In this document: piece by piece, positions 1 through 64,000 of the stretch
How positions within the stretch are numbered: position 1 is the first letter of the stretch
Layout: the number at the start of each line of letters is the position of its first letter
Source: Okamejei kenojei
Taxonomy: Eukaryota
Length of the DNA stretch: 64,000 nt
Assembly (NCBI GenBank): GCA_035221665.1
Contig: CM069159.1
Coordinates: forward strand, 34,472,001-34,536,000
Reading direction: 5' to 3'
The notes under the pieces: model-generated
What the model saw: the letters and a program-made list of their open reading frames with translations, nothing else
Database searches by the model: none
What the model was told of the DNA's origin: nothing
Translations under genes and position numbers: made by a program

Positions 1-545
1 CAAGCCAAAGAAATGTCCTAGATTACAGTATAATAATCGGGAAGAAATTAATATTAAACTTTTGGAAAGGTCCTATAACCCCCACAATTAAAATGTGGAT
101 TACGGAAATGTCGGAGACCCTACAGCTGGAAAGAATCAGATTTGCCTTAATGGACAAACAAGAACTCTTTGTTAGAATATGGTCTTCTTTCATCGATTAT
201 TTAAAAGGGTAGATTGGTTCGGCAGGGGGACCTAACTGAAACTTGGATTCAGGAACAGATGAAAAGTTACACTCTATATTCCTTGATCTTATCTCCAACG
301 ATGTGTTAATGGTAAATTATTCCATTCCTTATGATTTTATTTTTTGATTTTTCTTTTTTTCTCTTTTTTTCTCTCTCTTTTTTTTATTACTTTTAATCTA
401 TTAAAAAAAACTATTAGAGGCAGAATGATTCAATTGATAATATTAATAATGTATGTGATGTACTCGAAATACCTATACCATCATTTGTGTTTGCCAATTT
501 ATTGCTTACCTCTAATAAAAATATATTTTAAAAAAAACAAAAAAC
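1..545 (+). mobile_element. L1-clade LINE 3' end (ORF2 C-terminus, 3' UTR, poly(A))
   Basis: Frame from nt 3 reads SQRNVLDYSIIIGKKLILNFWKGPITPTIKMWITEMSETLQLERIRF...IWSSFIDYLKG*, with TAG at 210-212, typical of fish L1 ORF2 C-termini. T-rich UTR, AATAAA at ~514 and an A-rich tail follow. Confidence 0.8.
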
Positions 546-672
546 ATTTCTGGAGAAAATAGATAGGTGACATTTCATGTCTGAAGAAGGGTCCCGACCC
601 AAAACGTCACCTATCCATGTTCTCCAGAGATGCTGTCTGACCCGTTGAGTTACTCCAGCACTTTGTATCTAT
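546..672. mobile_element. Penelope-like pLTR fold-back fragment
   Basis: ctgaagaagggtcccgacccaaaacgtcacc...gatgctg...gagttactccagca motif, preceded by a short inverted arm. Confidence 0.7.
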
Positions 673-1649
673 CCACCAAAGAGATGGTGGAGATTCAGCA
701 ATTGATAGCCACTGCTCCATCATCTGGGAGGGTGAGTCCAGGGAAAAGAGCATTATTCTCTCTGGGAATGATAAGTATTATGACCACTGTACATTGCGGG
801 GTCAAGGAATGAGCGTTCACGTCGCGGCCGTGTTTCCACCAATCTTTCCACCACCACGCACGAGAAGCACAAGAAGCCACAAGACAGACACTATTGTGTG
901 CAGATGCCGAGAAGTGCGTTCAGCTCTGGCTGAACAACTTCTAATCTTGTGTGTGGACTCGATAAGAAGACCATACACCTGCATTCCTCGGTGTGGAGTG
1001 GAAGCAGGAAATGCCGGGGACATTCAGCAGGTCAGGCCGAGTCGGCGGAAAGGGAAACAGAGTTAATGTTTTAAATCAAAGACCCTTCATTGGAATTCTG
1101 AAGAGGACCTTTGGTCAATTGGTGAGAGAATGGAACAAGTTCAAGGCTGTCCAGCGATGAGGGAAATTAGAAGCGGCCTAGAGTTGCACTAATAGGAGTT
1201 CCTGAAAGGTGCGGTGGTGTGGAGCTATGGGCTGGAGTGGAATTGTAGGGTAGCACCATTTAAAGATGTTACTCCCAGACTGTTGTTAGAGATATTAATG
1301 ACGAACACACCTTTCACAGTGTTGAAAGAGTTGTAGGTGTTGACTGTTTTGCAGTGTTGACTGTTATACCTCACGTAAAATCTACCTCACGTAAGGGCAC
1401 CAAGTAAAGTGAATATTGGTGCACAACGCAGGGAGATGCTGGGGCAGGGAACCTTCATGGTGGGAGCACCTGCAGTGGTCACCATGGGCTGAAAAGGGAC
1501 ATTCTAACGGGAGCAATGGCAAGTCTGACAGAAGTGAAAATGAGGAAGATATGTCCTGGAGTGATGCCTAGTCTTTGATGAACAGACGGAACTGGTTGCC
1601 ACTGAAAATATTCACACTGCTAAGAAAAAAAAGTTGTCCCTTGAGCTTC

Positions 1650-1820
1650 CTGTGTACCTGTCACTTTAATTCTCCAACCCACTTGCACTCTCGTCTCTTT
1701 GCTTTCAACCTCCTACATTCCTCTGAATGTGCCCAATCTAATCTCGAGGAACAGCCTCTCATCTTCTGCCTGCACATATTGCAGCCCTTGGGATTTAATA
1801 TTGAATTTAACAATGTCAGG

Positions 1821-1823
<3 letters not shown>
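1650..1823 (+). mobile_element. Degraded Penelope GIY-YIG endonuclease C-terminus
   Basis: HFNSPTH...LEEQPLIFCLHILQPLGFNIEFNNVR* matches the better-preserved copies at 18521 and 29247. Confidence 0.7.

Positions 1824-1824
<1 letters not shown>

Positions 1825-1857
<33 letters not shown>
1825..1857. repeat. (CT)n microsatellite
   Basis: Pure CT run. Confidence 0.95.
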
Positions 1858-1859
<2 letters not shown>

Positions 1860-2250
1860 TATCATCTTTTCTCTGCACCTTATCACGGACATTCCCTCCG
1901 TTTCCCACATCCATTCCCCTCTCTGTAAAACACATTGGGGTCAATAACGTGATACAATACAGAAACCGGTGCTTCGGCCCATCGAGTCTATGCCAATAGT
2001 CTATACCCATTTACACTAATTCTACAATAGTCTCATTTATTACTCTTTCCACATTCTTTTCAACTCCCTTCCCTCCCCTCCTGTCATATTACTCACCTGG
2101 ACACCAGGGGCGATTTATGTGGTTAATTAACCTCCTATCACTTGTGAATTAGGGTGTTTGTGGCAGGAGGCTGAAATCCTAAGGAAGCCCAAGTAATCAC
2201 AGAACCAACATGCAAACTCCTCCTCGGTGTGTGACTGAAGTACCGCAGAT

Positions 2251-2544
2251 ATTCTTAGAATAAAGGGGAGGTCATTTAAGACTGAGGTGAGAAAAAATGT
2301 TTTCACCCAGAGAGTTGTGAATTTGTGGAATTCCCTGCCACAGAGGGCAGTGGAGGCCAAGTCACTGGATGGATTTAAGAGAGAGTTAGATAGAGCTCTA
2401 GGGGGTAGTGGAGTCAAGGGATATGGGGAAAAGGCAGGCACGGGTTATTGTTAGGGGAAGATCATCCATGATCACAATGAATGGCGATGCTGGCTCGAAG
2501 GGCCGAATGGCCTCCTCCTGCACCTATTTTCTATGTTTCTATGT
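2251..2544 (+). mobile_element. CR1 (HER1-like) LINE 3' end
   Basis: LRIKGRSFKTEVRKNVFTQRVVNLWNSLP-type ORF2 end, followed by ggctcgaagggccgaatggcct and a (TTTCTATG)n tail. Confidence 0.9.
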
Positions 2545-2983
2545 TAGGACTTTTGATCATAGATTGCGAGGCAGGGGATCGAGGAACTGCACCAAGGTGA
2601 CAAAGAGCGACCGGTGAGTGTCAGGACAAACTGTCTCCGGATTATTGTTGAGGTTTGACACCTGATAATGGAAATTCTGACAATAATTAGGCTGGGAAAT
2701 TGATATTTGAAATTTGGAGATTGAACGTGAGCCTGCTGTCTCCCGAGGGAAGAATCTGGCCTCACTGCTGAAATTGCTGCTGCATCTGCTGTCACCCTGT
2801 CCTGCAGCAGTCACCTTGTGGAGACTGAAAATCCCTCAAGTTGCTGGAGAATTCACAGCCCGGATGGATGCTTGCCGACGATCGAACATGCTGCCAGATT
2901 CGAGAGATGGGCCCTGTGGCATCCCAGGGCTTTCCTTTCCCACTTCCACTTTGGAGAATTATGGTGAGCCGCTCTTACATTTA

Positions 2984-3211
2984 TGCCCCTGTCCCACTTA
3001 GGAAACCTGAACGGAAACCTCTGGAGACTTTGCGCCCCACCCAAGGTTTCCGTGCGTTTCCCGGAGGTTTTTGTCAGTCTCCCTAATGGTCTAAAGTGGT
3101 TTCCGTTTCTTCTATATTCCAGCGAAGAAGCGGAAACCCTTTTCGACCATTAGGGAGACTGACAAAAACCTCCGGGATCCTCCGAAAACCGCATGGAAAC
3201 CTTGGGTGGGG
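2984..3211. mobile_element. PIF/Harbinger-type palindromic MITE, right TIR lost
   Basis: Starts TTA|TGCCCCTGTCCCACTT, the TIR shared with 12508 and 34150. Internal inverted arms span 3035-3211. Confidence 0.7.
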
Positions 3212-3337
3212 TTGACACACACACCCAAACATAATGCCTCGGGGAACAGTTATTAAGACAGAGAGGAGGGTTGACACACACACACACCCAAACTCTGACA
3301 TTGGGGCAAGCATTCAAAGTGTCGGACACCAGGATAT

Positions 3338-3857
3338 CATAAGGTCATAAGTGATAGGAGCAGAGTTAGGCCATTCAGCCCATTTACTCCACCATTCAAT
3401 CATCGCTGATCTATCTCTTCCTCCTATCTCTGTTCTCCTGCCTTCTCCCCATAAACTTCAACACCCGTACTAATAAATTACCTATCTATATCTGCCTTAA
3501 AAATATCCAAGATTTCCAAAAACATCTTCAGCCTCTCCAGAAATGGAAGATCATTGCATACAATTCTTTTTAAATATGACCATAAGAAACACGGCGAAGA
3601 GTAGATCCAAGACAGACATCCTCTAAAGGAGAGTCTTGACTGGTCTACATCTTTGGTGTAAACCAGCATCTGCAGCTCCTTCCTACACAAAAAAAGATCT
3701 TTGAGTTAGATAGAGCTCTAGGGGCTAGCGGAATCAAGGGATATGGGTAGAAGGTAGGCACGGGTTACTGATTGTGGATGATCACAATTAATGGCGGTGC
3801 AGGCTAGAAGGGCCAAATGGCCTCCTCCTGCACCTATTTTCTATGTTTCTATGTTTC
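3338..3857. mobile_element. Cluster of CR1 3'-end fragments (minus 3338-3510, plus 3702-3857) with a Penelope scrap
   Basis: CR1 3' UTR motifs and tails in both orientations. Confidence 0.75.
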
Positions 3858-4682
3858 CAAAATGATCTGACCCCTCCTCATTGCAGCACTCAAAACTCTA
3901 TCCATCGCTGTGTTGAATAGACTCCCTGACGGAGAATTCCAAAGGGTCACAATTCCCAGAGTGAAGACGTTTCTTTTTCCTCATCTCAGTCCGAAATGCC
4001 GTCCCATTCTCCTGAAGCCACGATCACAGATTTGGATTCTAACTTTCAATGAATCTTGTATTTTCAAATAGAAGAACTTGTATTCCTCTCAACTCCAGAG
4101 ACCGTGAGCCCCTCTGTTCTGTCTCTTCCGACATCACCTCCCACATTGCAGGAATCAATTTGGAGAGCCCTTATCCACCACCCAAGGGAAATTTATCGTT
4201 GCTAAGGCAAGTAGATCAAAACTGTGCACAGTATTCCAACACAGGATCTACAGTGGACAATTCTCAGTGCAACCTTGTCCTACTTTTTCAAGATTTGTCG
4301 AGAATATTTTGATTTTAGAAGCAAATTAATAGCCTCTCTTTTCCCTTCAATGCACAGTTAACAATTTTATTAGAGAAAAATGCATCCAGCTGAGCTCCCA
4401 CAATATTCTCTCTGGGTCAGGATCAATGAGAAATATAATTGATGTTCAGCTGTGTGTGTGTGTAAGATTTTTTTAAAATGTATTTAAAGGTATTCCGTTG
4501 AGATAGAACAAAGTGCCAAGATCAAACAAAGTATACAGCGATTATAAGATCTAATTAGGGCAAGGAGAAAAATGAAATCAGGTGAGATGAAGAGGGAAGG
4601 GTGAATAAAGACTGACATCATCCACCAGACAGGCTGAAGGGCTTCCTCATGTTGATGATGTTGATATTTTATTGTCACATGT

Positions 4683-4947
4683 ACCCAGGTACCCTCCCCC
4701 ACCCTAGTCGCACCAGCTTCTCATTTTCACACCACAAACAGCTCACAATGGCTTGTTCCCTTTATCATCAATACTTTTTTGCATATCTTTCATTCATTGT
4801 TCTTTATCTCTCCACATCACCGTCTATATCTCTCGTTTCCCTGATCCCTGACCAGTCTGAAGAAGGGTCTCGACCCGAAACGTCGCCTATCTCCTTCGCT
4901 CCTTAGATGCTGCTGCACCCGCTGAGTTTCTCCAGCTTTTTGTGTAA
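4683..4947 (+). mobile_element. Penelope-like 3' UTR and pLTR
   Basis: Same UTR as 18310-18520 and 29019-29190 (reverse), followed by a hammerhead core and pLTR. Confidence 0.8.
4857..4884 (+). ncRNA. Minimal type I hammerhead ribozyme core (Penelope-associated)
   Basis: CTGAAGA-A-GGGT(CTCG)ACCC-GAAA-C-GTC: full CUGANGA/GAAA core, stem II and palindromic ACGT stem III. Activity untested. Confidence 0.65.
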
Positions 4948-5146
4948 CCCACAGTGAAAATCTTTGTATTTGCGCACAAAGTACACAAAAGAGACGCCAC
5001 AAAATTACGAAAAGTACTCTTTTTCAATACAGTACATTACTTTCTCTGAAGGTCTGTATTTCAGGATCGCTTCATCCCAAAGAGGTTTAAGGGCAATGGC
5101 AGTCCTACTCCCACTCTCTTGCTGAAATAGTGTCGGTTGACTATGT

Positions 5147-5692
5147 TGAGTTTAGTTTTATTGTCACGTGTACCAAGGTACAGCAAAATTGTTGCGTGCT
5201 AATCGGTCAACAGAAAGACAATACACGATTACAATCGAGCCATCCACAGTGTAGAGACACATGATGAAGGTTCAAGAAGGAACGGCAGATGCCGGAAAAT
5301 CGAAGGTAGACAAAAGTGCTGGAGAAACTCAGTGGGTGCGGCAGCATCTATGGAGCGACGGAAATAGGCAATGTTTTGGGCCGAAACGTTGAAGAAGGGT
5401 TTTGGCCGAAACGTTGCCTATTTCCTCCGCTCCATAGATGCTGGCGCACCCGCTGAGTTTCTCCAGCAATTTTGTCTACCATGATGAAGGTTCATAAGGT
5501 TAATAAGAGTTTCGTGCAAGATAAAGTCCTGTAAAGTCTGATCAAAGATTGTCTGAGGGTCTCCAATGAGGTAGATATTAGCTCAGGACTGCTCTCTAGT
5601 TGTTGGTGTGGTGGCTCACTTCAAGTTGCCTGATGACAGCTGGGAAGAAACCATCCCAGAATCTGGAGGTGTGCGTTTTCACACCTGTACCT
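5147..5692 (-). mobile_element. Rex1/Babar LINE 3' end, interrupted by a Penelope fold-back insertion
   Basis: Reverse strand encodes THTSRFWDGFFPAVIRQL and the 3' UTR also seen at 57590-58085. Confidence 0.7.
5271..5480. mobile_element. Short Penelope-derived fold-back insertion with TSD
   Basis: Self-complementary pLTR arms flanked by direct repeat atgatgaaggttca (5261-5274 and 5481-5494). Confidence 0.85.
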
Positions 5693-6184
5693 AAACTCAA
5701 CACAAAGGCCAAATTGCTTTCATTCAATATTGTGTGCTTTTCTACAGAATTTCCATACAAGAGGTCTCTGGGCCAATTTGTTTCTGCACTAGTTTCCAAC
5801 CCAACCCACCACCCTGAAATACAGTTTGAGGAAGTTATTTTAGGAGATATTTCATTGGTCACAATAGGCAATAACATGGAGGAAAGGCAAGGCTTATAGA
5901 AAAAGGACTTTTGTACAGCAAACGCAATTTACTTTGAAAACAAATACAGGAAATAGCAGAAACTGCAGCGACTTGGGCGGGACAGTGGCTCAGTGGTAGA
6001 GCTACTGCCTCACAATGCCAGAGACCCAGACCCAGAGATGCCAGAGCATACGTCCTTTGAACAGAGATCTTTGTGGAACATTATTGGTCTGTATGGGGAT
6101 GTCAGCGGTTATGGGGAGAAGGCAGGAGAATGGGGTTGAGGGGGAAACATAAATCAACCGTAATTGTGTGGCAGAGTAGACCTA

Positions 6185-6630
6185 GTTTAGTTTAGTTTAC
6201 AGATACAGCGCGAATACAGGCCCTTTGGCCCATCGAGTCCGCACAGACCAGCGATTCCCGCACATTCTTCTTTTTGCGTATGGCGTGCACAGCCTAAAGT
6301 TGTAGGACAATGTGTTCTATTTGATCTTATTTGATTGTGCACGCCAGGTTGATTGCATTCATCAAAACAGGTGAAGGTTGCAATCTCCCACCCCACCGCA
6401 CATTAAACACTACACACACACACGAGGGACAATTTTTTACATTTACTACAAGCCAATTAACGTACAAACTTGGAGTGTGGGAGGAAACCGAAGATCTCGG
6501 AGAAAACCCACGCAGGTCACGAGGCGATGTACAAACTCCATACAGACAGCACCGGTAGTCAGGATCGAACCTGGGTCTCTGGCGCTGTAAGAGGTGTAAG
6601 GCACGAACTCTACCGTTGTGCCACCGTGGC
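6185..6630 (-). mobile_element. HE1/V-SINE (tRNA-derived) carrying a nested retroposon
   Basis: tRNA-like head, V-domain (gtgggttttctccgagatcttcggtttcctcccacactccaa) and (TAAAC)n tail. Confidence 0.9.
6267..6394 (-). mobile_element. Short HDV-ribozyme-headed retroposon, copy 1 (ribozyme decayed)
   Basis: Inserted in an HE1 SINE with TSD ccgcacatt (6258-6266 and 6396-6404). 5' GGGGTGGGAGATTGCAACCTTCAC, 10-nt deletion, catalytic C changed to T, GAA tail. Homologous to 37030-37172. Confidence 0.85.
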
Positions 6631-7004
6631 CTAATTCTGCTCCCATCACATGAACTTATGAGGACTGATGATAGGGTGAGAGAGGGAACAAAGGCATGAT
6701 AGATATCATCCTCTGTTGGTGATGCTCTATCCTCCTGCTCTCCCTTCTGGCAATAAGCAAGGTACCATTGACCAAGTACTCCCTTTCTCCTGGTGACTCC
6801 GGCGTGATGAATAGGCACCGCACTGATTCTTCGTAGAAGTGCTCACGAGGTTTCCCAAAATAAATGTTCCTTAGGTGTTGATGGATCCATGATAAAGTGT
6901 CGCAGAAATTCCCCTGTGCCTTCCAACATTTCTCTAACACACCTCCAAAAGTAATTGAAGAGCAGAAATGTGAAGCAACTTGAAGCAGCAGGTTGTTCAT
7001 TCTG

Positions 7005-7381
7005 AAGATTGTTAAGGGCTTGGACACGCTAGAGGCAGGAAACATGTTCCCGATGTTGGGGGAGTCCAGAACCAGGGGCCACAGTTTAAGAATAAGGAGT
7101 AAGCCATTTAGAACGGAGACGAGGAAACATTTTTTCTCACTGAGAGTGGTGAGTCTGTGGAATTCTCTGCCTTAGAAGGCAGTGGAGGCAGGTTCTCTGG
7201 ATGCTTTCAAGAGAGAGCTAGATAGGGCTCTTAAAAATAGCGGAGTCAGGGGATAAGGGGAAAAGGCAGGAACAGAGTACTGATTGGGGATGATCAGCCA
7301 TGATCACATTGAATGGCGGTGCTGTCTCGAAGGGCCAAATGGCCTACTCCTGCACCTATTGTCTATTGTCTATTGTCTATT
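7005..7381 (+). mobile_element. CR1 LINE 3' end
   Basis: KIVKGLDTLEAGNMFPMLGESRTRGHSLRI... and a (TATTGTC)n tail. Confidence 0.9.
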
Positions 7382-7659
7382 AATCAGTCGGCCACCGTGG
7401 GGAGAGGATGATGAGTCAAGTAGCTCCCAGCAAAATGTTGTGCAAACCCTATAGCTGAGTATGGGCGAGCAACTTGCATAGAGATCTTTAACCACCACAT
7501 GTGCAGCTGTCCTTACCTGGGTTTCAACTCTTGTTCTAAAGATAGGAAGAACTGCATTCATAGGAAGAACATTCATACTGCGCCTTTCACATCGCTTACC
7601 GTAAACAGGAAGCTATGTCCTTTGTGGCATGATCCCTCAAACACCACTCGGATAATCAA

Positions 7660-8470
7660 CATTGGGTTTTGCTAATGGTGGGATAAAATTGGCCAGGCGT
7701 GCACAGTTCTTCTGCAAAATAGTGGTGTGAGGTCTGGGAATGCTAATGAGACTTTGGTTTAACATCGTAACAGTGTCATAGAGTCATACTGTCTGGAAAC
7801 AGGCCTTTCGGCTCAACCTGCCCACAAGACCAACATGTCCCACCTACACTAGTCCCACTGGCCTGCATTTGACCCATATCCCTCCAAACCTGTCCTATCC
7901 ATGTACCTGTCTAAATGTTCCTTAAACATTGCAATAGTACCTGCCTCAACTACCTCCTCCAGCAGCTCGTTCCATACACCCACCGCCCTTTGTATGAAAA
8001 AGTTACTCCTCAGGTTCCTATTAAATATTTCCCCCCTCACCTGAATCCTAATTAAAATGGCGGCACAGTGGCGCAGAGATGGAGTTGCTGCCTTACAGCG
8101 CCAGAGACCCGAGTTTAATCCTAACCTAAAGTGCAGTCTTTATAGAATTTGCATGTTCTCCCTGCGACCGAGTGGGTTTTCTCCAGGTGCTCCAGTTTCC
8201 TCCACACTACAAAGAGGTACAGGTTTGTAGATTAATTGGTTTCTGTAAATTGTAAATTGTCCCTAGTGTGTAAGATAGTGCTAGTGTAGGGGTGATCGCC
8301 GGTAGGCGCGGACTTGATGGGGAGAAGGGCCTGTTTCCACGCTGTATCACTAACGTCGAAAGAAAATCCCATCTGACAGACAGCACTCCCTACAGTACAG
8401 CACTCCTTTCGCACTATTCTAGGGTGGCAGCTGAGGTGTCTGTGCCCCAAGAATTTGATCCTTGAAGCTT
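7660..8470 (-). mobile_element. Old DeuSINE (SacSINE1-like) remnant split by CR1 (7775-8041, minus) and HE1 SINE (8058-8352, plus)
   Basis: Fragments ttcttctgcaaaatagtg...ggtttaacatc and catctgacagacagcactccctacagtacagcactcc resemble the Deu domain. The nested CR1 and HE1 are clear; the DeuSINE call is weaker. Confidence 0.5.
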
Positions 8471-9314
8471 GTGCCTTGGGAGGCATTTGGCACAGATCAA
8501 GAAAGCATCTTGCATGAAATGTGGGTAAAACCCCATTTCAGTTTAAGTCGCCCAACTGGTTCATTGCAGAATCTCTCAGCTTGTGAAGGAGCTGTCAGGA
8601 ATCACTTCCTGAATCTGAGCTCAACACCTACAAACACGAAGAAAATTGAACCCCACCCCCCTTATTAAAGCTGTGGTCTCTTAAGATGACAAATGTGATG
8701 GTTGCCATGACAGCAGAAATTCACAGTAATAATTGACACTATGATCAGGCTCCAAATTATATGTTGGTTCAGAAATGCACAGCTCACGCAGTAGTAAAAC
8801 CCACTCTCAATATTTCTGTGTCTGTTCCACGTACACCAGAAATAAAAGTCTTGCTGTGTTCCATTGCCTGGCCATTAGCACACCATGCTGAATTAAAGGG
8901 ACTTTGTTTTTGTAAAGATTCTGCCTGGTCTTCTTACTGCACAGAAGATGCCTGACAAATACTGATCAACTTCTAAACCAGACGGACTGCAGTGTTGTTC
9001 CAATGCCAGCATTTTCCTGGGAGTTCCAGGAATTACAGATTGAAGCACACCATGGTGAAACAAGCCTCATGGAGAAAATTCTCAGTAGTTCTTTGAACAT
9101 TTTCATTTGGAAAATATTGCCAACAGAAGGACTTAGTAAAATGGCTGAGTAAAACCACCGGTTTTGCAATAAGTGGGGGAGGACATGGTGTCCCAAAGGA
9201 TGAACGGGTCAGAGGGAAAGGCAGGAGTTTTGAGTTGGTGGAAGGGGGGTGGGAGGTAGTCCTTGCTGATTAACATTGTCTTCAATCTTCAATCTTCAAT
9301 CTTCCAATCCTCAT

Positions 9315-9610
9315 CAAAGGACACCGAGTGCCGGAGTAACGCAGCAGAGCAGGCAGCATCTCTGGAGAGCATGGATCGGTGACGTTTCGGGTCGAGACCC
9401 TTCTTCAGACTGATTGGGGGTGGGGTTGAAGAAAGCTGGAATAAGGGAGAGAGAGGACAAAGCAAGGCAAGTAATTGATGGACCCAGGCTAGGAGGGGTG
9501 GCTTTCATCGACAGACCGTGGGAACAAAGGCGAGAGATAAAAACATAAAGGGTGAGACAGAATTGAAGAGTTGTGAAGCCAGAGGGAGGAATGTAGCAGG
9601 AGGAAGGGGG
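9315..9610 (-). mobile_element. Penelope pLTR and 3' UTR with intact hammerhead core (9381-9408)
   Basis: gacgtttcgggtcgagacccttcttcag, the reverse complement of the core at 4857. Confidence 0.8.
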
Positions 9611-9778
9611 CACTTTGTGTCACTTTGTTCATTAATCACCATCTGTAGTTCCCAGTTTCTTCCAATACTCACCATTGTTTTTATAATTCCTCTATGGCCT
9701 TGCCCCAACCTGTTTCAATAACTCCTAGAACATTTCCAGTAAAGCCAGCCATGAGACCCTTCAGACTGCAAGCTATAG

Positions 9779-10043
9779 CTAGACGCAAAATGTTGGAGAA
9801 ATTCAGTGGTACAGGCAGCATCTCTGGACCGAAGGAATGAGTGACGCTTTGGGTCAAGACTCATCATCAGACGTCTGAAGAATGGCTTCGACCCTAAACA
9901 CCACCCAAGAGTCTGAAGGACGGTCTCGACCCGAAACGTCACCGCTTCCTTCTCTCCAGAGATGCTGCCCATCCCGTTGAGTTACTCCAGCATTTTGTGT
10001 CTATCTTCGATGTAAACCAGCATCAGCAGTTCCTTCCCACACA
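9779..10043. mobile_element. Penelope fold-back element containing two tandem decayed hammerhead cores
   Basis: Inverted pLTR arms; cores start at 9875 and 9913 (38-nt period). Confidence 0.8.
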
Positions 10044-10784
10044 TTTTGTATGGAAGCTATAGCTGGTACATGTGCAATCCTCCCGCGTCCGCTGCACACG
10101 CACCAGTTAGAGCCTGCGGCCTAAAAGCCGTGAGTTGATGACCCCCCCCCCCCAAAAAATAAAACGGGCTTGAGAGAGGACAATGCAGAGCACTCTTTGA
10201 AGCACTGGAAATGTTTAAATTACTGCAGAGTCCTCAGTGATGCACCAGCCATCTCTGCATTCTTTAGCCCTCCAAACAGAATCCTTGACTCTCTGCACCC
10301 CGTCATCGATCATAGACCATGTTCCATTTGTTTCTGAGCTGAACAAAGGGATTGGCGAACATCGCAAACCAAAAGAACTGCAAATAAGAAATCAAAAAGA
10401 ACGTCAGATCGATAACATAATTTTCTCCAGATAATGTTTTGCTGAATTTGTTTGATTGATTCAGTAGAAGCACCCGCCGCTCGCAACACGCAGGATCAAA
10501 CCTGGTCACCTGGAGAGAATTTAATGAGAGTTTGACTCTTTATTCACACCTGGTAAGGTAAGGGGGAGTAACAGAGAGGTACTGAGGGAGGAACAGCAGT
10601 CAGATCAAAGAGATTTTTTCAGGGGTGCAAATAATTTAACTCCTGTCAGAACAATTTATTATGATCAACATCCTAAATAGACGGCAACCCTGCCGCAATA
10701 AAAATGTGGCTTTAAAACTCAGCCTCACGGGGAGATGGATCAGTGGCAATATGACCTTCCCACAATGTGAAGGTGAAGATATGG

Positions 10785-11310
10785 GTTGTTTAGTTTAGTT
10801 TAGAATAGAGATATAATGCGGAATCAGGCTCTTCAGCGCACGGAGTTCACGTTGACTGGCGATCCTCGTACGCTAACACACACTCTACACACACTCGGGA
10901 CAATTTACGATTTTTACCGGAACCAATTAACCTACAAACCTGTAGGAAGGAACTGCAGATGATGGTTTAAACCGAATGTAGACACAATAAACTGGAGTAA
11001 CTCAGCGGGTCAGACAGCATCTCCGAAGCATCTCCGGACAAAAGGAATAGGTGACTTTTCAGGTCGAGACCCTCCAGTCGGAAGAAGGGTCTTGACCTGA
11101 AACAACACCTTTTCTTTTTGTCCAGAGTTGCTGCCTGACCCGCTGAGTTACTCCAGCCTCTATCTATCTAACCTACAAACCTGCATGTATTTGGGAGGAA
11201 ACCGGGCACCTGGAGAAAAACCACTTGGTCACGGGGAGAACGTACAAACTCTGCTCAGACAGCACCCGTAGTCATGATCGATCCTGTGAGGCAGCAACTC
11301 TAAGGGTGCA
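10785..11310 (-). mobile_element. HE1 SINE with nested Penelope fold-back (~10941-11168)
   Basis: SINE sequence taacctacaaacctg is repeated on both sides of the pLTR palindrome. Confidence 0.8.
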
Positions 11311-11825
11311 GAAATTAAGGCAGGTGGGGGAACGGGGGTGGGGGGGGTCCAGTTGCGATCCAGTTGTCTTATCTGCACTGATGCAGTAAATCTCGCATTC
11401 ATGAACCCACTGAGTCTCAGGAAAGGTGTCCACATTGGAAGAGGTCACCTGCTCCAACCTCAATGCCAATGACCAAAGGCAAAGGGTCCACTGCATCCCG
11501 AGTGAGGGAAGGGTCCCTGGCATAACTACAAGAGAGTGAGATAGAGCAGAGACAGCGTATGACAGGGGGCAGGTTGTTAATGCAAGTGAGAACAGGCAGA
11601 TTACAGACAGTTCAAAAGGAAAGTTAAAAAGGAAATAAGGAAGGTACAGAGCATGAGAAATGATTGGCAGCAAACCTAAAAGGGAATCCAAAAATATTCT
11701 GAAGGCATGGAAACACAAAAAGGGTTTAAAGATCAGAGCTGAGGATGATTAGAGACTGTAAAGGAGATATATGCTTTGGAGGCACGAGGCAGGAGCATCT
11801 TGATAAAAGGCTTTCTACAGCTTTC

Positions 11826-12240
11826 TACTAGTCCCACCTGCCTGAGTTTGGCCCATTTACCTCTAACCCTGTCCTATCCATGTGTCTTTAGACTTTACTT
11901 TAGACTTTAGACATGCAGCGTGGAAACAGGCCCTTCGACCCACCGAGTCCGCACGTATTCCCCGTATACTAACACTATCCTACACTCCAGGGAAAATTCA
12001 CAACTTTACTTTAGCCAATTAACCTACAAACCTGTACGTCTTTGGAGTGTGGGAGGAAACCGGAAACTCACATGGTTAGAGGGAGAATGTACAAACTCCA
12101 TACAGACAGCACCCATAGTCAGGTTCGAACCCGGGTCTCCGTCGCTGTAAGGCAGCAGCTCTACTGCTACACCACTGTGCGACACTGTATCTGTCTAATG
12201 TTTCTTAAACATTGCGATAGTACCTGCTTCAAATGCCTCA
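11826..12240 (-). mobile_element. CR1 3' fragment with nested HE1 SINE (11887-12182)
   Basis: CR1 3' UTR (ctagtcccacctgcctg...) resumes after a full SINE with a (CTAAAGT)n tail. Confidence 0.8.
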
Positions 12241-12507
12241 AACGACCTTCCAAGATCGGCAACGTGCCAGTTACATGCCTGATGGTACATGACCCCTTTT
12301 ACTGCCAATCCCATTAATATTTCAGTTCCTATGAGAGCAGTCTAAGCAGTAAAATGACTGGTCGGATTAATTTTGGTGGCAGAGACAGTTCTAGAAACAA
12401 TAAAGAACCAAACAAGTAGTCACTTGGGCTAATGTGGACTGATTAGTTGAGTTTAGTTTATTGTCACGTGTACCGGGGTACAGTGAAAAGCTTTTGTTGT
12501 GTGCTAA

Positions 12508-12735
12508 AGGGCCTGTCCCACTTTCACGACCTAATTCACAACCTCTGTCGAGTTTGCCCTTGACTCATACTCACAGCAAGGTCGTCACGAGGTCATAGGT
12601 AGGTCGTAGCGGGCCGTGATGCTAGTCGTAGGTACTCGTGACATCAAGTCGGTCGGGGCGTTTTTTCTAGCATGATGAAAAATGTCCACGAGTAAAAAAG
12701 GTTGTGAATTAGGTGGTGAAAGTGGGACAGGCCCT
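12508..12735. mobile_element. PIF/Harbinger MITE, complete, 228 bp
   Basis: 37-bp TIR AGGGCCTGTCCCACTTTCAC(G/C)ACCTAATTCACAACCT with 1 mismatch; TAA TSD at 12505-07 and 12736-38. Empty site tgctaa(c/t)c is seen in related Rex1 UTRs at ~5200 and ~57565. Confidence 0.9.
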
Positions 12736-13411
12736 TAACCAGTCGGCAGAAAGACAAAACATGATAACAATCGAGCCATGTGCAGTGTTTCGAGATATTT
12801 AAGTGTATGGAGCGATTGTAATGTATGTTATAGGAAATCAGTAAAATAATGTCTGATGAACTTGAAAGAGTTTCTTAGGAAGGAAGAGAGAAACAAATAA
12901 TATCTGAAGCACATGGATCTGGGCAGGTATTTGATCAAGCCTCCTTGAAGGCTAGTCATAAACTGCAGAGGCAAGGTTAAAAAAAAGAGCTCAATAATAG
13001 AAGGCAAAGAGGTGTGAAAGGTTGTTTTTTGGATTGAAAAGAAAACTAAATGCATTCTGCAGAGGAGGGTATTCTGCGGAAGTCAGTAAAAGGACTGCTT
13101 AAAAAAAAAATCAATAACTTGGTGAAGGGTACAATTTGCAGGTGACTGACAAGGTGAAGGCATTGCTAGTTGTGATGATAATTGTGATGTAGCTGGGATG
13201 AAGTAATCGGTGAGTCCATGGAGAAGAATTTTAATGGTGAGAAACGCGATGTTCAATTTAAGATAAGAGGCAATATAAACTTGAGGGCTTCTTAGAAACA
13301 TGGGCACAAGAATGGAGATATCTTGGAGTGCATGTGCATTGGTTATTGAAACTGACAAGGCAGATTAAGTAAGGGGTTTAACAGATGCACAGGATCCTGG
13401 AGTTTATATGT

Positions 13412-13580
13412 TCATAAGTGATAGGAATAGAATTAGGCCATTTGGCCCATCAAGTCTACTCCACCATTCAATCATGGCTGATCTATCTCTCCCTCCTAAC
13501 CCTATTCTCCTGCCTTCTCCCTAAACCTCTGACACCTGTACTAATCAAGAATCTATCTATCTCTGCCTTAAAAATATCCT
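13412..13580 (-). mobile_element. CR1 3' end fragment
   Basis: cataagtgataggaatagaattaggccatt... CR1 3' UTR. Confidence 0.8.
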
Positions 13581-13898
13581 TCTGTGGAGTTTATATTTAG
13601 GAGAACAGAGTACAAAAGCAAGAGAGTCATGGTGAATCCAGGTGGGATAATGGGCCTTTATGGCAAAGCTAAGCCTCCATATTGTTCACAACATTGGGCT
13701 TGAATCACACAAAATGGCAGTTAAAACATGGTGGCTCTTGTGTACGGTCTCAGAATACAAGTCTTAGATTTTTTAAATATATAAATTATGATGTTTTTAT
13801 GTGATTTACCATGATTTTATATATATTTATGATATTTGATATGCAATGCATTTTTAATGTAATGTTGCCCCTTGTCTGGACCTTGAGTCCGTAATAAA

Positions 13899-13899
<1 letters not shown>

Positions 13900-13939
<40 letters not shown>
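13900..13939. repeat. (TTA)n microsatellite, probably a LINE tail
   Basis: Pure TTA run directly after aataaag. Confidence 0.9.
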
Positions 13940-14096
13940 CTAGTATTCTTGCATTCTTGTGCCTCTGTGTAGTAAGATGTTTTACTTTGAACTGCATTCA
14001 AAGAGGAATGTCACTGTACCCAGGCAAAAGTAACAATAAACGACCATTGAATCTCTATATAACTCTATTTGGCCACATCTGGAGTATTGCATCCTG

Positions 14097-14266
14097 TCAG
14101 GGTGGATGTAAAGATGTGCAGGTTTGTAGGTTAAGTGGCTTCTGTATTCCATATTGTCCCTATTCCATAGGATAGAACTAATGTACGGGGTGATCATTGG
14201 TTGGCACGGACTCGATGGGCCGAAGGGACTGTTTCCACGCTGTAACTCTCAATTAAATTAAACTAA
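14097..14266 (+). mobile_element. HE1 SINE 3' half
   Basis: aaagatgtgcaggtttgtaggttaa...gggccgaagggactgtttcc and tail. Confidence 0.8.
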
Positions 14267-14529
14267 GCTCAATGAACTGAGCAGGGAGCATAACGTTGGC
14301 ACAATGCCAATTTCTTATGAAGATTTGAAGCACCTTGTCATGTTTACGGTATTGAAGGAAGTGTTTATTGTTGTGTTTGCATTGCGAGCAACGAGCGAGC
14401 GCTGGTTATTTGTGCGTCCCATGTCCATACTCGGCAACCAACGGGCTTATCAAGTATCATGCATGTGCAATTTGATCGATTCATTCATTTTAATTAAAGT
14501 TACAAATATTCTGGGCTTTCACGTGTTCT

Positions 14530-14617
14530 CACATTATCCTCTAGAGATGAAAGAAGTTCATTTCAAGTTACTAACACATTATCCTCTAGAGATGAAAGAA
14601 GTTCATTTCAAGTTACT
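14530..14617. repeat. 45-bp tandem duplication
   Basis: cacattatcctctagagatgaaagaagttcatttcaagttact occurs twice, at 14530 and 14575. Confidence 0.95.
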
Positions 14618-15329
14618 GATGATTAATTGATGAGTAGGTATTAAGAAGTTCAGAACAGCAAGTTGAATCAAGTTGTACAATGAGACATGATTTACAAGTG
14701 TTTTATATGAATCAAGAGTTTTTACCTTCTGGAATATTTGTCACTTTTATGGCAAGATATATTTTCATAGTTTATTGTACCTTTGACATGTACCTTCATT
14801 GTTTATAGATCTGATATCAAATGAGTCTTTTTTTTGTGAGAAAGAGTCCCTTTCTACACCACATAGATCTGAAATGGCAAAGTGAATAAGGGGGTTGGAT
14901 CCTGCAAATCAATACTGAAATCTTCTCTGGAAAGGTAATGTCAAGGTGATGTTTCTGGCTCAGTAATCGCAGACAGTGGCCAATGATCTCACCAGCATGA
15001 GAATTGAAATTACATCCTGGGCCATTGGAGAATCTGGATGCGGCTTTGAAAAAAAGGCAATAATAAGAGACGGCATCAAACAACAGTGGAAGCGCTTGGA
15101 TTGTGATAAAGTGACGTCTGCTCAGGAAGAGAACCAGTTGACCTTGCCCTGTCCAGTATCATATGATTGTGGTCTATTCTCAGTCGAAATGGATGCAGCA
15201 AAAAGCAGCTGACAATTCAGCTGTAGTGCTGGAAACCCATTCGAAAGTGCAGGTCTAAACTGTTCTCTTAGTTACAATATGAAAGTTTCCCAGTAACGTG
15301 CAAACAGTCTGATGTCAAGTCAAGTCAAG

Positions 15330-15935
15330 TTGCCGGCAGTCGCCTGAAAAACCGGGAACTGGAACGGCGACTGTCAGAGTGGAACACACACACACACACA
15401 CAAACACATCGCAAAGGCGGGGGCCAGGGCAAGTGGGGCTGTAATTAAGACGGCTAGCACAGTGTACGGTAAGTCCTTTAAGAGAGGGGGGGGAGAAGGG
15501 GTGGAGACAACTTTTAAGAAGCCAGACAACTTTTAATAAGCCAGAGATACACAGCTGTGAAGTTCGGCAGACATTTAACATTACCGGCCGGTTATCCTTG
15601 GTTCTGAAAACTCTTGCTTATGTTTTTGTTCCCCAATGAGCCAATGAAAATGACCGGTCAGCAAAGGCGATTAACTAAAACTACCTACGACTACCTCGAC
15701 TACCTACAACTACATGGCAACCCCACTACACCACGACTACAGGATTATCGATTCTCTCCATGTTGAAAAATCTGCGGCCACCATACTGAGGCCGCTACTA
15801 GTTCCCAGAATGCGGGAACTGCTCGCGACCATGAAGGAGACTCCCCAGAGACCACCAGCGAACATGTGGCGACCATGTGGCGAGTGCAGTGTCTCCTGCA
15901 ATTGCCTAAAAAGTCCCCTAAGTGGGACAGGCCCA
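15330..15935. mobile_element. PIF/Harbinger non-autonomous element, left TIR missing
   Basis: Ends with AAGTGGGACAGGCCCA (TIR) and carries CGAC-rich subterminal motifs like 34150. Confidence 0.7.
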
Positions 15936-16239
15936 TTTGGCAGGTTAGCTGGGGCCAAATGAGACTGCAGATGCTTGGATGCTTAGCAGAAAACAGACTA
16001 CTGGAGGAACACGCAGACACAAAATGCTGGAGTAACTCAGAGGGACAGGCAGCATCTCTGGAGAGAAGGAGGAGAAGGGGGAGAGAACAAAGGGGGACCA
16101 GGTGCAGGGGTACATAGTTCCTCTGTTAGCGCCCTTTATGTGCTGACTATTTGCATACTTTGGGTACGCAAACAAAGAATTTCATTGTGACTTGTCACAT
16201 GTGACAAAGTATTCAATTTGATTCAATTCAAGGATCCCG

Positions 16240-16840
16240 AGATAGACAATAGTCAATATTTGCAGGAGAAGGCCATTCGGCCCTTTGGCTCTTCGAGCCA
16301 GCACCGTCATTCAATGTGATCATGGCTGATCATCCCCAATCAGTACCCCGTTCCTGCCTTCTCCCCATATCCCCTGACTCCACTATCTTTTTGAGCCCTA
16401 TCTAGCTCTCTCTTGAAAGTATCCAGAGAACCGGCCTTCACCGTGCTCTTAGGCAGAGAATTCCACACTCACAACTCTCTGTGTGAAAAAGTGTTTCCTC
16501 GTCTCCATTCTAAATGGCTTACTCCTTATTCTTAAACTGTGGCCCCTGGCTCTGGACTCCCCCAACATTGGGAACATGTTTCCTGCCTCTAGCGTGTCCA
16601 AGCCCTTAACAATCTTATATGTTTCAATGAGATCCCCTCTCATCCTTCTAAACTCCAGAGTGTACAAGCCCAGCTGCTCCATTCTCTCAGCATATGACAG
16701 TCCCGCCATCCCGGGAATTAACCTTGTAAACCTACACTGCATTTCCTCAATAGCAAGAATGTCCTTCCTCAAATTAGGGGACCAAAACTGCACACAATAC
16801 TCCAGGTGTGGTCTCACTAGGGCTCTGTACAACTGCAGAA
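16240..16840 (-). mobile_element. CR1 LINE 3' portion
   Basis: ORF 16449-16832: LYRALVRPHLEYCVQFWSP... Confidence 0.92.
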
Positions 16841-17274
16841 GGATGCTGTCTGTATGTTGAGTTATTTATATTTATTGATTAATGTATACAACATGATAAA
16901 ACATGTTACTCCGACCGTGCAGCTGTAGCGACTGGCTGCACACGTTGGGTTGCGATAATATGAATGGTGTGGCAGTAGGTGGAGCTTGTAATATTGGAGC
17001 ATTACATTGATTAGTAAGTAAAGTAACCAATCTACACAGTCCTGTTGAGTTACTCCGGCATTTTGTGTCTATTTTCGGTGTAAACCAGCATTTGCAGTTC
17101 TTTCCTACACATTCCTATTGTAGAAACTCAATGGGTCAGGCAGTATTTGGAAATGGACTGATTGACAATTTCGGGTGCTGGTTTGAAAAATCTGAACAAG
17201 GGTATCATCGTAAAGCGTCCATTTCCCTGCGCTGATGCTGCCTGATCTGCGGAGTTTGGAATTCTGGTGGAATT

Positions 17275-17475
17275 CTAGTCTGTGGAATTCTCTGCCTCTG
17301 GATGCTTTCAAGAGAGAGCTGGATAAAGCTCTTAAAGATAGCGGAGTCAGGGGATATGGGGAGAAGGCAGGAACAGGGTACTGATTGGGGATGATCAGCT
17401 ATGATCACATTGAATGGCGGTGCTGGCTCGAAGGGCCGAATGGCCTACTCCCGCACCTATTGCCTATTGTCTATA
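17275..17475 (+). mobile_element. CR1 3' end
   Basis: tgtggaattctctgcct...gaagggccgaatggcctactcc and a TATTG tail. Confidence 0.85.
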
Positions 17476-17923
17476 TTGTGTATTGAGTTCCTCCAGCAGC
17501 ATGTTTTGGATCGCATTACCTTTCTGGCTGGAGGAATTGACCCGACTATTGTCTTGCAACTCCTCTAAAGCCCAAAGCCTGCCAGTTGCTCAACAAGGAA
17601 ATTTTCCACTTAGAAAGAGTAATGGCTATAGTTGTTTCTTTCTTTTTCGTGTCAGTCGTTGATATTTAATCATAGTGATTAGGCGCTCAACGGCCAAATT
17701 CTCAGTCCTTCATTGTCTGGTGATGTTCTTGTTTTTAAAGCATCCAATCATGCACTCTGTCAAAGTCTGCCATCATTTCTGTTCAAAACAACTTGCAGCA
17801 GCAAAAAGAAACCGGAGAATCATGGAAACACGCTGCCGATCTGGCAGCATCCGTGGCAAGAGAAACTTAATGATTCAGTTTGATGATCGATTGTCAGAAT
17901 TAGGGAAGTGAGAAAATGAGTTG

Positions 17924-18160
17924 GACACAAAATGCTGGAGTAACTCAGCGGGACAGGCAGCATCTCTGGATAGAAGGAATGGGTGATGTTTCGGGTCGAC
18001 ACCCTTCTTCTTCAATAGACAATAGGTGCGGGAGTAGGCCATTCGGCCCTTCGAGCCAGCACCGCCATTCACTGTGATCATGGCTGATCATCCACAATCA
18101 GTACCCCGTTCCTGCCTTCTCCCCATATCCCTTGACTCCGCTATCTTTAAGCGCTCCACC
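17924..18160 (-). mobile_element. Penelope pLTR joined to a CR1 3' end
   Basis: pLTR (17924-18012) is broken at the hammerhead by the caatagacaatag CR1 tail. Confidence 0.8.
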
Positions 18161-18264
18161 TAATTCGATGGAGCTCTTGGAGATTTACACGTTCTGTTGT
18201 GCTGTTTTCATTGTTCTATCTGGGACAATAAAACACTCTTGATACTCTCCTAACTCTAACTCTA

Positions 18265-18856
18265 ACCTTATTGATTTCTCTAACAGTGGTATGAATATGA
18301 TATCTCTACCTTCAGGTAGCCCCGGCATTCCCTCTCTTTAAACCTCCCCCACCCAAGTTGCACTAGCTTCACGTTTTCACCCAACAAACAGCTAACAATG
18401 GCCTGTTTCCTTTATCATGTTACTTTGATGCATATCTTTAATTCATTGTTATTTATCTCTCCACATCACCATCTATATCTCTCATTTCCCTTATCCCTAA
18501 CAAATCTGAAGAAGGGTCTCCACCCCATTCCAAATCCGACCTTTCCGTCCTTGGCCTCCTCCATGGCCAGAGCGAAGACCACCGTAAATTGGAGGAGCAG
18601 CACCTCATATTCCGCTTGGGCAGTCTGCACCCCAGCGGTATGAACATTGACTTCTCTAATTTCAGGTAGTCCCTACTTTCGCCTCCCCATCTCAGCTCTC
18701 CCTCAGCCCACTGTCTCCACCTCTTCCTTTCTTCTTCCCCCACTCCCCCCCCCCCCCCAACCCTCACATCTGTCTGAAGAAGGGTCTTAACCTGAAACGG
18801 TGCCTATTTCCTTCGCTCCATAGATGCTGCCTCACCCGCTGAGTTTCTCCAGCATC
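18265..18856 (+). mobile_element. Tandem Penelope fragments (UTR, GIY-YIG C-terminus, pLTR)
   Basis: 18521-18669 encodes PHSKSDLSVLGLLHGQSEDHRKLEEQHLIFRLGSLHPSGMNIDFSNFR*. The junction lies within a hammerhead stem II at ~18520. Confidence 0.85.
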
Positions 18857-19009
18857 CAAGAGTTTATCAACTACAGAGTTTTTCTTTTGTATCATCCTAT
18901 CAATAACCGGACAACCTTGAGTAACCATCTGCCTCAATGGAGACCCTCAGACTATCTTCATCAGACGTTACTGGACTTTATCTTGCACTAAACATGGTAC
19001 CCTTTATCA

Positions 19010-19397
19010 TGTAGACACAAGTGCTGGTGAAACTCAGCGGGTGTGGCAGCATCTATGGAGCGAAGGAAATAGGCGACGTTTCGGGTTGAAACCCTTCTTC
19101 AGACTGATGTGAGGGTGGGGGGGGGCAGGAGTAATAAAGGAAGAGGTGGAGCCAGAGGGCTGAGGGAGAGCTGAGAGGGGAGGAGAAAGTAAGGTAGTTC
19201 AAAACGTCGCCTATTTCCTTCCCTCCATAGATGCTGCCTCACCCGCTGAGTTTCTCCAGCAATTTTGTCTACCTTCGATTTTCCAGCATCTGCTGTTCCT
19301 TCTTAACTAGCTTTTTGTGTCTATCTTCGGTTTAAACCAGCATCTGCAGTTCCTTCTTCGTGTAAGAAGGAACTGCAGATGCTGGTTTAAACTGAAG
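19010..19397. mobile_element. Penelope pLTR inverted arrays; intact hammerhead core 19075-19102 (minus)
   Basis: Core ctgaagaagggt(ttca)acccgaaacgtc on the minus strand; a second palindrome at 19326-19397. Confidence 0.8.
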
Positions 19398-19954
19398 TTT
19401 TCTCTTTTTCCTGGTTCTGAGGAAGGACTTTGACTTGAAAAGCGTGAACTGCTTCGCTTTTCACAAGTTTCTTGCTCATGGCATGGACGAGGGTTGGAGT
19501 CTGTGGGGAGGATGTACAAGTCGCTTATAGTGCCACAGCTTAAGAGACGACTATTTAACATAGAAAATGGAAATGCTTAGTCATCAGGGAATGCATTGTC
19601 CGGGAAACAGACAGTATTGTCTGCGGCACAAAGATATATTGCGTGCCTGGTGCCAAGGTTAAAAACATATTTTCTGTGCTGGAGACCGATTTGGAGTGGG
19701 AGGGGAAAGTTGCAGTTATCTTGGTCCATGTACTCGTGAATAACTTGGTAGGAGTAGCAAGGAGATTTAACTGAGAGATCATGAGCAGCTGAGGGTAAAA
19801 TTAAAAAGGAAAGCTACAAGAGTTATTATTATTAGCTGAGCAATATTCATATTAGCTGATGGTAAATTAGATGAGAGTAGTAAATGTGCGTCTCAAAGGC
19901 TGGTGTGGATGAGATGAGGCACGGGCATCTGAACGGGGGAAAGAGAGAGCTGAT

Positions 19955-20282
19955 CTTTAGACTTTAGAGAGATACAATGATACAAAGAAACGGAGAGATA
20001 CAGCTGTGAAAACAGGCCCTTCGGCCCATCAAGTCCGCGCTGACCAGCGATCACCCCGTACATACACTACACACTAGGGAGAATTTACAATTCTTTCAAA
20101 GCTGATTAGTCTACAAACTTGTACGTCTTTCGAGTGTGGCGGGAAACCCAGAGCACCTGTAGAAAACCCCATGCAGCCAGAGGGAGAATGTGCAAACTCT
20201 GTACAGACAGCACTCATAGTCAGCATCAAACTTAGGTCCCTGACGCTGTGAGGCAGCTACTCTACCACTGCATCACTGTGCT
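19955..20282 (-). mobile_element. HE1 SINE
   Basis: tRNA head, V-domain and tail. Confidence 0.85.
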
Positions 20283-20436
20283 GGGATGGGCTTGGTTTGA
20301 ACCAAGCTGGGACTGGTGTCCAAGCGAATTGTGTAACAAGATATCATAATCACGGCTTTTAAATAATTAGGAGTGAGGACTTTACTGGAAGGGTTAATCA
20401 GTGAGCGAGCAGTGGGGTAAGGTAGTGAAGGGTCTG

Positions 20437-20745
20437 TAGACTTTAGACTTTAGAGATACCCATGTGGAAACAGGCCCTTCGGACCCTCCGGGTCTGCGCC
20501 ACCCAACGATCTACACATACACCAGCACTATCCTGCACACTAGGGACAATTTAGAATTGTACCTAAGCCAATTAATCTACAGACCTGCACGTCTTTGGAG
20601 CTTGGGAGGAAACTGGAGCACCCGGAGAAAACCCACGCGGTCACGGGGAGAACGTACAAACTCCTGACAGACAGCACACCCGTCGTCAGGATCGAACCTG
20701 TGTCTCTGGCGCTGTGAGGCAGCATCTCTACCGCTGCGCCACCGA
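20437..20745 (-). mobile_element. HE1 SINE
   Basis: tRNA head, V-domain and (CTAAAGT)n tail. Confidence 0.9.
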
Positions 20746-21284
20746 GCAGTGAAAATCAAAACGGTACAGAAAGGGGCAGAGAATAGAATCACAATAAGTA
20801 AAGATTTAAATAGCTGAAGGCTCTTTATCTGAATATGTGCAGCTCTTGAAACAAAATAGATGAGCTGACGGCACAAATAGAAATAAATGAATTTAATTTA
20901 CCAGCTATTACAGAGACGTGGTTACAGGATGAGCTGGACCGGGAACTCGATATTCCAGGTTATTTGATGTTCTAAGAGAATAGGGCAAAGGAAAGAGGTG
21001 GCTAGGATGATATCATCACGGCGGTGAGCAGTGATATAGACAGAGTGAATCGTGAATCAATTTGGGTGGGAATAAGGACGAGCAGTGGAAAGACAAGGGT
21101 GGGACTGATTTATTAGCCTTTGAAAGTACTGCCTCGCAAAAAGAGAAAGCAAAATGGGGAAATATAGAAGGCATGTAAGAAGGGATCTGCACTTAAAATG
21201 GATGATTTTAATTTGACTATTGATTGAACTAATCAAATTAGGAAGAATACTGTGGCAGAAGCATTCATAAAGTATATCCAGGAT

Positions 21285-21730
21285 GGCTGGTGTGGTCACA
21301 TTTGGAGCATTGCGTTCACTTTTGGTCACCTTGCTCTTGGAAGGATGTTGTTAAGCTGGAAAGAGTGTGGAGAAGTATTTGGCAGGGCTTGAGTATCTGA
21401 GCTATAGGGGAAGGTTGGGCAGGCCGGGACTTTATTTCTTGGAGCGCAGGAGGACGAGGGGTGATTTTATAGAGGTGTACACGATCTTGACGGCAATAGA
21501 TATGGTGAAAGCACAAAGTCTTGTACCCAGAGTAGGGGAATCAAGAACCAAAGGACATAGGTTGAAGGCGAGTGGGGAAAGATTTAATAGGAATCTGAAG
21601 GGGCAATTTTCTCACACAGAGGTTGATAGGTATATGGAACGAGATGCCAGAGGGAGTAGTTGGGGCAGGTCCGATAACGACATTTAAAAGACATTTGGAC
21701 AGGATTATGGATAGGAAAGGTTTAGATGGA
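21285..21730 (+). mobile_element. Younger CR1 3' fragment nested in the old CR1
   Basis: GLEYLSYRGRLGRPGLYFLERRRTRGDFIEVY... Confidence 0.8.
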
Positions 21731-21734
21731 TCGG

Positions 21735-22020
21735 GCGGTCACGGTGGCGCAACGGTAGAGTTGCTGCCTTACAGCGTTAGCAGCGCCGGAGACCAGGGTT
21801 CGATCTCAACTACGAGGCGCTGTCTGTATGGAGTTTGTACGTTCTCCCCGTGACCTGCGTGGGTCTTCTCCGAGATCTTCAGTTTCCTCCCACACTCCAA
21901 AATTAACTTTGGTCGAGTTGTAAATTGTCGCTGGTGTGTAAGTTGGTGCTAGTGTACGGGGTGATCACTGCTTGGCATGGGCCCAGTGGGTCAAAGGGCC
22001 AGTTTCCACGCTGCATCTCG
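21735..22020 (+). mobile_element. HE1 SINE
   Basis: ggtcacggtggcgcaacggtagag A-box, ggttcgatc B-box, V-domain. Confidence 0.9.
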
Positions 22021-22867
22021 GAACAAGTGCCATATAAAAAGCTGCTATTAGAGTAAGGATGTTAGGGTGGATTAATGACTGGATGCGGCAGAGAAGACAG
22101 GAAGTTTAAATAAATGGGTGCTCTTCAGACTGGAAAAGTGTAATGAATGGTGTGCCCCAAGGATTGGTCATGGTTCCTCAAATATCTTTAATCTATGTAA
22201 AGAACTTGGAGAAAGGACCAGAGTGTAAGGTATCCAGGTTTGCTGATGACGGAAAAACTGGACCCTGTAACAGGATATAGATATTTTCAGAGACTGCCAC
22301 AAACTTGGCAAGTGGATTTTAGGTAGAAATGTATGAGTCATACAATTCAGTAAGATAAATCAAAAGGGAAATTATTATTTACATGAGGTGTAGTGGAAAG
22401 GGATCAAGATGTTTGTGCACATGAAATACAAAGTCAGCAAGTGGGCGCCGCAAGTCTTGAAGTAGGCAAACGCTAAACGGCCTTAAATTCTCAGCAGTTG
22501 ACATTTAAAAACAGAGAGACGCTGCCACAATTGCAGAGTGTGTTAGTAAAACTGCAACTGGAATACAGTCTGCGGCTGCCCCCCTTATTTACGAAATGAT
22601 ATAGTTAGTTTGGAGGCAGTGCAGAAGTGATTCGCGAGGCTAACTCCCGCAGATGGGAGAGCCCTATCATGAACAGCTAAAAAATAATGGCCAGTATTCT
22701 TTGAAGTTCATTGAAATAATGGGTAATCCTATTGAAACATTTCAGTTCCCAAGAGGCGTGACAAGGCAGGGACTGCGATGTCTCCACTGGAGAGACAGTC
22801 ATGAGTGAGTTATAAGACAAGGGGCAATTTAAAATTATAGAGCATAGGAATGTCTTTGTATGGATTT

Positions 22868-23172
22868 TTTAGTTAGTGTCGAGATACAGCGAGGAAACAT
22901 GCCCTTCGGCCCACCAAGTCCACACTGACCAGCGATCTCGGCACGTTAATGCCACCCTACACACACTAGGAATAATTTAACATTTATACCAAGCCAATTA
23001 ATCTACAAACCTGTATGTCTTTGGAGTGTGGGAGGGAACCGAAGATCTCGGAGAAAACCCACGCAGGTCACGGGGAGAAGGTACAAACTCCGTACAGACA
23101 GCACCCGTAGACGGGATCGAACCCGGGTCTCTGGCGCTGTAAGGCAGCAACCCTACCGTTGCTCTACCGTGC
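22868..23172 (-). mobile_element. HE1 SINE
   Basis: Full head, V-domain and tail. Confidence 0.9.
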
Positions 23173-23494
23173 TGCTCTGGTGGTGACATTTATAATTCTC
23201 TGTCTCTGAGGGTTGTGGAAGCCAGTTTCCTGGAAATATCTAAGGAGAGGTAGATTTTGTTTTGCATTATTGGGGAATTGAGTACATTGTCAAATTATCA
23301 CCAAAGAGCACTTGAGGTCTGAGACAGAGTAGCCTTGATTGTATTGAGGGTCATGCTCAAGTGACCTACTCCATCTACTATTTTGTTGTATGAGTATTTG
23401 TGTGTTTATTTCCATTACTTTTTTGACCTTCAGAGTTTGAAATGTGTATCGAATTTTCCCACAAAATGCTGCTGTTCAGATTCCTATTTTATTT

Positions 23495-24062
23495 AATTGA
23501 ATTAAAAGATCGAGCACGGAAGCAGGCCCTTTGGCCCACCAGGTCCACGCCGACCATCGATCACCCGTTCACATGAGTTCCACTTGATTCCACTATGGCA
23601 CCTACTCCATACACACTGCGGGCAATTTGCAGGGGCCTCTTTGGGATGTGGGAGCAAACTGGAGCGCCTAGAGGAAGCACATGGGGTCGCAGGGAATTGC
23701 TCATATATTCTAGGAGCAGAATTAGGCCATTCGGCCCATCATGTCTTCTCTGCTAGTTAATCATGGCTTGATCTATCTTTTCAATCATGGCTTAATCTAT
23801 CTTTCCCCCTCAACACTAATCTGCCGCCTTCTCCCCATAACCCCTGACTCCCTTACTAATCAAGTATCTGTCAATCTCTGCCATAAAAATATCCATTGTT
23901 CTGGTTTCCACAGCCTTCTGTGGCAATGAATTCCACAGATTCACCACCCTCTGACTAAAGAAATTCCTCCTCATCTCCTTTCCAAAGGTATGTCCTTTTA
24001 TTCTGAGGCTGTGCCCTCTAATCCTACTCTCCCACTAGTGGAAACATCCTCTCCACATCCAC
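23495..24062 (-). mobile_element. Degraded SINE followed by a CR1 3' fragment
   Basis: SINE at 23495-23695; CR1 UTR and ORF2 end at 23700-24062. Confidence 0.75.
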
Positions 24063-24292
24063 TAACTACAGACTCTATTTCGAACCCAGGAAAGAATGTG
24101 GTGCTACACAGTTTCTCCATGTTACACCAACAGCGGTGGAGGACACCACGCCTACACTTGGCCAGGCCAACCCTGCAACGCCACTAGGACAACAGACCTT
24201 CATGGTCAGGTCAAGAACCCTGTACTTTCAACAACTGAGACTTGAAAATGGCGCCAAGGTGGCGAGTCTGTATACAGTGTCTAATATACACT

Positions 24293-26127
24293 TAGAAACG
24301 TAGAAACATAGAAAAATAGGTGCAGGAGTAGGCCATTCGGCCCTTCGAGCCTGCACCGCCATTCAATATGATCATGGTTGATCATCCAACTCAGTATCCC
24401 GTACCTGCCTTTTCTCCGTACCCCCTGATACCTTTAGCCACAAGAGCCACATTCAACTCCCTCTTGAATATAGCCAATGAACTGGCCTCAACGACCTTCT
24501 GTGGCAGAGAATTCCAGAGACTCACCACTCTCTGTGTAAAGAATGTTTTCCTCATCTCGGTCCTAAAGGAATTCTCCCTTATCCTTAGACTGTGACCCCT
24601 TGTTCTGGACTCCCCCAACATCGGGAACAATCTTCCTGCATCTAGCTTGTCCAACCCCTTAAGAATTTTGTAAGTTTCTATAAGATCCCCCCTCAATCTT
24701 CTAAATTCCAGTGAGTACAAGCCGAGTCTATCCAGTCTTTCTTCATATGAAAGTCCCGACATCCCAGGAATCACTGGTGAACCTTCTCTGAACCCCCTCT
24801 ATGGCAAGAATGTCTTTCCTCAGATTTGGAGACCAAAACTGTATGCAATACTCCAGGTATGGTCTCACCAAAACCCTGTACAACTTCAGTGGAATCTCCC
24901 TGCTCCTATACTCAAATCCTTTCGCTATGAATGCTAACATACCATTTGCTTTCTTCACTGCCTGCTGCACCTGCATGCCTACTTTCAATGACTGGTGTAC
25001 CATGACACCCAGGTCTCGTTGCAGCTCCCCTTTTCCTAATCTGCCACCATTCAGATAATAGTCTACCTCCTGTTTTTGCCACCAAAGTGGATAACCTCAC
25101 ATTTATCCACATTATACTGCATCTGCCATGCATCTGCCCATTCACTCAGCCTATCCAAATCACCCTGCAGCCTCCTAGCATCCTCCTCACAGCTAACACT
25201 GCCCCCCAGCTTGGTGTCATCCGCAAACTTGGAGATGTTGCCTTCAATTCCCTCATCCAGATCATTAATATATATTGTAAATAGCTGGGGTCCCAGCACT
25301 GAGCCTTGCGGTACCCCACTACTCACTGCCTGCCATTCTGAAAAGGACCCGTTTACTCCTACCCTTTGCTACCTGTCTGCCAGCCAGTTCTCTATCCACA
25401 TCATTATTGAACCACCAATACCGTGTGCTTTACGTTTATATACTAATCTCTTATGTGGGACCTTGTCGAAAGCCTTCTGAAAGTCCAGATATAACACATC
25501 CACTGCTTCTCCCTTATCTACTCTACTAGTTACATCCTCGAAAAATTCTATAAGATTCGTCAGACATGATTTACCTTTTGTAAATCCATGCTGACTTTGT
25601 CCAATGATTTCACCACTTTCCAAATGTGCTGCTATTCCATCTTTAATAACTGACTCTAGCAGTTTCCCCACTACCGACGTTAGACTAACTGGTCTGTAAT
25701 TCCCCGCTTTCTCTCTCCCTCCTTTTTTAAAAAGTGGGGTTACATTAGCTACCCTCCAATCCTCAGGAACTACTCCAGAATCTAAGGAGTTTTGAAAAAT
25801 TATCACTAATCCATCCACTATTTCCGTGGCTACCTCCATGAGCACTCTGGGATGCAGACCATCTGGCCCTGGGGATTTATCGGCCTTTAATCCGTTCAAT
25901 TTACCCAACACCACTTCCTAGCTAACCTGGATTTCACTCAGTTCCGCCATCTTATTTGACCTCCGGTCCACTGCTATTTCCGGCAGATTATTTATGTCTT
26001 CCTTAGTGAAGACGGAACCAAAGTAGTTATTCAATTGGTTTGCCATGCCCTTGTTCCCCATGATCAATTCACCTGCTTCTGACTGCAAGGGACCAACATT
26101 TGTTCTAACTAGTCTCTTTCTCTTCAC
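24293..26127 (-). mobile_element. CR1 (HER1-like) LINE, 5'-truncated ~1.8 kb, RT frameshifted
   Basis: ORF pieces KSPGPDGLHPRVL..NYRPVSLTS..DFQKAFDKV (25369-25914), [16 protein letters not shown] (25063-25326) and C-terminus (24391-25003), with a (TTTCTATG)n tail. Confidence 0.97.
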
Positions 26128-26280
26128 TTGTACTGTATCTGAGATGCTTATCTACGATGTATCGAAGTGCTAATGTACAGTGATACGTACTGGACTGTAT
26201 TCAAACATGAATTTCACTGAAACTCGGTACATGTGAATAATAAAGTACCAATACCAATAGTAATATCTATCTTCACAACT

Positions 26281-26600
26281 GTCACGGTGGCGCCGCGGTA
26301 GAGTCGCTGCCTTCCAGCGAATGCAGCGCCGGAGACCCGGGTTCGATCCCAATTACGGGTGCTGTCTGTACGTTTGTACGTTCCCCCCGTGACCTGCGTG
26401 GGTTTTCGCCGAGATCTTCGGTTTCCTCCCACACTCCAAAGACGTACAGGTTTGCTGGTTAACTGCCTTGGTAAATGTACAAAATTGTCCCTGGTGTGTG
26501 TAGGATAGTGTTAATGTGCGAGGATCGCTGGTCGGCGCGGACCCGGTGGGCCGAAGGGCCTGTTTCCGCGCTGTATCTCTAAACTAAACTAAACTAAACT
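26281..26600 (+). mobile_element. HE1 SINE, well preserved
   Basis: A and B boxes, V-domain and (AAACT)n tail. Confidence 0.92.
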
Positions 26601-27185
26601 CCCAATGCTCGATACCAAGGAGTTTTCCATCATTGGCCAGGGTCAGATTAATGAGCATAACATTTCCTCAGTATGTTTTTGTAAGAAAGTCTACATTGTA
26701 ATCTGATGCACAGCTGCTCGGTAAATAGTCAGCAACCAGCGTAAAATTAAAATGTTATAATTTGACTTGGATAATGATGACAAAGCAGTGTTTTGCTTGT
26801 TTATTCTCCTTGTGTGCATGGCGGTTGAATGGTCCAGCTGCTGTTGCCTAATCAACCTGTTGCTGTGTTTTAGGCCATTACTTCTGATGACCCTACCTTC
26901 CAAAGCGCTGAGCCTTCCCACTTCAATTATTAATTTCCTCTGAGATTTTCACAAGGGCATTTTTCCGGGAGATTACTTGCGATTCACAATTGGATGGAGG
27001 TTCATTGTACAGGAGCAGATGCCGCCTCTGTTTGGTTTCAATATTTTTACAGCCAGCTAACTTTCCATTCAGTATTTGAATTTCACGTTGAAAGCTTTTG
27101 TCGGGATTTTTAAAAGATGGCATTATAGCCCTGTGTGGTTGTGGTAAGAGTGGCGATGATAACTAAACCCAGGGGGTATAGTAGA

Positions 27186-27627
27186 AAGTTCAAGTTCAAG
27201 TTCAAGTGAACTCCCTGATAGGACAATGACATTCTTGCTTTGCTTCAGCACACAGAACATAGTAGGCATTGACTACAAAATAGATCAGTGTGTCTATATC
27301 CTATTATATAAATATATACACACATGAATAAATAAACTGATAAAGTGCAAATAACAGATAATGGATTATTAATGTTCAGAGTTTTGTCCGAGCCAGGTTT
27401 AATAGCCTGATGACTGTGGGGAAGTAGCTATTCCTGAACCTGGACGTTGCAGTCTTCAGGCTCCTGTACCTTCTACCTGAAGGTAGCGGGGAGATGAGTG
27501 TGTGGCCAGGATGGTGTGGGTCGATGATGCTGCCAGCCTTTTTGAGGCAGCAACTGCGATAAATCCCCTCGATGGAAGGAAGGTCAGAGCCGATGATGGA
27601 CTGGGCAGTGTTTACTAGTTTTTGTAG
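27186..27627 (-). mobile_element. Rex1/Babar LINE 3' end
   Basis: LQKLVNTAQSIIGSDLPSIEGIY..DPHHPGHTLISPLPSGRRYRSLK..RFRNSYFP and a (CTTGAA)n tail. Confidence 0.85.
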
Positions 27628-27979
27628 AACTGCAGGATGCTGGTTTACACCGAAGAAAGGCACAGAATGCCGGAGTAAAATGCTTGAAATATGGCTTATG
27701 GTCTTTTACATCTACTTGGGCCTCAGCTCAAAGTCTCAACTGAAAGACAACTCCTTGAGTCCTCGAAAACTACTGCACGAGTTTATGTTTAGTGCTGCAA
27801 TCATTGGAGCAGACCTGAGACCACGACAATCTGATCTGAACTGAAAGCTACACATGACGTTAATAAAATTAGCAATCAAGTATCCCGATAGTAGCTTGGC
27901 AGAAAAGCAGAGTTCAAGCAGTCTGAGCCAACATTGATCTAGCCAACAGCAGGGATGGATAAACATTCTATGCCCCCTT

Positions 27980-28415
27980 GTCACCTTCCCCTCAGCTTGC
28001 TATGAACCATTATAAAGGTAGACACAAAATGCTGGAGTAACTCAGAGGGACAGGCAACATCTCTGGAGAGAAGGAATGGGTGACGTTTCGGGTCAAGACC
28101 CTTATTCATAGTCAGAAGAAACGTCACCTATTCCTTTGCTCCATAGATGCTGCCTCACCCGCTGAGTGTCTCCAACATTTTTATCTACCTTCGATTTTTC
28201 CAGCATCTGCAGTTCCTTCTTAAACATTATTCTACATCTCCTTATCATCGTCTGTTTTGATCTGTCATTTTCACACCTTACCCTTCCATATCTATAGACT
28301 CCCTCTCCCCTGACTCTCAGTCTGAAGAAGGGTCTCGACCTGAAACGTCACCCATTCCTTCTCTGCAGAGATGCTGCCTGTGTCGCTGACTTACTCCAGC
28401 ATTTTGTGTCTGTCT
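27980..28415. mobile_element. Penelope UTR/pLTR with nested fold-back (28017-28225); hammerhead core 28322-28349 (plus)
   Basis: pLTR motifs; core ctgaagaagggtctcgacctgaaacgtc. Confidence 0.8.
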
Positions 28416-28919
28416 CAACAGATCAGACAGCATCAGTGGAGAGAGAAACAGTTAATAGGAGATTATTAGATTGTAGATCAGTATGGGTTATGGGGCGAAG
28501 GTAGGAGAATGGGGTTATGAGTGAAAGATCGATCAGCCATGATTGAATGGTGGGGTAGACTCGACGGTCTGAATGGCCTAATTCTGCTCCTCAAAACTTA
28601 TAAAGTTAACATTCCACGACTGGTCTCTTCATCAGGAAGGCTCTGATATTCTAGCCTGGCTGTCTCATTGCTACTGAAAGAATTTAGCATCACACTGTTC
28701 AGCATGGCTTCTGTTCTTACTCAATGTTATTAAGTTAGAAAGCAATGGGGTACCTGAGATCCACACACAATCTGTTCTGTGCAGTCGTGAGTGAGGAGGC
28801 TTCACTCTTCGAGATGTTATCTTTCAAATGGAAGATTAAACTGAGTTTTCCTGTTGTTTTTATTAACATATTGTGCCCAGAAAACATTGAATTAAAACCA
28901 CACCTCTATTTACCTTTGG

Positions 28920-29654
28920 GGGTACACAAAAGGCTGGAGAAACTCAGCGGGTGCAGCAGCATCTAAGGAGCGAAGGAGATAGGCGACGTTTCGGGTCGAG
29001 ACCCTTCTTCAGACTGGTGAGGGATCAGGGAAATGAGAGATATAGACAGTGATGTGGAGAGATAAAGAACAATGAATGAAAGATATGCAAAAATGTATCG
29101 ATGATAAAGGGAACAAGCCATTGTAAGCTGTTTGTAGTGTGGAAATGAGAAGCTAGTGCGACTAGGGTGGGAGAGAGATAGAGAGAGAGGGAATGCCAGG
29201 GCCTGAAGGCTGAGGGAGAGGTGGGAAGGGGAGGAGACAGCAAGGGTTAACAGAATTGAGAAAATTCAAAGTTCAAGCCCAGAGGATGCAGACCCCCCCA
29301 AGCGGAATATGAGGTGCTGTTCCTCGAACTTGCGGTGTTGCTCACTCTGGCCATGGAGGAGGCCCAGGACCGAGAGGTCGGATACGGAATGGGAGGGGGA
29401 GTTGAAGTGCTGAGCCACCGGGAGGTTGGGTTGGTTATTGCGGACCGAGCGGAGGTGTTCGGCGAAACGATCGCCAAGCCTCCGCTTGGTCTCACCGATA
29501 TGGATCACCCGAAACGTGGCACCAGTCTGAAGAAGGGTCTCGACCCGAAACGTCACCTATCTCCTTCGCTCCTTAGATGCTGCTGCACCCGCTGAGTTTC
29601 TCCAGCCTTTTGTGTACCCTCGATTCTCCAGCATCTGCAGTTCCTTCTTTAACA
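28920..29654 (-). mobile_element. 5'-truncated Penelope-like element with inverted pLTRs, GIY-YIG remnant and 16-bp TSD
   Basis: HIGETKRRLGDRFAEHLRSV..VAQHFNSPSH (ORF 29266-29556). ~100-bp inverted arms at 28920-29018 and 29521-29619 plus a ~35-bp extension. TSD ctctattt(a/c)cctttgg at 28904-19 and 29655-70. Intact hammerhead cores at 28985-29012 (minus) and 29527-29554 (plus). Confidence 0.92.
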
Positions 29655-29804
29655 CTCTATTTCCCTTTGGTCTGGGAGAAACAAAACCTTTTGTTTTTGC
29701 ATTCTCTGAGGAACAATCACTTCTCTATGTAGCTGATTAATTACTTTGAAGTGTACCGACTATGGTTAAGTGGGGTTAAGCAGCGAGATAGTGATAGGAT
29801 ACAA

Positions 29805-30048
29805 ACCCAGAGAGTTGTGAATCTGTGGAATTCTCCGACACAGAAGGCAGTGGAGATCAATCACTGGATGTTTTCAAGAGAGAGTTAGATTTAGCTCTTA
29901 GGGCTAACAGAATCAAGGGATATGGGGGAAAAAGCAGGAACGGGGTACTGATTTTAGATGATCCATCATGATCATCTTGAATGATGGTGCTGGCTCGAAG
30001 GGCCGAATGGCCTATTCCTGCACCTATTTTTCTATGTTTCTATGTTTC
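29805..30048 (+). mobile_element. CR1 3' end
   Basis: acccagagagttgtgaatctgtggaattc... and a tttctatg tail. Confidence 0.88.
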
Positions 30049-30185
30049 TTTTTTTCTTTTTTTTTCTTTTCTTTTTTTAATTTATTAGAAGCAAATGTAC
30101 AAGAATAAAACAATCGGCATATAAAATTAAAGTTAATGTACAGCTTCAATTTTAAACTTTAAAATAGAGGAAAAGAAAAGAGAAA

Positions 30186-30222
<37 letters not shown>

Positions 30223-30601
30223 TGAGAGGTGCAAAGGTAGACCCCTAGACTACCAAAGTAGTGTAGCCAAAGAGTGGATAAAAGAAAGAAAGAAAAGGAA
30301 AAAAAAGAACAAAAAGAAAAAGAGAGAGAAAAGTGGAGATATACCTGCCTCTCGCCCCCCCCCCCCCCTCCCCCCACCTCACCCAACCCATAGTTGGATT
30401 TAAATTAGGAGTTGTGTTGTGCCATACTATCCTTATAAGAATTCGGTGAAGGGTGGCCATGTCTTGAAAAAATGATCTGTTTTTTCTGCCAAGACAAGTC
30501 TAATATTTTCACGATGTCGTGTCTCGGACATGTTTGTAATCAACATCTTAACAGTAGGGACTAATGTGTGTTTCCAAAATTTAAGTATTCGTTTTTTCGC
30601 T
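30049..30601 (-). mobile_element. L1-clade 3' end inserted in the CR1 microsatellite tail
   Basis: Reverse strand AKKRILKFWKHTLVPTVKMLITNMSET..FFKTWPPFTEFL*, then AATAAA and poly(A). tgtttctatgtttct lies on both sides. Confidence 0.8.
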
Positions 30602-30811
30602 GTGTTTCTATGTTTCTAAGCAAAAATGACCAGAAACCCTCAACAAGTCAGGCAGTGCCCGATTTTCCGTCGCATTTGATGTGGCAAGTTTCATTCTCCA
30701 CAGAGACTCCCTGACCTGTGGAGAATTTCCTGCATTTTGAGGTATTCCACCTCAGGTTTCCAATGTCTGCAGCATTTTGCTTCTGTTAAATAATCAATGT
30801 TTATCCAGAAT

Positions 30812-31146
30812 ATAGACACAAAACGTTGGACCCTTCTGAAGATAGACAAAAATGCTGGAGAAACTCAGCGGGTGAGGCAGCATCTATGGAGCGAAGGAAT
30901 AGGTGACGTTTCGGGTCGAGACCCTTCTTCAGACTGATGTGGTGGTGGTGGGGGGTAAGATGAAAGGAAGAGGCGGAGACACTGGGCGGTGGGAGAGCTG
31001 GGAAGGGGAGGGGAAGGAGGGAGAATTCAAGGACTACCTGAAATTGGAAATCCTTCTCTCCAGCAATGCTGCCTGACCCACTGAGTTACTCCAGCTTTTT
31101 GTGTCTATCTTCGGTTTATACCAGCATCTGCAGTTCCTTCCAATAC
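30812..31146. mobile_element. Penelope inverted pLTR element; intact hammerhead core 30905-30932 (minus)
   Basis: pLTR, UTR and the end of the GIY-YIG ORF (ctacctgaaattg), followed by an inverted pLTR. Confidence 0.85.
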
Positions 31147-31797
31147 ATTTAGGGACCTTATTTGCTGTAGATTCAGATGGAACAAATGATTTGTCGCATG
31201 ACGGCACTAACTGGCGGCTCTCCGAGGTTACAAGGATGTAAGTGTTGAAGACTTGCTGGAGATCGACAGCAGAATCCAATGGGCCGGAAAGGAGTTAATG
31301 GACATTTGATGAGGGTTTTCCCTGTCTGTTGCTGATTTAGATAGTGTAATTCTACACGCGGAGTCTTTGTAAATGAGCACTTTGAGAATGAAATGATCAT
31401 TGTGTCATTCATAAATCTGGAAAGCAGAATGTTAATGACCTATGCTAATTTTCAATCCAATTTTTATCGTTCCTGCAGGGTCGTTCCTATTACAGTCGGA
31501 TTCAGAGAGCAACAACTGGCAAAGGGAGGTGGGAATGAGATGGGCAGCTGGGAGACTTGCATGTAGATGGTACATGTGGATGCGAAGGGGTAGTGCCTCC
31601 AGCTGAGAAATTGACCTGGAATCGAAGCAAAATGTTCTCTTCATTAATTCCATCTAAATGCAGCCAAATTAAAGTCCCAACATGCTTCCCTGAACAGCCT
31701 AACATGTGCATGTATATAAACACTCACACTAACATACCAATACATGTATGCAGAAGCACATGAGCGTATTCACATCCATCTATACACATACAACAAG

Positions 31798-32180
31798 ATA
31801 GAAACATAGAAACATAGATAATAGGTGCAGGAGGAGGCCGTTCAGCCCTTCGAGCCAGCACCGCCATTCATTGTGATCATGGCTGATCGTCCCCTATCGA
31901 TAACCCATGCCTGCCTTCTCCCCATATCCCTTGATTCCACTAGCCCCTAGAGCTCTATCTAACTCTCTCTTAAATCCATCCAGTGCCTCCACTGCTCTCT
32001 GTGGCAGGGAATTCCATAAATTCACAACTCACTGGGTGAAAAAGTTTTTTCTCACCTCAGTCTTAAATGACCTCCCCTTTATTCTAAGACTGTGGTCCCT
32101 GGTTCTGACCTCACCCAACATTATTTTTCCTGCATCTAGCTTGTCCAATCCATTTATAATTTTATATGTTTATATAAGAT
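31798..32180 (-). mobile_element. CR1 3' end
   Basis: (CATAGAAA)n tail, UTR and ORF2 C-terminus. Confidence 0.9.
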
Positions 32181-32337
32181 GTGCTTAAGATGCAAACAGA
32201 TATGCACACAGACAGAGAGGTAGAAACACAAGTAGGGATAGAAGAAGCAGAAATAGGAAATAGACCATTTGGCTATTCAATAAGATCATAGCTGATTTTT
32301 ATTATCTCATTCTATTTCCCTGCACTAATCCTACATT

Positions 32338-32703
32338 CAGGTCCCAAACTCGTTTTCCGGCACCTTTGGATCAGGATCATTGCTGGATTATCCATTTTGC
32401 TGGACCAACAGAGGTCAAGGCCTGGGGGGAGCCGAGATACTGGTCCACAAAGTCGGCCTCGGAAGTTGGCTATGGGAACGGATCTGCCAGCTCCGGCTAG
32501 GCTGGAGTTTCACAGACCCGGCTACAAGGGGCAAATTCGACCCGATGATCGGCCGTGGAAGTGACTGGCAAGTGAGGTCGAGATCGGTCGCCTCATCTGG
32601 CCTTGGCACCACATTTTCAGTGGGGATTTCAAGTGCGCCCTCGTGTCCAGAGTAAAGGAGGTGCCGGACCACCAGTTTTCCGGAAAATGCAGTGGTGGCC
32701 CTG
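32338..32703. mobile_element. Probable Tigger/pogo-type MITE
   Basis: Imperfect TIRs: caggtcccaaactcgttttccgg versus reverse complement cagggccaccactgcattttccgg. TA TSD not preserved. Confidence 0.45.
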
Positions 32704-32885
32704 CACCTAGATTCCTTTCATATCTAAAAGAACTGTTCACCTCTCTTGACTGAGCTTGGCCTTCGTGGTCCCAGCTAGGGGGAAAACATCAGCTCTAAAA
32801 CTGCCCTCTCAAATCTGAGAAGAATGGTGTACCTTTCAGTGAGATATCTTCTCCTTCTCCTCATCTCAGCAGAGTATAGACCCAG

Positions 32886-33080
32886 TGTTTAAGAAGGAAC
32901 TGCAGATGCTGGAAAATCGAAGGTAGACAAAAATGCTGGAGAAACTTAGCGGATGAGGCAGCATCTATGGAGCAAAGGAAATAGGCAACGTTTCGGGCCT
33001 GAAGAAGGGTTTTGGCCCTATTTCCTTCGCACCATAGATGCTGCCTCACCCGTTAAGTTTCTCCAGCATTTTTGTCCACC
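32886..33080. mobile_element. Short Penelope fold-back insertion with 15-bp TSD
   Basis: TSD aga(g/a)tatagacccag at 32871-85 and 33081-95. Confidence 0.9.
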
Positions 33081-33357
33081 AGAATATAGACCCAGTATGT
33101 TATTTTCTCCACACAGGACAACAACCTCTACCCTCTCACCCAAACCCCCGCTCCGCCAACAGGAGTTAATCTGGTGGCGTTTCACTGCACTCTCGGTATC
33201 GCAAGATCTTTGCTTAGGAAGGGGAACGATTCTGTATAATGGGAGCACAGCAGCATTAGTTTTATATCCAGAGCATCTTTCAATGAAGGGTATCATGAAG
33301 ACCCCCATCAGGTCATTTTTTAATCTTCTTCTTTCAAGGGAAAAGTGACTCAACCTA

Positions 33358-33560
33358 CACGATTGCAGCCTCCGGATGTCGTGCTTGGTGGCTGAGCCAA
33401 ACCAGACCATAATGGAGAAGGTGAGCACAGGCTCTTCGATGGCCGTGTAGAATTGGACCAACATTGCCTGTGGCAGATTGCGTTTCCTCAGCTGCCGCAG
33501 GAAGTACATCCTCTGTTGGGCCTTTTTGACTGTGTAGTCAATGGTGGTCCCCCATTTGAA
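33358..33560 (-). mobile_element. Rex1/Babar RT C-terminal fragment
   Basis: VKKAQQRMYFLRQLRKRNLPQAMLVQFYTAIEEPVLTFSIMVWFG. Confidence 0.85.
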
Positions 33561-34149
33561 AAACAGAAAAAGGGAACAGACCATTTGGCTATCCAATAAA
33601 TAGTTCCCCGGCCACAAGGGGCAAATTCGACCCGATGATCGACCGTGGAAGTGACTCGCGATCAGTCACCTCATCTGGCCTAGGCACCACATTTTCGCAA
33701 CAAACGTGGTGGGAGCCGAGATACCGGTCCACAAAGTCGGCCTCGGAAGGTGGCTAAGGGAGCGGATTGGCTCTTTCTGGTTCAAGTCTTTTATTTTTCT
33801 TTTCTTTTCTTTTTTTTACATTTTATAATAAAAAAGTAAAGAAAAGGTTCAATTCTTTTATTACGTAGAATTGTTCAGTTGGGGTTTCACCTTCATAATA
33901 TTTTTGCACTTTTAGTCTAGAACAACTAAATGCTTTGTAAAATATACAACCCAGAACAGAATTCCAAGTGTGGACAAACCATGCCTCCCTGTGACAGTGA
34001 AGTAACTAATAGATAACATGTTACAGATAACTCTGCTTAAATCCTAGTTGAGAACAGCTTTTATAAAAATATTTTTAAAAATACTTGAAATTCATATCTG
34101 GATACTTTTAAGGTATGTTGCTCGGATTCCTAGAATGTTAATACATTTA

Positions 34150-34543
34150 TGGGCCTGTCCCATTTAGGCAACTCTTTTGGCAACTGCCAGGGATTAGTAT
34201 TTAATGGCTTTCACCTACGACACCTGGCGTCAACCTATGACAGCACCTACGACAATCAACGACAACCTACGACAGCTAAAACTGTCGCCATTGTCGCCGA
34301 AAAATGTACTGCATGTTGAAGATTTTGCGGCAGTCGCCTGTAGTCGCCCAAGTGGATTTTTTTGGGCGATTCCTGCAAAATCTTCAACATATTGAAACAT
34401 TTTCGGCGACAGTGGCGACAATCTTTGCTGTCGTAAGCTGTCGTAGGTGTTGTCGTAGGTTGTCGCCAGGTGTCGTAGGTGAATTCCATTAAAAACTAGT
34501 CCCTGGCAGTCGCCTAAAGAGTCGCCCAAGTGGGACAGACCCA
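34150..34543. mobile_element. PIF/Harbinger MITE, complete, 394 bp, almost wholly palindromic
   Basis: TIR TGGG(C/T)CTGTCCCA(T/C)TT; TTA TSD at 34147-49 and 34544-46; arms pair nearly to the centre. Confidence 0.9.
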
Positions 34544-35057
34544 TTAGGAAGCAGTATGAAAACATTCTTATTGAGGGTCAAAGAGTCAGAGGCAAGGAAT
34601 GAGGACCAGCCTGTAATATTTGATGAGAATTAGAAGAAATTGAAATGGAAGGGCTGATATCTGTTACCTAACTTCCAAGATTAAACTGCTGCCTTGAAAT
34701 TGCTTTCCTTCAACCATTGATTTAGGGATTAACAATTGTGATGTCAATACTGGAGGCTTATCAAAGAATTTCCTATCGATTAGCTGGCTGGTCCATATCC
34801 AACTAATACTGGATTATGTAAGATGGAGTAAACAGTGGATGATGGGCACATACATGACGATACATGGCGCCACGTTAGGAGCGGTTTCCCCTGAGTTGCG
34901 AGTTTGGGGAACTGGTCTGAAGGAAGGAGTCCCTCAAAGGCAAGACGGGTAAAGCAGAAAGAATGAACAAAGCTTTTCTCCAGGCATGACCCAACTATAT
35001 GCCCGGCTGCAGGTTAAGGTGACCTGATCACCGTTGTCCACTGAGATAGATAGATTC

Positions 35058-35465
35058 AAGAGTCAAGTCAAGAGAGTTTATTGTCGTGTGTCCCTGACAG
35101 GACAATGACATTCTTACTTTGCTTCAGCACAACAGGACATAGTAGGCATTGACTACAGAACAGATCAGTGTGTCCATATACCATTATATACGTAAATCCA
35201 CACAAGAATAAATAAACTGATAAAGTGCAAATAACAGATAATGGGTTATTAATGTTCAGTTTTGTCCGAGCCAGGTTTAATAGCCTGATGGCTGTGGGGA
35301 AGTAGCTATTCCTGAACCTAGTCGTTGCAGTCTTCAGGCTCCTGTACCTTCTACCTGAAGGTAGCGGGGAGATGAGTGTGTGGCCAGGATGGTGTGGGTC
35401 CTTGATGATACTGCCAGCCTTTTTGTGGCAGCGACTGCGATAAATCCCCTCGATGGAAGGAAGGT
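35058..35465 (-). mobile_element. Rex1/Babar LINE 3' end
   Basis: LPSIEGIYRSRCHKKAGSIIKDPHHPGHTLISPLPSGRRYRSLK; very similar to 27186-27627. Confidence 0.88.
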
Positions 35466-35543
35466 TACCCAACATTACCCAACTATATGACCGGCTGCTG
35501 GTTAAGGTGCTGGTCCACCTTAACCTGATCACCGTTGTCCACT

Positions 35544-35710
35544 GAGATAGATAGATTCTTGATTAGTACGGGTGTCAGAGGTTATGGGGAGAAGGCGGGA
35601 GAACGGGGTTAGGAAGGAGAGATAGATCAGCGGTGATTGAATGGCGGAGTAAACTTGATGGGCCGTATGGCCTAATTCTACTCCTATCACTTACTGTATG
35701 ATCTTATGAT
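35544..35710 (+). mobile_element. CR1 3' end
   Basis: gagatagatagattcttgattagtacgggtgtcag...gggagaaggc UTR. Confidence 0.8.
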
Positions 35711-35839
35711 GATCAAAGGGGACGAAGATCAAGGAGAATGTAGAATGGATCATTGTTGGATGAGGGGACTTGGGAGGTCAGCTGCTGAGGACTGAGGCAC
35801 CGCCTGCCATTTCTCCGCTCATCACTTGTTTTATCAGTA

Positions 35840-36452
35840 CGAAAGAACTGCAGATGCTGGTTTGAACCAAAGGTAGACACAAAATGCTGGAGTAACTCAG
35901 CGGGTCAGGCAGCATCTCTGGAGAGAAGGAATGGATGAAGTTTCGGTTCGAGATCCTTCTTCAGACTGAAGAAATGTCACCCATTCCATCTGGAGTTTAG
36001 AAGGATGAGGGGGCATCTTATAGAAACATATAAAATTATAAAAGGACTGGACAAGCTAGATGCAGGAAAAATGTTCCCAATATTGGGCGAGTCCAGAACC
36101 AGGGGCCACAGTCTTAGTATAAAGGGGATGTCATTTAAGGCTGAGGTGAGAAAAAACTTTTTCACCTAGAGAGTTGTGAATTTATGGAATTCCCTGCCAT
36201 GAGGGCAGTGGAGGCCAAATCACTGGATGGATTTAAGAGAGAGTTAGATAGAGCTCTAGTGGAATCAAGGGATATGGGGAGAAGGCAGGCACGGGTTAAT
36301 GATAGGGGACGATCAGCCATGATCACAATGAATGGCGGTGCTGTCTCGAAGGATCGAATGGCCTTCTCCTGCACCTATTTTCTATGTTTCTATGTTTCTA
36401 TCTCTCCAGAGATGCTGCCTGTCCCACTGAGTTACTCCAGCATTTTGTGTCT
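35840..36452. mobile_element. Penelope fold-back interrupted by a CR1 3' fragment (35990-36400, plus)
   Basis: pLTR cacccattcc...tctccagagatg is split by CR1 LEFRRMRG.. with a tttctatg tail. Confidence 0.85.
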
Positions 36453-37029
36453 AACTTGTTTTTCATCAGTGCTGATGTTTAACTGCCACAGGGTGGGTGA
36501 GGGGATGTTGCAAACTGATGCCTGGCCATTTGTGAAGAGGTGAAAATTGCATGGTGATACTGAGATTTACAGCCATGACAAGCTGAACGGGACGTGAATC
36601 CTCGCTGAGCTCAGAGATCCAACTTCCCATCATTTACCATTTGAACCATGTTCAGGGTGTTTAATATTCAAAGCTCGAAATGGCAAACATGTCCACACAT
36701 CTCCTCCTCCTCGCAAAAGATAGACCTATGAATGTCCGGATTAATTTAGCTCAATCTGTCCTTTAGCATTCTTTCATCTGTGCAAAACAAGCTGTTCCCT
36801 CCAGCCACCTGTCACTGATAGTTTATACTGTCTGTTGCCCAGCTGTATATTAACCATGGTCTTGCTGCCCTGGCGACTAATGATATCAAAGCAAAAACAG
36901 CTTGGTTCCATTGCTCTTGCTCATGATACCCCCTCTTCCATCTTCCTTTCTTCTGCTCTGTCTCCTGTTTCTTTATAAAGCTTGCTGGTCCCCCTAACTC
37001 AAATCCAATGGCTGGATCTTGGCATAGTT

Positions 37030-37172
37030 TTTCTTCTTCTGGTGTATGGCGTGCACAGCCTAAAGTTGGAGGACAACTTGTTCTATTTGATCTTATTTGA
37101 TTGTGCACGCCGGGTTGATTGCATTCGTCGAAACAGGGCGGACCACGTGAAGGTTGCAATCTCCCCCCCCCC
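37030..37172 (-). mobile_element. Short HDV-ribozyme-headed retroposon, copy 2
   Basis: G-run 5' end, ribozyme fold, 10-bp stem GGCGTGCACA/TGTGCACGCC and (GAA)n tail; short flanking repeat catag. Confidence 0.85.
37117..37170 (-). ncRNA. Minimal HDV-like (CPEB3-type) self-cleaving ribozyme
   Basis: Minus strand G(n)-A-GATTGCA-ACC-TTCACGT-GGT-CCGCCCT-G-TTTCGA-CGAA-TGCAATC maps to P1, J1/2, P2, P3, L3, P3', P1', P1.1, P4, J4/2 and P2'. Catalytic C at 37127. Confidence 0.8.
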
Positions 37173-37399
37173 CATAGATAGGTGAATGTGATGCATGTCA
37201 AATCTATTCTAATTGCATTTGCCTGTGGCAAAGGGTGGGAGAAATTTAAAGTAATGTCTATCAACTCTCTCAAGTGCTGTCACACTCTGATGTTAACCTT
37301 ATCTCTGAGGAGGATATTAGCCGGAAGGATCCTATCACATATATGGTGGGAGGCCAATGTCCCATAATGTCATCTTGCTGAAAGTCAGAGTTGGGTTGG

Positions 37400-38040
37400 G
37401 GCTGCAAAATTGCCGCAAGAAGTTGTATTGAGTTCATTGTCGTTTGCCATCTATGTTAACAATTTGGATGACAATATGGTTAACATTGCTATCAAATATG
37501 CAGATGACACCAAAATTGGGGGTATGGTGGTGAATGTCATTCGAGTTCAAGTTCAAATGAGTTTATTGTCATGTGTCCCTGATAGGACAATGACATTCTT
37601 TCTTTGCTTCACCACAACAGAACAGAGTAGGCATTGACTGCAAAACAGATCAGTGTGTCCATATATGTGGAGGGCTATCTACGTTTACAAAAGGATCTGA
37701 ATTAACCAGGGAAGTGGACCAAGGAATGGCAAATGGAATTGAACTCTGACAATTTAACTCGGAGGTTGTGCATTTTGCTAAGTTAAACTAGGGTAGGACT
37801 AACACAGTAAGTGGTCGTGGCATGGAAGGTGTTGTAGAGCAGAGAGACCGAGAGATGCAGGCTCATAGTTCCCTGAAAGTGGTGATACAGATAGGCAGCG
37901 TGGTGAAGGAGGCATTTGGCACGCTTGCCTTCATTGGTGAGGGTATAAAATACAGAGCTTTGGACATCGTGATACCACCGTACAAGATGTGGGTGAGGTC
38001 ACAAAACATCCTCAATAACAATCAGTACTGGAGCACCTCA
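37400..38040 (+). mobile_element. Old CR1 RT fragment
   Basis: LPQEVVLSSLSFAIYVNNLDD..KYADDTKIGG and VVKEAFGTLAFIGEGIKYR. Confidence 0.75.
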
Positions 38041-38122
38041 ACTTCAACGGATATGCTGCGGACTATTTCTTTACACAAAGGGTAACAAAATGGAAACAAA
38101 AAAATTGGCATTTTGTGTCCTC

Positions 38123-38169
38123 AAAGTACAGTTGATTCATTGAGAAAGTACAGTTGATTCATTGAGAAA
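38123..38169. repeat. 22-bp tandem duplication
   Basis: aaagtacagttgattcattgag occurs twice. Confidence 0.9.
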
Positions 38170-38761
38170 TCCAGAGATTGATATTCTTGTTGTATAAGTA
38201 AATACAACAAAATGCAACCAATGCATTTAGATGCAATTACGGCACAGATCTGCCATGGTCTAATTGAAAGATGGATAATGCTCATGAAGATGAACGGCCC
38301 ACCTTGCGATGCAACGCTCCCATTGCGTGGGTGGACCCTCAATATGTAGCTACTTCTGGGCTGTGTTTGGCACAGCCTAGCCCTGCTGTTCGTGTTGGCA
38401 CGGTCATATGTCACTGCCTCACATTAAGATCATGTCTTGGAACAGTGACCTTCTGCCTCTGCACCTGGAATCATAGTCAGTCGAGACAGACGCCAAATAC
38501 GTCTATATCTGATGGGATCCAACGAGTTTGTGTCAATGTTAATTATCAGGGGACCTGCTCCAGCATTGTGGTGAGTGGAAACTGAAGAGCAGATGTCTTC
38601 ATTCCAATTATTAATTGGAACACTTGAGCTCGTCATGTAAATATTTCAGCTTTGTTTTATATCAGTTTTAGCGAGTTTTATCGGGTGTTTTAATCAAAAA
38701 TGTCTTGTTCTGTTTGTGAAAAGGTTTATCATTAATTTATGAACAAACACATTGATTATTA

Positions 38762-38960
38762 TGTGCAGGAAGAAACTGCAGATGCTGGTTTAAACCAATG
38801 ATAGGCACAAAAAGCTAGAGTAACTCAGGACAGGCAGCGTCTCTGGAGAGAAGGAATGGGTGACGACCCTTCAGGAGGGTCTCGACCCGAAACGTCACCC
38901 ATTCCTTCTCTCCAGAGACGCTGCCTGTCCCTCGGAGATATCCAGCATTTTGTGTCTATC
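38762..38960. mobile_element. Penelope fold-back insertion
   Basis: Inverted pLTR arms flanked by cattgattatt on both sides. Confidence 0.85.
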
Positions 38961-40693
38961 ATTGATTATTCTGTTCTTTCTATAATCTTGAATCTTTCGC
39001 AATGAGACTTTCAGTGTAAATCTTTCTTGTGCTCGGTTGAATATAATCCTCGCTCGAATTCCCACAAGTTACTGATTGTTTACATGTGAAACCAAATGAG
39101 GATGGGCTGATCAGGAAAGATTACGGTGCCAGGTTTAATCCAAATCCCTCTATTCTACAGCAGTCATTATACAAACTGCATCCTCTACAATTAATAGGAA
39201 CTGAGGAGCATCCTTTGCAATGTTTTCAGCGGATTTGGTTTTGTGTAATTTGCATACTGACAATGCACATGCCACTCAGATCTTCAGTTCTCCTTGGAAT
39301 CCGCAATAATATTTCCATCGGAAATTAATATTAAATCTGACATACAAAGTACCTGCAGCCCAACCAGGTTCACTTTGCCCAGTTTATCCTCACCAGTGCT
39401 CTGTTCCACCATTCAGTCATTTTCTTTTGATTACACGCTGATCCCCAAAATATACGGAGAACACTTCACAACTATCACCACATTTGGAAACACCTGGCTA
39501 ATCAGAGTCCGGTGCTGGTTTGTAGGACGGGAGATTGGCGAGACAGACGATGTAGTGGAATACCTGGAGCACCAAAGGATGCCATCCTTTGCCTGGGGAA
39601 CACCTATGATGTAAAGAATGTTGTTGTATTTAAAGTGTCATAACGGCAGCCTATGGACTCAGTTTGACTTTAGCTTAAAATTTGAATTTATGTGGCACCT
39701 TTCATAATCAAGAGATTCTGAAATTGTTTACAACCCAATTAAAGTACATTAATTAACAATATACAGAGCAGCCTAAGACATTCAATAAATAATCAGCAAT
39801 AGGTGATATGAAGTGATATGAGGAGAAAGCAGGAACGGGGTACTGATTCTGGATGATTAGCCATGATCATATTGAATGGTGGGGCTGGCTCAGAGGGCCG
39901 AATGGCCTACTCCTGCATCTATTTTCTAGTTTTCCATGTTTCTACGATTGCAAACTATTTGAGCCGTACAACGAGGAAGGCCAGGCAAAGTGTGACTGCC
40001 CATTGATCACCCATTTGTGCTTCCGTGCCAGAGGAGGTACCAGCAAGGGTGACGATGGATGACAATGAGTGGACAGAGCCCGTCACCCTGCCTCATTACA
40101 GCCAGGAGTGGAGCCACGGTGCAAGCCCGGGAACTCTGCAAATAGGAAGAGACAGTGCCAGGGTTGCAGCTGTGACTGTCCTGTGCGATCAGATGGAGCT
40201 GACAACTTGAATTACATCAGCCTTCCCGTCGTACTCATGGCTGTTGATGACCTTGAGATGGAACTGATGATGCAGGAAAGCTCTTAGTGGCATTTCAAAA
40301 CAGATCAGAGCTTCTCGTTCTAACAGAGATATTTTCAGCCTCAGTCTTTGGAATTAAGAGCATAAAAGCAAAATGCCGGAGGAACTCAGTGAGCCAGACA
40401 GCACCCGTGAGGGAAATACACAGACATTGTTTTGGGTTGGGACCCTTCTTCAGACTGATGGAGGAAAGGGGAAATGGGTGGTAGAGAGGGGTGAGGGGAA
40501 GGGATTGTAAAGTGTCGTGCCATTCATTGTATATTTTCCCCTTTACATTTCACCTCCCAAAATACAACACCTCACATTTGCTCAGATTAAACTCTGCAAT
40601 TTCTCTGCCCATTTCTGTTGCTGAGTGACCGACCACTGTTTTCTGTGACAGCCTTCCACAACCCCAACGATCTTGGTGTTATCTGCAAAATTA

Positions 40694-41160
40694 AGGGGCT
40701 GTCCCACTCTGGTGATCTAATCCACGAGTTCTGGCGAGTTTGCCCTCGCCTCATACTCGCAGCATGGTCGACACGAGGTCCTAGGAGGTCTTTGTAACTC
40801 ACCTTCATGCTCGAGAGTGGTCTGCGCGTACTCGAGGCCTCAGCTAGGTCACGGTGTATTTTTCAACATGTTGAAAAATGCCAACGAGTAAAAAATGGTC
40901 GCAATGGTCGCAATGGTCGCAATCAATACTTTTTTTACGCATAGGTTTAGTTGTAGTAGGTCGGCATGTTAGTCGTAGGTAATCGAGGGAGTCGAAGGTA
41001 GTTTTAGATAGTCTTCATCATAGTCGAAGGGAGGTCGAAGGAGGTCATTTTCACTCTCCACTATTTGGTGTCCAACTTTCCCGAAGTTAGTCGTAGCTAG
41101 TCATAGCTAGTCGAAAGTCGAAGGAGGTCTTCAACATGAAATTTTTTTCAAACTCTCCTA
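40694..41160. mobile_element. PIF/Harbinger non-autonomous element, right TIR lost, inside an old CR1 fragment
   Basis: TTA|AGGGGCTGTCCCACT start; interior similar to the 12508 element, with GTCG-rich repeats. Confidence 0.75.
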
Positions 41161-41254
41161 TAACTAACCAGCCCGTCTACATCACATCCAAGTCATTTAT
41201 ATATATCTATATCTATCTATATATTATCTATATAGAGATAGATATAGATTGTAA

Positions 41255-42160
41255 TTGATTTTATTAGGCAAGTATGAAAACAAAACAAGTATGTAAATCA
41301 TACGAGGAATTTGATTTGCCATACAGTCATACCAAAAATGCAACAAAACACAACCACATAAAAATTTAACATAAACATCCCCCACAGCGGCCTCTCCACA
41401 TTCCTCACTGTGATGGAAGACAATAAAGTTTTATCTTCTTTCCTCCTTGTTCTCCCCCAGTCGAAGGAGTTGAACCATCCTCAGTGGGGGCGATCGGAGC
41501 TCCCGTGATCGGGGCGGTCGAAGCTCCTGCGGCTTGGAGCTCCCAAAGCCAGTCCCGCACCAGGGTCCACGAGCTCCACGATGTCAAAGTCCGCAGGCTC
41601 CCACGGTTGGAGTTCCCAAGGTCGATCCCCAACAAGAGGCCGGCAGCTCCACAATGTTAGGTTGCAGTGCCGACGGAGATACATAGAAACATAGAATCAT
41701 AGAAATTAGGTGCAGGAGCAGGCCATTCGGCCCTTCGAGCCTGCACCGCCATTCAATATGATCACGGCTGATCATCCAACTCAGTATCCTGTACCTGCCT
41801 TCTCTCCATACCCCCTGATCCCTTCAGCCACAAGGGCCACATCCAACTCCCTCTTAAATATAGCCAATGAACTGGCCTCAACTACCTTCTGTGGCAGAGA
41901 GTTCCACAGACTCACCACTCTCTGTGTGAAAAATGATTTTCTCATCTCGGTCCTAAAAGACTTCCCCCTTATCCTTAAACTGTGAACCCTTGTCCTGGAC
42001 TTCCCCAACATCGGGAACAATCTTCCTGCATCTAGCCTGTCCAACCCCTTAAGAATTTTGTAAGTATACGATACGGAAAAAGTCGCATCTCCATAATACC
42101 CCCCCCCATAATACGAAACTAAAGATATATTAAAACAACATTTAACAAATTTAAATACAA
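41255..42160 (-). mobile_element. Unclassified GC-rich interspersed repeat with nested CR1 3' end (41682-42065, minus)
   Basis: The CR1 is clear (ORF YKILKGLDRLDAGRLFP); the host sequence ggagatac|...|gatacggaaaaagtcg resumes after it. Confidence 0.6.
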
Positions 42161-42498
42161 CAAAGAGAGAAAGGGGCAGCACAGACAGTTGACGAGATAT
42201 AGATACTGTGATATATATATAGATATTATGTTATATACAGCAGAGATCCCAGCACAGATTCCTGTGGAATTCCATTGGTCACAGAGCTCCAGCCTAAATA
42301 TTGTCCTTCCACCACAATACTCAGCCTTCATTAAATAAGGGAGTTCTGAATCCATACGAACATGTCACTGTTAATCCTGTGAATCTTTATGTTCTGGAAC
42401 AGTGTACCATGGGGGACTTTCGCCATGTAAAAAACATCCACAGCCCTACCCTCATCGGATCACGTTAGTGAGACACAACCTGATGCATACAAAGCCAT

Positions 42499-42630
42499 AG
42501 AATCTGAAGAAAGTTCTCGACCCGAAACGTCACCCAAGAATCTGAAGATGGGTCTCGACCCGAAACGTCACCCATTCTTTCTCTCCAGAGATGCTGCCTG
42601 TCCCACTGAGTTACTCCAGCATTTTGTGTC
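42499..42630 (+). mobile_element. Penelope pLTR with tandem hammerhead cores (42504-31 and 42542-69)
   Basis: Two CTGAAGA...GAAACGTC units at a 38-nt period; the second has an intact stem II. Confidence 0.8.
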
Positions 42631-42669
42631 AGCATTCAAAAAATTATCCCATTCTCATTCAATGGGAGT

Positions 42670-43110
42670 AAATCCTATCCCGAAGAACCCTCTCCAATAG
42701 CTTCCCAACCACAGACAGGAGGCTCACCGGCCTATAGTTCCCTGGATTCCCTCTACTTCCCTTCTTGCACAATAGTGAACATTAATCACTCTGCAGGACT
42801 TTGCCTGTGGTTAGAGAAGATGCACAGATCATAGTCAAGGCTCCCGCAATCTTCTCTCTTGCTCCGCTCAATAATCTGGGATAGGTCCTATCAGTTCCTG
42901 GGAATTAACCCATCGTAATGCTCCACGAGCCCCAACACCTCCTCCTTAATCTCAAACTACACTCTCATATTAGTATTCTCTACACTCATCTCACTGTCCT
43001 CCATGTCCTTCTCCTTGGTAAAAACAGATGCAAAGTACAAGCCTAGTACCTCGCCTCCATCCCCAGACTCCAAGCACACAATCCGTCCTTTATCCTTGAG
43101 TGCTCCCATC
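42670..43110 (-). mobile_element. Old CR1 ORF2 fragment
   Basis: Degraded similarity to the region around KSPGPD (ggataggtcctatcagttcctgggaatt). Confidence 0.55.
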
Positions 43111-45084
43111 TTCTCTCTGGTTACCCTCCTGAGATGGGAAGATTGGTGAAGGAATACAAATGATCCAGCAATATCTGGATTGAGAGTAAGCAGGTTATCT
43201 CTTCCTCACCACACGTTGCATGTCAGTAACTGTGATCACTCCGCAGACATCACCACTTTTTCAGCAGACTCTGACCCATTCCATTTCGAAATGCACTTTG
43301 TGCATGAACTTAACTCTGAATATCTGAGAATAAATAAATAATGCCCAATTTATACAGTGCAATGTCATTTCCTAAAGTGCTTCCCACAGTGAGTTATCTT
43401 TGATGAACAGTGACAGTTGTGTTCCAAGTGCACAAAGCACTCTGTAATAGCATAGGCACAAAACCTCAAAAAATGAACCAAGACACCAGGAATTGCAGGT
43501 ACCCGAGACTTGAACAAAACACAAAGTGCTGGAGGAACTCAATGGATCAGGCAGCATCTGGGGAGGGAATAGACAGATGATGTTTCGGGTCAGGACCCTT
43601 GTTCAGTCTGATCAAAAAAAAGAATGATCACTTGAAGTTGATCAAGTTGAAGTTGGTGCCAGTGCGAGAATAATTGTTCTTGATAAAAGAAAATAATGAA
43701 AAATGGGACATTGAAGGCATGAGAGAAGTGTGAATGGAGGGAAGGAGGGAGGAAATTAAGGAGGGGGGAGGAAGGACAAAAAGAGGGATGGAAGGAAGAA
43801 AAGAAGGATAGACAGCCCTATCAGGCCAGTCATGGTCTTTGATGATCCCATCGCAGAACACCCAACAGCAGACTGAGGCTTTGTCATTGTTGTAATGTTG
43901 TGAAATTATGCACACGAACCTCTTGTGACGAGATAGCTTTTCATTTCAGGCATTACTGTATAAACATCAGCTTTCCAAAGCTTTCCTCCGAGATTTGTTA
44001 CGTCCCCTTGAGCTGGCGGTGAAGTTAACGAACATGATGTATCCAAGTCGCGAAGAACAGGAATGAGTTGCATCTCGTCCATCATGATCCCCCAGCCCTC
44101 TTCATTGTGGAAAGGCTCTGGAGCCTGAATTCACCTGAGAAAAAATAGACGAGACCCAGCTTCCAAGAAATGAGAAATATGAAGGGGGATAAACAGAACG
44201 AGGAGTAATCAGAAATCTTCCAGCATCTTATAATTAATATAACATTGCTGCTTAATTTCTTGCCTTCGCTTTAATCATCTTCACTATAATTTATTCATGT
44301 CTTCATTATAATCCATCATAATTCATTCATTGTATTCATTATGAGTTGTTAATCATTTTCTTCAGTGATCCAATGCTTGGTCTTGCGATTCTGCCTTTCA
44401 ATGGCTGCTCTCTTGTCTTGCGTGTTCATTACAGATTAAAACTGTGTTTGCCGCTGAGCCTGGGGGACGAGCACAATCCCCATCTCAGGCTGACGACAGC
44501 TGTTCAGGAAGGATATAATCAATGTTCCCTGCAACAGATTTATCAATATTCATAACTCGACACTTTCCAGGAATAGATTCCGTCACCATCCCAACAGACA
44601 AGACGATTATAGTGCAACCATCTCAAAGTAAAGCATTATTTCAAGAAAATTGCACACAACATTGAGAGGGTTTTATTTTAAGTAGGATCGGGACGCTTCT
44701 GATTTAACCTCCACAAAACCTTTAAAAAAAAAATTCAACCTGCAAAGTGATGGAGCCAAATTTTACACTTTTCTTCGAAATTCCCTGAGACTTGAGATTG
44801 ATTTATTTTCTGTACTGATGGAAAAGGAGAGAGAGTCTCCGGCAGATGGATATTTCTGCTCCGTGATGCATTCAAGGACAGACGCACTGAAATTCAAATT
44901 CATGTGACTGTGTCTGTGGCTCAATCCCACATGATATGACTGAACCTGGCAAAACATGCCCAGTGAAACCTCATCTTAAACCAGTCCTGGAAACCTCTGA
45001 TCCACAAAACCATTAAATCAAACAACTTATTTTTCTGTCATCTCACTATTTTAGGTGGTCCCTTCCGCTGGATGGTTTCAGACT

Positions 45085-45385
45085 TAGCTTAGTTTAATTT
45101 AGAGATACAGCGCGGAAACAGGCCCTTCAGCCCACCGAGCCCATGCCGACCAGCAATCCCCATGCTATCCTTCACACTCGGGACAATTCACAATTATACC
45201 AAGCCAATTAACCTACAAACCTGTGCGACTTTGGAGTATGGGAGGAAACCGGAGATCCCGGCGAAAACCCATGCAGGGTACGGGTAGAACGTACAAACTC
45301 CATACAGACAGCACATGAAGTTGGGATCAAATCTGGGTTTTTGCTGCTTTAAGGCAGCAACTCTACCGCTGCAGCACCATGCTGC
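45085..45385 (-). mobile_element. HE1 SINE
   Basis: Head, V-domain and tail. Confidence 0.88.
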
Positions 45386-45712
45386 CCAATTACTTCATTT
45401 GAGGGTTTCAAGTAACCTTGCAACAGATGGATTTGGACAGGCTCCTTTATTTGATACTTCCAGTGAGCTCCTTAAAGAGATGGTTTTGAATAATTCTTCA
45501 ATACATGGTTTCAAAGATGGTGTCCGGTGGACTCGTCTTCGAGAACTCTTTCTTCAAATGGTTTCAACATTGGTGAAACAATGGAGATGTAGTTCGCGCT
45601 GCTGCCTCACAATCTACGGGGCATCAGTTGAATTCTAACCTCGGGTACCCTCTGTGCAGACTTTGTCTCCAATTCCAGGTGCACTAATTTTCTTCCGCAT
45701 CCCAAAGATCTG

Positions 45713-45857
45713 ATGGTAGGTTCAAGGGCGACTTTGACCTATTCATTGGTGAAGATTGGTGGCAAAAAAAATCCAGTGGTAGTTGATGGTCATGTAAGAA
45801 ATCAATGGTTCAACCATGACACCAAATATAATAAGCAGCAGGATACTGAGAAATAAG
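45713..45857. repeat. 145-bp segment duplicated in inverted orientation at 48067-48211
   Basis: Reverse-complement match with about 4 substitutions. Confidence 0.95.
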
Positions 45858-47739
45858 GAGCGAAGGAATGGGATGGGTGAGATTGCAAGTGATAAAGACA
45901 GCATTGACTTAAGTAACTCCCTCATGTTATTAGAAGTGTAAGATAAAGTAAGAAAAATGCCCCCTCGTCATTTAATTTCAGGTGGTTCCCCGAAAGGCTG
46001 AATGACCTTGTCCTGCACCTATTGTCTATTGTCGATTGATATGATGATTTCACGTACACTTTCGACAGTTGAGGAAACTTCAATGGGATGTGATCAGAAT
46101 TATATCTCCAGGTTGCATCGGTAAAGTGCAGATGAGGAAGGCTTTCATTATCTGGCAATTTTTCTAATTGATTTGTGTATACTTGATTTGCATTCTTGGC
46201 AACAGCAGATGAGATTATATAGTGTATTTAGCATCATAAAAGAATCCAGAATAGAAATAATTAGAGAGGCAGGTGCTGGGGAAGATTATGGGGAACGATA
46301 AAAGATGCAGGCTTATTTTTACCTCTGGCCCACAGCAGAAACGTTGTGTGGTTGTTCTGAATCTGCTCTTTCTCAACCCCTAGGCAATAACCCGATGTAA
46401 GGAAGTGACTGTCTTTCTCTAAAAATAACTTGTTAGTTAGTTTCCCACTCACTTACTGTGACACTGAAATTTTAAAAAATAGTCTTGCAGTAAGAAATTC
46501 AGTCTGAAGAAGGCTCCCGACCCGAAACGTCGCCCATTCCGTCTCTCCAGAGATGCTGCCTCACCCGCTGAGATACTCCAGCATTTGGTGTCTACCCAAG
46601 AAATTCACTTACTGGTCAACAGGAGTTTTCTCACTGGAATATTAAAAGAAGAATAAGCGAGAATAGTCCTCTGACCCATCAGGTTCTGTGAGGAGGGACA
46701 TTAATTCAGAGTCCATTTTTTGCTCTTATTTTAGAATCCCACCTGCAGCATTTTGATTTTTTTTTACTGGAATATTTTAAATCGCTCTCTTTCTTTTACT
46801 CTCACCAAGAAGTACTTTCAAATAATTGTTCTCCCTTTCATCCTTTCAGACTTCCATTTCCTCTTCATCTTTAATAATCTGCACTTTCTTCCAGACTGAA
46901 GAAAGTTGACCCATAATATTGTCTGTTCATTTCCTTCCACAGATGCTGCCTGACCTGTTGAATTCCTTCACTAGTTTGTTTTTTTTTGCTCAAGATTGCA
47001 GTTTCTGCAGATTCTTGGGTCTTCATCTTAGCTCCATTGCAAAATCTCCTCAAACTGTGCGTACTTTGAAGAAGGTCTCCTCCTCTCTCTGATGGGAGTT
47101 CAATGAGATCCTCTCGCACTGCTCCCCGTTTGATTCCTGAGGCTCTCCAGTTCTTCCTCCATGTTCCGGGCCAGGCTACGACCACAAACACAGTCTGAAG
47201 AAGGGTCCTGACTCAAAATTTTGTCAGCCGATTTCCCTCCTCAGATGCTGCCTGATCTTTTGAGTTCCTACATTAGTTCGATTTACGCTCAAGATTCCAG
47301 CATCTGCAGTCTCTTGATTTTCTTCAACTGATTCCATTGCTCTAAACTCTAAGTCTCAAGTTAAAACCATTTGTTTCAGACAAAGATTGCCCTGGGCATG
47401 AGAGGTTACATGAACCTGACGTGATGTTTCATAAGGCTTCAATGTAAGTACCTACACTTGACTGAGTGTAGGCTCACTAATTCCCACTGCTGACTGTAAG
47501 CATTAGGATTAGATTGAGCTCTGGCACAGCAGAAACCCAAAAGCCTAGAGTTTAATAATGAATGATGCTTAAGAGTCGATCTAGATTGTGGGATCATCAT
47601 CAAATTGCTGCTGAGCTATGAACAAGGTGGGCCAATTGCAGATAGCACTATACGTTAATTAATTGTGGTAACCTGTGAATGTTTCGACCCTCAGCGAAGT
47701 AATGATAGTCAACACTGATAGATAGTATCATCCATAACC

Positions 47740-48248
47740 TACTAGACACAAAAAGTTGGAGTAAGTCAGCGGGACAGGCAGCATCTCTGGAGAGAAGAAG
47801 GGTCTCGACCCAAAACGTCACCCGTTCTTTCTCTCCAGTGATGCTGCCTGTCCCGCTGTTGTTTAAGAAAGAACTGCAGATGCTTGAAAAATCGAAGGTA
47901 GACATAAATGCTGGAGAAACTCAGCGGGTGAGGCAGCATCTATGGAGCGAAGGAATAGGTGACGTTTCGGGACGAGACCCTAAATATTCCTTCGCTCCAT
48001 AGAGGCTGCCTCACCTGCTGAGTTTCTCCAGCATTTTTGTCGGCCTGTCCTGCTGAGTTACTCCAGCTTATTTCTTAGTATGCTGCTGCTTATTATATTT
48101 GGTGTCATGGTTGAACCATTGATTTCTTACATGAACATCAACTACCATTGGATTTTTTTTGCCACCAATCTTCACCAATGAATAGGTCAAAGTCGCCCTT
48201 GAACCTACCATTCAGTTTAAACCAGCATCTGCAGTTACTTCTTACACA
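47740..48248. mobile_element. Nested Penelope fold-back elements carrying the 145-bp inverted insert
   Basis: One pLTR subfamily palindrome lies inside another; the outer arm resumes after 48211. Confidence 0.85.
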
Positions 48249-48284
48249 TCAATAACCTACTGACTGATATCGGATTATCAGTCA

Positions 48285-48615
48285 GACTTTGCCAGGTTCA
48301 CTCAGCTTCACATCTCATCATGGCTTTTGTCCAAATCTGGACCAAAGAGCTGACTTCTGGAAGTGAAGTGAGAGTGACCAGCTTTGACATCAAGGCAGGG
48401 TTCAATGGAATGCATCAAAATGCCCGAATAAAACAAAATCAATGCAGTTCAAAGGAAAACACTCCAACAGCAGCAGTAACAGTTCATACCAAAGAGAGTG
48501 GGTTGGCAGAGTTCAATCCCAAGATATCACTGCAGGAATTCCTCAAGGTAGTGCCCAAGGCCCAACCATCTTCAGATGCTTCTTCAATTACCATCCCTCC
48601 TTCAGAAAGTCAGAG
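48285..48615 (+). mobile_element. Old CR1/L2-group RT fragment
   Basis: VQIWTKELTSGSEVRVTSFDIKAGF and QDITAGIPQGSAQGPTIFRCFFN. Confidence 0.75.
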
Positions 48616-48621
48616 AAGAGT

Positions 48622-48772
48622 TTGTGGGAGGAAACCCGAGATCCGGAACAAACCCCACAAAGGTCACGGGGAGAACGTACAAAATCTGCACACACACAAG
48701 CACCGGTAGTCAGGATCGAACCTGGGACTCTGGCGCTGTAAGGCAGCAACTCTACCGCTGCGCCACCGTGCC
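48622..48772 (-). mobile_element. HE1 SINE 5' half
   Basis: tRNA head and V-domain. Confidence 0.85.
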
Positions 48773-49339
48773 ACATGACTAGAGTGGAATTGGGTAGATT
48801 CTGAAGCTAGTGCACATACTCGAAACCTGCCAGTTCTCCTTATTTGAGATAAATCCTCTGCACTGATCTCCTGATTATAGATATTCCATTTCATAGCCGT
48901 TCTTTTGAGGATTTGAGCTCAGCAGATTTTCACTGCCTGGTATCTGGCAGTAATCCCAAAGTGGGGGAAGTAATTACCAGTAAAACAATTTTCTGCTATT
49001 GCTCATAAGATAGAACATTTATTTCTACACCAAAATGAAACTTACTTTTGCATGTGGGGTTTAAGTATTCAGCAAACAATGCTTCATTTCAGCAGAGTAC
49101 GATACCAGGTATTTATTCCACTTCTGCTGAATATTGCAGAAGCCCGATGAACTGTAACTTACTTTACCCTTCTATGCAAGCCACGATCAAAAAGGATTAA
49201 TAAAGACTGGACTAAGTGGGATCCGTTGGTTCCCTGTCACACCGGAGATCCCCAACGCAACCCATTCCCCCAACACAATATTCCACCACTCACCCATAGC
49301 CCCCAACTTCACAGGCACGGCTCATTTCCCCTCATCCCC

Positions 49340-49698
49340 CAGCACTCCTCTTCTTCACTCTCCTTTCCCCTCTCCTCCTCCCTTCCCCCAATTCCTCCCT
49401 CTCCTTTCCCCTGCCCTCAGTCACTTCCTCCCTCCATCTCTCCCCTCCCTACCCCCTTCCTATCCCTCTTATCCCCCACCTCCCCCACTCCTCACCTCCC
49501 CCTATCCCCCCACTATCCCTCCTCAAGTCCCCCACTGCCCTCCTCTCCCTCTAGTCCCCACTCACTTCCTCCCCCATTCCTCTCCCTCTATTCCCCCTCC
49601 TCCTCCACTTTCCCTCCTCACCTCCACCACTTTCCCCCCCTCTCCCTCCCTACCCCCTCCTCTCCCTCAATCCCCCCACTCTCCCGCCTCCCATCCCC
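49340..49698. repeat. C/T-rich low-complexity tract
   Basis: About 350 bp of almost pure pyrimidine on the plus strand. Confidence 0.9.
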
Positions 49699-50229
49699 AG
49701 GATCTGGAGGTTGCAGCCGTCAGCCTCAGCCAGCCTCAGCCCCCAGGCCCTGGATCTGTTATGCTGCTGAAAGTAAGCATTGTGCCGTTTCCAGTACATA
49801 TGACAATTAAACACTCTTGACTCTCCTGAATCATAGTCTTGAGCCACTGTGAGGTTAGTTTCTCTGTCTGCTTTTTCATCTGAATGAACCTCTGACTAAC
49901 ACAGCAGACCATCTCTTTCATGTAGTGCTATATTAACCCAAACTAACCTTATTGTCCAGACTTCACGTCAAACATTTGAATCAGGATAGACATAAAAAAG
50001 CTGGGGTAACTCAGTGGGACAAGCAGCATCTCTGGAGAGAAGGAAAGGATGATGTTTCAGATCAACACCCTTCTTCAGTCTCAGGATAGCCCACTAAACT
50101 TTGGCAGATGCTGATGAGACTTGTGTTCAGCCCAATATCTGCTCATGGCTTCACATGAAGTGGGAACATCCTGGATTTTGTATTTGGATTTTCTATAGGT
50201 ATTCCATGGACAGGCAGCCGTGACACTCT

Positions 50230-50545
50230 AGTCTAGTTTAGTTTAGAGGTACAGTGTGGAAACAGGCCCTTCGGCCACAGAGTCAGCACTGACCAACAAT
50301 CCCCGCATAATAACACTATCCTACACACACCAGGGACAATTTACACATACACCAAGCCAATTAACCTACAAACCTGTACGTCTTTGAAGTGTGGGAGGAA
50401 ACCGAAGATCTCGGAGAAAACCCACGCAGGTCACGGGGAGAACGTACAAACTCCGTACAGACAGCGCCCGTAGTTGAGATCGACCTCTGGTCTCCGGCGC
50501 TGCAAGCGCTGTAAGGCAGCAACTCTACCGCTGCGCTATCGTGCC
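50230..50545 (-). mobile_element. HE1 SINE
   Basis: Full length. Confidence 0.92.
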
Positions 50546-51504
50546 GTTCACTTAGCTAACATGCCAGGTACAATCATAATTGTGAGAAAGGATCGATAAT
50601 TAATTATGGGCATTTAGACCGAGTTCTTGAATTTAAAAAAAAAGAGACGGTGTGTGTCAGGCTGTTGCGATTTGTATTCTGTGCCCTCTGCAGCAGTAAT
50701 TTTACGCAGCAGACTCTTTATTAAGTTGCTGCATTAGAATTCTTTGTTGGAAGATGCAAATGTAATCTTGGAACCGGAAAAACACTCAGTATTCATTACT
50801 ACTCCAGTGTAGTCTATCGTCAACTCCACAATTTCAGCTCAATACATTACTTGATAACATAGAGAAGCTTGATTCCATGAAATTAACTTTGAATGGAATA
50901 TTAATGAGGTAACAGTATTACAATTTCATGCACTAACTGATTGTAGATCTAATAGATTTCATACTATTTCATTAGGATACTTGAAGTTCAAATTCATAAT
51001 CCTATACCTGGGATACTATGCACTATTTCCTCTCTAAATCTGGAATTGAAAAAAATTGACCAGTTAATGTAATAACATTCACAATTTTGTGCTGTTTTGC
51101 GATGCAGTAATTGTAAAATTCCTATTTCACCATCAATGTAATGTGTTTGTCCGCTTGTTTCTTAGTGCCGACGCTCCAACAAGTGGAAGCAAAGTGTAGA
51201 ATCATCGACCCACCAGGAGTGATATCATGGTCGACAGATGGATGAAACTAATGGCTGACTGAACAAGCCAGGAGATGGTGATATCCCATTGTGTCACCAA
51301 ACATGAGCAACAGAATGTAAAGCTCCTGAAGGGGAAGAAGGAACAGCAGGAGCACCAAGAATAGTGTCTTATCACCGCCTGACGAGATCGCTGGGTCTTG
51401 GAAATGTGCAGCAGAGTTTGCCTCAGGCCTCGCATCTCTTCTGTATTCTCCATGCTTCCGTTTCCCTCTCCTCTCCCGTCGCTTCCTCTTTCTTTCTCTC
51501 CACG

Positions 51505-52030
51505 TGAAAGGCCTGGATAGAGTGGGCGTGAGAGGATGTTTCCACTAGTGGGAGAGCCGAGGACCAAAGGTCATGGGTAGACAAAAGTGCTGGAGAAACT
51601 CAGCAGGTGCAGCAGCATCTATGGAGCGAAGGAAATAGGCAACGTTTCGGGCCGAAACGTTGCCTATTTCCTTCGCTCCATAGATGGTGCTGCACCCGCT
51701 CAGTTTCTCCAGTACTTTTGTCTACCTTCGATTTTCCAGCATCTGCAGTTCCTTCTTAAACACCAAAGGTCATAGCCTCAGAATTAAGGGGTGTTCATTT
51801 AGGAAAGATACGAGGAGGAATTGATTTAGTCAGAAGGTGGAGAATCTGTGGAATTCATTGCCACAGAAGGTTGTGGAGGCCAAGTCAATGAATATTTTTA
51901 AGGCAGAGATAGATCGATTCTTGATTAGTTAGAGTGTCAGGAGTTATGGATCAGCCATGATTGAATGGCGTAGACATTGGGCTGAATGGCTAAATTCTGC
52001 TTCTATCACTTATGAACCTATGAACTTACG
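51505..52030 (+). mobile_element. CR1 3' end with nested Penelope fold-back (51576-51762)
   Basis: TSD ccaaaggtcat at 51564-74 and 51763-73; removing the insert restores the CR1 GE.RTKGHSLRIKG frame. Confidence 0.9.
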
Positions 52031-52309
52031 AACTCTTTATAGCTCTGTCTCTCTTCCACTCTCTCTCTGTATTTCCTCTCACTTTCTTTGTATTTTAATA
52101 TCCTACCTGTCCAACATTTGGCTCTTTTCCATCTGCTTCAGTCTTCGTCTTGTTTTCTATTTCTTTCTTGGATGACATTTCCACTTTGCCCTCTACTTCT
52201 CTGCCTCATTTTCTGTGGATTTTCTCCTTCTTTCTCAATGCCTCTCACTTGTCTGTTTTTTTAATGCAATCTTCTTCTCTCCTCTCACCATCATTTCTCC
52301 TATTTTGTC

Positions 52310-52880
52310 TCTGGAGTATTGTGTGCAGTTTTGGTCCCCTAATTTGAGGAAGGACATTCTTGCTATTGAGGGAGTGCAGCGGAGGTTTACAAGGTTAATT
52401 CCCGGGATGGCGGGACTGTCATATGCTGAGAGAATGGAGCAGCTGGGCTTGTACACTCTGGAGTTTAGAAAGATGAGAGGGGATCTCATTGAAACATATA
52501 AGATTGTTAAGGGCTTGGACACACTAGAGGCAGGAAACATGTTCCCGATGTTGGGGGAGTCCAGAACCAGGGGCCACAGTTTAAGAATAAGGAGTAAGCC
52601 ATTTAGAATGGAGACGAGGAAACACTTTTTCTCACAGGGAGTGGTGAGTCTGTGGAATTCTCTGCCTCAGAGGGCGGTGGAGGCAGGTTCTCTGGATGCT
52701 TTCAAGAGAGAGCTAGATAGGGCTCTTAAAGATAGCGGAGTCAGGGGATATGGGGAGAAGGCAGGGACGGGGTGCTGATTGGGGATGATCAGCCATGATC
52801 ACATTGAATGGCGGTGCAGGCTCGAACGGCCAAATGGCCTACTCCTGCACCTATTGTTTATTGTCTATTGTCTATTGTCT
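52310..52880 (+). mobile_element. CR1 LINE 3' portion
   Basis: LEYCVQFWSPNLRKDILAIEGVQRRFTRLIPG... and a TATTG tail. Confidence 0.93.
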
Positions 52881-53213
52881 CTTTGTGTCTCTCTTGCAGA
52901 GCCCATTTCTCTTTCATCTTCCCTTTCTTTGCCCCTCTCATCCTTGGCCCAATTACTCAGCTGATCAAGACAAGATCTCACTGTAATTCTTCTTAACCTT
53001 CTTCATTGTCTTCGATGCCACCTATTTTAGCATCATCTGAAAATTTACTAACTATGTCTTGTATCAGCATGTCAAGCAGTATCGATGAAGAAAGAAACGG
53101 AGTCAACGTTTCAGGTCAATAATTCCTAACCAGACTTACGAAAGTAGTTTAGCTTGCAGATATTTGGTGGGTGGGGTCAGGAGCACAAGAGGTTTGGATG
53201 TCAGGAACAAATG

Positions 53214-53510
53214 TTTTAGTTTAGTTTAGAGATACAAAGCGGAAACCGAGTCCGCACCGACCAGCGATCCCCGCACATTAACATTATCCTACCGAGGGAC
53301 AATTTACATTAATACCAAGCCAATTAACCTACAAACCTGTACGTCTTTGGAGTGTGGGAGGAAGCCGAAGACTTCGGAGAAAACTCAAGTGGGCCACGGG
53401 GAGAACGTACAAACTCTGTACAGACAGCACCCGTAGTCAGGATCGAACCCGGGTCTCTGGCGCTGTGAGCGCTGTAAGGTAGCAACTCTGCCACTGCCCC
53501 ACCATGCCGC
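53214..53510 (-). mobile_element. HE1 SINE
   Basis: Full length. Confidence 0.9.
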
Positions 53511-54322
53511 CCTGGCATGATAGAGAATTGTTCATGTAACATTAGTTTTGGTTCTGGGAGTTAGAGAGAAAAAAATTAAAGAACATGTTGGAACTATGCG
53601 AGGCAAAGCAGAACAGTAGTTGGAAATGTTAACCAAAATAGATAACTGGAAATATACAAATGATTAAGCAGTATCTGTGGGGAAGAAAAACTGAAGTAAC
53701 AGTGGACAGCCTTAATGAGAGCTGGCTAGGTCTGACACAAATAGGATTTAATAGAAAGTAAGTCATCTGAAATTGTTAAATCCAACACTTAGTATCAGAG
53801 GCTGCAATATGCCCAGATAGAAAATAAGGTACCGTTTTCTCTCCTGGTCTTTTGATTCTGTGATCACGAGCATATATGTTAAATCTGATGTTACATTGTA
53901 AAATCAACTCAATGGAGATGTATAATGTATTTTGAGACAGCTTTAACGCTATAGGAGCTGTAGTTACACCATGAGGTTATTACTGATTGTAGGAATGGAG
54001 ACCAAGGACCCAACTACAGGGATTAGATATTCAGTTACAAGGAATAGTTTTTACCTTCAGAACTCTCCTTCTGAAGCTTAATCAGTATGTCTTTATCTCT
54101 TCCCATTGAGCCATTTAATAGTTTGCTGCTGATATTCCAGCTGCCTCACTCAATATGAAAACTGTTTGCATAAAAGATAAAATGTATGCAGCCCAGCTTC
54201 CCACTAAACTGGTAATGAGTGGAGCCCGAAGATGGTCGGAATGGGAAAAAAAACAAATAGTGAATGGGAAGCCCAGCTGCATTGAATGGGGATTGATGCC
54301 AGGGGAGTGGGAGATGAGAGCA

Positions 54323-54531
54323 TGTGTAGAAAGGAATTGCAGATGCTGGTTTAAACTGAAGATGGACAAAAAAAGCTGGAGTAACTCAGCAGGACAGGCA
54401 GCATCTCTGGAGAGAAGAAATGGGTGACGTTTCTTCAGAAGAAGGGTCTCGTCCTGAAACGTCACCCTTTCATTCTCTCCAGAGATGCTGCCTGTCCCGC
54501 TGAATGACTCCAGCTTTTTGTGTCTATCTTC
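54323..54531. mobile_element. Penelope fold-back insertion
   Basis: Inverted pLTR arms with extension; agat(g/a)agagcatg lies on both flanks. Confidence 0.85.
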
Positions 54532-56570
54532 TGAAGATAAGAGCATGGCAGGTCCAGGACTGTTGAGAAGTCCAAAGGGGATTGTCCCTCAGGAAGTGAT
54601 GGTATTGGGGCAATGGGGACAATCCTGGTTGTCAAACTCTTGGGATGAAGACTGGAAATGGTCTTGAGGATACAAGATTCAAGAGATTCAAGAGCGTTTA
54701 TTGTCATGTGACCCTGATAGGACAATGAATTACTTGCTTTGCTTCAGCAGGTGGTGCGGAGAGCTGGGGCAACATTTCTGCAGGAAAACTGATCCCAGTG
54801 ATGCCGTTGAGATGAGTGAACGATTATCCCAGAAGGTGAGGAACTCTTGGGAAGGATAGGATGGATGATGGGAGCAACTTCTCACCCTGCCATCTGTTCT
54901 TACAGCAGAGAATCATTAATGGCCTTCAAAACCAACATTACCACTAAGAAAAAGATATCATGAATTAAACATATAAGCAGAAGTTTGGAAACATCCAAAC
55001 TTCTGTGGAATTGAAGAGACCTCTGAAAGGTCAAATGTAAAATTATTATGTTGCTGCTCTTTGTTCTTCAATTTGAAATGTAATTAATATAGCACCAAAA
55101 TTACAGTTACATAATTATGTCCCGAGTTGCCCTGAATGACAAGGTCACAAATTGATGAATCTGTAATCACCTCTGGTCTCTAGCTAAATACATGGAAGTT
55201 ACTGTGTAATTTATATTGGAGACACAGAGTGCTGGAGTGATTCATATTATTGGATTAACCCCTTGGGCCCTATTAATATTCATACAATTAACCCCACTAG
55301 TAAGTGTCGCTTTGTCACAGCCCCTGGCAGCTGGGAATGGAGATAAACATTTCAGAAGGATGAAGAATGCAGGATAAAAGGCCAAGGCATGGGGATTACA
55401 TCAGCCATGTCAGTTTAAGAGGTAGCACCTGCACTAGCACCATTAACCAAATTGCTTCCTGCTGTGGCATGGTTTAATGTTATGATGATGTTATGTGGCT
55501 CTCTTACAAACAAACAGCCAAAAGAAGATAAAACTAAGACTCCTTCCAATTATTACTCCCTTTAATGAAAACATAGCCACATGTATTGCTGGGAATTTAT
55601 CCTAAGATGCTAAACTCGTTAAGCTCGCAAACAATTCACTTCACCTGTTTTGCTGGTTTTTGGTGTGTTTCTGAGAGTCCAGTGCAGTGAGTATTTGATG
55701 AGACTGTGTGGAAGGATCTTTACTCTGTATCTGATCCTGTGCTGTATCCCCCTTGGGAGTGTTTGATGAGACAAAGTACATGACCTTGCAGCATGGCCAA
55801 GTTGACATGGCAAAGTGGAAGTCTGAAGAAAGGTCTTGACCCGTAACGTCACCTATTCATGTTCTCTGGAGATGCTGCCTGGCCTGCGGAGTTACTCCAG
55901 CACGTTATGTCCTTTTAGATCACCTTTCCTCTGTTTCTAAGCTTTGCTGAACCTTTCTTGGAAATGTTTGATGCTAAAGGCATTAGAACTTTATGCGAGT
56001 CGAGAAAATCTTCCTCTACACAGGATGATGAGAGTCTGTGGATGGACCATTAGATAATGAGCATGTTAACATTTTAACAATAGGCTAGACAAGTGAGTGA
56101 AGACAAAGGGACAGGCGCAGTGTACAGGGACATGGGGTGAATAAGCATGAACAGTTTGGGCCAAAGGGCCTGTTTCCTCATGGTGTAATCGTGTGTGCTT
56201 TCTAAAGTATTCCCTCACGTAAATCATACTTGCCCACCTCCCCTGGAGCCTGATGCATGACTGCCCGACCCACGGAGACAAAGATTTACATCAGATTTAC
56301 GCACCATTGAGTAGGACAATGAAATGATTCCCATGAAACAGGCATGAGCTTGCTGCAGGCTGCCTTCTATAAACCTCGACACACATCTGAGTGCAGACAT
56401 TTCAATAAAATTCTCACCCGTCCTTCATTATCGGATTTGGGACAGTTGTGAAGGGATTTGGGCTGCTGGCTTAGTCACACTCTGGTGAGTGTTAACATGA
56501 ACAATATACGTGGGACTCCTAAAAAACATATCCTAGCTTTGGTTGTGTTCAGTGAATGAGCGGCAGATAT

Positions 56571-56845
56571 AGTTTAGTTTAGTTTAGAAATACAGCGCCG
56601 GAACAAGACCTTCGGCCCACTGAGTCCGTGCTGACCAGTGATCCCCACACACTCTATCCCACACACACACACTAGGGACAAGTGTTTTACAATGTGTCTG
56701 GAGTGTGGGAGGAAACAGAAGATCTCGGAGAAAACCCATGCGGCTACGGGTAGAACGTACAAACTCCGTACAGACAAGCAGCCGTAGTCGGGATCGAACC
56801 CGGATCTACGGTGCTGTACGGCAGCAACTCTACCGCTGTGCCCCT
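56571..56845 (-). mobile_element. HE1 SINE
   Basis: Head, V-domain and tail. Confidence 0.88.
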
Positions 56846-57360
56846 GCAAGGTTCGATCTCCCCTTGTCTCCCTGCATTCTGCTGGGCCTTTTATCAGGCT
56901 CCCTGACTAACAGCCAATCTCAGAACCAAATTTAAAAACAAAAATATCCATGTAATTAAAATATTGGCTGGTACATCCACATCTTGAGCAAGATGTATCT
57001 AATTTCATAAATTGGACTGTCATGGGGAGTGGAAGGGGTGGAGGGAGTTTATTCCAACCACTGATTGATTTTTAATTGCTGGGGAATTAACTCTCACGTT
57101 CCAACAACAACAACACTGCAACAGATTAAAGAAAAACAAATTACTTGAAGAACTCAGCGAACCAAGCAGCATTTGTGGACAGATCCATGGACAGGAATGG
57201 GTGGAGTCCCTGTAGCAGATGCCAGTCCAGATGCAGGGTTTCGATCTGACAATCTTAGTTGCTGCCTGACCTGTTGCGTTCTTCCAGCAGTTTGGTCTGT
57301 TTTTGCTCCAGATTCCATCATCTGCAGTTTCTAGTATCCCCATCACAACAGTTTATCTGG

Positions 57361-57487
57361 GATGAAGGGTTTCGGCCCGAAACGTTGCCTATTTCCTTCG
57401 CTCCATAGATGCTGCCGCACCCGCTGAGTTTCTCCAGCACTTTTGTTTACCTTCAATTTTCCAGCATCTGCAGTTCCTTCTTAAACA
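57361..57487 (+). mobile_element. Single Penelope pLTR truncated at the hammerhead
   Basis: gaagggt(ttcg)gcccgaaacgttgcc...gttccttcttaaaca. Confidence 0.85.
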
Positions 57488-57554
57488 CATGAATCATATA
57501 TTGCTGTTTGCAGAAAGGTGAGCAAAATTGGTTCAGCATTTACTGTCCCGCACC

Positions 57555-58085
57555 TTTCTTGCATGCTAACCAGCCAGGAGAAGGACAATACATGATTACA
57601 ATCGAGCTGTCAATAGTGTACAGATATACGATAAAGGGAATAATGTGAATAATGTTTAGTGCAAGATAAAGTCCAGTAAAACCTGATCAAAGATAATCCG
57701 AGGGTCTCCAATGAGGTGGATAGTAGCTCAGGACTGCCCTCTAAATGTTGGTAGGATGGTTCAGTTGCCTGATAGCAGCTGGGAAGAAACTGTCCCTGAA
57801 TCTGGAGGTGTGCATTTTCACACTTCTGTACCTTTTGCCTGATGCGAGAGGAGAGAAAAGGGAGTGGCCGGGGTGCGACTTGTCCTTGATCATGCTGGTG
57901 GGCTTGCTGAAGGGAGTGAGGTATAAATGGAGTCAATGGAAGGGAAGTTGGCTTGTGTGATGGCCTGCGCTGCCTCCACAACCCTCTGAAATTTCTTGTG
58001 GTCTTGGATGGAGCAATTCCCAAACCAGGCTGTGATGCATCCTGATTAAATGCTTTCTACAGTGCATCTGTAGAAGTTCGTGAGA
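57555..58085 (-). mobile_element. Rex1/Babar LINE 3' end
   Basis: Reverse strand shows frameshifted VESI..WFG, HPGHSLF and RFRDSFFPAAIRQLN motifs. Confidence 0.8.
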
Positions 58086-58115
58086 AATTACCCAGGATAA
58101 TTTACAGTGGCCTTT

Positions 58116-58474
58116 TAGAAACGTAGAAACATAGTAATTAGGTGCAGGAGGAAGCCATTCGGCCCTTTGAGCCAGCACCGCCATTCATTGTAATCATGGC
58201 TGATCGTCCCCTATCAATAACCCGTGCCTGCCTTCTCCCCATATCCCTTGACTCCATAGCCCCTAGAGCTCTATCTAACTCTCGCTTAAATCCATCCAGT
58301 GACTTGGCCTCCACTGCCCTATGTGGCAGGAATTCCATAAATTCACAACTCTCTGGGTGAAAACGTTTTTTCTCACCTCAGTCTTAAACGACCTCTCCTT
58401 TATTCTAAGACTGTGGCCCCTGGTTCTGGACGCGCCCAACATTGGGAACATTTTTCCTGCATCTAGCTTGTCCA
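58116..58474 (-). mobile_element. CR1 3' end
   Basis: DKLDAGKMFPMLGASRTRGHSLRIK. Confidence 0.9.
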
Positions 58475-58954
58475 TTGTTTCACGAACCAATCCGCGCACC
58501 TTTGGGATGTGAGAAGAAACTGGAGCACTGTGAAAAACTTGTGCAGTCACTGGGTTGCTGGACCTGTTGAGCAGCAATATTATTGTTCTAGAGTTGGCAA
58601 TTATACCTCGGTGAGACCGCTTGGGATAGCGTAAGCAGATTTGGCATCCTTATCTAAGAGAGGATACACTTGCCACGAACGGAGTCCGATTCCTCAGAAG
58701 ACAGATCTGTTGTACAAGCAACATTGAGTTGTTCAGGTTTATAATTACTGTCTAGAAGAATGAGAAAGGATCTTATTAAAATTTCCAAAAATATGACATT
58801 GATCGACAGGCTGGATATGGGGAGAATGCTTCCCCTCATTGGACTCCAGACCCAGATTGAAGAGCAAGACATTTAGAAATGAGAAAGAAATTACAGTGTC
58901 TTAGACTATAATGCCCCCTGTGTAAAATGCTCCAAGCCCTGGTGCACTTCTTAA

Positions 58955-59092
58955 AATCATAGAGTCTTACGGTGTGGAAACAGGCCCTTCTGTCCAACTT
59001 GATCACACCAACCCGCATGTCCCATCTATACTGGTCCCACCTGCCTGCATTTGGCCCATATCCCTCTAAACTTATCCTATCCATGTACTTGT
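58955..59092 (-). mobile_element. CR1 3' UTR fragment
   Basis: catagagtc...ggtcccacctgcctgcatttggcccatatccc. Confidence 0.8.
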
Positions 59093-60079
59093 TCACAATA
59101 TTCCATGCCTCTGGAGCTCTCCCACCTCGTGTACAGCGTCCTAGATCTGTTCAGCTTCCCTCAAGTACGGTTTCCTAGGCCTCTATTCCCTCCTCATGAT
59201 CAAAACTCTAAGCCTGTGGAACACCTGCTCCTACAAAGAGCTAGAGTAGATTGACGGTCTTTAATGGAGTCGTCATGTACAGTGGCCCATGCCTGTGGTG
59301 TAGTCCTTGTGTATAGTCATCCAGGTTTGTTGTAAGTGTCCTTGTGAGCCAGGCCTGTGTGCCCTTCTGCAAAGCATCGATCTTTGAATGCTTTATGTGC
59401 TTTTTATGGTCACAAGAAAACGCCAGAATGATTCTATTTATTATTATCTTTCACATCACTTTGTCACCAGGATACTTTACATCTTTTACTGTGTTTAAGA
59501 TTCTATTGAGAGAACATTGTGAGTGGAAATGCCTCGAAGATGTTTAATGATAGTGTGATTTAATGTTGCATAGTTTCCACTGTCAGAAACTACCTTATTA
59601 GTATGTCCAGCTTTTCCACACTGCTCCCCCCTGATTCTCTCTCCTCCGCATGACCTTCCTCAGCCCCACATCCCCTCTAATTGAACTGTGAGAAAATACA
59701 GTATAACACGCAGCAAGCTAATTATCTGAGTTTCCAGACAACCGGTCTAACTTGAATTAAAATAGACATGTGAATTTAGTAAGGCCCAAGGTGCTCACAA
59801 GAATGTTCTCAAGAGAAATATGATCTTGTAGATGATGTAATATTGATCATGAACAATGATTATATAAGGGCATCACTCATTTGAGGATTGTGTCATGACC
59901 AGCAGGTCCGAGGTGCTACTGTATCTGCACAAAGTTCCAGGAACAGCCTGCAAACTGCTTTTCAATAGAGTACACTTAGTCTGTACTCTCATGTAAAGGT
60001 CTGTATATTCTACAATGGACTTTGGGTTCAGAACCCACTCACCAATATTCCAAGTCCGAAAGAGATATTAGGATGACCT

Positions 60080-60872
60080 CTATAAGATCACCCCTCGGCC
60101 TCCTTCACTCCAAGGAATAAAGTCTGAGCCTGCCCAACCTCTCCCTGAAGCTCAGGTCTTCAAGTCCTGGCTACATCCTGATGAAGGTAGACAAAAGTGC
60201 TGTAGAAACTCAGCGGGTGCAGCAGCATCTATGGAGCGAAGGAGATAGGCAACGTTGCCTATTTCCTTCGCTCCATAGATGCTGTTGCACCCGCTGAGTT
60301 TCTCCAGCACTTTTGTCTACCTTCGATTTTCCAGCATCTGCAGTTCCTTCTTAAATACATCCTGATGAACCTTCTCTGCACTCTTTCCAGCTTTACAACA
60401 TCCTTCCTGTAGCAGAGTGACTGAAACTGAACAGAATACTCCAAATACAGCCTCACCAATGCCTTACACAACTGTAAACATTACATGCCAACTTCTACTC
60501 AATACCCTGTGTGATGAAGGTCAAGGTACTGGAAGACTTTTTGACCACCCTATCTATCTACGATGCCACTTTCGAGGAACAATGTCTATTTAGTTTATTG
60601 TCACGTGTACTGAGGCACAGTGAACAAACGATGTACCTCTACTCCTAGATCCCCCTTTTCCACAATATTCCCCAGGGTCCTACCATTCTCCGTGAAGATC
60701 CTGCCATTGGTCTGACTTCTCAAAGTGCAACACTTTGTACTTATCCGCATTAAACTCCATTAGCCATTCCTTCGCCCACTTGCCCAACTGGACAAGACCT
60801 TGCTGTGATTTTTGATAACCATCTTTGTTCTCTATGATATCACCCACTTGAGTGTCACCTGCAAACTTTACA
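60080..60872 (-). mobile_element. Old CR1 RT fragment with nested 170-bp Penelope fold-back (60186-60355)
   Basis: KFAGDTQVG..LGKWAKEWLMEFN and KALVRLYLEYSVQF. TSD tacatcctgatgaa at 60172-85 and 60356-69. Confidence 0.85.
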
Positions 60873-61094
60873 AATAGATAATACACTCAATAGATAACAT
60901 AATTAAAAAAAATAATAATAATAATTAAATAAATTAAAATATTACTGTAATACAAAACAAAAACCTGAAGTTCTCAGTGCAATCAAGACAGTTTGTAGTT
61001 CATAGATGATGTTAAAATAATTTTGAAGTTAGCATAATTTACATGGTAAAGTTAGCATGCTAAAGTTGCATGCCAGAAGTAGCATCATTTTAGC

Positions 61095-61685
61095 AGGTCA
61101 GTTTCTTCCCAGCAGTTATTAAGCAAAGGAACCATCCTATCACGAACTAGAGAGCGGTCCTGACTTATCATCTTCATCATGGGAGATTATCGGACTATCT
61201 TAATTGGACTTTACTGGACTTTATTTTGCACTAAACATTATTTCCTTTATCCTGCACCTGTACACTGTGGTCAGTTTGATTTTTTTTAGAGTTACAGCGC
61301 GGAAACAAGCCCTTCGGCCCACTGAGTCAGCGCTGACCAGCTGTCCCCGCAGATTAACATGATCCTACACCCACCAGGGACAGGTTATACATACACCAAG
61401 CCAATTAACTTACATACGTGCACGTGCACGTCTTTGGACTGTGGGAGGAAACCGAAGATCTCGGAGAAAACCCACGCGGTCACGGGGAAGAATGAACAAA
61501 CTCCGTACAGACAGCACCCGAAGTCGGGATTGAACCCAGGTCTCTGGCGCTGGAAGCGCTGTAAGGCAGCAACTCTACTGCTGTGCCGCCCTTAATCATG
61601 TATAGTTTTTCCGCCGACTGGACAGCACGCAACAAAAACATTTCACCGTGCCTCGGTACATGCTACAATAAACTAAACTAAACTA
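61095..61685 (+). mobile_element. Rex1/Babar 3' end with nested HE1 SINE (61285-61590, minus)
   Basis: cagtttcttcccagcagttatt... UTR and (TAAAC)n tail; the SINE is clear. Confidence 0.8.
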
Positions 61686-63324
61686 TAATTTGGCCCAAAA
61701 GATCCCCAAGGTGCGCTCTTGTTAACTTTAGACACTCTTGCTATTGAAAAATTAAAACTGCAGCAGCAAAAACAAGCTCTGGCGATTGTGTTGATGAATA
61801 ATGGTATTCATCTTCCCAGTAGGTTGATTCTGGTTAATTTCTAAACTCACCTGTTATTATTCCCCGTGTCTTTAAAGACAAACATTGTATGGAGACGACA
61901 GCCTTCAGATCCATTTGTAAATAGTGACATTTAGAAATTATTCATGATATCTTCCAAAACAGATCATGCGATTACAATTACAGAAAATATCAAAAAGAAT
62001 GTGATCAGTTTCTATAATACCTTCTGGGGAAACACAGACAGTGAGATCTCCTGGGATTTTTTAAACTACATTGTCTCTCCTCTTTCAGGAATATATTATA
62101 CAAACCATTCAAATAGTCTTTTGTTTTGTACTGCAGTTATAATCTCATGAAATGTTTTGGCTTCTAATCAAATTCTTCATCACATTTACGCTTATTGTTT
62201 CATTTTTCTTTATTAAATTGTCATTTATCAATTTCCTCATTATTTTCTCCTCTGTCCAAATCGACTTGCTGCCTTGTCTCTTTGCATTTTCTGGTCATCC
62301 AGCGTATCCATGCCCTGCTGTTCCCTGGCTACTGCCAGCCGCTGATTCACCTAACCTGTCCACACTGAAAGGGAATTATCTCTCATCTTGCCTCCCCTCT
62401 CCCAGTTCCACACTCCCCAATTTTGTCATGCTGTGGCTGAAGATGTTTCATTATATCATAGGAACAGGCCATTCAGCGCAATTGCCAGCATTGATGTTGC
62501 ATCTAAGCAAATCCTTCTTTTCATTTGAAACTTCGTTGGCAGCCAGAAACATGGCGACTCTTTGCATATTGTTTCAGTGAAGTCTACTGTTATCCTGCCA
62601 TCGTTGCAATTTGTACTTTTGTCTATGATTGTGGTTATCTGTTGTGTGATTTTACTGGATGCAAAACAAAGATTTTCACTGCGCCCAGGTACAATAGGAC
62701 AATAAAGAACAATAACGTATCATCGTCATCATCATCATCTTCATCATGCCTTCCGCTTCTGTAAATGTACACGCCGTGCCATTCAGAACCATTTTTCCTA
62801 CTTTGAACCCATCATGCCTGTTCACTATCAGCATTGGTTCCTGGCAAGAACATGGTAAGGTCTTCCCCAGCAAATAGATGGGACTACACAAGCTTAGACA
62901 AGATGTGGTGCTTTATTTGACCAACTGTGGTTGGAATTGCCCTTGTAACAGTTATGTAAACTGCACACATAATCTTAATCTTAAATGAGTAGTTCATTCC
63001 TCAGTCTTCAGTTTTCCACCAGATTTAATCATAGCCTGTCCATTCCTTTAAATAAAAAATAATAATTCAATGGATGTGGATTTGCAGGCTGAGCAAGCAT
63101 TTAATGGACTATCCATAATTGGCCATGAGAAGGTGGTGGTGAGCTGTCTTCTTGAACCACGGAAGTCCTTGAGGAGCGGGTATACTATGAGGGAGGGAGT
63201 TCCAGGATCGTGACCCAGTGGCGGAGAGTAGGCAGCATTATATTTCCAAGGGTATGTGGCTTGGAGGTCCCATGTTTTCACTGCATTTATCCTAGCTGTT
63301 AGAAGGTATCAGTTCTGTATTATC

Positions 63325-63550
63325 AACACAAAGTGCTGGAATAACTCCGCGGGTCAGGTAGCAACTCTGGAGGAAAAGGAGAGATGCTGCTTCTGGTCGT
63401 AACCTTTCTTCAGACTTCAGGCTCTTCTTCAGAATCTGAAGAAGGGTTCTGACCCGAAACGTCGCCTATCCTTTTTCTCCAGAGATGCTGCCTGACCCGC
63501 TGAGTTATTCCAGCACGTTGGAATAAACTAGCATATGCAGTTCTATGTTT
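63325..63550. mobile_element. Penelope fold-back; intact hammerhead core 63436-63463 (plus)
   Basis: ctgaagaagggt(tctg)acccgaaacgtc. Confidence 0.85.
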
Positions 63551-64000
63551 TTACTAGCAGTTATGTTTTAGTTCTATCTCTGGGTGGATCTGGAGGCATA
63601 GACCATGCATCATAAACAAGCAGTCACCTCTGCCATTGTCAATCCTTGCATCTTGGTAAGTCCGATATTTCCACCAGTTATCACTTACACAGCTACTGGA
63701 CTTACACAACAGCTCTTAGTCATGTTCAGAAATAGAAAGTCATCTGTTATTCCCATTAATAACGTGCTGAATGAACGCGATAAATTGAAATTCCAAGTAC
63801 AATTGTGTTATTTTCTTTCCAACTTTGATTTGAGTGTAAAATGGTCCATCTATCTCTGCTGTCCAGATTTCCTTTGCTGATTCCACCAACATAATTGTAT
63901 AACTAACTTCGCAGCACAGATCTTCTGTACTTGAACTCACACTGCCATTTCAATATTTTATTTATCACAAGCCCCATCTTAATATATTCAGACATTCTGT

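Follow-up and report, generated by a model that had tools for sequence, protein, structure and literature searches.

On the minus strand of the 64,000-nt stretch of Okamejei kenojei DNA analysed here (GCA_035221665.1, contig CM069159.1, 34,472,001 to 34,536,000; hereafter the window), positions 6394-6267 hold a 128-nt copy of a small mobile element, flanked by 9-bp target-site duplications and nested in an older tRNA-type SINE. Its parts, together with the host and a second copy in the window, are as follows.

6181..6632, minus strand: host tRNA-type SINE, split by the element; A box near 6623-6613 and B box near 6570-6562
6396..6404, no strand assigned: target-site duplication on the element's 5' side; empty site in other host copies
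6395..6395, minus strand: extra T between duplication and G1, likely untemplated; extras of 1-4 nt in 22 of 61 copies
6267..6394, minus strand: entire element copy of 128 nt, in subfamily A, lacking 10 nt of the core
6388..6394, minus strand: P1 5' strand GGGGTGG; G1, at 6394, is the predicted cleavage site
6371..6385, minus strand: P2 5' strand (6385-6379), P3 5' strand (6378-6376) and first 5 nt of L3 (6375-6371)
6371/6370, minus strand: deletion junction
6351..6370, minus strand: P1' remnant, P1.1 dinucleotide, 5-nt loop replacing P4, J4/2, and P2 3' strand (6357-6351)
6361, minus strand: predicted catalytic position in J4/2, C to T
6324..6350, minus strand: remainder of the LINE-derived 5' UTR, with the long-range stem's 5' arm at 6345-6336
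6311..6323, minus strand: junction of the two LINE-derived halves, a short duplication plus filler, with approximate boundaries set by sequence comparison
6267..6310, minus strand: LINE-derived 3' part, comprising last ORF codons and stop (6296-6294), 3' UTR and GAA-repeat tail
6291-6282, minus strand: 3' arm of the long-range stem, in the 3' UTR
6258..6266, no strand assigned: target-site duplication on the element's 3' side; empty site in other host copies
37027..37170, minus strand: second window copy, core undeleted, G1 at 37170

An earlier note on this DNA described a copy bounded by 9-bp direct repeats within a SINE, beginning after one extra base and able to pair with its fellow copy, and this description is accurate. 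The repeats lie at 6258-6266 and 6396-6404; the start reads T (6395), GGGGTGG (6394-6388), GA and GATTGCA on the minus strand; and GGGGTGG pairs at 7/7 positions (G1.U, one U.G) with the 3' strand of P1 in the copy at 37.1 kb. The latter carries a pure G run as its own P1 5' strand (G.G at pair 5) and an ill-defined duplication. The two align with an E of 1e-44, differing by the 10-nt gap and scattered changes. The multicopy host has pol III A- and B-box motifs, and we take it to be HE1-like. In the window, seven further copies of the host SINE can be aligned through the site and lack the insert, most having the target motif once, so the element is a later insertion into the SINE. The claim that the element is the younger of the two is further borne out by divergence, element copies lying 3-5% from the commonest letter while eight host copies share 81% pairwise identity. 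Nesting in this SINE is untypical of the family, given that a narrow test, both flanks matching one host copy, was positive in 0/87 element copies.

The 10-nt loss that had been placed in P3'/P1' is real, though it takes in the final 2 nt of L3 as well as the whole of P3' and 5 nt of P1'; because of it, the copy is unable to fold the ribozyme core. The C-to-T change at the catalytic position was ascribed to CpG decay, and this fits, since in subfamily A C>T is commoner at CpG (43/314 cells) than at non-CpG cells (16/1020); the C of a CpG three bases earlier is also T. Another claim, that the inserted cDNA is a full copy of a ribozyme-processed RNA, survives in part: a 5' end at G1 is supported across the family, but a copy with its core deleted is not a faithful one. 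Ribozyme processing at G1 is something that one copy alone is incapable of showing, and this one contributes a single junction; we infer such processing from the predicted fold and the position of the junctions. The same deletion junction has 39 matches in the genome, about 0.4% of the intact count. Inspection of all 39 found one without a deletion, one rearranged and two mutual duplicates, the remainder being divided among subfamily A, subfamily B (13 matches) and another, separate family of derivatives. We considered a dead master as the source of the deletion and ruled it out: the deletion recurs across three lineages, so it was not inherited from a ribozyme-dead source and does not count against processing. 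The copy at 6258-6404 would be a dead end, in which P3'/P1' were lost during or after insertion and the catalytic C decayed.

The family is large, as the earlier note had suspected from two copies in one window. Exact patterns of 19-21 nt match the genome 10,537 (P2-L3), 9,310 (3' end) and 11,295 (P1-P3, with GGGGTGG) times, and reversed-pattern controls 0 times. Copy number is therefore at least 11,295, and a rough estimate is about 19,800 (near 20,000), because 48/90 copies picked by the 3' pattern also carry the 5' 21-mer; the average is about 0.5 copies per 64 kb, so that two in the window is above average. Those 90 copies are the first of 100 matches listed for the 3' 21-mer, all of them within 15 Mb of the start of one contig, and removal of three segmental duplicates left 87. 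They form two main subfamilies, A and B (40/87 and 47/87), with divergences from the commonest letter of 5.2% and 3.3%. On the question raised earlier of whether the consensus P1 is GGGGCGG or GGGGTGG, the counts favour the latter. An ancestral GGGGCGG was rejected, with 507 matches against 11,295 and CpG decay in these copies of 5-14%. The eight of the 507 variants inspected are distributed over both subfamilies; such variants seem clustered near contig ends, and GC-biased conversion is possible.

The 5' ends of these copies are strikingly uniform. Among the 87 chosen by the 3' 21-mer, 81 reach G1 with at least 6/7 P1 bases matched (62 match all seven and 19 match six), while three match two or fewer and look truncated. 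There are no shared letters upstream of G1, and thus neither shared upstream sequence nor random 5' truncation, either of which would have spoken against a defined end. Once seven copies without a clean start were omitted, the G run was exactly four in 61/80 copies. Duplications were called in 61/80 copies as opposed to 4/397 mismatched flank pairs, with lengths centred on 11-13, or about 12 bp; in 39 of the 61 the duplication directly adjoins the G run, and in 22 it is separated from the run by 1-4 bases, among which are substituted Gs. These duplications, the match between the window copies and the silence of the reversed controls together exclude chance. Upstream of G1, mild biases at -1, -11 and -13 fit a target preference. 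Likewise, in contigs from eight public runs (organisms A-F), the element exits at G1 or G1-1 into unrelated flanks (agreement 0.34-0.47). T is enriched at -1 (46/80, p 3e-4), both inside duplications and as the extra base, and where the duplication abuts the G run it is found in 28/39 copies (p 2e-5). This T may stem from an A that was added to the cDNA without a template and annealed to the target, and some templates could have retained a -1 base.

A uniform end need not be a processed end. A fixed transcription start would yield the same uniformity, and the G1 end might represent initiation from an internal promoter in the LINE 5' UTR, with the fold secondary or inactive in the small element. 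The T enriched at -1 would suit such a start, and Pr77 of L1Tc/NARTc is described as both promoter and ribozyme (PMC4035085). However, five LINE families with different P1 and P2 sequences, considered below, all start at G1 of the same fold, and pol III A- and B-box motifs are unmatched in two element copies. Further, a cap-derived extra G is known for L1, but here the extra G is rare: where the target offers no G, exactly four Gs are found in 19/21 copies and five in one. An internal promoter is accordingly an unlikely account, on the order of one chance in eight, and an end set by ribozyme cleavage is preferred.

The origin of the element is revealed by a LINE of the same genome. By sequence comparison, the element is the 5' end joined to the 3' end of a single-ORF APE/RT LINE of about 3.05 kb, whose 5' UTR matches the element's first ~75 nt and whose last codons, stop, 3' UTR and tail match its last ~45 nt; both ends match this one family at 85-95%. 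The route to the partner led from a degraded APE/RT element among PF14529 matches through several related families to the one sharing both ends. A 5' part and a 3' part from the same LINE, and independent amplification with duplications, make the element a bipartite non-autonomous LINE derivative. One partner copy of about 3.05 kb (L281) has a duplication that ends at G1, and of eight partner copies with an in-line 5' part, five begin several bases inside the fold. At P1 pair 5, A (U-A) is found in 10/10 LINE copies showing the P1 3' strand, and mostly G (U.G) in small copies. Another partner copy (L248:4756-4824) has its 5' ~70 nt inverted, as twin priming would give. A subfamily B copy sits in the ORF start of a partner copy (L292, ~500-640), so that subfamily B was active after that LINE inserted. 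Near 1430-1570 of five other loci (L341-L345) lies a second bipartite derivative of the same LINE, independently deleted and with a different junction; it starts at the G1 position, has duplications and shows at least five matches at up to one mismatch.

No intact ORF exists among 20 partner copies, the longest frame being 414 aa, and RVT_1 was detected in one of them (L285). An intact 1019-aa homologue (P0001, on a 3.3-kb contig) has 75% identity to the partner protein, carries APE and RT and aligns along the copies; the next homologues are at 40-56% identity, and the named ones are mostly from arthropods. RNase H is absent from the ~1000-aa APE+RT homologues. The protein's N-terminal APE motif and C-terminal zinc knuckle suggest Vingi. 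The architecture, in part seen through these homologues, is a single ORF with APE and RT, about 3 kb, lacking RNase H, which is that given for Vingi (PMC13708176). The partner is therefore likely a Vingi, an assignment made by architecture and by these motifs.

Might an ordinary tRNA-derived pol III SINE, or a small element mobilised by an unrelated LINE (RTE, Nimb, CR1), account for these copies, with the fold incidental? A family of this genome that is presumably Nimb/I-like also has a GAA-repeat end, and RTE LINEs likewise produce bipartite elements (PMC5786205). Yet the window contains no tRNA gene and the element no A or B box, its head being LINE 5' UTR; the 30 top PF14529 loci and 20 further LINE loci share no sequence with it, and both its ends match one other LINE family. 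Such an origin is very improbable, and derivation from both ends of the likely Vingi partner stands. The top PF14529 family itself (two ORFs, GAA tail), which we take to be the Nimb/I-like one, was tried as the partner and rejected, having no sequence in common with the element. A young two-ORF LINE at L181:2295-7330 (minus-strand coordinates), presumably also Nimb/I-like, has an open 1276-aa frame and a GAA-repeat tail and is unrelated to the element.

At the family level, the head of the element is predicted to form a nested double pseudoknot of the HDV type, with P1, P2, P3, P1.1, a G1.U pair and a 7-nt L3. A strict HDV descriptor matches 35/90 sampled small copies and the 5' ends of ten LINE loci from five families among 70 scanned; it matches neither window copy, and 0 matches arose in 20 shuffles of the window. 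Four further Vingi-like families are headed by an HDV-like fold (5' ends of L203-L207, L211-L219, L223/L243/L244 and L231-L236), each with its own P1 and P2 sequences and a longer P4 region. In nine natural sequences from five LINE families, 100% of P1 and P3 cells are paired, 7/12 pairs change on both sides, and 0/500 shuffles reach the observed paired fraction or covariation score, although the pairing is partly built in because the nine were selected by the descriptor. What is informative is that the fold arises from differing sequences and yet at one shared position, the first base of the element. Rfam at gathering level finds nothing in the window; its HDV model (RF02682) matches an intact copy weakly, below gathering (16 bits against 44, E 2.2), starting exactly at G1. 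When the 54-nt domain is folded as a nested structure, its energy does not surpass that of shuffles (z -0.04 and 0.20, the pseudoknot lying outside the MFE model), and the long-range stem between an arm derived from the LINE 5' end and an arm in the 3' UTR has z -4.0 and -2.1. The second P1.1 pair is non-standard in 7/9 sequences, and P1.1 with one non-standard pair is described as compatible with fast cleavage (PMC13635239; PMC4836649). In the element, P4 is reduced to 5 nt, and this remnant could form a small hairpin that traps the catalytic C.

A fold may of course matter for reasons other than catalysis. Were it a nuclease-resistant cap, host transcripts would be trimmed back to the pseudoknot and cleavage would be unneeded, and the stability of an HDV-like fold is reported to govern the insertion efficiency of R2 templates (PMC11331408). 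Against this, the catalytic C in J4/2 is the commonest letter in both subfamilies (35/40 and 44/47; 79/87 overall), and a C-N-R-A-type linker is found in 5/5 families, though the descriptor requires that linker. Core-deleted copies, moreover, are scattered events and not a spreading subfamily. A cap is thus improbable too, marginally more so than an internal promoter, and the conserved catalytic position is more in keeping with self-cleavage before G1.

Given these findings, the element is best regarded as a non-coding retroposon that combines both ends of a LINE, likely a Vingi, and whose RNA is likely freed from longer host transcripts by a predicted HDV-like ribozyme cutting before G1, a reading to which we assign a probability of roughly 0.75. 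The bipartite origin, the 5' end at G1, the duplications of about 12 bp, the GAA-repeat tail and fold covariation across LINE families are directly supported. Self-cleavage before G1 and the steps around it are proposed. Under this reading, read-through from a host promoter would transcribe a copy, and ribozyme cleavage would release a structured RNA with a 5'-OH. The LINE protein would bind the 3' end of this RNA and reverse transcribe it at a nick, the short template being copied to its end nearly always. For the final joining to the target, the cDNA would use G microhomology or a small number of bases added without a template. The scheme parallels that of NARTc/SIDER (PMC4035085) and of R2 SIDEs (PMC3414825), and the element's junctions resemble those reported for R2 elements with self-cleaving 5' ends (PMC3774820). 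Points against it are the Rfam result at gathering level, the unremarkable nested-fold energy, the 5-nt P4 remnant with its potential trapping hairpin, the non-standard P1.1 pair, the mismatch of both window copies to the descriptor, the partner copies that begin inside the fold and the T at -1.

The element belongs to the SIDE/NARTc type, in which its vertebrate host, its abundance and the near absence of P4 are unusual. Both bipartite derivatives of Vingi and SIDEs headed by a ribozyme are already known. NARTc, RIME and SIDER, the trypanosomatid derivatives of L1Tc/Ingi with the Pr77 ribozyme, are likewise non-coding and internally deleted with both LINE ends kept, and share with the element an HDV-like ribozyme at +1, dispersed copies and an Ingi/Vingi-side parent (PMC4035085). 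Unlike them, the element is found in a vertebrate, is about 140 nt long, has an estimated 20,000 copies and nearly lacks P4, and its ribozyme is predicted whereas the activity of Pr77 is described as demonstrated in the same source. R2 SIDEs of Drosophila similarly join a 5' ribozyme to the parent's 3' end and have variable 5' junctions, but they are rare and rDNA-specific, while insertions of the element are spread over the genome, carry duplications and trace to a parent of APE type (PMC3414825). The Vingi-1_EE derivatives of hedgehog are also bipartite, internally deleted Vingi elements in a vertebrate (cited in PMC5786205). Minimal theta ribozymes, HDV-like and also without P4, have the catalytic C in J4/2 and cleave before G1, but are reported to be nearly 99% phage-confined and tied to tRNA 3' ends, whereas the element's ribozyme would head an animal retroposon (PMC10879173).

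In its G1.U pair, L3, P1.1 dinucleotide and J4/2 the element agrees with the Rfam consensus for CPEB3, and the mammalian CPEB3 ribozyme (RF00622) likewise has G1.U, the same L3, a P1.1 of one C-G plus U.U, and the J4/2 of subfamily A (PMC4836649), but the element has other P1 and P2 sequences, no P4 and no RF00622 match up to an E of 10. Among 59 candidates scored, RF00622 gave 30 matches over the cut-off, the best at 66.8 bits. CPEB3-like heads of one sister LINE family were seen at L346:1501-1574 (plus strand) and also at L349, L350, L351, L355 and L356. Among the 12 top loci, three (L346, L349 and L351) run into an apparent Vingi-like APE start, one of the three with same-strand matches to the homologue of the partner protein. 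Near 1501-1580 of L347, L348, L352, L354 and L357 lies another CPEB3-like variant, which continues into a different sequence downstream; several of its copies are inserted in remnants of other LINEs, and it could represent one more short derivative family. The mammalian CPEB3 ribozyme may descend from an element of the CPEB3-headed sister family's kind. The larger proposal, that 7,000-8,000 intact P4-less ribozymes were spread by a Vingi-derived mini-retroposon, that the Vingi clade is ribozyme-headed and that the CPEB3 ribozyme is a domesticated Vingi 5' end, is tentative when taken as a whole and falls somewhat short of an even bet; the number of intact cores is an extrapolation from 35/90 sampled copies to about 20,000. 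Some metazoan SINEs are reported to use HDV-like ribozymes (PMC6765202), and the relevant passage of PMC5786205 omits Vingi from the ribozyme-bearing clades. Among the papers listed by the literature searches, none treated this family or derived the CPEB3 ribozyme from Vingi. HDV-like ribozymes and Vingi came up together in one review, with ribozyme passages that concern R2; Ruminski 2011 and Kojima 2011 may describe Vingi ribozymes, and the supplement of PMC5786205 may list related elements.

The implications extend beyond a single small element. Thousands of junctions provide a natural map of where the transposing RNA starts, and they place that start at the predicted ribozyme cut site. If active, the ribozyme would count among the smallest HDV-like ribozymes that occur naturally in an animal, and its copies a genome-wide source of potential transcript cleavage sites. 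The family also bears on a question left open in PMC5786205, namely why bipartite elements arise from RTE, Ingi, Vingi and R2 alone, because a ribozyme head needs no promoter. Finally, the element marks minimal 5' and 3' signals for Vingi, a clade described as in development for gene insertion (PMC13708176).
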